Of a stretch of DNA of 64,000 nt, positions 1 through 64,000 are shown piece after piece. Each line of letters opens with the position of its first letter. Position 1 is the stretch's first letter. Origin of the DNA: Rhizophagus irregularis (lineage: Eukaryota); assembly GCF_026210795.1 (NCBI RefSeq), contig NC_089434.1, positions 434,001-498,000 on the forward strand, written 5' to 3'. The notes below the pieces were generated by a model. The model did no database searches. It saw only the letters and a program-made list of their open reading frames with translations, and was not told the DNA's origin. The position numbers and the translations under genes are program-made.

Positions 1-796
1 AAAAAATAAGAAATTTTAAACTATCGCGTACAATGTAGCATGAAGAATCACCAAATTACTATAGAAAAATAACTATAAAATAAGAATATATTAAAAATTA
101 ATAAATATAATAAAATAAGTTTTGCTCTTTTATAGAAACTAATTTTTTTTTTTAAAAAAAAAGAAAAGGCCACTTACGATAGTAAATACAGTTTTTTTTG
201 CATTTTGCGCAAAATCTGACTGAATAACCATTATTATAAGCTTAGAAAAACTTTTTCTTCTCATAATTTTACATATATTACTACTGTTAAAACTATAAAT
301 TTCTTCCTATCTCAACTTAGATATTGAAAAAAAGCTAGTTTTTAAAGCGATTTCAGTTTTCAGTACTTGTGAAAAAAATTTTTTATTTAACAAAAATGTG
401 CAAAATGTTCCGATTAATGTTGCACAAAATTGGTTAATATGAAAATGATCTGCGTGTGACATTTCCGGTGACTGATATAAAAAAATTTTTAGTCGACATT
501 ATCTCTTTCCTATATGATGATGTTTTTAAAGAACAAAACGTAAATTTATAATGAAATAGTGCAATTTTTGTAATGTCCAAGAAAAATATCGAGAAAAAAT
601 ATATAACTACTGATAAAACTTAATAAATTTACAATCGTTTTTAATAAATCTCGATATAGTGGTTGATCTGCCAATTCTGCCATGGCGTAATATTTTGTTA
701 CACCTAACCGCTAATTTAATCAAATGCCGATCACGAAAATGAACCTTCTTTTCTACAAATTTCTTAGTTTATAAAAAGATAATATAAAATTGCATT

Positions 797-2894
797 ATGT
801 CTAATATTCGAAAAGAAGTAGTTAATGCAGCACTTAATAGAACATTTGCATTATTAGATACTACTATTCATAATAATATACATAAACATTTTGAATTTCG
901 AAAACAAACACTTCTTGCTGATAAATCTCTTACAGAAGATGAAAAAACTGAGGCAATAAAAAAAATAACTGAAACTTATGATAGAACTAAAATTCTTCAT
1001 AATTCAGGAACAAAAAGAATTTGTGAGAATTGTAATCAAGAATGTTTGGCTACATTATTTTGTGAATATTGTGTTCGAAATTATTTAAAAGCAAATTTTT
1101 CAAATTGGACGTCTGGAAATGATAATATTGATAACTTAATACAAAAATGTCAATCAGAAACACTCTTTACGAATAAGATAATTGAATGGATACCATATAA
1201 TAATTTACAAAATATTAGTTACCTAACAGAAGGTGGATTCTCTAAAGTTTATACAGCAAATTGGATTGATGGAAGATATAAAGTATGGAATTCTAAAGAA
1301 CAGGAATTAGAAAGATCTGATCGTAATTTAAATGTAATACTTAAAAGATTAGAAAATATTAATGCAAATCAAAGTTGGTTTGAAGAGGTTTGTATTTCAA
1401 AAATGTATAATTAGAAGTTCTTAATATAAAAATTTTTTAATAAATTGTTTTTTTTTTATAGGCTAAATCACACTTAACTGTAAGTAGTAAATGGCCACGT
1501 GTTGTTGACTGTTATGGTTTAACACAAGATCCGTCAAATGGAAATTTCATGCTTGTATTAAATAAAATGGATGTAAATTTAAGAGAATATTTACAACAAA
1601 ATCATAATCAACTTACATGGAAAGAAAGGATTCAAATTACAACTGATATAATTTATGCACTTGGTGATATTCATGAGGAGAATGCAATTCATAGAGATTT
1701 GCATTCTGGAAATATATTATATAAAAAAAGAAATCAGGATTGGTATATTAGTGATTTTGGATTTTGTGGCCCTGCAGACAAACCATTAAAAAGTATATAT
1801 GGAAATCTTCCTTATATAGCACCTGAGGTTATTGCTGGAAAACAGGCTACAAAAGCATCTGATATTTATAGTTTTGCTATGCTTATGTGGGAAATTTCAT
1901 CTGGACAACCACCATTTCTTAATTGCAAACATGATTGTGATCTTATATTGAATATTATTAATGGAATAAGACCAAGAATAGTATCAGGAACCCCTTTAGA
2001 ATACGAAAGTTTAATGAAACAATGTTGGGATGCTGATCCATTAAAAAGACCTGACGCTTATACACTGTATAAAAAAATGGATGAAATTAATTTATATTAT
2101 CAGAAAAAATCAGATGAACCAACTCAATTGGAAATAAATAAAAATTTTGAAATAAATAAAACAAGTAGTTTTAAAACAAACTACGCTAATAGCAGATTAT
2201 ATGCAAGTAAAGTTCATCAATTTGAATTTTTTTCTGAACCGAAAAATGCAACAGAAGGTATTAATCATATACTTATCATTATTTATGAAATTAAAAATAT
2301 ATTAATATTGTAAAATTTATATTTTTTCAAAATTTTCAATTATAATAATAGAAGAACAAGAAGGTATGAATGAACAATTTTTATTTGTAAGTTATTCACT
2401 TATAATATCTAATAATTTTAGTTCTTTGTAGCATTTTATAGTAAATCATATGATGAGTTTCAAATTCCTGATAATAGTAAGTGTCCATTATGATATAATA
2501 TTCATTAATCATTTTACTAATTGAATTTTGCTTTATAGTTGATGATTTTAATAATTCAAGTTATTGGAAAAATAATAGTACATCAAAAATGAGTAGTATT
2601 TTTAAAGGTACTAATTTTACTAATATTAGATCTTTAAAATTACAAATAAGTATTAATTTATGCCTTGAACTTTTATAGCTAATAGTAAAGATGCTCAAAT
2701 TGATAATAAAATTGAAACTATGCAACAACAGATTAAGAATATCAATCTCGAAGGTATTTGCATATTAAATCATATCAATTCAATAATATCATAATTTCTA
2801 ATTTATTTATCTTACAGACGAAAATGAAATACATAATAATCCAAATCTTCATTCAGAAGAACAAGTTAAATCGGAAATTCCTGATATTATTTAA
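797..2894 (+). CDS. TKL-family protein kinase (expanded Glomeromycotina family), 7 exons: 797-1387, 1462-2257, 2352-2363, 2432-2476, 2539-2607, 2679-2753, 2818-2894
   Basis: N-terminal CxxC-x7-CxxC, then WTSGN, EGGFSKVY (Gly-rich loop), HRDLHSGN, DFG, YIAPE, SDIYS and CWDADP motifs. GT-AG introns join the ORFs in frame. The C-terminal exons are short and phase 1-1. Confidence 0.9.
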
Positions 2895-2988
2895 TTTTTT
2901 AAATTTTACATGATGTTAAATTACTAAATTTTTATAGATTTTAGTTTCTTTGAATTTATTTTATATTTTTATAATTTTTTCTGAATAG

Positions 2989-3054
2989 TTTAAACACTGA
3001 GATTAGAGTAGTAAGATAAAATTCTTAGCAATGTTTCTTAGTTTGTAATTTAAA
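2989..3054 (+). promoter_or_regulatory. Conserved kinase 3'-flank stem-loop motif (copy 1)
   Basis: TTTAAACACT(A/G)AG...GTAGTAA...CTTAGTTTGTAATTTAAA, which recurs downstream of the other kinase genes. Confidence 0.6.
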
Positions 3055-4189
3055 TTATTCATTCAATTTAGTTATCATATAAATTAACTTTAAATAAATT
3101 TTCTTTATGCAATACTTATAAAATTCAAAATTAAAGTCAATTCGGTAGTCTACTATATAATATGTTCTTTTAACATAAATATAAATTGTTTGATGAAATT
3201 GACTAAACTGTTTCAATGTCTAAAATTTATGATTCACAACGATATGTACTAATATAAATTTTTACAATGAGCCCTTAAATTTATTATATAATAAGCCTTT
3301 TCATATTGCAAACTTAAAATACAGAATATTAATTGCTCTTTACAAACGCCTGGAAAATGGCGTTTCTTTTATATTTTATGTTAAAGGGTTGATCATCTAT
3401 TTGACATGCGTTTATTATATTTTTTCTAAAAATTTTAAAACGAGTAATGCATTTTAATAATGCTACTCTCAACATCAAAATTTTTTTTTTTAAAAAAAAA
3501 GCCATAAAGTATTAAGCATGAGCGAGATCAATCTTGAAAATGGAATTATTTAATATTTACCAGACAAATTAATTTTTTTTTCTATATTTCATGATATTAT
3601 TTATAATAATGGACATTAATTTAATCATAATTCACTACAGTACTACAATTGCATGTCGTTATTTTTTTTTGACTGCAGTCTCAAATGACCTAAGTTAAAT
3701 TTTTTTTAAAAAAATATCTTTAAATTTTGATAATATAGTATCATAATATTACTTTTACCTTACGGAGATAAAATAAATAATACAACTATCATAAACAAAG
3801 AAAGAAATATATATATTATATCTTTAACTAAATTACAAAATTTATCGATTTTGAAAGTATCGAATGCAAAAACTATAAAGTTATTGTACGCATAAATCTT
3901 AGTTGTTAAAGTAATTAATAATGTATGAAATGAATTGTGACATACAACATCAAATTACATATGGAAACAAAGATTTTTAGACCGAATTGGTGAATATATA
4001 ATTATTAAACTAAAAAAAACGGCTGAAATTGAAATTCATTTACTAGTTGTCCCCTACGAAAAATGCCTAAAGTTTAATATTTAGTATATTTAGTGAGAAT
4101 AGCTAATTTATAATATAAAAAATTAGTCATAAATATCGCTACTCTAACAAGTATGTATAATGTGTAATAATAAAAATAAAATCATGTTA

Positions 4190-5239
4190 CAGTTCATCCT
4201 CGATATAGAATCCCCTCGGGCTGGAGATTAAAATTCATTATACACAGTGAAATTCGATAAACCGGATCTTCGATAAACCGGATTTGGGCCTAAACCGGAC
4301 TTTTTTGCTGGAACCAAATCACGTATATTAAAATAGGTTCGATATATCAGTGTTTACTAGTAAAAGCTCGATATTCGCTATAACGGATCAATTTTCTAAT
4401 CAGCTATAGTAAAAATGATTTGATAAACCAGATCACGTGACTGGGAACCAATAAAATTTAAGTAACGTGATGTGGTAAATCTTAAATTTGGCCGGAATTA
4501 TAAAAATCTTAATTCCGGCTGAAGTTATGTATTACTTATATATTCAATTAAAATATTTTATATTCATTTTCATGACCTCTATGACTTAAAACTAGATGAA
4601 AAAATCAAATTATAGTGTATATTAGTTTTATTAGCATGAAAATTTTTTAAAAATTCAATATAATAGATTTTCAATATATCAAAATTTTTTCGCTAAACCG
4701 GATATCCCGATAAACCGGATATTTTTAGTGGAACCGATAGATCCGGTTTATCGAATTTCACTGTGTACTAGTGAGGAATTCACTATAGAAAATAGCGAAT
4801 AAAGATAAAATTTTCACTATATCAAAATTTATTATAATCACGCGACTTACGTATATTTTCTTTATTTTTTATTGACTAAAAAATAGTAGGACAAATTGAT
4901 ATAGCAAAAAACCTGACATTCTTCTTTGTAATCATAAAAGCATAACTCAGAATTTTACATTGTAAAAATTTTGCGTATAACAAATATCATGTGATAAAAA
5001 TTTATTAATGATCTGTGTAACTCCTTAAAAATTCGCTATAGTGAAAATCTTCATTATAGCTAGGGTCATTTTATTATATTTGTTCTGACATTTAAATTCG
5101 AATTACAAAGTACAGAGGTTTTAATATAAAAATTCACTATATCAAAAATTATTGATTATAAAAAAATGTGTACTGGAGCTTTTCTTCATTATAGAAAGTT
5201 ATTCACTATACAAAAATTCGTTATAGTAAGGGTGAACTG
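4190..5239. mobile_element. Tc1/pogo-like non-autonomous DNA transposon (MITE)
   Basis: Imperfect TIRs CAGTTCATCCTCGATATAG / TTATAGTAAGGGTGAACTG, flanked by TA on both sides. Confidence 0.7.
4243..4765. mobile_element. Tc1/pogo-like MITE nested inside the previous element
   Basis: Perfect ~27-bp TIRs CACAGTGAAATTCGATAAACCGGATCT, TA on both sides, internal AAACCGGA subterminal repeats. Confidence 0.85.
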
Positions 5240-5956
5240 TATACTATAGTACTGCAGCGTCAATCTGATAACCTAATCCCAATCCTAATTTCTTTATACA
5301 CCAATAAATATTGCAAAAGAATATACTTGACAAAAAAATTTTTTTTTATTTTTTATAATAAAATAAAGAAAATTCATGTTTTTCTTGATTTTTGAGCAAA
5401 TTAGCTGCTACACCCTTGCTTTTATAAATAAACAAATAATATAAACCTAAAAATTTATTTTCATCAAAATTAAAAAAAAAATGCTATTTATATATTTATT
5501 TAGTTTCAATACAAAAAAAATTAACTATGGGGACATACGGCACGGCATAATGCTAGTTACCACATTAATGTAACACACCATGCATTTTTGTGCGGGTGCA
5601 CAGGAAAAAAAACTAAAATAATCTTTAAATTATAATTATATAAAAAGATTTATGTTTGCTTTCACATTTTATACTTTTATTCTTCTGTTTTAAAAACTTT
5701 TTATAATGGTTAAAGAAATTTTTGTTTGTAAATAAATATTTCGCGTATGTTTTTTAGTCTATATGAAGCTTTATAAGGAATTGAGGATTTTTTTCTATTT
5801 TAATAAAAGAAGCAATAAAAAAATTTTTTAACATTGAACAGAACTTGTATACACATATGATTAGTAATTTTTACAGTCACTTTCAAAATAAACAAACAAA
5901 ATTAATTTTATAAACGAAAACAAATTTTTATAAATAAAAAATTTTCCGTGCCTTTT

Positions 5957-6251
5957 CCCTATAAAAAAAGAAAATTCGGAATTTGTCCTGAAAAGTATGG
6001 AAAATGTCCGGAAATTTTCCGTGCGTCCGGAAAACATTCGGAAACGGTCACGTTTTGGAACATTTTCCGGACGCACAAATTCCAGACATTTTCTTGACAC
6101 TCCAGAATTTGTCCGGAATTTGTCCAGAATCGAGCGTCCGGAAAATGTTCCAAAACGTGACCGTTTCCGAATGTTTTCCGGACGCACGGAAAATTTCCGG
6201 ACATTTTCCATACTTTTCAGGACAAATTCCGAATTTTCTTTTTTTATAGGG
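5957..6251. mobile_element. CMC/CACTA-like foldback MITE
   Basis: About 118-bp essentially perfect TIRs starting CCCTATAAAAA, with a 3-bp TSD (TTT). Same termini as 46250-46631. Confidence 0.8.
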
Positions 6252-6321
6252 TTTATATAAGGGGAGTAACGTAAATTGACCTAAAATAGTAATTTTACGT
6301 TACTTACTTAGCCAATTTCCG

Positions 6322-6551
6322 TTACTTACTTTCTATATATTCCTTTTTCGGCACTTTTTCTTTTTTGTAGTGTTGTCCAATACCATAGCTTGGTTCACCT
6401 GGTGGGGTGTACGTAGGACAAATAGGCTCTTCATCTCTTTTTTCAATGGTTCTTGTAGAAATATAATCTCTTTTTCAATAGTTCTTGTAGGAGCTGCTTG
6501 GGAAATAACGACAAGTGACAAGAGGATTGCGAGAAGCAAATATAATTTCAT
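6322..6551 (-). CDS. Small secreted peptide precursor with repeated TRTIEKR units; apparent 1-nt homopolymer frameshift
   Basis: Signal-peptide-like MKLYLLLAILLSLVVISQA. Two direct repeats CTACAAGAAC(T/C)ATTGA(5/6)GAGAT. Restoring one A in the first repeat gives ...TRTIEKRDYISTRTIEKRDEEPICPTYTPPGEPSYGIGQHYKKEKVPKKEYIESK*. Confidence 0.6.
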
Positions 6552-7189
6552 GATTTCATTTCTTAAAAGAGAAGGAAGTATTTTATGGTATAGGATTTTG
6601 AAAGTTGTTCAAGTAAAAAGATTGAAAGTTTTATATAGATTAATGTATTTATTCTTTTATTTTTTTGATAAAATATTTAGAATGAAGCTGGAAATGCGGT
6701 AAAAATCCGAGAATATTTATATTGTTGAATTGAGTGATCTAATGATCATTGAGCATTTTTTTCTATTGCCATAATCAGATATTTCCAATAATTAGTTTTA
6801 TTGTATATGTCATATGTAAGCACTGGACATTTTTCACGTAATATTCTACTTCAGAATTGGCCGATTGCCATTTTGATCACAAAAACTAAAACCAATTAAA
6901 ATTTGCGATTAAAGTAGTTCGACGATTAATTGACCGTCGATTCAAAATGACCTACGTTCACGTTAATCACGTTAATCGGTTAGTTGATCATTAGATCATT
7001 ATACAGTTAAAAATTTATTGGTCAAAATTTTTAGTATAACCGATCAAAAATCACGATCAATCAATACTGAAGTAGACTAGTGATACGACCACTTTATATA
7101 ATCAATAAGATACATGCAGTTGCTTACGTCAGACATCTCCAATAATAATTACTTATTTGATTAATTCGATTTTGCCATATGATTATTAA

Positions 7190-8130
7190 TTATTGTTGAA
7201 ATTTTCTTTTTGAATTTCGCCGTCAGGAATTTTGACTTTTATGGATAATTTAAGGATTGCATCGGTCTTTATAGAAAAAAAATACCCCGAAATTCTTGTA
7301 TTTGATTAATTTGCTGTCTTTTAACTTCACTTTTATCACATCTAGTATATGGTATGCCTGAATCATCTTGAATATTTTTAATCTTTAATAATTTTTTGTC
7401 ATGTCTTTTTTCACTAAAAAAAATTAAATTAGTAGTTACAAAAATAAAAAATAATATAATAAATAATATAAATAGTTAAATATATTACCATAAAATAGCT
7501 GACATTAAGTTTAATTGTTTTCCTTCTCTATTAATTAAAGCGTGGGCTGATTCTGCTATATTGGTATAATTTCCATATTTTCCCCAAATGTGACGCTCCA
7601 TTTTGGACATATTAATATTTAAAGAAGAAATAATCCGAGTCTTATAATATTTTGCCCAATCTAGATAATATGAAAACAACAAATAGTTTTTTAAAAAAAT
7701 GGTTAGTTTTAAAATTATTTTTAGTTTATTTTACCTTTAGCACCTGATGACTTGAATCTGTCCAATCTGCAACATGAAATATAGTGGCAACACCTTCTGG
7801 TGAAGTTTCCCAAACAAGGGTATGTCTTTACACGCCCGTTGATGGATACTCTATAGGCACATTAGAATGATGATGTTTTTTATATGAAAACGAGATATAA
7901 AACTAGCGATTTCTGAGACTTCTTCATCTTTATCATTATTTAATTCTTCTCTTAGGTTCAATTTCAGATAATTCCTAATAATAAATTAACTTTAGTATAA
8001 ACTATAAAACCAAGGAATATAAATCATAATAATTATACAAACCTGTTCAAATTCAGGATTTAATAATTCAATTGGAAAGTCCTCAAAATCGGATATATTA
8101 TTTACAATTATTTTTTCTTCTTCAAAGTTT
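7190..8130 (-). pseudogene. Degraded fragment of a multicopy, probably transposon-associated gene
   Basis: Coding-like pieces (ETSPEGVATIFHV; WAKYY..SSLN..MSKM..NIAESAHALINREGKQLNLMSAIL) separated by GT-AG introns and apparently internally deleted. The family assignment is from memory and unverified. Confidence 0.4.
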
Positions 8131-9415
8131 ATGACAAATATATAATAAACAAAACGTTAAAATCACGATGTAAAATTATTAGTACGGAAAATCAGTCTGA
8201 GTACGGAAAAATTAAAAAATTTTTTTCGAACGTCTGTCCAAATTTGTATTATCATACAGTACTATTTTACTATATATTCTGTTTTAAAACTACACGATGA
8301 TTATTCATGGTGTCATAAAATAAAGATACACACTAATACAATCGAGAATTATTTATACAGAGTACTCTAAACGTACGATGATCGTAATTAATGATTTTAA
8401 AGAAAAAATTTCATATTAAATAAAAAATTATTTTCAATAAAAATTATTATAAAAAATAAAATTATTATTAAAAAAATGTCATGTCAAATAAAATTATTGT
8501 CAAATAAAAATTATTGCTTAATTAATTAATAAAAGTAATAATAAATATTTTAATATGAATGAAATTATGTTGGTATCAAAATATCCCATTAATCAATTTA
8601 AAATCCTTTATTTAGATAAATTTCCTTTTTTTTTTAATACAAATTATAAAAAAAGAAAATAATTTTAATTCTAAATAATACAATGCTTGGTCGTTTAAAC
8701 CCAGATATTCGGTAAGTTGCTATAAAAAGAAATTTGATTTCTGTTTATGAAAATCATGGACCACGACATGAAAAGGAGACATGTTTTAGGAGTGACATTG
8801 TTTTTACATTTACACGGCACTGTCGGGCCGGTCGGCAAACTGTAGATTGAAGTAAGTGTGCAACCCATTCATGTGATTTAAATAAAAAGAACAAAAAATG
8901 CATTTTTTTTATATGCAAAATAAATTTAATTGAGCATATTTATAAAAATAAATTATTATTAATTTGTAATAAGATTTAAAAATATGATAAATGTCATATT
9001 TAAATTTTAATTTTATATTATTATTGTGTCAATCTTTAATTAGTGATCGATTAAATTAGGTTTCAATATAGTATAAATGGATATCTATATTATTACATTT
9101 AAATAAAATTTAACTTAAAAATTTGAATGTAAATTAATTTACGAATTTACGAATTAAGTATAGTTACTAGACTGCAGTATATCGAAAATGAACTTGATAA
9201 AAATCCATAGATTATGACCTTATTTTAGTTAATATAGTTATGACATTAAATATTGCTAACTAAGACTCCAAGGACGCATCGAAAACTCGAACGTAATCAA
9301 AATTAAATTACTTTTAGTCATCTTATATCTATTATTTTATTGATACGTATAATATGATTCACTATTAAACCAATATACGTTGTTATCGCGACTAACCTGT
9401 GAGAATAGGTACCAG

Positions 9416-9645
9416 AGGACCCAGAAATATATATAAGGGTCAGGTTTGAGCTTGCGTATTCTGAACTAAAAAAAAATCATGAAAATCTTTCCTTTTTTAA
9501 ATAATTTTGATAATGCCAGTCAGAATTTTATTTCCTATTATAGTAACTACTGACATTATCATAATTCCGGCCCTGAAAAAATGCGTACAGCTCAGTAAAA
9601 ATTTTTTTTTTTCATCATCTGACCCTATATTTATTTCTGGGTCCT
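9416..9645. mobile_element. MITE with 8-bp TSD (superfamily uncertain)
   Basis: TIRs AGGACCCAGAAATA..AGGGTCAG / CTGACCCTA..TATTTCTGGGTCCT. TSD GGTACCAG on both sides. Related copy at 41107-41320. Confidence 0.8.
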
Positions 9646-9900
9646 GGTACCAGACTTCCCATTCTTTTATTTTTTCAGACCGATGTAACTAGCGCTTTTT
9701 TTAAAAAATAGTAGTAAACGGGAAAAAATAGAAACAATTCTTAAAAGCATGTTATATCATGATGAACGCATCAAGCTTTTAACAAATTTCAATGAAGTAA
9801 TAAATCATAATGACTACGAAAGAGATTTTCAAAGTCCGGTTACAATTTCATGATCGCATGATATCTAAGATTGAATTTCGGAATCTCTCATTGTTACTAA

Positions 9901-10208
9901 GGCCACGCAAATTCAATTTTTCGGTTCACGTAACATTGAAATTTAAAATTGACCTGGGGACCCGGAGTTTATTGTTTATTAATAAAAAAAGTTTATATAT
10001 AAAATCGTGACATCTGATTGGTTGACTTTTAAAGGGGAAAGATTTTATTTTCGCTCCAGAAGTTCTCAGCCACGTGATAAACTTACCCGCCAATAAAATT
10101 ACGTATTGATCACGTGATAAACTTTTTATATATAAACTTTTTATTATTGAAATTTGAAAAAGTGACCCGGCCGGGTGAAGTGAACCGAAAAATCGAATTT
10201 GTGTGGCC
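9901..10208. mobile_element. PIF/Harbinger (Tourist-like) MITE
   Basis: About 29-bp TIRs GGCCACGCAAATTCAATTTTTCGGTTCAC / GTGAACCGAAAAATCGAATTTGTGTGGCC, with TAA TSD. Confidence 0.8.
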
Positions 10209-10693
10209 TAATAGATCATCTTTCTAAGGATTACTCAACGTTTGAGTTAACGTTACCTGAAAATGTTATCACGAAAGTTTGTATATCTTTAAATTTACAA
10301 TTAATAAAATAATTATAAAAATTCATTAGATTATAAATTATAAGTGTGTTAATTACATCTAAGTTATATCCATAAATATCCTATTATTATATGAATAGCG
10401 GTGAACCAACTTTAATAAGTCGAAATTTAGGCCATACTAGGAGTTAGTACACTACGACATATCATATTCACTAAGATAAATAACATTTACAAATCATTCA
10501 GAGTCAGCAAAACTTTCATCATGAACTTTGTTGATATTTGTGATAAATCACAATACTAATGCAAACAATGCAAACATCAATTCAATCTAATCTTTAGTAC
10601 AACGAATGATATTAAAAGAGGAATATTCTATCTTTCTCTCTCTAAATATGACAATGCTAACAAAGTAATGATAAAATTAATTTTAAGTTGGAT

Positions 10694-11480
10694 TAGTGCT
10701 CCTACCGGGTCAAGTCGGGTTGGGTTTTGAGGAAATATTCGACCCGATCTGAATAAAAAAATATAAGACTCGTATTTATTCGGGTCTCATATTTTCGTAA
10801 CCCAACCCTTGACTCAACTGAGTATAATTTAACTCATGTAACCCAGGTTAGACCCGAACATTTAAGTAAAATAGGTACTAACTTATATTATGTGAGATTT
10901 TCTTATAATAATAACAAAATTAATTTTTTTTTATTTGAAAAAAAGGCAACTTAGTGATTAACCACTAGTAGCCACCTAAAATTTGTATCATGAATGGTTA
11001 TACAAAACATGTAACACTAGCTCTTATTTTCTCCTAGACTAATTAAATAAAATACAATTAAAAATACGAATTTTGAACCTGGTTTAATATAATAAAAGTC
11101 AAAGAATTAGGCAAAATAATTAGCAGATATTCAAATCAAAGATAAATTGGAATTCTAAAGCTATCAGAAAAATATTATTCTCAAAAGCCAAAGGTTAATT
11201 TTTTTTATTTTTCTGATTAAGCTATGTTAATATTTGTTAAAACTAATTATTGGCTTAATTTTGGCAAAAATTATAATTTTGCCAGAATTAAAAACATCCG
11301 GGTCGATCTGGGTCAAACCCGGGTCAAACCCGAGTCAAGGAAATTTATAACCCGACCCGGCGGGTCGGGTCATGCGGGTCATGCAGGTCACGGGTCATTA
11401 AAAATCGTTAGTACTGACCCGATTTAAAAGTCGAGTCAGGTCAAATTAACCCGGGTCGACTCGTATCATTCGGAGCACTA
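10694..11480. mobile_element. Non-autonomous hAT transposon
   Basis: TAGTGCTCC...GGAGCACTA termini, 8-bp TSD AGTTGGAT, and subterminal ACCCG/CGGGT repeats. Confidence 0.9.
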
Positions 11481-12121
11481 AGTTGGATTATTATTTTATT
11501 AAAAAAGGATTTCATTTATAAAATTCGTTTATGTTTACTACGGAAAAACGATTTATATGAAATGATTGGTTTGTAACCATACCATATGCTCGCATTGTGA
11601 TCAAAATAGTATGTACGTCATTTACGTTAAAAGATTTTAAACCACATAATGTTAAACACTTTTAAAAGTTATAATAACGATTATAAAAAAAATTTTATTA
11701 ATATATATAAAAATAAAAATATATATATAATAAATAAGTCTTACGAAAAAAAAAATTAAATAATTAATTAATCTAAAAATTATATACACATTAAATTTTT
11801 TAAATAACCCAATTTTTTTTTTCTTAAATATTTGAATACTTAAAAAAAAATATTATTAATATTATCTAAATTTTCAATAATTATTTATTTATTTTTTTTT
11901 TAACTAAATTTATTTCTTTTTTTTTGATTACATGCAAAAATATTCCAAGTAATGTAACCTAAAATATTGAATATTAAATAAATTAATAATGAGTAATTTA
12001 GAATTACGTGATCTATATATGGTTGGTTAAAATTTGACAACATTTTCGCAAATTACCTGACGTTAAACTGTGTGAACTATAAATAATTTTAATTTGATTT
12101 ATGTAACAGAGTATATAGTAC

Positions 12122-12641
12122 GGTTACGGTACATTTCACCGAAGCCATTTCACTGAAGCCGAAGGGCATTTCGCCGCAAATAAAAATATTTATCGCGCAA
12201 TGAAAAGAGATTTTTTTTTCAGGATATTATCACTTTAACATTCAAGTAACTGATATTAATTGTTAGAGATAAATAAATGACTTTATTATATTTATTCACA
12301 AAAAGTAAGTAAAAAAAAGATTATTAATATATTTAAACAACGAGATAAATTTAATAAAAATCAGCTAATTCAAAATTTTTCTAGAAAATATTTCTTTATA
12401 TATTTAGTATAGAAACAATAAAATAACCAAATGGAATAAATACAGTAATTTTTTGGCGAAATTTCCCTTCGATAAAATGGCTTCGGCGAGGTGGAATTTG
12501 GTGAAATAGGGTATCGGTAAAATGGTATTTTGGTGAAACGTCCTTCGGCGAAATATCCCTTCGGTTAAATATCCCTTCGGCAAAATGGCTTCGGCGAAAT
12601 GGGCTTCGATGAAATGAACTTTAGCGAAAAGTCCGAATACC
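12122..12641. mobile_element. Non-autonomous MULE-like element
   Basis: GG...CC ends, inverted subterminal CATTTCRCCGAA repeats, and a near-perfect 9-bp TSD (ATATAGTAC / ATATAATAC). Confidence 0.7.
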
Positions 12642-13983
12642 ATATAATACTAGTAAGTGTTTTCGCAAATAAATCAAACAAATACTAGGGAACTTTATTT
12701 TTAATTGTTAAATATTTGTTGCTCATGAAAATTTATTGAGATAAAAGACGTTCTAAAATAGACAATGATATATGGATAACAGAAATTCTTTTTACAGTAT
12801 TGTGTTTTATATATTATTGAAAATATGTATAAAGTTTACATTACGTCAACCCTTTAAGTATTTTTTGTCATATACAGTATATGTACAAGGTTGCAAAATA
12901 ATTTAATTTTAAGGCAAAATTGTAATTTTTGGCCAAAAATTAAATGCAAAAATTATTGATGAAGAATAAAAAAAAAAAAATTATTTTGTATTACAGTATA
13001 TGTTGTGTCTGCTGTGATATTTGCTTTAAAGTAACTATCCTTGGCATAAGAATCCTAGATATATTTGATGCTAATCCTGGCCGAATTTTAATTCTGACTA
13101 GGATTGAGTTTTAACCGGTTAAGACTTTTTGGACCGGTTCCAACCTCTACTTTTGTTGTATTTTTTTGATTCGAGTAAATTTTGAATTGATGAATTGAAC
13201 TTTTATATAACCTACTTGTTTCAAATCACTTGTTTATCAAAAAAAAAAAAACTATACCTTTACGAAGTTGGTTGATCATCTACTGTATATAACTAAAAAA
13301 AATTTCCATATAAATAATTTGAATTGTGCAACATGATAACCCGTAAACCCGTGCCATAATATCGGGTCTGAAATTCTGTGATTTGGTCAGAATTATGCAA
13401 GTTCGGCCAACTTTACTATTCACAAATCCTGGCCAAGCTTAGCCAGCATTATGATGATTGCAAATCCTAAATCAGGCGAAAATTATCATCATTTTTATAA
13501 CCCTATTCTGCGTCCCTGTATAATATGAAAACCCGTGACATACTTGCGCCTGATCTATTCCTTATTTATTATTACATGAAAATTGTTACGTAATAATTTC
13601 TTTTCATTCAAACTTATTTTTTTTATTAAACCATATTACATCTTAAAAAAAAAATAATTATAATTCTACAGAAATTCTTCTCTTAGTTATGAACTTTTTT
13701 AGTAGAAATAATCAATTGAATGATTTCTTATAATCTTTCATGTTCATTATTCGCCACGTTATTTATTTAAAATACATCAATCATGTTTATATTGATTTTT
13801 TAAGTAAGACTACAAATTAATAGTCTATTGAATATATAATCAAGGTGTTATCTATTCATTAGTATGACAATCAAATTTGTTAAACTGAAAAAAAAAAGTA
13901 CGATAATATTTTCTTTTTTTGGTTATGAGGCGTAAAATACTACGCCTCAAGATCGCAAAATTTATGTGGGCACAACATGAAGT

Positions 13984-16299
13984 TTGATCAACAATTTGCA
14001 TTTCACTAATTTATCTCGGAGTACTCTTCGAAAGGGGTTAATTTGTGCAACAATTAATAGAACAATAACATTAACAGATACCAATATTTACAATGATATA
14101 CACAAACGATTTGAATTTCAAAAACAAACAACCCTTGATGATAAAATTCTTACAAATGATGAAAAAACTTATGCAATAAGATGGTTAACTAAAATTTATG
14201 ATCGAAATAAAATTATTCTTAATTCAGGAACAAAAGGAATTTGTGAAAATTGTGACCAAGAATGTTTAGCCACATTATATTGTGAGTATTGTGTCCGAAA
14301 TTATTTAAAAGAAAATTTTTTAAATTGGACATCTAAAAATGATGATATTGATGATATAATACAGAAATGTCAAATGGAATCACTTATGCCAAATATGGTA
14401 GTTGAATGGATCCCATATAGTAATTTAGAAAATATTAAATATTTAACAAAAGGTGGATTCTCAAAAATTTATACAGCAGATTGGATTAATGGAAGATATG
14501 ATGAATGGGATTTTGGCAAAAAACAATTAGAAAGAGATGAAACTTCTAAAATAATACTTAAAAGATTAGAAAATGTCGAAAGTGCAAATAAAAGTTGGTT
14601 TGAAGAGGTTTGTATAATTATATTCTAAATTTATTGTATAAAATTATGCAGTCTTTATATTAATATGAACTAATATTTTTACAAATTATTGCCTTTTAGG
14701 CTAAATCACATTTAACTATAAGTAACAAATGGGCAGATGTTGTTCGATGTTATGGTTTAACACAAGATCCATCAAATGGAAATTATATGCTTGTAATGGC
14801 AAGAATGGATATAGATTTAAGAAAATATTTACAACAAAATCATAATAAACTTACATGGAAAAAGAGAATTAATATTACTTATGAAATAATTACTGCACTT
14901 AGTTATATTCATGATGAGGAAGCAATTCATAGAGATTTACATTCTGGAAATATATTATATTCACAATTAGATGATTATTGGTGTATCAGTGATCTTGGAT
15001 TTTGTGGACCTGCTGATAAATCTTCAACAAGTATATATGGGAATCTTCCTTACATAGCACCCGAAGTTATTGTTGGAAGAGAATATACTTTTGCATCTGA
15101 TATTTATAGTATTGCAATTCTTATGTGGGAAATTTCATCTGGACAACCACCATTTATAAATTATGAACATGAAAATGATATTTTAATGAATATTATTAAC
15201 GGTATAAGACCAAAAATTGTGCCAGGAACTCCATTGGAATATAAAAATTTAATGAAAGAATGTTGGGATGCTGATCCATTAAAAAGACCTGATGCTGATA
15301 CACTTGCGGTAAGAATAAGAAGAATTAATTTAGATTATCAAAATATGTCAGATGAATTATTCAAACCAGAAATAAATAATTCAGAAATGAATATAGTAGA
15401 AGAAAATTATACGAGTAGCAGATTATTTACAAGTAAAATTCACAACTTTGGAAATCTACCTGAACCAAGAAATGCAATAGAAGGTATAAGTGTATAATAT
15501 TTTATTAATGAATGTATTTATTTTAAAATACATTATTAATATTATCTTTTTTTGAATTTATATTATAATAGAAGAACAAGAAGGTATTAACCGTATAAAT
15601 AATAATTTCTACCATTTTTTTGGTTACTATAATGATTTTAGTTCTTAAAATACTTTATTTTACTACTAATAGGGTTTCATAGTAAATTGTATGATTTTAA
15701 CATTCCTAACAATAGTAAGTAACATTATTACGGCGTTGAATTATTACATAGTGATATTTAATAATTGATATTTATTTTAGTTGATGATTTTAATAAATCA
15801 AATAAGCGAAATAGCAAATCATCAAAAGTAATTACTATGATTAGAGGTAATGTATTTTAATTATTGTCAAATCGAGATTAATTTTTATATTAATTCTATA
15901 TCTTAATTTTAGGTGATAGTGAAAAATTACCCGAAGAATTTATAAAGTTACAAATAAATTCAAATGGTAAGTTAAATTACTAACAAATAAAATCATCATT
16001 TTATCAAATTTATTTATTAAATGCGACTTTTATTTAAAATTTAGATGATGAAAAGGAAATAACTCAACGTGTCGACGGTAGGTGAAAATTTTACGTAATA
16101 ACAAACAATTTTTATACTATTTTAATTATGTTTATTTTCTTATAGATGATGACGAAGTATATAATAATCCAAATCTTCATTCTAAAGAACAAGATGAACT
16201 GGAAATTCCTGATGGTAAGTTCTTAAATAAATTAAATTTCTTCTTAAAGCAAATAATTAATTTATAATTTGTTATTTTTTATCTTTAGATGGATTTTGA
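13984..16299 (+). CDS. TKL-family kinase paralog lacking the conserved start ATG (possible young pseudogene)
   Basis: Same exon layout and motifs as 797-2894 (HRDLHSGN, DLG, YIAPE). CGG occupies the position of the ATG seen in paralogs, and the ORF track opens only on TTG at 13984. Last exon reads GAT GGA TTT TGA. Confidence 0.75.
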
Positions 16300-16362
16300 A
16301 TCATTTAACAATGTTTTTTTATATTTTATTTATTTATTTATTTATTTATTTATCATGGATTA

Positions 16363-16421
16363 TTTAAACACTAAGACTATAGTAGTAAATGTTTTACAAA
16401 ATTCTTAGTTTGTAATTTAAA
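16363..16421 (+). promoter_or_regulatory. Conserved kinase 3'-flank stem-loop motif (copy 2)
   Basis: TTTAAACACTAAGACTATAGTAGTAA...TTCTTAGTTTGTAATTTAAA. Confidence 0.6.
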
Positions 16422-18176
16422 TAATTTTAATAAATTTATTCAAATTATTAAATTTATAAATTACCGTATATTTATTTAGACGAAAATTATGTATCTTAAC
16501 GTCATAAATATTGTAAAATCACGACAGATTATTCCATTCGTTATAGATGAATTTATTTAAACAAGTTGAAAGAATAATCTTGTCTTTAACAACCTCCAAC
16601 AAGATATTGTGCACACGTTCTATGTTAAAAAATTTGTTTTTATTTATAATAAATAGTTTAGATTGTCAAATTTTTTACAATAACCTCTTGTTAATATTGA
16701 TTTGCCGGCCTTTACGTTAAAATTATTAAGAAACTTATAAGATATTTTGGTACATAACAAGTAACGAAACATTCTTTTTACAATAATCCTAATATTTGAT
16801 CGGAATTACTGATACAATGATAAAGAATTTTCAAAACACCAAGATTAAAATAATAAAATTTCTTAGCTTATTAATTTGTTATCTGATAAACTAAATATAT
16901 AGCATAGCTTTCAACTTTTTCTTTTTTTTTTGTAATAAACTTTTAATGAATTAGTATGCTATTTAATTCAAATTTTATAATGTTGTTTTGATTCTTCTAT
17001 TATATTAAGAAAAAAAATTAATATTTCAATGATAAAATCACTTTATTAGATAAAGTTTAGATTCAAATATTCAATAAAATTTTTTTTTTTTTCAAAAAAA
17101 AGTAATAAATATTAATAAAAATTAAACAATACTTTTAAATTATCGAACGTTCTCCAATCTTATTACAAATTATTAAAATTTATTCGCGATATTAGACTTA
17201 ACTATAGACTTATAGTAAAGTTAATAAAATTAATAATATTAATACACATTTACACATGGTAATAAAATTGGCTCAATTTCCATTAATTTTTATAATAAAG
17301 TTAGTTAGTTTATTATTAACTAATATTATACTACTTTTATATGTATAACAAATGGTCTTTTTTTTTATTGCATTATTTTAGTTAGAATTTATAGATCTAT
17401 TTTATAAGTCTATTGGCGCAGGACTTCTTGCCACCTAGGCTTATCGATCTACCGGCAAATTATCTATTGGAATTTACAATTGACCCTCAAGATTGAGAAA
17501 GTAGAAAGAGAATTCTCTTTGAAGTATTTTTTAGGCTTACAAGTTTTTCTTTCAAGAAAAGTTGGTTTTATAGTGCTTGATAATATTTGGATTTATTACA
17601 GCGCAATAGTAAAAACTGTTTTTTGAGATTATCAACTAGAATATGCGATTTGCTGGGGGACTTCGTCCCCCAAATATAACATTTATAATTAAAAAAATTC
17701 TTTGATATAAATAAATTGAATTGTTACTGAATAATAAAATTTTATTATAATTAGACCCTATAAAAAATCATGTTTTAATAAGATTTATACAATTTTTTCT
17801 TAAAAATAATGTATCTAAACTATATATAAGGATATAGGAAAATGCACAATTCCATATCACAAAAATGCACCATGTGTATGATTGACCATAATTTATACTG
17901 AATTTATATTGATTTGATCAAAGAAATTACATAATTTGAGCATAGAATTTACAAGAATTGGTCAATGAATTTACTGCTTAAATTATAATTATTAATATTA
18001 GTTGCATTTATATGAATTTAATTTTAAATAATAATATTTTATTAAATTATTAAATCAAATAGTATCATGTGATTATAATTAGCCAATAATATAAATTAAT
18101 TTTTATAATTTAAAATAATGACATAAGCTGTAATAAGTGTTCTAAAGTTAATACAGCTACAAAAAAATGAAATCTT

Positions 18177-19306
18177 ATGAAAACTAATATTCAAGTAGTT
18201 TCAACTTGCCTGAACAACTTTCAATTAATAAATAAAGTTGATTTCATTTGCCCAAAGTGGAAATATTACGCTCTAAATTAAAAAAACAGAAAAGAGAGTT
18301 AATATCATCAAGAAAAATGCAATTTTCTCTAAGCACTACACCTACATTCATGAAAATTAATATTCAAATGGTTTCAACCTGCCTGAACAACTTTCAATTA
18401 ATAAATAAAGTTGATTTCTTTTGCCCAAAGTGGAAATATTACGCTCTAAGTTAAAAAATAGAAAAGAGAGTTAATATCATCAAGAAAAATGCAATTTTCT
18501 CTAAGCACTACATCTACATTCATGAAAATTAACATTGAAATGGTTTCAATCTACCTGAACAACTTTCAATTAATAAATAAAGTTGATTTCATTTGCCCAA
18601 AGTGGAAATATTACGCTATAAATTAAAAAACAGAAAAGAGAGTTAATATCATCAAGAAAAATGCAATTTTCTCTGAGCACTACACCTACATTCATGAAAA
18701 TTAATATTCAAGTGGTTTCAACCTGCCTGAACAACTTTCAATTAATAAATAAAGTTGATTTCATTTGTCTAAAGTGGAAATATTACGCTCTAAATTAAAA
18801 AACAGAAAAGAGAGTTAATATCATCAAGAAAAATGCAATTTTCTCTAAGCACCACACCTACATTCATGAAAATTAATATTCAAGTTATTCAAGTTGTTTT
18901 AACCTGCCTGAACAACTTTCAATTAATAAATAAAGTTGATTTCATTTGTCTAGAGTGGAAATATTACGCTCTAAATTAAAACACAAAAAAGAGAGTTAAT
19001 ATCATCAAGAAAAATGCAATTTTCTCTAAGCACTACACCTACATTCATGAAAATTAATGTTCAAATGGTTTCAACCTGCCTGAACAACTTTCAATTAATA
19101 AATAAAGTTGATTTCATTTGCCCAAAGTGGAAATATTACGCTCTAAATTAAAACACAAGAAAGAGAGTTAATATCATCAAGAAAAATGCAATTTTCTCTG
19201 AGCACTATACCTATATTCATGAAAATTAATATTCAAGTGGTTTCAACATGCCTGAACAACTTTTAATTAATAAATGAAGTTGATTTCATTTGGCCAAAGT
19301 GGAGAT
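18177..19306. repeat. 172-bp tandem repeat, about 6.5 copies
   Basis: Unit starts at 18177, 18350, 18522, 18694, 18866, 19047 and 19219. Copies are highly similar, and one carries a 9-bp internal duplication. Confidence 0.95.
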
Positions 19307-20054
19307 TATAGTATATTTGGAAAAAGAAGTTTAATTTAAAAAAATTTTATATAAAAAATAAATGTAATATAAAAATTAAGAACTGAGATGATAAAAATTT
19401 GAAAATGACCTGACATAAATTTTTAATTAATTTTTTCATTAATTATAAATTCAAGTAGTTTAAAAATAAAAATAGTAAGAAAAAATATTTTTTATGAAAT
19501 ATCACATTATTTTCTAAAAGAAATACACTTAAATACACTTATAAATTTAATTAGTGATTATGTAATATCCAAATATTTAATCTTACAAATAGAAAAAAAT
19601 GTAAAAAAATTTATAAAAAAAGAAAAATTTTTGAAAAAAATTTTCGTCTAACACTTTTTTATTTTGATTATCACAAGATCTACATGATCATCTACACGTT
19701 TCAATTTTTTTAACGAAAAAGAAATATATTTGAATCTATTTTTATTGAAAATCAATAAAGATCAACAAAATCAAATACAAATATAAAACTTATTGTTTGA
19801 TGCCTCAAGTTAATATGTAGCGAAAGTGGCACAAAAATGAATATTTTGTAATTTTATTCTAATGATATCAAAGAAGCAATATTGCAATAACAACGTCTAT
19901 AGCTATATAGCTATTGCAATTGCAATTGCAATTAGCAATATATATAGCTATATAAAAAGTTATCCGGACGATCATTCAGACCAAAATTCATAGGAAGAAA
20001 AATTTAAAAAAAATACTTCGTTTTCTAATAAAAATACTTTTAAAAGTCAAGGAA

Positions 20055-20540
20055 ATGGAGTCTTACCTACAACAGGACGAGTTCGACTTAAAAATACTAC
20101 GAGAAGTCAGCACTTTGGTGAATAAAAACTTCAAAAACGCAGAGTCAAGGTCATCAGAAAATTTGCAAGACGAGCTTGATAAAATTTTTTTCAGAACGCT
20201 GCGTACACATAAAGTAATAGCAGACATAAGTGAAACTACAGGAATAAAAGGAGAGATAGTGGAAATACTATTAAGAGGTTGCTTGAGATATGCTTACAGA
20301 GAATATGATAATGACGTTAAACAGATAGGAAAACAAAATACTAGGCTTCGTTCATGGCTGCGCCAGGCGCAGCAAAAAAATCAGCCACATGAAGAAGTTC
20401 TAAAAAAAGTAATCGATAGCAATTTTAAAGAACCAACCAAAAGTCAGAACGAACAAAGAAAAAAGGGGAAAAAAAGAGAACGTGTAAAAGAAGCAATTAA
20501 GGAACATCAGCAAGTTTTAAACAGGCGTATAAAGTGTTGA
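20055..20540 (+). CDS. Hypothetical 161-aa helical/basic protein at the 5' end of the retroposon
   Basis: Intronless ATG-initiated ORF about 100 nt inside the element, with protein-like composition. No family recognised. Confidence 0.5.
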   Translation: MESYLQQDEFDLKILREVSTLVNKNFKNAESRSSENLQDELDKIFFRTLRTHKVIADISETTGIKGEIVEILLRGCLRYAYREYDNDVKQIGKQNTRLRSWLRQAQQKNQPHEEVLKKVIDSNFKEPTKSQNEQRKKGKKRERVKEAIKEHQQVLNRRIKC

Positions 20541-21357
20541 AAAACACCATGTGTTGCTCAACGCCAAAAAACGTAGGGAAACGAACCCTTTGTCAATCAA
20601 CACCACTTAAAAATGTTTAAAAACGTGTAAAACAACACCCATTTAAGTGTAAAGCTACACATAGTAAAACAACGATAGTTTAAAAACACGTATACAATGT
20701 ATAAAAACGCGTATATTGATATTAAAAACACGTATAGCAACGGTAGCAATGGTATTTTTTAGTCATCGTACGATAGTTAACTTTAATTGTAGTATTAGTA
20801 ATTTATTAACATATATATTATTGTATATTATTAACGTGTATATTTTAAAATTTTTAAATTGTAAAACATTGTAAATTTATTTATAGAATACAGTACAATA
20901 CAAATACAATATCTAATCATGTAAAATTGTAAAAATTCATCCTCTTGTTATAATTGGATTGCCGCGGATTTTTAAGCGATCAACGTACTAAAATTCCGTT
21001 GACATAGCGCCCCTGGTGACACAACCATAACAAGGTGGAAATATGAACTTTCCCTCAATAATTATATTAATATTATGCTCCTTCATGATAAAAATCAAAA
21101 CCAAATCTCGTCGTATGTGTCTTAACAACATCAAGTGGTTTAATATTCACATTGAGGATTGAGGAATTATCTTCCATTATTCATTCGCTCAAGGGTCGAA
21201 ATAACCATCAAGCTGACCTACAAAAGAAAAATCCAGAGCGCCGAAAAGAAAATCTAGGCCTACAAAAAAAAGAGAAACGTTCAGTTAGAACGTTTCTTAA
21301 AGAATAAAATTAAAAAAAATAATTAAAAAAATGTAAGTTTCGAATATCGAAACTTAC

Positions 21358-22303
21358 CATATCGGCATATCCAAGTCCCAAAGCCGAAAGAATCGATACC
21401 TACAAAAAGAAAAGAGAAAATTAAAAAAAAATAAAAAAAATAAAAATAAAAAACGTGTTTTATTCAAAACTTACTGATTCTTTGGGTTTTCCGTTCTTCG
21501 GAAGCCCACCCGAACCTATAAAAAAAAATACAAGAACGGTTAGTTAACCGTTCTTAATAATAAAAAAATAAAAAAAGTTAAGATTCGTACCATACCTTAC
21601 GAATCTTTGGGTTTTCCGTTCTTGGGAAGTCCACCCGAACCTATAAAAGAAAAAAGAAAGAACGGTTAGTAAACCGTTCATAATAATAAACAAAGAAAGA
21701 AAAAAAATAAAGATTCTTACGAATCTTTGGGTTTTTCCGTTCTTGGGAAGCCCACCCGAACCTATAAAAGAAAAGAAAGGAACGGTTAGTAAACCGTTCC
21801 AAAATATTAAAAAAAAAACAAAAACCAAAATTCGTACTCGTACTTACGAATCTTGGTTCTCCCGTTTGTCCGAAGTCCACCCGAACCTATAAAAGAAAGG
21901 AACGGTTATTAGTAACCGTTCATAATATTAAAAAAAAAATAAAAAAAACAAAACCAAGATTCGTATACTTACGAATCTTGGTTCTTTTCCGTTCTTCGGA
22001 ACCGAAAGTTCGCCCGAAACCTAAAAAATAGAAGTGAACGGTTATTGTAATCGGTTCATAATATTTTTTTTTAAAAAAAACAAAAAAAACAAAACCAAGA
22101 TTCGTATATACTTACGAATCTTGGTTCTTTTCCGTTCTTCGGAACCAGGAAGCCGCCCGAAACCTAAAAAAAGAAAAGAACGGTTATTAGTAACCGTTCA
22201 TTAATAATATTAAAAAAAAAGAAAAAAAATTAAACCAAGATTCGTACTTATCTTACGAATCTTGGTTTTCCGTTCTTCGGAACTTGGAAGCCCACCCGCT
22301 GAC
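21358..22303 (-). repeat. Tandem array of 8 antisense mini-exons (39-48 nt) with hairpin-embedded splice signals
   Basis: Exons at 22257-22303, 22116-22163, 21973-22020, 21848-21886, 21721-21761, 21601-21640, 21475-21515 and 21358-21399, each flanked by TAG| and |GTAAG on the - strand. Confidence 0.7.
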
Positions 22304-22334
22304 CTAAAAGAAGAAAGGAAAAAAAAATGAAAAA

Positions 22335-23345
22335 AAATTACGAAACGTTAATAAGCGTTTCGTTAAAAAATGTAATAAAAAAAATCGGAACGTTAGCCAA
22401 CGTTCCGATTAAAGAAAAAAATCAAAAAAAAAAGTTTCGAAACGTTAAAAAATGTTTCGTTAAAAATGAAATACAAAAAAAATCAGAACGTTAGCCAACG
22501 TTCCGATTAAGAAAAATAAAAAAAAAATGTATTTTCGAAACGTTAAAAAACGTTTCGTTAAAAAAAATGAAAAATAAAAAAATCGGAACGTTAGACACGT
22601 TCCGATTAAAGAAGTTAAAAAAAAAGAATAAATGAAAGCGCTTTTTCAACGTTTAGGCAAAAATTAAAAATAAAATAAAATGTCGGAACGCCAACGTTCC
22701 GATTAAAAAAATTAAAAAAATTGTTTCGAACGTTAAAAAGCGTTCCGATTAAAAAAAAAGAAAAAAATATTTTCGAAACGTTAAAAAGCGTTTCGATTAA
22801 AATGAAAAATCGGAACGTTAACCAAGCGTTCCGATTAAAAAAAAAATAAAACAAATATTTCGAAAGCGTTAAAAAGCGTTTCGAAAATAATTTTAATGAA
22901 AAATCGAACGTTAGCCAACGTTCCGATTAAAAAAATGAAAAAACAAATATTTCGGAAGCGTTAGACAACGCTTCCGATTAAAAAAAAAATAAAACAAATA
23001 TTTGAAAGCGTTAAAAAGCGTTTCAAAATATTTTTAATAAGAAAAATCGGAACGCTAGCGTTCGTTATTAAAGAATTTTTTAAAAACAATATTTCGGAAC
23101 GTTTTCAACGTTCCGATTAAAAATGAAGTAAAAATTAATCGAACGCGGCCAACGTTCGATTAAAAAAGAATTTAAAAAAATAATATTTCGGAACGTTTTT
23201 CAACGTTCCGATTAAAAATGAAATAAAAAATAATCGGAACGCTTAGCCAACGCTTCCGATTAAAAGAATTTTTAAAAAATATTTCAAACGTTAAAAAACG
23301 TTTCGTTAAAAAATGAATAAATAGTTTCGCAACGTTTCGTTGTGA
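22335..23345. repeat. Array of about 20 short palindromes separated by A-tracts
   Basis: Alternating AATCGGAACGTT-n-AACGTTCCGATT and CGAAACGTT-n-A(A/G)CGTTTCG hairpins at roughly 45-55-nt spacing. Confidence 0.85.
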
Positions 23346-23787
23346 AACTCACCAAACTTTTTCCGTAAAAGGCTCATATCTCCGGAATTAATGACCTTAT
23401 ATTACAGAATTTATCCACTTATTACATTTTCTGTGAATGGATCTGTGAAGGCTCATTTTTACGGAGTTTTTATAGAAATAACGGATAAAACTTTTATAAA
23501 GGAAAGGGGAGAAAGGGAGAACGAAAGGGAAAAGAACGAAACGAAAGGGAAGGGGAGAACGAAGGGGTAATGGGAAAACGAAAGGGAAGGGGAGAATGAA
23601 GAAAAGCAAAAAAAAATTAAGCTTTGCTAAAAAAAGCTTAATTTCTTTTTTTGCTATACCGCAGTCCGCAGCGGTAATCCAGTATCACGTGATACATGTG
23701 ATATAGAGTACGGCCATTATAGTATTGACGAAATGATTTTTTTTTTAAATACTAATTTTAATAAATGTATATTATACTTAAATTAAA

Positions 23788-23850
23788 TAGTACAGTGGTT
23801 AGATCGTGAGATATGATATTGTAAGTTGAGGTAACCGGTTCGGTTCCTGA
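23788..23850 (+). other. Degenerate tRNA-like / Pol III A-box and B-box segment
   Basis: TAGTACAGTGGTTAG (A-box-like) and GGTTCGGTTCC (B-box-like) at tRNA spacing. No convincing acceptor or anticodon stem. Confidence 0.35.
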
Positions 23851-25363
23851 GGTGAGTAAAAATAAATAAATAAATATAATTTAATTAAAATATACACATG
23901 TAATCATATATATGCGTTAATATACAGTGCGTTGAACAACAATGCATAATGTGTTGCACTACAAATTAGAGTTGAACGACGCGTATATTAACATTATGCG
24001 CTGATATACTCCAATATATGGGTGTTGATTAATATTGTTAATCATGTTGAACAACTAGCTGGTGTTGATCAACGCGTATACTGGTGTGAATCAACGCTTT
24101 TCAAACTTGCTGATGAAGTTGCACTACCTGCACCGGACGATCAACAGCCTATCGTACAAAATTCAAGGGGCGTATGTGCAACATCACGTGACATAATGTT
24201 TTACGATATACCAAGCCGGTGAGATCCCCCAATTCCCTCTGTCATCAATTTACAGAGTTGCCACATCGAACGGGCATTCTCATGGTCGAACGAACGAACA
24301 AACGAACAAACGAACAATTAAACGAACAAGCGATTAATCAACAACATAATTAACAAACAATATAATTAACGAACAATGTACAACAACATTCTTGGTTCAC
24401 GACATAAATAGCGTTAGTAATATAAAACATTAAACGATATAAAATAAATTTTACTTCTCTAAATTTTCCCCAAATTATATCCACTTTTACCTTTAATTAC
24501 AAACTTCGATAGCTCTCACTACGAATTATTACTTTCCAAAAGTGTATATTTAATTCATCTTAAATTTCCATTTTATTCAATTAAAATTAATTAAGCGAAC
24601 ATTAATTAAAGTTTAGGGCGAACCTATTACCTTTAATTAATATTATACTTCATTAACAAATAATTAAATTTAACTTATATTTTTATTGAGTTCTGTGGAT
24701 GAGAACTGTGGAATTACTTTGAATTCCGCTCTCTATATATACAATTTTTATGCTACTCTCTATTCTGTCTATATACTATCTTTTATGTTCTTTTTACATA
24801 TTATCTTTGAACTATTTTTCTAATATACTATCTATATTTTAAATACGCTATCTTTTAATATGCTATCTTTTAATATGCTATCTTTTTATATATGTTCTTT
24901 TTAATATATTATCTTTCACGTTCCATCTTTATACTATCTTTTTATATTATCTTTTACATTATTTTGTGTTCTTTAATCTTTCTGACATTATTCTATATGT
25001 TCTTTTAATTCGCTTTATGTGTTTTGCTTATAATCTATCTTTTGTGGCTTATAATTATTCTTTCTTATCGTTCTTATTGTTAAAGATTGCTAAGCCGCAA
25101 TTGATCGACTCTATTTATCCTATTGGTTCCTTGTCAATCATTCAATAAATATTACATCATGTAGATCATTACTCTTCCTAAATGTTTATCAACATTATAG
25201 ATATCACTTAGTTTATATATCACCAAAAATTTGAGTTCGTAAAAATTATGGGATTCCTATTACTCTTCCTAAATGTTTATCCTTTTCGGCTAATTATTTA
25301 TCCATCTACGCCAATCCATAATTAATTTGTTCGTTCTTAATATTTAATAATTACATTTGGTGG

Positions 25364-26714
25364 TTGAATTTTATCATCTTTTCGTGCTTGATATTCGACC
25401 GTTTACACCGGTATAGTGAAAGTGAAGTTATTTCAGCCATCAAAAATATAGGAAATGTTCACAGAATAAGGATTAAAAAGCACTATAAATACCAATCGGT
25501 AAGAGCTGAAATTAGTTTATTTGATGAATACGAAAGTGAGTTTGTTAGAGAAACGTGGAAGGTACAACTTTTATTTGGAAATAGTGAAAAGAAACAAACA
25601 ACGATGCAAGTTCGTTGGTTTCCAGGACAAAGTACAGTCAAATCTATAAAAGAAAAATGTAAGCGGAAGGCATACAAAATAATTCGTTCAAGTTATTATC
25701 AAGACGTAGCTAGAAAAATTACTCTTTTGAGTATGGCAAAATGGCGCGTTTTGGAAAAAACTTAGTATTCCTTGCATACTTTAAAGATAAAAATCAGTTG
25801 GACGCAGCTAAGGCATTGGACAAAGGAGCAGTCGATACTTGGATTATTCATGATAAGGGTTTGGGCAATCAACCGGTAGAGATCTCAAAAAGGGACTCAC
25901 GTAGTGATTTGGTCAGCACTACGCCAAGATATAATGGAAAAGCAACGCCTGCAACGAAAATACAACCTATAGCCAAATCAACAATTATAGATAACATTAG
26001 TACAGACGAGGTGGTTGATGTAGTAAATAAATATAGGAAGAATTTATTAGATGAATCTCCACAAAATGTCGCATCAACATCAATAAAAGACTACGCCTCG
26101 CCAGAGAAAGTTGTAGATATAGTTTTGGATTTGAGAGCAGAAATCAACAAAGAGTTGTCACATGATGAAAAAGAGGATGAAAAGTGGATTGACCGATGTA
26201 GAAATGGGTATGCCGCGTTAGTTACAGATCTGAAAGAAAAAAAAAAGAAGATGGACGAAGTAAGGTTGGAACGTGATACGCTAAATAAAGAATTGGAAGT
26301 AGTTAATAATAAAGTGAATGAAAATCAAAAAATGCTGGATAAGCTAGCAAAATCCAACGAAAATACTAAACAGGTATCACCATTAGAATTACATGAGTAT
26401 GAATCGATAAATGAAACATGTAGCAAGAGGCTAGAGATAAAAAAACCGATTCATTCTCAAGAAGTTATGGAGGCTCTACGTGCGGACCGTGAAAAGTACA
26501 GAAGCTCATAGAAAAAGCACAAGAAGAACGGAAACGCCTACGAAAGACACAAGGTGACCGTGTAAAAGAGGAAGAAGGAATAGAAAGTGATAGTGATGAA
26601 GAAGAAGAAGATCAAGTGGTGGTAAGTATAGAAGCGCATAACAAAAGAGGAGGAAAACCAGGTAGTCGCGGATGAGGTAGAGGAGGTAGACGTAGATTAG
26701 TTAAAAAGAAGTAG
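25364..26714 (+). pseudogene. LINE ORF1-like (RRM plus coiled coil plus acidic/RGG tail) gene, frameshifted
   Basis: IGNVHRIRIKKHYKYQSVRAEI...W..L...VRWFPG resembles fungal LINE ORF1 RRM segments. Coiled coil follows in 25741-26511. Frame changes near 25745 and 26500, then SDSDEEEE and RG-rich text. Confidence 0.5.
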
Positions 26715-28955
26715 TTTCACTTAATATAGTTACTGTATATTTTAAATAGTTAAATATAATTTATAGATAGATAGTTTTCTTTTTCTTGTAGTTGTGTAGT
26801 ATTTAAAGGGATTGTGGGTTGACCGAGCGGTAGGCCGAAGCGCCTGGTATGGAGAGGTTAAATCAGTGCTTGACATTGGTTACTTCAATGTGATTCTTTG
26901 ATGTTAATTTTGTAACTAGTGCGCTTTTTACATTTTTAATAAAGAAGTTTCGCGTTTACGCGAGTGAAAAAAAAAAAAAAAAAAAAAATATAGCTATATA
27001 AAATTGAATCAAAAAAGTTCACATTGAGCATTTCCGAAATTATGAAAAAATGCATGTAGATCGTATGACAAACTACAAATTAAGCGAAAAAGTGAATAAA
27101 TTTGGAAGATGATCGTCAGAAATTTATCATCCAAAAGCATACTATCACTAACGTACATCCAAATAAATTGCTAATCATATTTTTAAACCCTTATTTTGAA
27201 CGCATAAACATATATATATATAAAAGGTATTACATCAGTCAGATAATTGGATGCTAGAATTTATTAAAAATAATTAATTTTATATTACCGAAAATATTAA
27301 CGTATAATCTAAGTCCATCAAAATTACTATACACTTTTGTTGTAGCATAACTTGTACAGTAGTAAGATAATTATACATATAATTTATACACAAAAAATAA
27401 TATATATATAGAAAAGATAATATATATTGGCCAGTCAGAAATAATCATATAATTCATTTTCGATATGGTGGCCTACTTTAAAATTTCACTATTCGATTCC
27501 TGCTGAATGGGTACGTGAACTTATAATATCTTCAAATCCTACTAAGTTCTATTTCAATTTGTGATTTTGTAGAACTCACGTGAATTTAAATTTTAAGTTA
27601 GCTCTGTTACAGGATGATCATGCAATAATAACGGATCCGTATGACAATTATTATTTGAGTTTTGTTATTTACTGGATAAATGTCATAACGTACTAATCCA
27701 TAGAAGACGAATGAAGACGCTCTTGTTGGTTATATATAGCACCTCTTTCAGTGGTGTTTAATGCAGGTACACTACATAGGATCTGATTAGATCTTTTTAT
27801 TGGTAGTAGAAATAACTCCTTCAAAGTTATGAATATTTCACATTTAAATGTGATAAAAATTGACGTTCGAAATTCTAATAGTTAATAGAATATATAAAAA
27901 TTTGTCCATTGTACGAAATTTTTTCCGGAATTGAACTAACTGAAATTATATTTCTCTGAAGAAACTCTAGCAAAAAAATCTAATTTATTTTCTGAACGTT
28001 TAACATAGTCAAATTAACCAATTAATATCGGGTGCCATCAAGAAAAGGAAGCGATAGGTTATTATTTTGATTAATTAAAATCATTATAATTTGTACGTAC
28101 ACTTGAATCTATTTCTTTTAGTCATAAAATTTATTTAGTAATTTATATATAAGATTATTTTTAACATGTTTTTTATTGTATTATTATAATAAGATTAGCA
28201 AATACTACATACAGCTCATAATAAATTTAACTTATTGTTTTTATAGTCGATTTTTTCAAGTATTAAAATATTAATTTCAATTGAGTATCTGTCACAAAAT
28301 GGTGGGCGTAATTATATTACACTAAATACATTAATTAATTCAAAATAATTTGTTTTATTATTACCAACTTTCTACGCCTTAATAAATTTTCTTTAGTAAG
28401 AAACTCGCAAAATATTCTTTGCTATTGTGCCAAAATGACCTGGTGATTAAATATACTATAAATTATGGAGCTATTATTCGTACCCCTAGTCACAACTTTT
28501 GTTATTCGTATCCTCTTCCCCTGTAATAAATCATGATCTACAATCACGTTAAGCAGTTCATTAATTTTATTACGCCATTCATTGAAAAATGAAAGTCAAA
28601 TGACAAACGAGCTCATTCGTGTTGGTGAGAAATGTACTCTTTACCATCAGTATGGACATAATTCTCACAATTTCCAATTAAATTATAAATATTTAGTTTA
28701 TTTTCATAACAATAAATATATACTTTAATGTGCACTATAAAATTCGCGGTAAAATTATTAACGTGATCATAGATCGTCTAATCACATGGTTTACTACAAG
28801 AAGGTATAATAACAGCCGCCTAAATTATAACCGCATAATTTTTAATTAATTTAATTTATTATACAAAAATTATAATAAAATTTTTAAATTTTTGTACTAT
28901 TTTTAAAAATTAGACTTTGTAACTACTTTATATTAAATATGTGAATAAAAACTAT

Positions 28956-29698
28956 CCCTTAAACGGTAATGCAGGCAAATTTGCCTGCAATTTTTTAAAA
29001 TGAATTATATCCAAACTCAATATGATTTGGATTATCCTATAATTCCGCAGCTATATTGATCTACATTTTTAGCATCAATTGTATAGTTTGGTATGGTGGC
29101 TAATCACCAAAATTAGACGCAAATTAACCTCAAAAAATAACATCGGAATTTTTATATAATAAATTAATTTTCTTTACCATAACATTCTGCTTCATTACAA
29201 AGTATTTTAATATATTTTATTAATTTATTATGAAACTTCAAACTCTAATGAACAAAATAGAGATGATAAAATTTAACTTTATGCATTTTTTACAAGTTCA
29301 CAAAAATAATGTTTTTTTAGGGTTCTATGTAAAGTCAAATTGTCACTTCTAAACATTATAAATCATATTAATAAAAGTTGTTCCCTATAGCAAATTCTAC
29401 ATATTCTATTAAGCTTTAATATAGCCATAATCAAATCCCAATGAGATCGTCAAAGTTGAATGCAAAATTTTTCAAATTTTTTGTCATTTTAAAAAACACA
29501 ACTTTTGTCCAATAGTTAATCTTCAATCTTATAATATGAAATTAATAAATAATGATTATTGCCACATAAATTATGATTTAATCTCTTTGCAAAAAAAAAA
29601 TTTTATTAGAATAACTTCATTTTTCATAAAACTAGATGAGAACTGAATTTTCGGTAAATTGCAGGAAAATTTGCCTGCAATGTCTTACCGTTTAAGGG
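28956..29698. mobile_element. piggyBac-like non-autonomous element
   Basis: TIRs CCCTTAAACGGTAA / TTACCGTTTAAGGG plus internal TGCAGG-AAATTT-CCTGCA palindromes at both ends. Flanks are CTAT/ATAA rather than canonical TTAA. Confidence 0.6.
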
Positions 29699-30167
29699 AT
29701 AAATTTAAGTATCGTAACACAGTTATTCATAACACTTCAATCAACAATCGCTCCATGTACAAAAAAATGTTTTTTTAAACTCGCTTTATCATTCGATATT
29801 TTTATATTAATACATTGATATCAAATTTTAGCTAACATAAGTGCGTGAGAAATATTATACAAGAGAGATACATGTATATATTTTTATTAAAGTCTTTTCA
29901 TAGTGGAAAATACTGGAAATGATAACATGATTTTATTCTTAATGAGTGGAAAACTATACTTATTTAGAGAATAAACATTATTTTTTTTTACTTTCATAAC
30001 TGGTTGAAACAAAAATATGTGATCATAAATTAAATAATAATACAAATACTTCTTGATGATATACTTTACCAGAATCGTAACCATTTAATTTACATGAACT
30101 AAAATCTCATCATTAGAGTTTCTTTTACCAATATATCTGACACGAGTTAAAACATATTCCTCCTACA

Positions 30168-31037
30168 TAGTGCTCCGCAAAATTCGGGTCTAACCCGGAT
30201 AATTCAACCCGAGTGAATTTTAAATCGGGTCGGTATTAACAATTTTAATAACCCGTGACCCGCATGACCCAACCCGTCGGGTCGGGTCATTCATTTCCTT
30301 GACTCGGGTTTTGACCCGAATTAGACCCGGATGATAATTAAAATCACTGATCACATATTGATTACGTGTTAATATTGATTACGTTTATATGATATTGTTA
30401 GACAAATGAGGTAGTATATCCCCACTTAGCGAAAATGGCTAGAGACTACCTTGCAATTACAGGTATGTATATAAATTATTATTATTAATTATTAACATTA
30501 TATTAACTAATAAGTTGATTTTGATGATTAATAAAGCCCAGTAGAAAGAGTATTTTCCAGTGGAACCTATTTGATAGCTGCAAAAGGATGTAGTTTTTAA
30601 ACACATGCATGTTCTAATTGTATCTGCTTTAAGTCCTGGCAGACACAAAATATAGTCAAATTTTTGTTAAAGCAAGTGATACAATTTCGATTTTATAGTT
30701 CAAATATAAAATAGGAATTGAAGATATATATCGTTAAATTCGTGCTTAGCATTAGTTCTAATAATAAAAAGTTGAGAGACCTATATGATTATCTTGTAGA
30801 TCAATTGCCTTGCATTAATGAAAAAATTATATTTGAAAAAAATATTTCTGATATATTACTAAGTGTACAGTATATTATCCAATATATATATTGAAAATTA
30901 CTAAATTTCGGGTCTAACCCGGGTTATTCGAATTAAATATATTCGGGTCAGGTCAAAATCGGATCATTTCTATTTTTGCCGGGTCGAGTCGGATATATTC
31001 TCCAAACCCGACCGAATCCGACCCGGTAGGAGCACTA
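30168..31037. mobile_element. Non-autonomous hAT transposon retaining a C-terminal dimerisation-domain fragment
   Basis: TAGTGCTCC/GGAGCACTA termini and 8-bp TSD CTCCTACA. Internal YPHLAKMARDYLAI..PVERVFSSG. Same family as 10694-11480 in the opposite orientation. Confidence 0.9.
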
Positions 31038-31835
31038 CTCCTACATTAACTCACAGTATTTGGAGTTTTTTATAATTCGTTTCAATTTTAAAATTTTTAA
31101 CATATTGCGCAGTATAATTATCAACTTGTGTTTTTATTTTTTTGGGTGTTAAACTTGTGTAACAATTAATTTTCAGTCCAAGCCTCCATATTTCCGTTAA
31201 ATGGCAACTTTTCTTTACATTTTCTATATAAAAGTTGCATTATGTCTTCTATTCAAAGAGAAGCAATTTATGCGGCACTAAATAAATTACTTGTAATAGC
31301 AAATTATAATGTTAATAATGACATACATAAACAACATGAATTTCGAAAATACTCCTTGCTGACAAATCTCTTACATAATTTGAAAAAACTGAAGCAATAA
31401 AAGAATTATATAAAATTTATGATCGAAATAAAGTTATTACTAATTCAGGAAACAAAAAGAATTTTGTGAAAATTGTAATAAAGAATGTTTAGCTATATTA
31501 TATTATGAATTTTTATATTAGAGATTATTTAAAAACAAAATTTTCAAATTGGACTTCTAAAAATAATGATATTAATAATTTAATACAAAAATGTCAATTG
31601 GAAAACATTTGAGCCAGAAGGAATAATTGAATGGATTCCTTATTATAATTTTGAAAATATACAAATATTTGACAAAAGGTAGATTTTCTGAAATTTATAC
31701 AGGAGTTTGGATTAATGGAATATAATGGATGGAAGACATAATGTAATACTTAAGGAAATTAGAAAATGTTGAAAGTGCAAATCAAAGATGGTTTGAAGAG
31801 GTTTATTATCTGACATAAATACCTAGAGAACTTAT

Positions 31836-33517
31836 TTCGTGATCCGTCTCCAAACCAGTGAAATCTACTAATACATTTTGGGGAATTATTTTGCAAATTA
31901 ATTTAGTGGGAAATTCAGATAAGAGCAATAGATATAGCACGCAGGAAATGTGAAATGAACTTACAAATTATTAGAGAAAAGTAGTTTAGAAGAACTGCAA
32001 AATTACGGAATGCATTTATTTCACCGAAAATCATCTCACCGACAATCAACTTACCGACAGTCATTTCACCGACAGGGTCGTTTCACCTACAGTTGTTTTA
32101 CCAACGATCATTTCACTGACAAAATCATTTCACCGACAGGATCATTTTACTGACAACTAAAATATCAGTAAAAAATACAAAAAAAAATAGCATTATAAAC
32201 AATTTATTTATTTATTTTATTTTATTTTATGGATAGTAAGGAGAATTACAATGAAAATCACATCACTATTCTAACGAATAACTTCAGTTTGTCCAAATCA
32301 ATATGGAGCGGACCCTTACTAGAAAAAAGAAAAAAGAAAAAAACTATTCAGAGCTCTGACCAAGCCTGAATAGACAAGAACAAGAAAGGTTCAGGATAAT
32401 CTAGTAGTAGGTTGTGACAACGATTTGTAAAAAACTACTATACATAAAACAATCACGTAAATAATCCGTATTTTTCTTTCAACCCTAATGGTTGCCACCT
32501 GTAAATACTGTCAGAGGTGGAGTGGTTCACTCTATTCTAAATTGTTAAAAGGTTTAATGTAATCTACTATAAAAGGTATAAAATGACTCCTATGGATGAA
32601 ATATAAAAAATATTACGTTAATAACGAAATATCTAAAAAAAAAAATAAACATGATTAACCATTGTTAATCCTTATTGCTCGAACCAGACTCCCCATTTTT
32701 TTACAATAAAAAACTATTGAATATTAAATTAATAATTGTGGCTATGTTATCAGTTATCGAATTATGGTAAAAGATTAAAATTCGGTGAAATGATTTTCAG
32801 TGATATGATTTTCAGTGAAATAACCCTGTCGGTGAAATGATTTTCGGTGAAATGACTGTCGGTAAGTTGATTGTCAGTGAAATGATTTTCGGTGAAATAT
32901 ACCGAACCCCAAAATTACTAGATACACTACTCAATATAAGCAAAATATAGTACGACCTGTGTTTAATAGAAATAAATAATTTTAATACTTTTTTTTTTGT
33001 TTTTTCTTATTTATAACCTTTAAATAAATTATTTACCAGCAAATAAATAACATTTTAATAAAAAAATATCAATTTTGTGATTGTCACACCTCTTGTATTG
33101 AATAATTATGGCATTTTTAAAGGCCGGAATCCAGCGTCGCTAAAGAAAAAATTTTTTAACTAATCGTTCAATGTAAAAATTTTTGATGGATCCTGATTCC
33201 CTTGGTTTTAAGCAATTGGTTAAACTATTTTTCAGCCGGGTTGTAATACAAATTTGGCTGGTTACTTTTTAGGCAATATCGCCAATTTGTATAATAACGT
33301 AGCCTTAAATGGCAAGTATATGTTGATCAAACTTGTGATATTAATATTTGACGATGCAAATTTATCATTCAATATACCCAGAACATTATTATATAACACT
33401 TAAAAAAAAAAATTCTGGGAAAATCAGCTCAAAAGCCATTTAAGTTATAATTAATTTGTAAAACCAGTTCCCCGAAATTTATTAGTAGTTTTCACTGGTT
33501 CGGAGACGGATCATGAA
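31836..33517. mobile_element. TIR DNA element in intron 1 of the kinase pseudogene
   Basis: About 60-bp imperfect TIRs TTCGTGATCCGTCTCCAAACCAGTGAAA.. / ..TTTCACTGGTTCGGAGACGGATCATGAA, with TTAT on both sides. Confidence 0.75.
32007..32909. mobile_element. Non-autonomous MULE-like element nested in the previous element
   Basis: Perfect 9-bp TSD CAAAATTAC and inverted arrays of ~15-bp CATTTCACCGA repeats at both ends. Confidence 0.85.
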
Positions 33518-34849
33518 TTATATTTAAAATTATTTTATTTATTAACTAAATTATTTTATAGGCTAAATATAAGCAACAAATGTTCAACAGTTGTCCAATA
33601 TTTTGGTCTAACACAAGAACAATTAAATGGAGATTTATATACTACTTATAATGAATGGAATTGATATAAATTTAGTGATAAGAATAAAATTCTTTTTAAT
33701 TCAGGAATTTTGTGTTCAAAATTATTTAAAAACAAATTTTTTAAATCAGATATCTGGAAATAATGATATTGATAATTTAATATGAAAAATGTCAAATTGG
33801 AACATTCAGACCAGCTAGAAACAGTTTGGAATGATGGAAAATACGAAGAATGGGATTTCAAAGAAAAACAATTAAAAAAAATTGGAGAACTATTAGATAT
33901 TCACTAAATAACTCATCAGTTTGGCATTTTACTTGATTATCAAAGAAAATTTTTTTTTGATTTAGAAATTAGAAGATTTGATTTTAATAATTGATATTGT
34001 TACTTACCTTCAAAAACATCAAGCACAAAGCCAAATCTTTTATTTACAACTAGACAAATTTTTTTATTTCATATGATATTCTTAGCTAAAACGATTGAAT
34101 CACATGATATTAGTAAGATATTTCCTGATAATATCCCTTAATTTTATCACCTAATCATTACTTAGTGAAATGAGTCAATATGTTATTTCATACAATATAT
34201 GAGCATCAATTATAACAAAATTTTCAATAAAGTGTATATAAATTGTGGTCATTTTTTATATTTTAATAGTTTTGTTTGTTTTATTCATGCTTTTATTCAT
34301 TTATTTATTCATTTGTTTATTGTTTGCTTATTTATTTATTTATTCATTGATTTGTTTGTTTATTATTAAAAATTTCTCAATTTTTTACACGTAAAAAAAA
34401 GTATTAAGAATACTAGTAATTAAAAAAAATACATATTGAAAAAATAAAGTATCTGAAAAATTAAAAATCACATATATGAGGTGGGTCGCCATGATGACAG
34501 GGTCACCAAATAATAATAGTGTTGCACAAATTTTTGTTTAATTTAGTTTATTTTTTAGTTTATTTTTTTTAGTTTATTTTAAAATATAGTTTATTTTTTT
34601 AAGTGTATAGTTTAATTTTATATAATTAGTGGGACTATAAACAGGAATCAGAAGATGAGGTAATGGGAGCAATCTCAGCTTCTGTGGCTTTCATCACCAT
34701 GAAGTCCAGCATGTGGATCAGAAAAAAGAAGGTTTATAATGGAAGCATATACTTCGAGTTTGCTGCAGATTTCAAGGGAATTTCTACTAAGCACAAGGTA
34801 AGTATTCGGTCAGATGCAGGAGAAGATGATGGTATGACCACATCCACCA

Positions 34850-35385
34850 AGTTAAAGGACCTTCTTATCCAAGCCTCAGTCACAAAGATCTGTTATACAG
34901 ATGTTAATTTCATGCCTTATCCCCAAATGCACCAAAGTATAATCCTGAATTCTTCAATCTCTTCCTAGGTTTCAGGGTTCAACCCGCTGAGCACATCAAA
35001 CCGAACCTAGTTAATTCGACATGTTCATGAGGTATGATGTGCAGAGAACAAGCAGTTAACCACATACATCCTCAACTGGCTCACATTTCTGGTTCAAAAT
35101 CCAGACAAAAAACCCGGTACAGCAATTATTATGCGCAGTTCCCCAGATGTAGTAAGAATATCTTAACCGATTTTATCAGAGAACATATTCTTGGTCATGA
35201 AAACTTCCTCTCCACTACCCGTCTTGAAGATTAATGGGAAGGTTCAATGCAGCTGTTCATGCCAAAAAACTCATCATCCTCAATAAATGTGATATGACAG
35301 GCAAGAAATGGCATGGAGCAAATAACTGACTTAAGAGTTTAATCACTGAGCCTTACATCTCTATCGAGGAAAAGGGAGGCTGGAA
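34850..35385 (+). pseudogene. Relic of a D5-like primase-associated SF3 helicase (viral/Polinton-type)
   Basis: Across frameshifts it reads ...TYILNWL..LVQNPDKKPGTAIIMRSSPRCSKNILTDFI...MGRFNAAVHAKKLIILNKC...LKSLITEPYISIEEKG, giving degenerate Walker A, Walker B and K..IT motifs. Intronless and more GC-rich than its flanks. Confidence 0.65.
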
Positions 35386-35467
35386 GGGCTCGGTTGAGGC
35401 TTAATTGGACAAAATTGGCTGATCAACAAAATTGGCTGGAGGACAAAAATGGCCAGATGACAATAAT

Positions 35468-35893
35468 TGTCACGGATATTGGATGATATATAAACAGTGG
35501 TTTTCAAAGGATAAAAAAAGCAGTTGGGCTTTTGTTTATTAATTGTAGAAATAGGATAGTTGGAATATTACATTGAGGCAGTAATATTGTTTATTTGTTT
35601 GTTCGTTAATAAAGATACCCGCTGATCATTTCTGATTTCTTCATAAAACACTGTTTATTAATTTTATCATTATAATTCATGAATCAACGTCCACCGAATT
35701 GTCATCAAGTTCATATACATTATTTACTGATATTTTACATATATATTGTTTACCGATTATTGTCTATTTATTTATTATATATACACTATTTATATATTTC
35801 CTTACACTTTATTGTCGATTGTTAACCGATTGTTATAAAATCATTGTTTATCCTTCTGTTACTACTCCCAGACCTTCAGAAATCAGTATAACA
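35468..35893. mobile_element. Possible solo LTR
   Basis: TGTCAC...ATAACA termini, about 426 bp, with internal TATATAAA and AATAAA. The TSD matches only partly (ATAAT / ATAGC). Confidence 0.4.
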
Positions 35894-36283
35894 ATAGCCT
35901 TAAATTATTATTTTGATAATTTATCATAATTGGAAAAGTTTTAAAATAAAAAAAAGATTTATTTAAATTACAAACTAAGAAACTTGTAAAATATTTACTA
36001 CCTAGTCCTAGTGTTTAAATAATTCTAAGTATAATAAAAAAAGTGAATATAAATACATAAGCTAAAAAAAAAGGAATTATTTAAATTACAAACTAAGAAA
36101 CTTGTAAAACATTTTACTACTCTAGCCTTAGTGTTTAAATAAATCTAAAAAGAATAAAATAAAGAACAATTTTTGTTGAATGCATGATACCAAATATCAC
36201 TTTTAAATAGACTATAAATCATTAATTTTCATCTGTTTTAATATAATAAAATAAAATTAATTTTGTATAAATAATTTGCAAGA

Positions 36284-39200
36284 TTAAATTTTATATGCAC
36301 TATATTGCATACCTAATGACTTCAAATCTTTAATTATATAATCATTCAAATCTTCACTTAGCTGTTCATTTACTTCTACACTAGCTTGTAAATCTTCGCT
36401 TTCAAGAATTTCATTCAAGTTTTCACTAGTATTTTCAACTGCTTTAATATCTAATAATCAAATAAATAAATTATTTTCACATAAATAATTTGCAAGATTA
36501 AATTTCATATGCACTATATTGCATACCTAATAACTTCAAATCATTAATTATATAATTATCCAAATTTTCACTTTCAAGAATTTCATTCAATTTTTTACTA
36601 GTGAAATCAAGTAAGCAACTTGTATGATATGCTTTAGGATGAGATTTAGTAGCTAGATCGCTATGCACAATTGGTGCATTTATAAATTCCATAATGTTGC
36701 TTTTTAATTCTTCATTAATTTTATCATCAGGACGGATAATCCAATTCTTAATAATACCTTTCACTTCTGAGGTAGATGGCCTTTTCAATGGATCTTCATT
36801 CCAACATTTTTTCATTAAATCTACATAGCATTGTGGAGTATTTTCAATAATTTTAGGGCGTTCACCTTTACAAATACTATAACTAAGTCGAAAATCATGT
36901 GCTTTATTATTAAATGGTGGTACCCCAGATGTAAATTCCCACATAATCATAGAAAAACTATATATATCACTAGCTGGAGTATAAGATTTGCCTCTTAAAA
37001 CTTCAGGAGCCATAAATGGCATAACACCATAAATATCATACTTTTTCAAAAACGATTTTACAGGTTGACATAATCCTAAATCACAAATATAAATTTTATC
37101 CTTATTCTTATCATTATGATTTAAAATATTACCATCATGAAAATCACAATGAATAAGATTATTTCCATGTATCCTACTAAGTCCAGAAATAATTTCGTAC
37201 AACATATATAATTTTTGATTCCATTTATTTTCGACTATTCTTGTTAGATTTTCTCTTAAATTACCTTTATTTGCATAGTACATTACTACCATATATTTTG
37301 AAGTATTTGTATCTTCTGTGAATCCATAAACATTTATAATATCATTTGAAGTTAAAACACTTATATGATATTCCCACTATAAATATAATAATTATTATTA
37401 AATATAAATAAATTTTAATTTAAATTAAAAATAGAAAATAATATACTATCATACTTCTTTTAAAAATTCATTTAAATTTTCATCTAAATTCTTAAGACAT
37501 TTAAGAATTACTTCTTCATCTCCATTATTCTTTAACCAAGTAGCTTTGTATATAGTACCAAATCCTCCTTTATTAAGATATTCAACATTTTTAAATTTGT
37601 TATAAGGAATCCATATTAATTCTTTTTCAAGAATAAAATCATCTATAATTGCATTTCCACTTTTCCCAAATCTATAAATTTAAAGTATTAAAATTATATT
37701 ATGGATTGTATTATAATTTACACTAAAATAAATTATTGCTTACTCTAAAATTTAAATAGGAATTTAATTTAATATAAGTCTTAAGTTTTTGGATAAATAC
37801 ATATACTAATAATCTATAATTTACAACTTACCAACTAAAGTAATAGATATTTTTTAAATGAAAGAATTAAATTAACAAATAGATATTATATAAAATATAT
37901 AATAATAGAGATACTTACAAGCTAGATCATAAATATTTTTAAATAAAGAAATTAGATAGTTTAAATTATATGTAAATATTATAACAATAAGTAACAATAG
38001 AATTAAATAAATAACTTACCATCTATAAAATAATTTTTTATATAAAGAAATTAGATAGTTTAAATTATATGTAAATATTATAACAACAAGTAATAATAGA
38101 ATTAAATAACTTACAATCTTTAAAATAATTTTTTATATAAAGAAATTAAATAGTTTAAATTATATGTAAATATTATAACAATAAGTAATAATAGAATTAA
38201 ATAAATAACTTACTCACTATATTATTTAATAATTTTTTAAATAAAGAAAAATTAGATAGTTTAAATTATATGTAAATATTATAATAATAAGTAATAATAG
38301 AATTAAATAAATAAATTATGACTTACCAACTACAAAATAAAGAAATTAGATAGCATAAATTATATGTAAATATTATAACAATAAGTAATAATAGAATTAA
38401 ATAAATAACTTACACCCTATATTATTTAATAATTTTTTAAATAAAGAAATTATATAGTTTAAATTATATGTAAATATTGCAACAATAAGTAATGATAGAA
38501 TTAAATAAATAACTTACGATCTATTAAATAAATAAAGAAATTAGATAGTTTAAATTATATGTAAATATTATAACAATAAGTAATAATAATAGAATTAAAT
38601 AAATAACTTACGATCTATTAAATAAATAAAGAAATTAGATAGTTTAAATTATATGTAAATATTATAATATAAGTAATAATAATAGAATTAAATAAATAAC
38701 TTACCAACTATTAAATAAAAATTAGATAGTTTAAATTATATGTAAATATTATAACAACAGGTAATAATAGAATTAAATAAATAACTTACTCCCTATATTA
38801 TTTAATAATTTTTTAAATAAAGAAATTTGTTAGTTTAAATTATATAACAATAAGTAATAATAGAATAAGTAATAATAGAATTAAATAAATAACTTACAAT
38901 CTATTAAATAAATAAAAAAATTAGATAATTTAAATTATATGTAAATATTATAACAATAAGTAATAATAGAATTAAATAAATACTAACTTACCATCTATTA
39001 AATAAATAAAGAAATTAGATAATTTAAATTATATGTAAATATTATAATAATAAGTAATAATAGAATTAAATAAATAACTTACTCCCTACATTATTTAATA
39101 ATTTTTTAAATAAAGAAATTAGATAGTTTAAATTATATGTAAATATTATAACAATAAGTAATAATAGAATTAAATAAATAACTTACGATCTATTAAATAA

Positions 39201-40867
39201 ATAAAGAAATTAGATAGTTTAAATTATATGTAAATATTATAACAATAAGTAATAATAGAATTAAATAAATAACTTACTCACTATATTATTTAATAATTTT
39301 TTAAATAAAGAAAAAATTAGATAGTTTAAATTATATGTAAATATTATAATAATAAGTAATAATAGAATTAAATAAATAAATTATGACTTACCAACTACAA
39401 AATAAAGAAATTAGATAGCATAAATTATATGTAAATATTATAACAATAAGTAATAATAGAATTAAATAAATAACTTACACCCTATATTATTTAATAATTT
39501 TTTAAATAAAGAAATTAGATAGTTTAAATTATATGTAAATATCATAAAAATAAGTAATAATAGAATTAAATAAATAACTTACGATCTATTAAATAAATAA
39601 AGAAATTAGATAGTTTAAATTATATGTAAATATTATAACAATAAGTAATAATAATAGAATTAAATAAATAACTTACGATCTATTAAATAAATAAAGAAAT
39701 TAGATAGTTTAAATTATATGTAAATATTATAATATAAGTAATAATAGAATTAAATAAATAACTTACCAACTATTAAATAAATAAAGAAATTAGATAGTTT
39801 AAATTATATGTAAATATTATAACAATAAGTAATAATAGAATTAAATAAATAACTTACTCCCTATATTATTTGATAATTTTTTAAATAAAGAAATTAGATA
39901 GTTTAAATTATATAAATAATATAAATATAGATATCATATAACTTACACCCTGTAGTATTATTAATTATTAATTAGTTAGATATAAAGATAATATAAAAGT
40001 ATTTACTGTAAATTATATATATTACTTACAATCTAGTTGTTTAAATTAAGAATATAATTAGTTGAATTATGTAAAATATTAAACAAATAAATATAATATT
40101 TATATTGTAACTTACCATCTGTAATACAATTAATTATTAAATAGTTATTTAAACAAAGAATTTAGTTATTTGAATGTTGTATAAAAATAAATAAAGTAAA
40201 GGACTAAAGATTTAAATAACTAATAACTTACTAACTACAGATTATTAATTATTGAATAAATTATTTAGTTATATGGAATACAATAAAAATAATAATGAGT
40301 AATTCATTATATTAACTTACGAGCTAAATATTTAATCATATAATTTTTATATAAAATAGTTAGTCTAAATTATATTTGTAGTATTTGAATTGTTATAAAT
40401 AAAAACTTAATATTTCAGCTACCTTTAGATTCCTTGGTGTCACTTCCTTCAAATTCCTCAATACTACTACTTTCAAATTCTTCAGTGCCACTTCCCTCAA
40501 ATTCTCCAATGTCACTTTCTTCAAACTCTTCTATATTACTGGAAACTAGTTTTGTTATATTGCAAATTTGATTTTAATTATATTTGATTATTTACAATGA
40601 AATTTTTTTAATAAATAAAAAAACTTAATATTTCAACTTTGTTTTGTACATAATATTTACCTTCAGGTTCTTTTGTATCACCCAAAACTAGTTTATTATA
40701 TTGCAAGTTTGATTTAAAAATTTTGAATAATTCTAATTTATATTATTATTCATGTTATAAACTTTACCTTTACCAATACATTGGTCCATTACTATATCAA
40801 AATTCTCAATTGGAAAAGATAAATATCTTTTTTCTTTTTTTTTTATTATTAAATGCCTTTTAAACAT
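36284..40867 (-). CDS. TKL-type kinase (second subfamily) with an N-terminal micro-exon array
   Basis: Exons: 40768-40867 (or from the ATG at 40789), 40661-40687, 40423-40545, 27 x 3 nt, 1 nt at 37744, 37455-37671, 36527-37376 and 36313-36450 (3' end uncertain). The joined frame is open: MDQCIGKVLGDTKEPEVSSNIEEF...KESK-ALNDWWIDHRFVNRNDWIDHRFVNYAFE-FGKSGN...KGGFGTIYK...HCDFHDGN...DLG...FMAPE. Confidence 0.8.
37744..40323 (-). repeat. Tandem intron/3-nt-exon array (83-116-bp period)
   Basis: The + strand shows CTTAC-NNN-CT(A/G/T) 27 times, which is AG|NNN|GTAAG on the - strand, with a CTAAT branch-site-like motif in most introns. Confidence 0.9.
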
Positions 40868-41106
40868 CTTTATTAGTATGAGTAAATATAGTAATAATAT
40901 TTATGCAAAATACATTATGTGTAATCATAAGTACAAGCATTGCATCATTGCATATATGACAAACAAACCGGAATGTAGATCAATTATTACAAAATCGCAG
41001 TAACTGGTTAATCATTTCAGCTTAGGTAATTATTAAGTAATAAAATTATTATCATTCATTTTTATATAAAATTAGTTAGCTTACTTATTTTTATTGTATT
41101 GTTTTT

Positions 41107-41320
41107 AAGACCCCGAAATATACATAAAAGGGTCAGGTCATAGTTTGCGTATAATGAGTCAAAAAAAATCATGTAGATCATTCCTTTTATGGATAATCCC
41201 AGCCAAAATAATATTTCCTAATTTAGATAATGGCTGAAATTATCATAATTCCGGCCCTGAAAGAATGCGTATTTTGGACCACTTCTGGACCTGACCTCTA
41301 CATATATATTTCGGGGTCCT
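41107..41320. mobile_element. MITE with 8-bp TSD, same family as 9416-9645
   Basis: TIRs AAGACCCCGAAATATA / TATATTTCGGGGTCCT, TSD TTGTTTTT, and the shared internal ATTATCATAATTCCGGCCCTGAAA. Confidence 0.8.
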
Positions 41321-43439
41321 TTGTTTTTATTATATTGTTTTTAAATAAATTATAGCAGCGAAAAAATAAAAATTAACAATTCCTTTCAATAGTTATTATC
41401 TTTTTTTCTTTTTTTCAAAATGTAATTTTATTACTGTAAATTATAAATAGTTTCATAATGTTAGATATTAAAATAAAAAAAATTTAATTTATGTTTAAAG
41501 ATCAAAAATTAGTACTGTTATGAATAATGACAATTGCGTCATGGGTATTTACTTAAAATTCATAAAAATTAAAATACATGTATTTTCGACCTTACCGAAC
41601 ATTTTTCACTCCCAGTAAAAGTCCCGTACTGAATTCATATTAGGTTTGTATTGAATTTATACATGAGCCCGTTTCATATTTCCTATTTCTATTAGTGAGT
41701 GCACGTGAAAATCAAAATAATTTTCTATGTTCAACTTCCACACATTTAATTAGATAAATGTTACATGGCTACATATCATGTGCGCCGGCTGACACGGCTG
41801 CACTATGCTTTTCGGGTTGGAGAACGAGTTAGAGTGTTATTCTTCGAGTCAATAAATATCCTACAGTACTTTAAAACGAACGGACGAAGAGAAAATAACA
41901 ATATTTCCTAACATTAAGTAGTATAAATTAAAATATATCATTCGCCGTTCACCAGTGAAATTTTGTTTTCAAATATCTCGAACTTAATTTATTCTCTCCT
42001 AAAAATGGCCTTTTATTTGTAATAAAAATTCAATAGATAAAGTCGTAATTATTTTTTCGTTTTGTTAGTTTTCACGCATTCTTATGAAGTTATTCCATTA
42101 ATAGTTTAATATCGTAAATCTTATTGTCCTAATCTAATACTGTAAGTATCAATAAGCCTTGATGTTGAATTGAGCGCATTAAAATCATGTAACTAATTGT
42201 AACTTCAATTTTATAAAATTCTTTAAGCAAATATATCTCTTAAACGCATTTTTAATTTTTGAAATAATTAATAAATTTCATTTAAAAATAATTATCAAGT
42301 AAAAGCATTTTTTTTTAAACATGAATATAAATTTATAATTAAGTAACATATTTGAACTATTTAAATTACAAACTAATAAATTACTACTCTAATATTAGTG
42401 TTTAAATAGTAAATAATTGTTAATAAATTAATGAAAATTTAGTTGTAACGAGAGACGGGTTCAGTGAAAATGAGGAACATAGTGAAGGAAAAGATCAGAA
42501 TCTAGTGAGGAAGATGAAAATTCCGAGAAGGATGATATATCATCAGAAATTTCTTTTAAACTTGTAGTAAATCAAACAGTCCTGCAAAATAGCTCATGAT
42601 TCAAAAAACAATTCTTAGAAGTTTTTTAAAAGAATTGAATGAATATTATTATATTCAGCAAATTAGATCAATGGACAATGGATCGAATATGATGATTATA
42701 TTACTACATATAAACAGGTGAATGACAAGAGTTTAGGTATTCAACTATCAGATATCAAAACTCAATTTCACGTAATAAGGAGATGATGGTGATCGCTACA
42801 AATGAAAATGAGAATGTTAAAATTTATACAAGAAGGTATTTGGTATAATATTAATTATTTATAAATATATAGTAATAAATTATGCTTATAATCACTTTAT
42901 TTCAGAAAAATGGATGATATAACTAATACTACTGATGCTACTAACAATCATCAAGGAGAGATCAAATACTATTTCAAAAGAAATGTCTTTTTGATGAAAG
43001 GAGACATGTTAACTCAAAAAATTATTGTAATGAACATGATAGCGTGTTACGTTACTGGATCACTTCATTTACTTTTAATACCTCAACATTTAAGTACCTG
43101 AGCTGCATCAATAGTAATTTTTATTTAATTTATATTTAATTTTTTCTTGTTGTTTAGTACATATTAAATATTAAAACTTGTAAACAATAATAATTACAAA
43201 ATATAATTCAGGAACATAATTTAGAAACTATTAATACACCAACAGTATTGGTATTAGAAAAAAATTAGATAGAGCAGCATAAATTACGCATAATAATTGG
43301 TTTATTAACAAAATGTGATAAATATTTTTTAAAATCAATGATCACTTTATTATGTATCCTTTGCTTTTTACAAATAAATGAGGTATCTAATAAAAATTTT
43401 CGCCTATAATTATTTTTAAAATCTTTTCTATATATAGTT

Positions 43440-44355
43440 TTATTGAAAATGATTTATTTTTTTCAAATAAGATTTCGCCATCATAGGCGTTATCTGTGAA
43501 AATGCTGCTATAATAGCAAATCTAGGGTCGGGATAAGTTTCCATAAAATCCTTATTTCTTTTAATCCAGCTTTTTACTGTAGAAAATGCTAATTTTATCA
43601 GATTGAAATCAGGAGAGTACGGAGGAAGAAATAATATTCTACAACCAAGACTTTTTATTACATTGATCAATTCTTCATCATGGTGTATTTTAGCGTTATC
43701 CATCACCAATACACTGTTCTTTCCAGGGTAAGGTTTCATAAAAGGTAACTATAAAATTAAAATAATTAGCAATTAGCAATACTGAAATTAAATCATAAAA
43801 AAAACTATAAATATAACGTGATCACAAACGTGATCGTAAAGTTGCGCGAACGCGAAAAATAAAAAAATACAATTTGAGATAAAACGATAAAACAAATGAA
43901 CAAAATCTCTCTTTAGAACAGCTACATCTCATAATATCACATGCAGCGAATCCATCTAATGTAAGCGTAGGTAAAATAGTATACCTAACGCATCTCAAAA
44001 AAACTACTTTTTGACATGCTCTTTGATTTTCAAATGAATATCCATAAGTTCGTAATAAAGATCTTTCATTTAGCAGTTTCGTCCAAAAAAATCAATTGCT
44101 CTGCTTGATATTCTGTACTAATAGTAAAAATATAATCAGTTTTTAGCAATTCACTCCTTTTTTTTGCAGCTTTTCCAACTAGATTTTAAAAATAATAATA
44201 TATACTTAACCTTCTTTCTTGTTATTCCATAATATTTTAAAGATCTCTATAAAGTAGGTATAGAAACCTATTTTTCCAGTTTTATTAATCATCTCTCCAA
44301 TAATTTCATCCAAATAATAATTAGGACATTCTTTAATAATTTCTTGTAAAATCTA
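43440..44355 (-). pseudogene. Tc1/IS630-family DDE transposase remnant
   Basis: VLVMDNAKIHH and LFLPPYSPDFNLI motifs. Upstream broken fragments include FLDETAK and YLDEII..SIPTL. TIRs were not located. Confidence 0.8.
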
Positions 44356-46249
44356 AAAAATAAAATAGCGAGACTAACATCAAATTTTGTTATAAAATTA
44401 TTATTTAAATACAATATTTTTTTAGTTTCATAAAAAAATCCCGAACGTAAACTGTTAAAAAAATTTTTTTTATATGAAAGGATTAACCATTAATGGTAAT
44501 ACGGTGGCTTGTGCGATTTCTGATGAATGATGATCTCTAACCGGCAATAAATGAGGTATCCTAATGAATGAGGTGCACCTGCAATTTTTTAATGTCGTAC
44601 GAAACTGTTCAAGTAAAAGTTACATCAAATGTAAAAGATTAATTATATTGCATTGATTCTTACTCGGATACCTTAACATAATTTTAATAAGTGATTCTGG
44701 TCAAGGAATTAATATTGTTTTTTTTAAAAAAAAAAATTACACTCTGCATTCTGCAATAATTATTCCCATTAAAATTAACTACGGTATCGTCATCTATTAA
44801 TTAAATATAAGTTTTAATTAATCCAGAAAAATAATACCATATTTTCCTTTGTATTAATTATATAATTCTAAAACCTGAAGTTTGAATATATCCTTACAAG
44901 CTTTGAAGTCTAATCAAATCATTATTGTACCGTAAGTGGTTTACTGTAAAATCAGGATTTTATGCACGTTATTACAATGATTACTGGAATGAATCAACTC
45001 AAACTACACTCTGTCGGGTGTATTTCGTCATCGAAAACGTATTTGTTATATTTGTTCTACATTACTACTCGATTAGATGATACATTAATAGAAAAATTTG
45101 CTTCTCGTAAATCGTAATGTACTTACAAAAATTTCCTTCGTAGTCAAATTGTCAAATCAAAAAAATTGCGATGAAAATTATAATGGAAATTAAGATATCT
45201 AATAAAAATTCGATGAAATATTTAATTATTAAATAATATTGTAATGAAAAAAAATAGCAACGAAAAGTAAATAACAAAGTAGTCCACAAGAGGATTTAAT
45301 AATTATTTTTAACTGTTGTCATCAGTATTCTTATTACCTACTAACGGTTCCTAAATTGATTTTGGATACTGTTAAACTAATGAAAAATTAGAATAAACTG
45401 TAAACGCTTCCACGCCCATGAATTTACTAGTCTTTAAAACATAAAATAACATTGTCACCTCGTCAGGTACCATATAAATTATTTTTTATTAATATTTATT
45501 TATTCTTTTTTATAGTATTTATAGAGAACCAAATAAATTATTTTCACATTGAACAATTTTTTTTCATTTTTTCATTTTTTATCACTATCGATATTGTTAT
45601 ACTGACATATATGATAGTATAAATTATTTAGATTCGTGTGTAAGTTTAAAAATTTTTATCTAATAAATTTTATTTTTCTTCGTATACTGTATATTGTGTA
45701 TATTTTAATTTAATATGACTTAATTAATATTTTTATTCTTCATTAACCTAGTTAATCACTTATTTTTTATTATAATGTCCTAAATTACTATTCATTACTT
45801 ACCAGGTTAATATTCCTCTGAGGTTCTGATTCTATTGCTTAAACTCCAACTCCAATAGCCTGGTAAAGTCCAGTAATTTATTTCGTAAGTTCTACATCTG
45901 TATTATTTTTTATAGCTAAGAAATTATTATTTCAACATAAAAATAACGTGACAATTTCATCTCGTGATGTATGTGACATGTGTAACATGAATGCAGGTAG
46001 CATAGCGGACATGCTTTTATCACCTTGCTGATCATTTGTCGATCATATATATATATCATATCACTTCTACTTTGAAGCATCGGGTAAAGCCATAAATGCT
46101 CAGGCAAATTATACTAATTGTTTTTTTTTGTCAGTTTAATTCATGAAAAATATACTATAAAATTATTATGGCAAAAAAAAATTTACAGTATTGCCTTGAA
46201 CCAAAATTTCCCATAATTTGATAATTGCCAATCATTTGCCGATCATCTG

Positions 46250-46631
46250 CCCTATAAAAAATATTTTTGCTAAAATATACTTAAAATAAACTTAAAATTT
46301 TATTTTATACTTAAAATATATTTAAATTTTTATTTTATACTTAAAATATACTGAAATAGGCAAAAATTAAATATTATTTAAGTATAATTTAAGTATATAA
46401 TAATATACTTAAAATATTCTTATTTTAAATATCCTTAAAATATACTGAAATGGGCAAAATTTAAATGTAAATTAAATATATTTTAAGTATATATTAAATA
46501 CAATTTAATTCAAATTTTGCGAAAATTCAATTTTCAGTATATTTTAAGTATAAAATAAGAAAATTAAGTATATTTTAAAGAAAATTAAATATATTTTAAA
46601 TATATTTTAAGTAAAATTTTTTTTTATAGGG
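46250..46631. mobile_element. CMC/CACTA-like MITE
   Basis: CCCTATAAAAAA...TTTTTTATAGGG termini, 3-bp TSD CTG, and inverted AAAATATACTTAAAA subterminal repeats. Confidence 0.8.
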
Positions 46632-47391
46632 CTGCTAACCTGATTTTGAAGCTTCGGGCAAAGCCACAGATTTACGGGCGAAACTTGAAATTTTTAAAAT
46701 ATATTATTTAGGTATTCAAGAATCAATGGTTAAAATAAACCAGCAGAATTTTAGATAAACCAAAAGTTATCATTAAATGAATATTATTAAAATATATATT
46801 AGGAAAAAATTTTGGCAAAATTTTATGAACTGTTTAAAGAATTTTTTTTGTTTTATTTATTTAAACAACAAATTTTGATCATTAAAAAATTATATTGTTT
46901 ATTTTTTTATAAATAGTCTTTAAAATTTTGTGAAGAAATACTCATAAAAACACATTTTATTAGAATTTAAAAAGTTATTATTACTAGTAAAAGTTACCCA
47001 ATAATGATGCGATCTTGATAAAATTTAATATGCAGTAAATCTAAATGAATATTAAGCTGTCTGTAAAATTTGAGTACATATTATTATGTAGAATTTTCAA
47101 CCAAAGCCAATCAATTTAATTATAGCGAAGAGATAAAAATTGAATAAATGATCGACAAATGATCGTCAAAATTGTGATAAAATAGGGATGTCCGCTATGC
47201 TAATGCAGGTACTACAAGCACCATATTTGGAGAAAACATTTTGTGTAAGTTGCACTACATTATAAGACTGTAAATCATTGCTAATAATTTTGGTCACAAA
47301 ACTTTATTTCTCTTTTTTCTCATCGTAATTTTTAAAACTTTCAAATTTATAAAAATTCTTTTCCTTTCAAAGCTCTTTTTTAAATAATCCA

Positions 47392-49899
47392 ATGTCTATA
47401 ATTCGAAAAGAACTTGCTCATGCAGCAATATCTAGGTCACTTGCATTAATAGATTATAATGTTCACAAGAATATTCACAAAATATATGAATTTCAACAAC
47501 AAACACTTCTTGCTGATAATTCTTTTACAAAAGATGAAAAAAATTATGCAATAAATTGGATAACTAGAGACTATGATCGAAATAAAATTAATAACAATTC
47601 AGGAACAAGAAGAATTTGTGAAAATTGTAATCAAAAATGTTTAGCTACATTATATTGTGAATTTTGTGTTCAAAATTATTTAAAAACAAATTTTTCAAAT
47701 TGGACATCTGGAAATGTTAACATTGATAATTTAATCCAGAAATGTCAATCAGAAACACTCATGCCAAGTATGATAGTTGAATGGATTCCATATAATAATT
47801 TACAGAATGTCAGGTATTTAACAAAAGGTGGTTTTTCTGAAATTTATACAGCAGATTGGGTTGATGGAAAATATGAAGAATGGGATTCTAAAAAACAGCA
47901 ATTAAAAAGAGTTGGAAGACATAATGTAATACTTAAAAAATTAGAAAATGTTGAAAGTGCAAATCAAAGTTGGTTTGAAGAGGTTTGTAACCTACTGTAA
48001 ATCTAAGAAAATTGATTAACCAATTCAGCTTTATATTGATAATAGATTTTTACATTTTTTTAGGCTAAATCACATTTAACTATAAGTAATAAAAGGTCAG
48101 ATATTGTTCAATGTTTTGGTTTAACACAAAACATATCAAATGGAAATTATATGCTTGTAATGTATAAAATGGATATAAGTTTAAAAGAATTTTTACAACA
48201 GAATCACAATAAACTTACATGGAGACAAAAATTAAATATATCTTTTGAAATAGTTAGGGCACTTTATTTTATTCATAAAGAGAATGCAATTCATAGAGAT
48301 TTGCATTCAGGAAATATATTGTATTCACAAATCAATAGTAAGTGGTATATTGGTGATCTTGGATTTTGTGGACCTGCTGATAAATCATCAAAAAGCGTAT
48401 ATGGAATTCTTCCTTACATAGCGCCAGAAGTTATTAATGGAAGAGAATATACTTTTAAATCTGATATTTATAGTATTGCAATGCTTATGTGGGAAATTTC
48501 ATCTGGACAACCACCATTTATTAATCATGGACATGATTGTAATCTTGCAATAAATGTTATTAATGGTATTAGACCAAAAATTGTGTCAGGAACTCCTACA
48601 GAATATAAAAATTTAATGGAACAATGTTGGGACGCTGATCCATCAAAAAGACCAGATACTAATACACTTATGATAAAAATAAGAGAGATGAATTTTTATT
48701 ATCAAAGTATGACGGATGAATCAGAAATACACAATAATTTAGAATTAGATGAAACAAATAGTAATACAAATAGCAGATTATTTACAAGTAAAATTCATCA
48801 ATTTGAGAATCTACCCGAACCAAGAAATGCGACAGAAGGTATTATATTTAATATATGTTGCTTTTATTATTTAAATACATAAATAATAACAAAAAATTCT
48901 CATTTTTTATATTAAAAATGAATAGAGGAGCTAGATGGTAATGTAAATTTGTCAATCTAATAATTAAAATCTTTTAATTTCTCAGATTATTTATATTCTT
49001 ATTCATTTCGACTTTTTTTACTAAAATATTTTATTTTAAATAGTATTCCATAGTAAACCATATGATTATAGTATTCCTACTAATAGTAAGTATTTTTTTT
49101 CAAATTGTAGGATTGTTATATATAGTATATATTTTTAATTATTAATTTTACCTTTTCTTTAGTTGATAACTCAAGCAATCAGAATAATAGTAGAACATCA
49201 AAAATAAATAGCTTTTTTAAAGGTTGGTGAATTTATCCATATACAGTCTTTACAGAAACTTCAAGATCGTAGCGATGGCTTAATGCGCAGTAACTGCGTT
49301 ATAAATACATAGTGACCACATTTATGTAATCGTAAAGAAATTACATATATGCAGTTACTGCGCATTAAGCCATCGCTACGATCTTTGAAGTTTCTGTAAA
49401 GGTATTTAATTGATTTATCTTTTTTTTTTATAAAAAAATAATTGGATAAATAAATAATGAATCATATTTTAAATTTTAGCCAATAGTAAAAAATTATCCA
49501 AAATGTTTAAAAAGCTACAAGTAAAAGATGGTATGTAAATAAGTTAATATTATTTATTAATGCAAATATTCATTAAATGTAATTTATTTCAATTTAATAT
49601 AAACAAGAAACAGTGCAACAAACAAAAGGACCAAATGTTAATTTTAATGGTAAGACTGACAAATATACACATTTTAATGACCATTTTTGTATTTTTTTCT
49701 AATTATTCTCATTTTGTTACTAAAGATGATGAAGATGAAGTATACAATAACCCAAATTTTCATTCTAAAGAACAAGATGAATTTGAAATTCCTAATGGTA
49801 AAAAATTCACTATTTTAAAATGTAAAAATTATTTACTTTAATTTACTAATTTTTATTATTGAAAATATTTTTTTTTTTTTGATATTAGATACAAAATGA
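47392..49899 (+). CDS. TKL-family protein kinase paralog, apparently intact
   Basis: ATG start, CxxC..CxxC, KGGFSEIY, HRDLHSGN, DLG and YIAPE. Same intron positions as 797-2894. The short C-terminal exons end GAT ACA AAA TGA. Confidence 0.88.
49244..49402. mobile_element. Foldback MITE in a kinase intron
   Basis: About 50-bp inverted arms CTTTACAGAAACTTCAAGATCGTAGCGATGGCTTAATGCGCAGTAACTGC, with TA at the outer flanks. Confidence 0.7.
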
Positions 49900-51728
49900 T
49901 TTTATACTGAAAATTTGCTACCATCTCTCATTACAACTATTTTTTTGTAAATCGTTATAAAATAGTTTATATTTATTTATATTTTATTAAAGTTATTTAA
50001 ACACTAAGACTAGAGTAGTAAGATTTCTTACAAATTTCTTAGTTTGTAATTTAAATAATTCATATATGTAAAATTATTAACCCTCCAAATAAAATTTATA
50101 AATTTATATTTATTCATTATTTTAAAAAAATGGGTTTTCTTAATACTTTTAAATGAAGTCTATTAATTATTTCAAAAATTAAAAATGTGTTAAAGAGGTA
50201 CTTAAGGAATTTATAAGATTGAAGTTTACATTTTAAATTTTAATGTAGTCAATCCACCATCAAGATTTATTGATACAGTATATCTTGGTTCGCTAGATTA
50301 GGATAACGTAAATAATTCATATTAAACTATTGAAGAGATAATATTATAAGAATGCGCAGAACGAAAAAATAATTACGACATTATCTATTAAACGTTTATT
50401 ACAAATAAAAAACCATTGGTCAGGAGGGAGTAAATCAAGTTCGGGGTATTTCTAAAGGAAAGCAAAATTCTTCAAAAAGTTGAACGATAATATAAATTTA
50501 TTATACGTATCAATAGTGTATCAATTAATAGATTTTTCGAAGGTAAATATTATTTAAATTCTTTTTTTTTAAAAAAAAAAGTAATAAATAAACAAGTATT
50601 TAAGAATTAATATTAAATCATACAACTTGCCAAAAGTATTTAACGAGCTATGAATAAATTCAATAAATGGCAAGTAAATAATTCTTATTATTTTGTGGAT
50701 GAAGATGAAGTACATGATAATCAGTAGACCAAGATCAATTGAAAATTTCTAATGATAACGAGTAGAATTTTTTAAAGATATTAATTTAAGATCGCTAATT
50801 AATATACAGTTATCATTTTACATAATTTAGATATAGACGAATCTTGGACGAATTTCAAGTCATCTTTTTAATAAATAAATGGCAAAATTATTTATCTTTT
50901 ATATTTGAAACTTTTATTATTTACTTTTTATTTTATAAATCATATAAATTTATTTATTTTAAACACTAAAATTTAAGAATAGTAAGGTAATATGACTTAC
51001 GACCGCGATCTATACTATAAATTGCGGAATCATCAGACAGAGCTCATAAACTTACTTAGTAATTTCGCCAATTATCGATAGTAAGAGCTTATTTAAAGGT
51101 ACAGTAACGATAATTATTAGTGATTAGACTATCATATATTACTTTGTTTAATTAATAGATGACGATACTTGTAGTTAATTCTAATGGCGCAGAATGCAGG
51201 GTGTAATATTTTTTTTAATAAAGCTAATTTCTTGATTAGAAATTACTTATTAAAACTATGTAAGGTAGAATCAATACATGGAATTGTACACTTACTACTT
51301 TTAGTAATATAATTAATCGTAACACTATTTAACTTGAACAGTTTAGTTATACGACATTAAATATTACAGGTGAATCGTTACCGTAGACATTTTGCACCTC
51401 ATTCATTACGCATATTTCCCATTTAAATAAATTTTAAATAACAATTCTTTTATATGAGCAACGCGTGACTAAAATATGAATTTCTTATAACTTTAACTTT
51501 CTAAGTGTGTAACTCAGGATGCGAAAATTAAATATGTACATAAACTTTAATGTAGTTCCATTAATATATTTTATCAATCTTTAGTCGAATATCTTAATTG
51601 AGCAGGATCTTAGATAATACGTTGGAAAAACACATTCTAAATTTACAATAATTACGTAAAAACTCGTAAATAAATTATATTAATCACAAAATTATTTCTA
51701 CAATTTATTAATATATCCTTTTGTATTA

Positions 51729-51862
51729 CCGTATTTGCCCGAAAATAAGCAATCACCGAAAATAAGCAACATGCCCCGCATTATAACAAATTTTGGCCCA
51801 CATTATCAAAACTTGGCCGGAATTATGTGCAAAACTTGTTGCTTATTTTCGGGCAAATACGG
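51729..51862. mobile_element. Tc1/pogo-like MITE
   Basis: Perfect TIRs CCGTATTTGCCCGAAAATAAGCAA with TA TSD. A paralogous empty site lies at about 44855. Confidence 0.9.
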
Positions 51863-53849
51863 TAATTATATATTTCTAAAATCCAAAGTTTTGAATATAT
51901 CCTCAACATTATTTAATTGTATGGTAGGATTCTGTGCATGTTATAATAATTACCGGAATGAGTCTACTCGAACTCTGCTCCGTTTATCATCAAAAATATA
52001 TTTGTCATATTTGTCCTACTCGGTTAGATCTTTATTTTAATTAACGTGATAACACTATCAAATAAATTACCTTCAATATTGACATTCAATTTGCATTTGA
52101 TAAAATAATTTAATAAACGGATTAAAGGGTTTTAATATTTCTTGTTTATTATATTTTGATTTAATTTTGTAAGTAGTTACGACTTAATAAAGTATAAAAA
52201 AAAAAGAAAATTTGTCAGAATTCACAATAAATACAGAATATATATCAAACTCGCCGCACACGATACAATAATCTCTTTTTGGTAATTTATACAAAATTAT
52301 GAATTTACCCTTTATGATTATAATTATTTTGTAGTTCCTATAAATAAACATTTTACTACGTACCCAAAGTATCACTTTCATAATAAATAAATAAGTCTTG
52401 TCAAATTCTTTGTAGTATTTTATTTGTTTTTCCTTTTTATCATAATTCTCTGGTTATTTTGCCTACGGATTTACCGGTTATCAAGAACATGATTTCATCA
52501 TTTTAGAGTCGTAATTATTAAACATGGTATATGGAACAACGCATACAGTATAGAATTAAATTAAGTATGTCCCATATGCAATGTATATAGCTTAAAGTCT
52601 CAAAACTAGTCGATAATATTCTTAACGTGCTTGAAAAATAATCATTGAAAAATCTGATCTTCTGAATCCAATGAATTTTGGTTAAAATTAAAAATATTTA
52701 TGAGGATTCCCGCTGTTTACATTCTTGTTTTTTTTATTTTTTTTAAAAAAAGGATACTGTACGAAACAGTTAAACAGAAAATTATATAAAAGGAAATTCA
52801 AGTGTCACGTGGCAAAAATGTACAAGTTTTAACCTTCAATGGTTAACAAAGTTTGTTGTATTATTGACATCTTATAATATTCTTATTAAATACAATTTTA
52901 ATAATTTGTTTTACATAGTAAAATATTACTATAACCGATTAAACAACCATTGACATATAACACACAAAGTCAATACTTAAATAAAAACTTAACATTCAAG
53001 CCTATCAAACCTCACATTATACATTCAAACTTCAAACTTATATAAACTTAAAAGGCTAAAAATCAAATTTAATAACCACATTCGAAACATTGATGTTTAG
53101 TGACTCTATTATTAATAAAAAAAAATGAAGCCATTTTTCTTAAAACATTAATATCCCTGTAAAAAAAGGTCTATCCGTTTTTTATATTCCACCTTTTTTC
53201 CGTAAAAGGCTCATAATATTTCCGGAATTAATAACCTTATCCGTGAATGGATCCGTGAAAGGCTCATTTTTTACGGAGTTTTCACAGAAATAACGGATAA
53301 AATTTTTTGTAAAAAATTGACAGACTTATCTACTATTGGGGAAAAAAGAAATTTCATATGCTTAATAATTTAAATAATTTATTTCTATTTCTAGGTGGGT
53401 TTTATAAAATTTTGAGAATTACACAAAATTTACAAGTGAATTGGGCGAAATTGATAGGACTTATATATAGGGAAAAATAAGATTTCATATGTTTACAGTT
53501 TTTTTATACCTCTAGAGACAGATTTGTAAAATTTCGAATTTTATAAAAAATTATATAAATATTTGGGTAAAAGGAACTAATCTTACAGTTATAGTATTCT
53601 CAGCAAAAATTTCAGGCGATTTGGTTACAAATTGATGGACTTAGCTATAAAGGAAAAAAAAGACCGATCATATGCGGTTCGGCAATTAAACTCTTAAAAT
53701 CTGTGGTATAGAGTTGCATAATTTACTATTTTAACATCCCATTTTTAATTTCTTTCGCCAAAAATATCCAACGTGAGTTAAAATGTACTCTTACATTAAC
53801 TTACAGCATCTTGGAGTTTGTATTACATAATAATATTGCAGTGGCGCAA

Positions 53850-54734
53850 GTTGGAGAGTCAGCTTTTTGGAGTCGAAGTGGGTTTTTAGAGGGAGGTCTG
53901 GCGGGCGAACGGGTGTGTACGTAAGAAGGTAAACTTCGGAGTAGTGTGTTGGTGGAAGTTTTGGGACGCGGTTAGCTTTTTCTGGAGGTTGCTTGGTTTG
54001 GTGTTTATTGCCCTTTACCCTTTTTTCTTTCCTTTTTCTTTTCCTTTTTTCTTTGGGTTTCATTTTGGTTTGGCGCAGTAGTATTTTGGTGCATATGTTA
54101 AATGTCCTCTTAAGGTGTGGTAAAAGGTGTGGCCTATACGTTTTAGGCAAGATTTTTCAAGCAGAAGGTACCAATCAAAATTGAAGTTTGTGGATATGCC
54201 GATCAACATTGGGGAGGCCAATCATACCAAGTCACGTGTCTGCGATACGGTACATTGGAAGACGTTGAAATAAACTTCTTTGGAGAAACGTCCTGCATGC
54301 GAGAAACTATCTAAAGACTGCAGATTTCGCCGAAGGAAGGTTTTATTCTGGTTTACTGGGATATAGTACAGAGGGGATTAATCTGTCTTTAGTTAGATAA
54401 TAATCTTGATAGATTTCAAAATAGGTTTTTTAGCGATCTTGCTTTTCCTTTTTGTAATCTAAGTAGTTGTTATAGAATTTTTTTTTTATTTATAATTTAT
54501 TAGTATTAGTTCTGTTCGATATTACTCAGTTAAAGGGCTCGGGGAGCTGCTTTTACGTGAATAGCACGCTGGTTACGATAGTTTACACTTTAGAAAGAAT
54601 TCTAAAGTTTTTATATGGAGAGGTGTAGTTAGAAATAACTAGCTTCAATGTATTTTTTTTGTATTTACTAGTTAATGTAATGCGTTATCATTTACTAATA
54701 AAATGAATAAAATACGTTTATAAAAAAAAAAAAA
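53850..54734 (+). mobile_element. 5'-truncated non-LTR retroposon insertion
   Basis: Poly(A) at 54722-54736 and an 18-bp TSD AATATTGCAGTGGCGCAA (53832-53849 and 54735-54752). Confidence 0.85.
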
Positions 54735-54915
54735 AATATTGCAGTGGCGCAACATGATGTTAATATTATTGTGGTGTAACCTTTGTAAAATATAAATTTG
54801 GGCGTTAAAATTATGTAACAATTAATTTCTAATATAGGTTAATCATTAAGAATTCCTCTTAAAATGGGAAACTTTCTTTACATTTGCTACCAAAAGATAA
54901 ATATAAAATTGCATT

Positions 54916-57241
54916 TTGTCTGCTATTCGAAGAGAAGCAATTCGTGCAGCACTTAATAAATCACTTGCAATAGTAGATTATAATGTATGTGATGACATGC
55001 ACAAACAACATATATTAACAAACACTACTTGCTGATAAATCTCTTACAGAAGATGAAAAAACTGAAGCAATAAAAGAATTGTATGAAATTTATGATCGAG
55101 ATAAAATTATTTCTAATTCAGGAATAAGTAGAATTTGTGAAAATTGTAATAAAGAATGTTTAGCTACATTATATTGTGAATTTTGTATTAGAGATTATTT
55201 AAAAGCAAATTTTTCAAATTGGACATCTGGAAATAATGACATTGATAATTTAATACAAAAATGTCAGTTAGAAACGATTGAACCAGATGGAGTAATTGAA
55301 TGGATTCCATATAATGATTTACAAAATATCAAATATCTAACAAAAGGTAGCTTTTCTGAAATTTATACAGCGGTTTGGATTGATGGAGGATATGAAGAAT
55401 GGAATTCTAAGAAACAACAATTAGTAAGATTTGGAATACAAAGAGTTATACTCAAAAGATTAGAAAATGTTGAAAATGCAAATCAAAGATGGTTTGAAGA
55501 GGTGCGTAATCTAAAAAAATACTTGTATTTAAATTTTTCAAGTATTACTTATAAAATATTATTATTTTATAGGCTAAATCACATTTTAATTTAAGCAAAT
55601 TATCACAAATTGTCCAATGTTATGGTTTAACACAAGACCCATTAAATGGAAATTACATGCTTGTAATAGATACAGCAAAACTATAATCAACTTACTTGGG
55701 AAGAAAGAATTCTGATTATCCAAAATATAATTAAAGGACTATTTAGTATTCATTCACGAAATGTAATTCTAGAGATTTGCATTCTGGAAATATATTGTAT
55801 TCAAAACGAAATCAACGATTTTATATTAGTGATCTTGGATTTTGTGGACCTGCTGATAAACCATTAGAAAGTATATATGGAAATCTTCCTTATATAGCAC
55901 CTGAGGTTATTACTGGAAAGAATACTACAAAAAAATCAGATATTTATAGTATTGCAATGCTTATGTGGGAATTTCATCTGGACAACCTCCTTTTGGTGAT
56001 TATGGAAATGATTATTATCTTGCAAAGAATATTTTCAATGGTATGAGACCAAGAATAGTATCGGGAACTCCTCTAGAATATGAAAGATTAATAAAACAAT
56101 GTTGGGATGCTGATCCATCAAAAAGACCACATACTTTAACAGTTTTTGATAAAATAAGTGAAATTATTTTAAATAATCTATATGAGACAACTCAATCAAG
56201 AACAAATTTTAGTTCAGAAACAAATAAAGCAAATATAAATTATACAAGCAGCAGATTATTTACGAGTAAAATTTATCAATTTGGCGGGTTTCCCGAGCCG
56301 AGAAATGCAACTGAAGGTAAATGCTTTAATGATATTTTTCAGTTATTAATTATTTGTATTTGTATGTTATTGTACGGGCGTGCTTAATAATGGTATGGAA
56401 GCGCCACATCAGATCATTATTAAGCGCCCGTACAATAATAATTATTATGATTTAAATTAATAAAATATATATTTTGTTTAAATAATAATAGAAGAACAAG
56501 AAGGTAAGAGTGAATAATATTTTTATTTAAAAAAATTATTTTACTGCAAATGATTTATATTAATATTGGCATCTTAATTTTTAATTTTGTAGCATTTTAC
56601 AGTAAATCATATGATAATTTTTATATTCCTGATGATGGTAAATATTTACTAATTTATTTTGTCGCAAATATAAATTAGCTGAATAATTAATTGATTTTAT
56701 TTTTTATTTAGTTGATGATTTTAATAAATCAAGTAATCAGAAAAATAATGGTAGTGTCTTAAAAATTGCTTTATTTGTATAATTATTTATAGCTAAATAA
56801 AATTACAACTTTAGATGACAGTGAAGGTTTATCCAAAGATTTTAATAAGTTACAAATAAATTCAAAAGATGGTAAGTAGTAATATAGTGATCAATTTTAC
56901 TAATTTAACCATGTATTTTATTATTAGTTATATTATTTTATATTTAGAAGTTGTTCAAAATGTTTATAAAATGGACGTGACGCAACAGCAAGTAAATAAA
57001 CATTATACCGATGGTATGTGATAAATTATTATCATAAATTTTTATATTGTTTTAAATTCTGATTTATTTTATTTTATTTTTTTATAACAGATGACGATGT
57101 AACAATCCAAATCTTCGTTCAGAAGAACAAGATGGAATTGAAATTCCTGATGGTAAGTTTACTTTTTTATAATTTAAATTTTATTTGATTTTATTTACTA
57201 AATTTATATATATATACTATATATTTTTTGTAGAAATTTAA
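54916..57241 (+). pseudogene. TKL kinase pseudogene
   Basis: Start codon ATG changed to TTG, frameshifts or deletions near 55015, 55670, 55770 and 55970. The exon structure otherwise matches the paralogs. Confidence 0.85.
56367..56438. repeat. Short intronic inverted repeat (MITE remnant?)
   Basis: TTATTGTACGGGCG(TG)CTTAATAATG / CATTATTAAGCGCCCGTACAATAA. Confidence 0.6.
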
Positions 57242-57973
57242 ATTTCTTTTTACTTTATTTGAATTATTTAAACACTAAGAGTATTTAAATATCATATATA
57301 TCTTAGTTTGTAATTTAAATGATTCTGTTATAGTAACTTATTCAATTATTTATAACTTATTAAATTATCAATAAACTATAGGCGCTTTTGCGAATAAGGT
57401 TATGTCATTAACATTTTTTATAAAGAAAAAGTCAAATTCATATTAAAAAAAAATAAATCGTCCTATCAAGTATCATAAAATTTATTGTAGTATAAAGCCA
57501 ATTAATTTAAAGGAGTGGATTGATTGGCGCTGTTGGAATCGCCATAACTTCAGTTCGATTCAGTTCGATTTTATTGACGTGACTAAATTAATATATATAT
57601 ATATATTCGGGTATTCGTGGAAATAAATGCATTTTCTGACTGAAAGGCTGAAAATTTTGCGTTACTAAACAACAAGAATTTAACTTATTTTCAACGTCCT
57701 TTGGCCAATTATATATTACATTTCCGCTAATATTTAAGTGTATGTATGTTTTGATTGAATACATAGAAGCTAAAATGTTATTAAGCCAAATGTTAATGTA
57801 AATTTATTTATTATTTTTTAAAAAGTAGACAAATAGAAACAATTACAAATAAATGAAAGTTGACATAAACAATTATTAACATTTAAATAAAACTCAACCA
57901 AATAAATCTCTTAACGATTTTTTACTAAACTACCTAATATATTACCTAATATAATATATTTTTTTTCACCTTT

Positions 57974-60900
57974 TTAATTATTTAATATTATATTTAACAT
58001 TTGAGATTCTTCTTCTCTTTCTTCATCATCTATTGCATTTTCACAAAATTCTAACCTTTTTTCTAAAATTAAACCTCTATTTAAATTAATAAATTTTTCA
58101 CAATGATTTTTTAATTTTAAAGCTTTACAATTATCTGCCCATTCTGACATTTCAATTACATTATTAATATTAACACAACCATCTTTCATAATTGTAATTT
58201 CTACTATATCTTTAAGTGGTTTACATCCACTTATATCTGTAATTTTTAATAAATTGACAAGAAAATCTAAATAATAAGAATCATAATTTTCTTCTTCAGT
58301 TCGTTTTCTCAAAGTAGAACTTGCTTCTTCAAAAGATTCTCCATATAACCATCGAAGGAATACTCGGAAAGAATTTGATTGGATATAATCTAATCTAACT
58401 TCAACCTGTCTATTATCTTCTGATTCGGCTGTATGACCACAAAACATTTTCTCAAAGTATTCTGATGCAGCTATTTGAAAAAAAAAATGGTAAATACAGT
58501 GTTAATAAACAAATTATTTAATTATAAAACTTACGAACGATATTTAACTTACCAGAAAGTACATAACGACTAGCACCAATTCTTGTTCCCTCTTCACCAA
58601 CAATAAAAATAACATCATGATGTTTCGTATCAGGATGTCTTATAAGTCTTTTTAATAAATTATTATGTAATAAATCTTTTTGATCATGATAATCGTGAAT
58701 AAGATCATATTCATTAATATTTATTTCTTCCAACTCATGAGCTCCAGCAAGTTTCAATAAATCTTTATAAGGCATTATAAATTCATCAACTTTTTTTAAT
58801 CCTTTACTAATATCTTCTTGTACTCCAAATACAAGATTATCTCCTGCTACCCAATTATCATTATCAAATAAATCTTCTCCATTTAAGAATAATCTATTTT
58901 TTGTAATAAATGATATTATTATATTCTTATGAATCATTTCTTGTGAAAATTCATTCATTATTTCATAAATTTTTTCAATTATCTTCTTAATAACTTTATA
59001 ATTTTCTGAAGATTTCCAAGTTAAAGATCCTAATTTAATTTTTTCAACAACTAAAAACCAATGTTTAATAACATCAATTAAAGTTGGTTTTCCAATATTA
59101 GGAAAATATCTATAAAGTATATTATTTGGTTCAACACTTTTTTCAAATAAAGGTCTTTGAGACCAACATACTTCTTTATATTGTTGAGAACAAAGTACTG
59201 AAAAACATTCATAACCTAAAGTTACTTTAGCTTCTTCATTAAATAATCGATTTTGAAAATATTTTTCTGATGGAACGAATTTTATATTCATAATTTGATT
59301 CAATTGATCAATTGTTAAACCTAAACTAGTAATATGTCCATAGAAATAATCTGTAACATATTTTGCTCGATGTTTAACTATATTTTCTGGATAACTTTCG
59401 GATCTTCTAAATTGTGATTCAATTTCTTTTGCACATTCAATAAATGTATTAGCATTCACATGACGTTTAAGTCCGATTCTTTCTAAAGCTCCCATCAATC
59501 TTGGATTTTGTAATTCTGGAGCTAAAAATTTATCACTACCTTCAAAAACATTGAAAAATAAAGGAACGGTATTATCATATAAAGTATTTGCCTTCACCAA
59601 AGATTCATGTGTTACATTTGGAATTACTTGACATTCTTTAAGAAATTGTTCAATTTCTCCATTTTCTAAAGATAAAACCTTTTTTAAGAAATTTATATAT
59701 TCTTCAGATGGTTTTGTATATATATGTTGTGGTAAGAAATGATCTCTAACATATTCTAATTCATCAATTGAATTTGCGCCTAAGTTGAAGAGTGCATTAT
59801 AATCATTTTCGTTATCACATTTATAAAAATGTACATTTTCTTGTAAGGGAAAGAATGGAAGATTATGTGGAAGAAGGATTCCAGATTTCGCATCAATAAA
59901 TTTGTCATCACTTGAACATATTGGCCATATAGGTAATGAACGTAATGAACGAAGAATATTAGCAAATCTATCTTGTCTTCGACCATGTCCTATTTATAAA
60001 GTAGATATTAATTATCGTGAAATTAAATTTGATAATGTCAATAATCGAAAAATAATTAATAATGATTATACTTACTTATTAAATCATCAATATTATCTTT
60101 AATATAATTTCTAAATTTTTCATAATCTTTTGGTAAAAGATTACGTTCTTTAAATAATTGATCCATGGACATATTTGATGAAACACACATTCTTTCTAAG
60201 GCATTAATAATATTAACCGAATTAAATGGTAATACGCATTGTCTAATATTATGATTAGCTGAAGTTGGAAATTCCTTATTTGTGAATCGTAATTTAAGTT
60301 TCACTAATACAGGATAAAAATTTCTTTCATAATCACGTATACTAATAAGTGGATTTGTAATATCAAGTTGAACGAGTTTTTCATAAGGTTGAATCATTGG
60401 TAAAAGAGGAAATTTTGAAAGTCTAATAAAATTGATATTATCATCAACTTCAAGTTTTGACCAAATTTCTTCTAACCATTTACTATTTGGTATTGAAGTA
60501 CTATTAGGTTCATAATCTAATTCTTCAATATCATGAAATTCTAATGATAAAAGATCTAAAATTGCAGCAGAATCAAATCGTCTGATATTTGTTTGTACGG
60601 AAAATTTCTTACTTCTAAAAATTTCTAATAATGCCCCCGGTAGATCAATATGAACAAATCTTGAAGGTCCAAATTTTGGGAATAAATCTATATACTTTTG
60701 TTTCCCAATATAATAGACATTTCCAAATTTTCCAATCGAACCATCATTCAATGGAACTAATGGTAATCTATTAAGGATTTCATAAGATTCATCTATACTT
60801 TTAAGAATAAATTCAAGTAATAAGAATAATAAAGAACGAATAATTTCTTTTTTGGCAGTTTTATCATTTTGATAGAACATATGTATATATTCCTCATTTT

Positions 60901-63900
60901 TTCGTATTACGTCACAAATAGTTCTTCCACCAATCGTCGTATAAGGAAAACTACTTTGTTTAGAAATCTCCTTAAGTTGGATCAGTTTTTCCTCATCAAA
61001 TTTTAAAGATGAAACTCCCCAATATGCCAAAAGATCTGCAATCATAGGATCACTTTCTTCATGTACATTACTTTCTTTTAAGGATACAAATTTACCGCCA
61101 TTAGCTTCAGTCCAGAAAAATTTTGAATCATTTGTACCTAATTTTTTGATAACATGTAAACCATATTTTTTATATAATCCTATAATTGAATTTTTTGGAA
61201 TCGGCCAAAGATTATTTAAAGTATGTGGTTTGAAATTTATTTTTGTATCATCAGTACGAGAAGCCTTCATTTTTTCGAATCGAATGTTTTCAAGTTTAAC
61301 GATCTCTTCAAGTAATATAATATGTAATTCAGGTAAAAGATCATACATAATATATTGATTCCATTTTGCATCTTCATCATTAGCCGTCAAAAAATCAGTA
61401 GCAGATTGTATAATATTATTTCTCGCGCTAGTTAAGGAAAAATTTCCATTTAAATGAACGCTTAAATTGGTGATCATAGATAGAGATAAATAATTATAAA
61501 TTCCGCCAACGAATTCATCAGGAGGATTTGGAAACTATATGAATCATAAAAATTTTTCGATATATTTAATATTGGTGAAAAAGATATATTAATATTGGTG
61601 GAACATATATAATATTGATGAAATTATAAAATCGAAAAAAAATAAACATTACCGATTCATCTTTTAAATTATCCAACGTTTTATTAGATCGAGCGAGTAA
61701 AGCTGCGACTCCGCCTCTTGGCTTTTCAAAAAAAAAAAAAATTTAAGGTTTGTTTTTTAGTAAAAAGTTCTTAAATTCATTCAAGATCACTAATAAACTA
61801 TAATTAATTACCTTGAGTCGTTTATTCTTCATAAATTTTTTAAAATCATGTCTAGTTTTATCATGTTCTCCCGTACATATTAACCATATTTCCGAAGATT
61901 TCTTTCCCTTTATATCCATTTCAAAATCTAATTGATATACTTGTGATTTATGAACCACGCTTTTACGAATATTACGATAATTATCATTCATATTTATTTT
62001 AACTTCCCAAATCAATCGAGAATCACTATTTCCATTTGTTATATGACGTAAACTACACGATTCTACATTCCTTAAAAAGAGCATCTCGTTATTACTCTGA
62101 AAATTATCAAATATTTCCTTAATTTTAAGGACCTTTTTAGAGATTTCACTTTGTTCCGCTAATTTAGAAGTTCTTAATGGAAGTCTAAACAACGTTCCCT
62201 TAAATTCTTTTGTAAAATCACAACCTAACGCCTCATAAGGATAACATTGATCTGGAAAATGCTTCTTAAATTCCAGGTCAATAAAATTGAATCTATTACC
62301 TCTAAATCTTCTAGGAGGGTATCCTTGTGCTGGAAGATATTTTGCATTAGGGTCTAAAAATGCGATATATTTTCCACTTACAAAGCTAGGTAAATCTGTT
62401 AAATGAAAAGCACAATTAAATCCTATTCCAAATCTACCAATTTTTGTATCATCATCAGATTTTCCTCCAACTCCAAGTTTAATCAAAGATTGAAAATCTT
62501 TTGAAGTAAATTCAGCATCATTATAAATCCATATTGCGGGACCTTGCCAATCTTCCATCTCTTCTGATAAAAAAGATTTTTGTAGTTTATTATGACAAAA
62601 TGGTTTTCTTTCGTCTACTATTATGGAAAAGTGTGTGGCTTTAGCATCATCTGCGTTCTATACATAGAAGAGAAATCATTACGTTAATTCTTTAGATGTA
62701 ATTATTTTATATTAACTTCGTTCGTGTACTTACTTGAAGAAATTCTTTAAATATGGAGCTCGTCGGATAATCCTAAAAAAAAAAAAATTTAATAAATTTG
62801 TGAATTAATGTTAATGCATATATGATGATTAATGAAATTATTAAAGTTACCTCGATAATATGTTTAATTCTAGTAGTTAATAATTCATTTTGTTCATATG
62901 CATCCCAATTAATATCTCCACCGGTATTACTAATGCCAGTAATTTTTCCGGCTAAAGTTTGTAATTCCAATTCTTTAGCGATATCCAAAGTTACGAAACG
63001 ATGAGCAAGTTTATAATCTTTTTTCTCATCATCATCAAGTCTATCCTCCATATCATCAAATTGAATTTCATGTAAATTAACAAGAGTATCTTCAGTACTT
63101 GGTATTAATAATCCATCTAATTTTTCTCTTTCAATTCCTTCTCTTTTATTTTCCTTTTGTATTTTTGCGATATGTTCAAGAATTCTAATAATATTTGTGA
63201 TTTCAATCGCGGATAAGATTTTATCTTTATCCACTTTAACCATATTCTGAATAACTAAAATCAAATCCTTGATTCCAATCTCATCACGAACTCCCATATA
63301 TCTAAATAAAGATTTCATTCTATTATATTCCGTTGGAAGTTCAACAATTATAGAATTATTAACATGAAATTTATTTGGAAGATTAAAAACTACTTTTTCA
63401 GCTGGATAAAATATTTCTCCACATAAAATCCATGGATGAGTTTTTAAAGCTTTTTTTATAATCTCAAATTCTACATTAGATTTATAATCCCTTGAACGTG
63501 AATCAAAAATTTCATTAATATATTTATAAATAGCCATACAAATATCTTCCAAATTTTTTGGTGATTGTTTACTAAGTACTAATTTATAACAAAATATTAA
63601 TTGTTCTAAAACTTTTTCAACTTTAGGATAATTATCCCATCTTAAAAATTTTAAAAATTTCTTATTAACTTTTGTTTTAATTATAGGAGAAATTAAACCA
63701 ATTAAATCTTTATCTTTTTGACAATAACAATTATCAGATCTTGAAAATTTTATTTTTTCATTCATATCAATAGTTGGAATCCATTCTTTTTCTAAAATCG
63801 TTTTTGATAATAAATTATTATTAATATTACGAATAAATCTATTATTTTGTGAATCATTAATATTAAATGTATCCCATTTATCATCAATATATTTAAAAAG

Positions 63901-64000
63901 TTTGAACGCTTTGTTATGAATTAAAATTTCTTGAACGTTAGAATTTCTTCTTTGATTTATAATATTATTAATTCTATCAATAATATCGTTTGATGATAAT
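57974..64000 (-). CDS. Sacsin-like protein (HSP90-like ATPase region) with a C-terminal BTB/POZ domain; 5' end lies outside the window
   Basis: Spliced KEFLQ|NADDAKA, WQGPAIWIYNDAEFTSKDF, KIGRFGIGFN, GTLFRLPLR and VHLNGNFSL are Sacsin repeat motifs. C-terminal HDVIFIVG...SRYVLS|AASEYFEKMF...FRVFLRWLYG is BTB-like. Long ORFs are joined by short GT-AG introns. Confidence 0.88.

Follow-up and report, generated by a model that had tools for sequence, protein, structure and literature searches.

A probable one-nucleotide exon joins an array of three-base exons to the kinase exons in a Rhizophagus kinase family

Single-nucleotide exons are described in Arabidopsis APC11 and in plant VPS55 (PMC4674806, PMC8831610), and splicing of APC11 has been proposed to proceed by intron definition, with the flanking introns removed in steps (PMC4674806). 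Among fungi, the account of Fusarium CYP621A gives a one-nucleotide exon, supported by RNA reads, whose base stands in the middle of a codon spread over three exons (PMC12940212). Long reads of Coprinopsis cinerea yielded 13 exons of a single base, each in a different gene, and 27 exons of three bases, spread over 26 genes, counts which indicate that fungi splice such exons routinely (PMC12230235). The Tuber nank genes (Iotti et al. 2012), as cited in PMC4986451 and PMC10197012, carry arrays of codon-sized exons. Here, we analyzed a 64,000-nucleotide stretch of Rhizophagus irregularis DNA (the window; NC_089434.1, positions 434,001 to 498,000), for which an earlier note, made from the sequence alone, had proposed a one-nucleotide exon in a kinase gene. 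That note regarded such exons as very rare, whereas VPS55, Fusarium CYP621A, and the 13 Coprinopsis genes make them less so. The pieces are therefore known, but for the combination and the lineage we found no report: neither micro-exon arrays nor 1-nt exons in Glomeromycotina, neither of the two in mycorrhizal kinases, and no gene combining a 1-nt exon with a codon-exon array, in a search of openly available main texts. The available text of a long-read annotation preprint (10.1101/2022.10.19.511543) contains no word starting with "micro".

The host gene of the 1-nt exon is an R. irregularis kinase on the - strand. A protein search with its kinase exon (37376-36498, -) returned 1371 relatives at E <= 0.001, and all species-named matches among the best 120 of these came from R. 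irregularis, R. diaphanus, and R. clarus. The public protein P0001 was 99% identical to the kinase exon of the window and matched kinase families only (PF07714, E 2.7e-42, and also PF00069). These domains and the large number of close relatives among three Rhizophagus species place the gene in an expanded Ser/Thr/Tyr kinase family; such kinases are among the high-copy gene families of R. irregularis (PMC8647823). When the 1-nt A was included, the gene model comprised 35 exons (Table 1) with an open frame of 489 aa, which differed from P0001 by a single substitution and by 37 additional residues. The window copy was intact, with this frame, perfect GTAAGT donors at 27/27 triplets, and the usual kinase motifs. 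The end of the first kinase exon at 37455 agreed with an RNA joint. Near the stop, an RNA joint ran from 36313 to 36244, yet the window copy has no AG at 36244 (segment 36244-36233, -), and the next AG, 12 nt further on, yields the C-terminus of P0001. The acceptor at 36244 has probably been lost from the window copy.

Table 1. Coordinates of the kinase gene model and of the introns and candidate sites around the one-base exon
Feature	Position	Strand	Basis
Exon 1 (ATG, 22 nt, ends in phase 1)	40768..40789	-	P0001 N-terminus match
Exon 2 (27 nt, phase 1-1)	40661..40687	-	P0001 match
Exon 3 (123 nt, acidic Glu/Ser/Gly repeats, phase 1-1)	40423..40545	-	P0001 match, one difference
27 three-base exons (all AG-NNN-GTAAGT), introns 80-113 nt	37832..40323	-	motif; 3' triplets in RNA consensus
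Last triplet exon TTG, donor of the G of the Glu codon	37832..37834	-	RNA consensus, all four runs
Upstream 87-nt intron (GTAAGT..TAG)	37745..37831	-	removal inferred from loose-end consensus
1-nt exon A (middle base of GAA, Glu)	37744..37744	-	motif, RNA, paralogs, frame
Rival 1-nt candidate T (AG-T-GTAAAT), not supported	37722..37722	-	RNA consensus A; motif absent in L002
Downstream 72-nt intron (GTAAGC..TAG)	37672..37743	-	joint 37671-37744, skip of 72, 25 reads, four runs
First kinase exon (starts in phase 2; inner in-frame acceptor AG 37644-37643)	37455..37671	-	RNA, frame
Main kinase exon (PF07714/PF00069)	36527..37376	-	domains; intron 37454-37377 skipped in 105 reads
C-terminal repeat exon	36313..36450	-	P0001 match; RNA joint 36450-36527
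Last coding exon with stop	36221..36232	-	C-terminus same as P0001

At 37744, the - strand reads TTTTAG-A-GTAAGC between introns of 87 and 72 nt, as the earlier note had stated, and both introns run from GT to AG. The phase mismatch on which the proposal rested was also reproduced: the three leading exons and the 27 triplets all end in phase 1, and the exon at 37671 begins in phase 2. The A would bridge the two as the middle base of a Glu codon, with G from the last triplet and A from the kinase exon. This GAA from three exons restored the frame as claimed, whereas joining the triplets to 37671 without the A led to a stop within ten codons. The site lies 90 nt from the last triplet, inside the array spacing range of 83-116 nt and thus one array period below it, as had been described. 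The motif by itself is not above chance, because TAGNGTAAG was observed once in the window against 1.02 expected; its landing in the required 160-nt gap is above chance, with a probability of about 0.0013. YAG-N-GTAAG fell in the gap in 0.2% of 5000 local shuffles and bare AG-N-GT in 24%.

RNA was drawn from four raw-read runs picked by species label (three PolyA RNA-seq and one presumed RNA, from at most three samples and two studies), and reads were aligned to 36200-37935 at 92% likeness. At 37671, 123, 172, 204, and 30 reads (529 in total) left the kinase exon as loose ends running into sequence outside the stretch. Their consensus on the + strand started with TCAAAAGCAT in three runs and with TCAAAAG in the fourth. 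The model with the 1-nt A predicts TCAAAAGCAT, in agreement with the consensus for 10 letters in three runs and for 7 in the remaining one. Four alternatives, namely a T as the exon, omission of the exon, a 5-nt exon starting at the same acceptor, and a retained intron, each departed from the consensus within the first two letters. The last three triplets agreed with the consensus in three runs and the last two in all four. Consensus agreement was 0.63-0.76, a figure for the whole 30 letters and not per letter. Moreover, 6, 7, 9, and 3 reads skipped exactly 37672-37743, with canonical and unambiguous ends; for scale, the ordinary intron between the two kinase exons was skipped in 105. These 25 joint reads ran on into the upstream intron for as much as 62 nt and still contained its 3' part. 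Among the 15 joints listed of 20, none corresponded to the 87-nt intron, and none of the displayed reads linked a triplet, the A, and the kinase exon.

At the family level, these results place the base in spliced RNA, with the two-A junction at the kinase exon that had been predicted for cDNA. Only 157/4942 aligned reads were at least 99% alike to the window, the letter of the window was carried by 2-5% of reads at four diagnostic sites, and at 37769, 21/22 reads had the letter of the paralog L001 (described below). Almost all aligned reads derive from paralogs or other alleles, and the RNA therefore speaks for these.

To compare the site with genomic relatives, we used a metagenome scan, in which 11 loci contained 2 true paralogs (L001 and L002) and 9 weak matches that were left out; a prokaryote genome scan gave only weak bacterial matches (12/12 loci). 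Protein identity to the window gene was 83% for L001 and 70% for L002. TTTAG-A-GTAAG formed an invariant block of 11 columns across the window, L001, and L002, and AG-A-GTAAG, whose conservation in paralogous kinases the earlier note had proposed as a check, was thus kept in 2/2 genomic paralogs retrieved. The distance from the site to the kinase exon was 72 nt in L001 and 90 nt in L002, and the kinase exon was in phase 2 in both. The block was kept although the flanking introns of L002 aligned at only 55/90 and 61/88. An AG-ATT-GTAAG triplet was found upstream of the 1-nt exon in L002; the L001 sequence ends short of the triplets. Also upstream of the 1-nt exon, L002 contains a degenerate, partly duplicated CAA unit (120-175), one copy of which has an AG and a weak donor and the other a GTAAGT without AG. 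This unit is possibly a triplet in decay.

It is highly probable that the A at 37744 is a true one-base exon common to a Rhizophagus kinase family. The exon is well supported for the family, and we infer it for the window copy. A different origin of the two-A reads has a small probability, namely expressed paralogs with a longer A-containing exon, or intron-less DNA, with the window copy silent or mis-spliced and its AG-A-GT a relic. Such an origin would fit the fact that most reads do not come from the window copy, and the 25 joint reads may represent a paralog without the 72-nt intron or stable intron retention. However, both genomic paralogs share the split layout, a few percent of reads bear the letters of the window copy, and that copy keeps its 489-aa frame, its 27/27 GTAAGT donors, and its usual kinase motifs.

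Three stop-free routes restored the frame: the A at 37744 (Glu), a T at 37722 (Val), and the AG at 37644-37643, joined directly. The claim that a 1-nt exon is needed was therefore too strong from sequence alone, since two further routes exist, although the A itself found support in RNA and conservation. It is these two that decide for the A, because the frame argument does not single it out. The AG at 37724-37723, which the earlier note described as running straight into a stop, in fact belongs to AG-T-GTAAAT, itself a frame-restoring 1-nt candidate with flanking introns of 109 and 50 nt. The T site is kept in L001 but missing from L002, the RNA consensus of all four runs has A and not T, the 72-nt skip in the reads spans 37722, and the 50-nt downstream intron would be shorter than any of the 31 others as far as the second kinase exon (72-115 nt). 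A T exon is thus largely refuted at the family level, and we consider it very improbable as the 1-nt exon.

The window copy might also omit the 1-nt exon and join its upstream exons to AG 37644-37643, with the loss of nine residues. Use of a different acceptor that restores the frame had been named as evidence against the 1-nt exon, and an acceptor that restores it is present here; P0001 joins exon 3 directly to it, and P0010 and P0131 are models of the same kind. Nevertheless, read depth was 714 at 37652 versus 762 at 37622, so that about 94% continues upstream of the inner AG, which leaves this acceptor a minor role at best. Loose ends at 37642 did not occur among those listed, a listing that omitted 273, the residues that would be skipped are conserved in 85/250 relatives, and L002 has no AG at the corresponding position. 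Omission of the exon in this manner is accordingly improbable.

The public proteins of the family were then compared at the start of the kinase exon. The exon-start motif was found in the proteins of 85/250 relatives, 15 of which start at the motif. The residues before it were SK in 20, LE in 9, YR in 7, and FE in none. LE would correspond to the intron end plus the A read as exon, SK to a 5-nt exon from the same acceptor, and YR to read-through of the kinase acceptor; the SK and LE starts (29/85) would then be the expected gene-finder output from an AG-A-GTAAG site. The predicted string Phe-Glu-Phe-Gly-Lys-Ser-Gly-Asn occurred in 0/389 proteins from the protein searches, and hence there is no confirmation at the protein level. 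With the A included, the Phe from the last two triplets comes three positions ahead of the residue equivalent to W in the WTSGN motif, a place occupied by Phe in 63/97 WTSGN motifs of distant relatives and in 4/4 other window kinases. Six public models (P0015, P0016, P0026, P0184, P0196, and P0202) have Gly/Ile/Leu/Met-rich N-termini before SKFGK or SKSGK, which resemble micro-exon arrays joined in an incorrect phase.

The introns were all 72-115 nt, a size that suits intron definition. Ordinary intron definition is therefore the probable mode, with the two short introns removed one after the other: once the 72-nt intron is gone, the kinase exon would begin with the A, and the 87-nt intron would then be cut at its own AG. 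Since the flanking introns would leave stepwise, the spliceosome need not recognize a 1-nt exon. We infer this order from the 25 joint reads, which show the pattern expected of a downstream-first intermediate, although stable intron retention would look alike; the reverse intermediate, with the 87-nt intron out and the 72-nt intron in, was absent among the 15 of 20 joints listed. In a motif scan, neither of the flanking introns showed a branch motif of the CTRAY type. The extra A could also come from RNA editing or non-templated insertion, or 37744 could be a recursive-splicing ratchet in one 160-nt intron, and no displayed read shows the 87-nt intron removed alone. A ratchet point, however, is a zero-length AG-GT that leaves no base in the mRNA, whereas the site here is AG-A-GT with the A present in the RNA consensus. 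As the A is templated, conserved, and placed between a canonical acceptor and a used donor, either origin is extremely unlikely.

The triplet array was far above chance: AGNNNGTAAGT was counted 29 times in the window versus 1.17 expected, and 27 of the 29 lay inside the array. Its middle introns are near-identical, recent tandem copies, and the outer ones have diverged. We also considered the 72- or 87-nt intron as a recent copy of an array intron, but this origin found no support, as neither resembled the array introns above chance (best z about 2 versus 10-16 for array introns 7 and 27). In the triplet order, a duplicated block gives the peptide WIDHRFVN twice. All triplets start with AT, TT, GG, CT, or TG, and skipping among them therefore never makes a stop. 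By contrast, the 7/27 triplets that end in T would give TAA if joined directly to the A, which predicts that the array end is constant and its interior free. In RNA, the consensus was constant for 7-10 letters and mixed beyond, mixing that paralog differences alone can cause.

A broader suggestion, which we put forward tentatively and regard as rather doubtful, is that the whole Rhizophagus kinase family, probably dozens of genes per genome, uses a fixed 1-nt phase adaptor on a hypervariable codon-exon array, whose triplets undergo duplication, loss, and combinatorial skipping and so encode a variable sensor peptide. If so, no larger set of 1-nt exons would be known, the array would act as an immune-like diversifier in a fungus that has long been considered clonal, and the requirement for a non-T triplet plus A at the array end would explain the constant TTG-A in RNA. 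If triplets are skipped in combination, the array would be a candidate for generating diverse proteins for sensing, in a fungus that lives in symbiosis with most land plants. A one-base exon adjoining a three-base exon also puts models of exon recognition to a hard test, and with many natural paralogs, the order of splicing can be read from RNA. For annotation, the one-base exon means that a kinase subfamily of a model mycorrhizal fungus is mis-annotated at the N-terminus, as 0/85 proteins read Phe-Glu and P0001 is short by 37 residues.

Other features were observed in the window. The + strand carries four further kinase genes, which belong to another subfamily (788-2313, 13981-15497, 47353-48882, and 55019-56387); the last of them looks interrupted. 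In these genes, WTS[GK]N is preceded by a Cys-rich CxxC segment, where the array gene has triplets, and the two N-terminal exons scanned gave no Pfam match. A second tandem repeat at 21475-22303 (-) consists of seven blocks of the form TAG, 39-48 nt, GTAAG, spaced 125-143 nt apart. Each spacer has a hairpin and a T-rich end, and the units resemble exon-intron units; their coding is doubtful because some blocks have lengths not divisible by three. A long multi-exon gene occupies 57974-62657 (-), with text that we take to resemble sacsin-like ATPase and BTB domains.

Compared with the described systems, the probable exon at 37744 is of the APC11, VPS55, and CYP621A kind, being one base between canonical AG and GT and two introns of normal size. 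As in the accounts of APC11 and VPS55, it is conserved in homologs and was missed by annotation; those genes are described there as low-copy housekeeping genes (1-2 or few copies), whereas the kinase belongs to an expanded family and its 1-nt exon follows a 3-nt exon that ends a 27-exon array. CYP621A shares with it the fungal host, the phase 1 to phase 2 mismatch as the clue, and the middle base of a three-exon codon, but the corresponding text concerns orthologs of one P450 in Ascomycota and describes no micro-exon array, and the present gene is from Glomeromycotina. The Coprinopsis microexons, as counted in that report, are scattered at about one per gene, in contrast to 27 three-base exons and a one-base exon in a single gene. 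The citing texts on Tuber nank offer the closest parallel to the array, with several 3-nt exons, an expanded fungal gene family, and a peptide that could vary codon by codon; the 27 consecutive triplets found here in an expanded family are of this type. The NACHT and ankyrin domains of nank have no counterpart, since P0001 shows kinase families only. Tuber nank is described as an NLR-like receptor with reported alternative splicing, and the gene analyzed here is a kinase whose array is closed by a 1-nt phase adaptor.

Follow-up and report, generated by a model that had tools for sequence, protein, structure and literature searches.

The window analysed here, a 64-kb stretch of AT-rich fungal DNA, contains several kinase genes. 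One of them, a minus-strand tyrosine-kinase-like gene from a Rhizophagus irregularis-type fungus, carries an array of 27 three-base exons ahead of its kinase domain (Table 1). The encoded kinase matched PF07714 (E 1.3e-33) with intact catalytic motifs (Gly-rich loop, catalytic Lys, HCDFH loop, DLG and APE) and also matched PF00069; kinase domains were the only domains found by Pfam. Its best relative was POG74106.1 of Rhizophagus irregularis DAOM 197198, with 99% identity over 98% of the query, and 762 relatives were found at E<=1e-60. The nearest kinases of solved structure were EGFR, CTR1, TAK1, MLK/ZAK and RIPK1. At the 3' end of the gene, the NCBI model splices kinase exon 2 onward to a short acidic tail rather than reading through to 36498. 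The N-terminus is charged and, judged by eye, lacks a hydrophobic stretch. Some paralogs begin with MG and have a Cys at position 4, which we take to recall a lipid-anchor motif; the host gene has an Asp at position 2. Three other kinases in the window have a Cys-rich module before a WTSGN motif, and in the array subfamily this position is occupied by an acidic repeat and a triplet-coded peptide.

Table 1 Features of the array-bearing kinase gene, in order of transcription (positions in the window).
Feature	Position	Strand	Evidence or remark
Coding exon 1	40768..40789	-	ATG at 40789; transcribed exon extends at least to 40818; matches the POG74106.1 N-terminus
Exon 2, 27 nt, phase 1-1	40661..40687	-	RNA joints at both sides
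Exon 3, 123 nt, acidic E/S/G-rich repeat, phase-1 end	40423..40545	-	RNA depth 18-85 per direction; loose ends at 40423
Three-base exon array (27 units, introns of 80-113 nt); 28 residues if all are included	37832..40323	-	Splice-site pattern, frame, family RNA
Units 1-5, older non-repetitive introns	39947..40323	-	Triplets joined in family RNA, 14/15 letters the same
Homogeneous core, intron+triplet cassettes in tandem	37939..39924	-	Period 94, 20.5 copies, 81% matches
Units 6-12, first copy of 7-unit block	39278..39860	-	
Units 17-23, second copy of 7-unit block	38214..38792	-	7/7 triplets identical to units 6-12
Predicted 1-nt exon (TAG A GTAAGC)	37744..37744	-	Sets the frame for acceptor 37671
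Kinase exon 1 (FGKSGN motif, Gly-rich loop, catalytic Lys)	37455..37671	-	
Kinase exon 2 (PF07714/PF00069)	36527..37376	-	Read-through frame stop at 36498

The array itself proved to be real, with an intact splice-site pattern in every unit. All 27 units consist of [ACT]AG, three nucleotides and GTAAGT, followed by the single-nucleotide unit, and 22 of the 27 are preceded by a CTRAY branch-like motif. On the minus strand of the window, AG-NNN-GTAAGT occurs 28 times, 27 of them within the array; the other spacings between AG and GTAAGT (0-9 nt except 3) were found at 0-4 sites each. Only 10 distinct triplets and five distinct two-base starts are used. The duplicated 7-unit block shows no change at any of its 21 exon bases between copies. 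The resulting peptide makes up 28 of about 450 residues, 12 of them W, D, H or R, and directly precedes the FGKSGN motif and the kinase domain.

Exon 3, like the two exons before it, ends in phase 1, and the chain that includes every triplet is open into the kinase. When the triplets were chained in phase 0 or phase 2, two and four stops appeared, respectively. An alternative in-frame acceptor at 37642, used by the NCBI model P0001, would bypass the predicted 1-nt exon, and the model of POG74106.1 joins exon 3 in frame directly to this acceptor and treats the array as an intron. NCBI models of six paralogs (P0015, P0016, P0026, P0027, P0047 and P0085) contain differing triplet-like runs at the position of the array, which were likely read mostly in the wrong phase. 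A search with the N-terminal 75 residues matched four proteins, none of which models the correct triplet chain.

Transcription was assessed in three raw poly(A) runs (X21-X23, at most two samples from one study) and one contig set (X2), which were compared with positions 39930-40900 of the window at 90% likeness and cover the first 10 units at best. The runs carry the same species label as the window; a run search for the sequence itself listed no run of RNA type. Reads at least 99% identical to the window numbered only 18, 31 and 38 of 248, 293 and 302, and most reads derived from paralogs. Exons 1-3 were joined in RNA at the predicted sites, and the joint 40687-40768 (CT..AC) was present in all three raw runs and in the contig set. 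Reads that left the DNA at 40423, where exon 3 ends, numbered 39, 46 and 57 in X21-X23, and two X2 contigs did the same; beyond this point the consensus opened with the first five joined triplets, matching the window at 14 of 15 letters. Further evidence came from joint 40033-40437 in X22 (4 reads, 3 starts), in which exon 3 was followed by three triplets and a fourth with its next intron kept, so that in this half-spliced molecule a 3-nt exon was seen in place. The reads at this joint and at 39949-40241 were partly spliced, with introns removed in no fixed order. These results show exon 3 joined to the first triplets in close paralogs and indicate the same for the host gene.

The joined triplets bear on the reading implied by POG74106.1, in which the array is a satellite within a single long intron and contains no exons. 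The in-frame junction of exon 3 with acceptor 37642 in that model agrees with such a reading, but RNA that runs from exon 3 into joined triplets contradicts it, as do splice sites intact at 27/27 units, branch-like motifs at 22/27, and the avoidance of stops between neighbouring triplets in related arrays described below. For the family this reading is largely refuted, and we regard it as very improbable for the gene. The same family RNA joins and stop avoidance bear out the original prediction that the triplets are phase-1 codon exons.

Whether all triplets are included in each transcript was assessed from the letters beyond the joints. In X2, 8 of the 30 letters of the two-contig consensus deviated from the all-included chain, in every case towards the letter earlier in the alphabet, a pattern consistent with a tie-break between the host chain and a paralog if such a tie rule is assumed. 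Contig record 2 of X2 (371 nt) had no differences from exons 1-3 and continued for 169 letters. Under the assumed tie rule the unskipped chain fitted, all 10 single-skip forms of units 1-10 failed, and 1,389 of 5.2 million possible starts fitted, none of them with one to three skips; the chance of a fit was 0.028 with the first five units given and units 6-10 random. If the deeper contig wins instead, the RNA of the host gene carries another array. Paralog-specific loose ends agreed over 30 letters at 0.95 and 0.94 (18 and 22 reads; about 9 triplets) and at 0.97 (16 reads; about 4 triplets). Such agreement suggests that a single isoform dominates in each paralog across the first units, although 0.95 still allows minority skipped forms. 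The mixed loose ends at 40423 agreed at 0.71-0.82, a range in which a mixture of paralogs and skipping look alike.

These data also bear on combinatorial splicing, in which triplets would be skipped in many combinations and one gene would yield a mixture of kinases that differ in their N-terminal peptide. Any skip in the host gene keeps the frame and makes no stop, and tens of 3-nt exons are reported to be spliced alternatively in NACHT-ankyrin genes of another mycorrhizal fungus, Tuber. Moreover, the consensus at 40423 loses coherence about 5-7 triplets in and is not the same in X21 and X23, two runs of one sample; introns are removed in no fixed order at the two joints above; and skipping would be easiest in the near-identical introns of the core, of which the RNA, reaching the first 10 units at best, covers little. 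Against this, no skipped triplet junction was seen in the RNA reads, which cover the first units and are mostly from paralogs; the paralog-specific ends agree at 0.94-0.97; the X2 consensus, under the assumed rule, matches the chain with every unit in place and none of the single-skip forms of units 1-10; and stops created by skipping are not depleted in related arrays, where they are present in 5 of 7 long ones. We consider combinatorial splicing rather unlikely.

Separately, in X21, loose ends at 40774/40775 within exon 1 (40768-40789) included 42 and 24 reads that pass directly into triplet-like chains without exons 2-3. These exon 1-to-triplet transcripts are from further genes with such arrays.

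Related arrays were sought in metagenomes with a pattern of three donors and two 3-nt exons, which matched at least 109 loci. Among the matches listed, 73 were short-period satellites and 36 passed the filter, and 19 AT-rich loci with the intron type of the window were picked by hand for the stop test. The other 17 filtered loci (short repeats, bacterial DNA, and GC-rich or non-repetitive arrays) were left out. End units were mis-parsed in L030 and L022 (last), in L068 and L004 (first) and perhaps in L099 (first), and the related loci may stem from few assemblies. A phase-1 kinase exon abuts the array in L002, L010, L030 and L091, and in L022 the array lies before another kinase. The kinase of L010 is 53-60% identical to proteins of Rhizophagus and, across 59% of its length, 65% identical to a Funneliformis geosporum protein, and the related arrays therefore likely come from other Glomeraceae, to judge from these identities. 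Metagenome proteins matched by a search with the L010 kinase begin inside the kinase. Units also die: two in L026 have lost their acceptors, and L080 has decayed donors.

In the 19 related arrays, none of the 159 pairs of neighbouring triplets made a stop, compared with 5.9 in within-chain shuffles (P 0.0004). Stops between non-neighbours occurred in 39 of 796 pairs, compared with 27 expected within chains and 49 in the pooled shuffle (P 0.17), and five of the seven arrays with at least 10 units gave stops on skipping. Since neighbours are stop-free and skips are not, selection guards the all-included frame. Skipping would still be compatible with such stops, because decay of the stop-bearing forms would be tolerated.

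The host array was originally described as having a skip-safe alphabet, and within this gene the description is accurate: its triplets start only with CT, TT, AT, GG or TG, so no ordered subset gives a stop, and there are no stop-making ordered pairs. The further proposal that the alphabet was shaped for stop-free skipping did not withstand comparison with the family, in which 42 of 182 triplets in the 19 arrays start with AA, AG or GA and skip stops are not depleted. At the family frequencies, 10 independent draws would lack AA, AG and GA starts altogether with a probability of 0.07, and five draws with a probability of 0.27. The stop-free alphabet here is most simply explained by chance and descent from few cassettes.

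No triplet starting with TA was found among the 182 of the family and the 27 of the window, though xTA codons would be expected to be common in AT-rich DNA. Elsewhere in the scan, L047 (1-3670, minus strand), an AT-rich eukaryote-like contig, holds some 36 exons of very small size, most of them 3 nt, with non-repetitive introns, and is an old, non-tandem form of the layout. GC-rich intron-like units of about 90 nt with variable triplets occur in L037 (1-1300) and L049 (900-1300); their sequence is unrelated to the fungal arrays.

Divergence of the exon bases was compared with that of the introns between which they lie. Across the columns of the core, mean intron diversity was 0.095, a mean inflated by misaligned 3' ends, and diversity at the three exon positions was 0.67, 0.46 and 0.78. 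Sister units were then compared along spanning-tree edges, which are not independent of one another, using near-identical flanks of 30 nt on each side. In the window (16 edges), there were 6, 0 and 9 differences at the three exon positions, compared with a rate of 0.016 in the flanks. In the family (49 edges from 17 of the 19 loci, loose threshold) the exon positions differed 12, 19 and 20 times against 0.065, and at the strict threshold (18 edges) 1, 3 and 3 times against 0.032, a weak excess. The anticipated excess of exon-site over intron-site diversity thus emerged from the core columns and from sister units, in the window and in related loci, and it holds although the edges are non-independent. 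Conservation of the wobble position was considered as a sign of positive selection and rejected: the window edges reduce to about five independent changes, so that its unchanged wobble position is not significant, and the pattern is absent in the family (Fisher P 0.82).

This excess weighs on neutral growth of the array, in which cassettes multiply, each adding a tolerated residue to a disordered linker, while recombination homogenises the introns, the triplets drift and selection acts against stops only. The array does adjoin a low-complexity acidic stretch, the peptides of related arrays have no common motif, and the rate of change in the family is similar at all three exon positions. However, under drift with conversion a 3-nt island should move together with its flanks, and the exon bases differ from 4-6 times (family, loose threshold) to more than 20 times (window, positions 1 and 3) as much as the 30-nt flanks; the layout also recurs before kinases that are only about 55% identical. 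We consider neutral growth improbable.

Taken together, the evidence makes it fairly probable that the 27 three-base exons are joined consecutively in a single main mRNA, placing a peptide of 28 residues before the kinase domain, and that this peptide is diversified at the DNA level. Such diversity would arise from tandem duplication and loss of intron+triplet cassettes together with favoured change of the three exon bases. This proposal builds on the unit anatomy, the open phase-1 frame and the duplication of the 7-unit block, and on the related arrays, in which selection keeps the all-included frame, not skips, free of stops. Unequal crossing-over or gene conversion within the near-identical introns would add, remove and homogenise units, each cassette thereby acting as a one-residue in-frame indel, and new triplets would be kept. 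Because it sits where three kinases of the window have a Cys-rich module, the peptide is likely a variable binding or specificity tag, which may differ among the many kinase paralogs. The original prediction of a hypervariable segment made by splicing, by unit gain and loss, or by both thus stands in part: tandem gain of units is evident in the 7-unit block, but the reads fit one dominant isoform over the first units rather than skipping. A bolder version, which we think unlikely, is that Glomeraceae kinases have an N-terminal peptide programmable residue by residue, in which cassettes copied, lost and mutated under diversifying selection combine with skipping in the core to give a somatically variable recognition repertoire hidden from gene models.

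Several known systems resemble this layout. In Dscam, one exon is picked per cluster in a mutually exclusive manner, giving many isoforms per gene. The idea of many isoforms per gene is shared, but here neighbouring triplets are included together in reads. The micro-exon genes (MEGs) of Schistosoma have runs of very short symmetric exons of mixed sizes that can be skipped in frame, and encode secreted proteins made almost wholly of micro-exons. The exons here are likewise symmetric and a multiple of three in length (all 27 are 3 nt, phase 1-1); unlike those of MEGs they are uniform, the protein here has no hydrophobic signal stretch (by eye), and a full kinase domain follows. Codon-sized mini-exons in nank (NACHT-ankyrin) NLR genes of Tuber melanosporum were reportedly described by Iotti et al. 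in 2012. Reviews attribute diversity of these NACHT-ankyrin genes to alternative splicing of tens of 3-bp exons (PMC10197012, PMC4986451, PMC13449251, PMC3689799), a case among fungi in which exons of 3 nt serve diversification by splicing. As described in those texts, the two systems share tens of consecutive 3-nt exons, an expanded signalling-type family, a mycorrhizal host and a proposed role as a source of diversity. They differ in that the Tuber genes encode NLRs in an ascomycete whereas the array here lies in a tyrosine-kinase-like gene of a glomeromycete, and in that extensive alternative splicing is reported for Tuber whereas here no skip was seen and ends agreed at 0.94-0.97, over the first units. 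The introns here are tandem copies of one cassette, for which we know of no counterpart in Tuber. Of these three systems, the Tuber mini-exons come closest to the array.

In brown algae, NB-ARC-TPR and ROCO receptors, candidate immune receptors, have single-exon repeats reshuffled by recombination and splicing (PMC13449251); the exons there encode whole TPR or LRR repeats, whereas those here encode single residues. SP7-like effectors were considered as an analogue and set aside, being described with repeats but no micro-exons (PMC11333574). No micro-exon report for Rhizophagus or Glomeromycotina was found in the literature searched, in so far as its text was accessible; subscription papers and genome-paper supplements may mention one.

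With 27 three-base exons, each of which ends one splice site and starts the next, the gene is an extreme case for the spliceosome. Public models of the kinase subfamily leave the array out, begin downstream of it or string its triplets together in a likely wrong phase, and the variable N-terminus of many kinases is therefore missing from the proteome. The layout also makes one-residue in-frame indels ordinary tandem-repeat events, a distinct route of peptide evolution. The host is the most studied arbuscular mycorrhizal fungus, and plentiful RNA data make diversification by splicing or at the DNA level directly testable.

Elsewhere in the window, a second exon-intron tandem array (21358-22303, minus strand) has eight exon-like units of 39-48 nt, and its introns hold a palindromic hairpin. 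The lengths of these units are not all multiples of 3, and the gene may thus be decaying or the borders may be off. Just upstream of it lies an array of short palindromes (GGAACGTT-type hairpins; 22314-23321) with periods of about 48 and 95, and a 172-bp tandem repeat of 6.5 copies with 92% matches is found at 18177-19303. Four kinase genes of the Cys-rich N-terminal type lie on the plus strand (788-2313, 13981-15497, 47353-48882 and 55019-56387), the last of which looks frame-broken. The minus strand carries a large sacsin-domain gene with a BTB domain at its end (57974-62657) and a DDE_3 transposase remnant (43440-44091).
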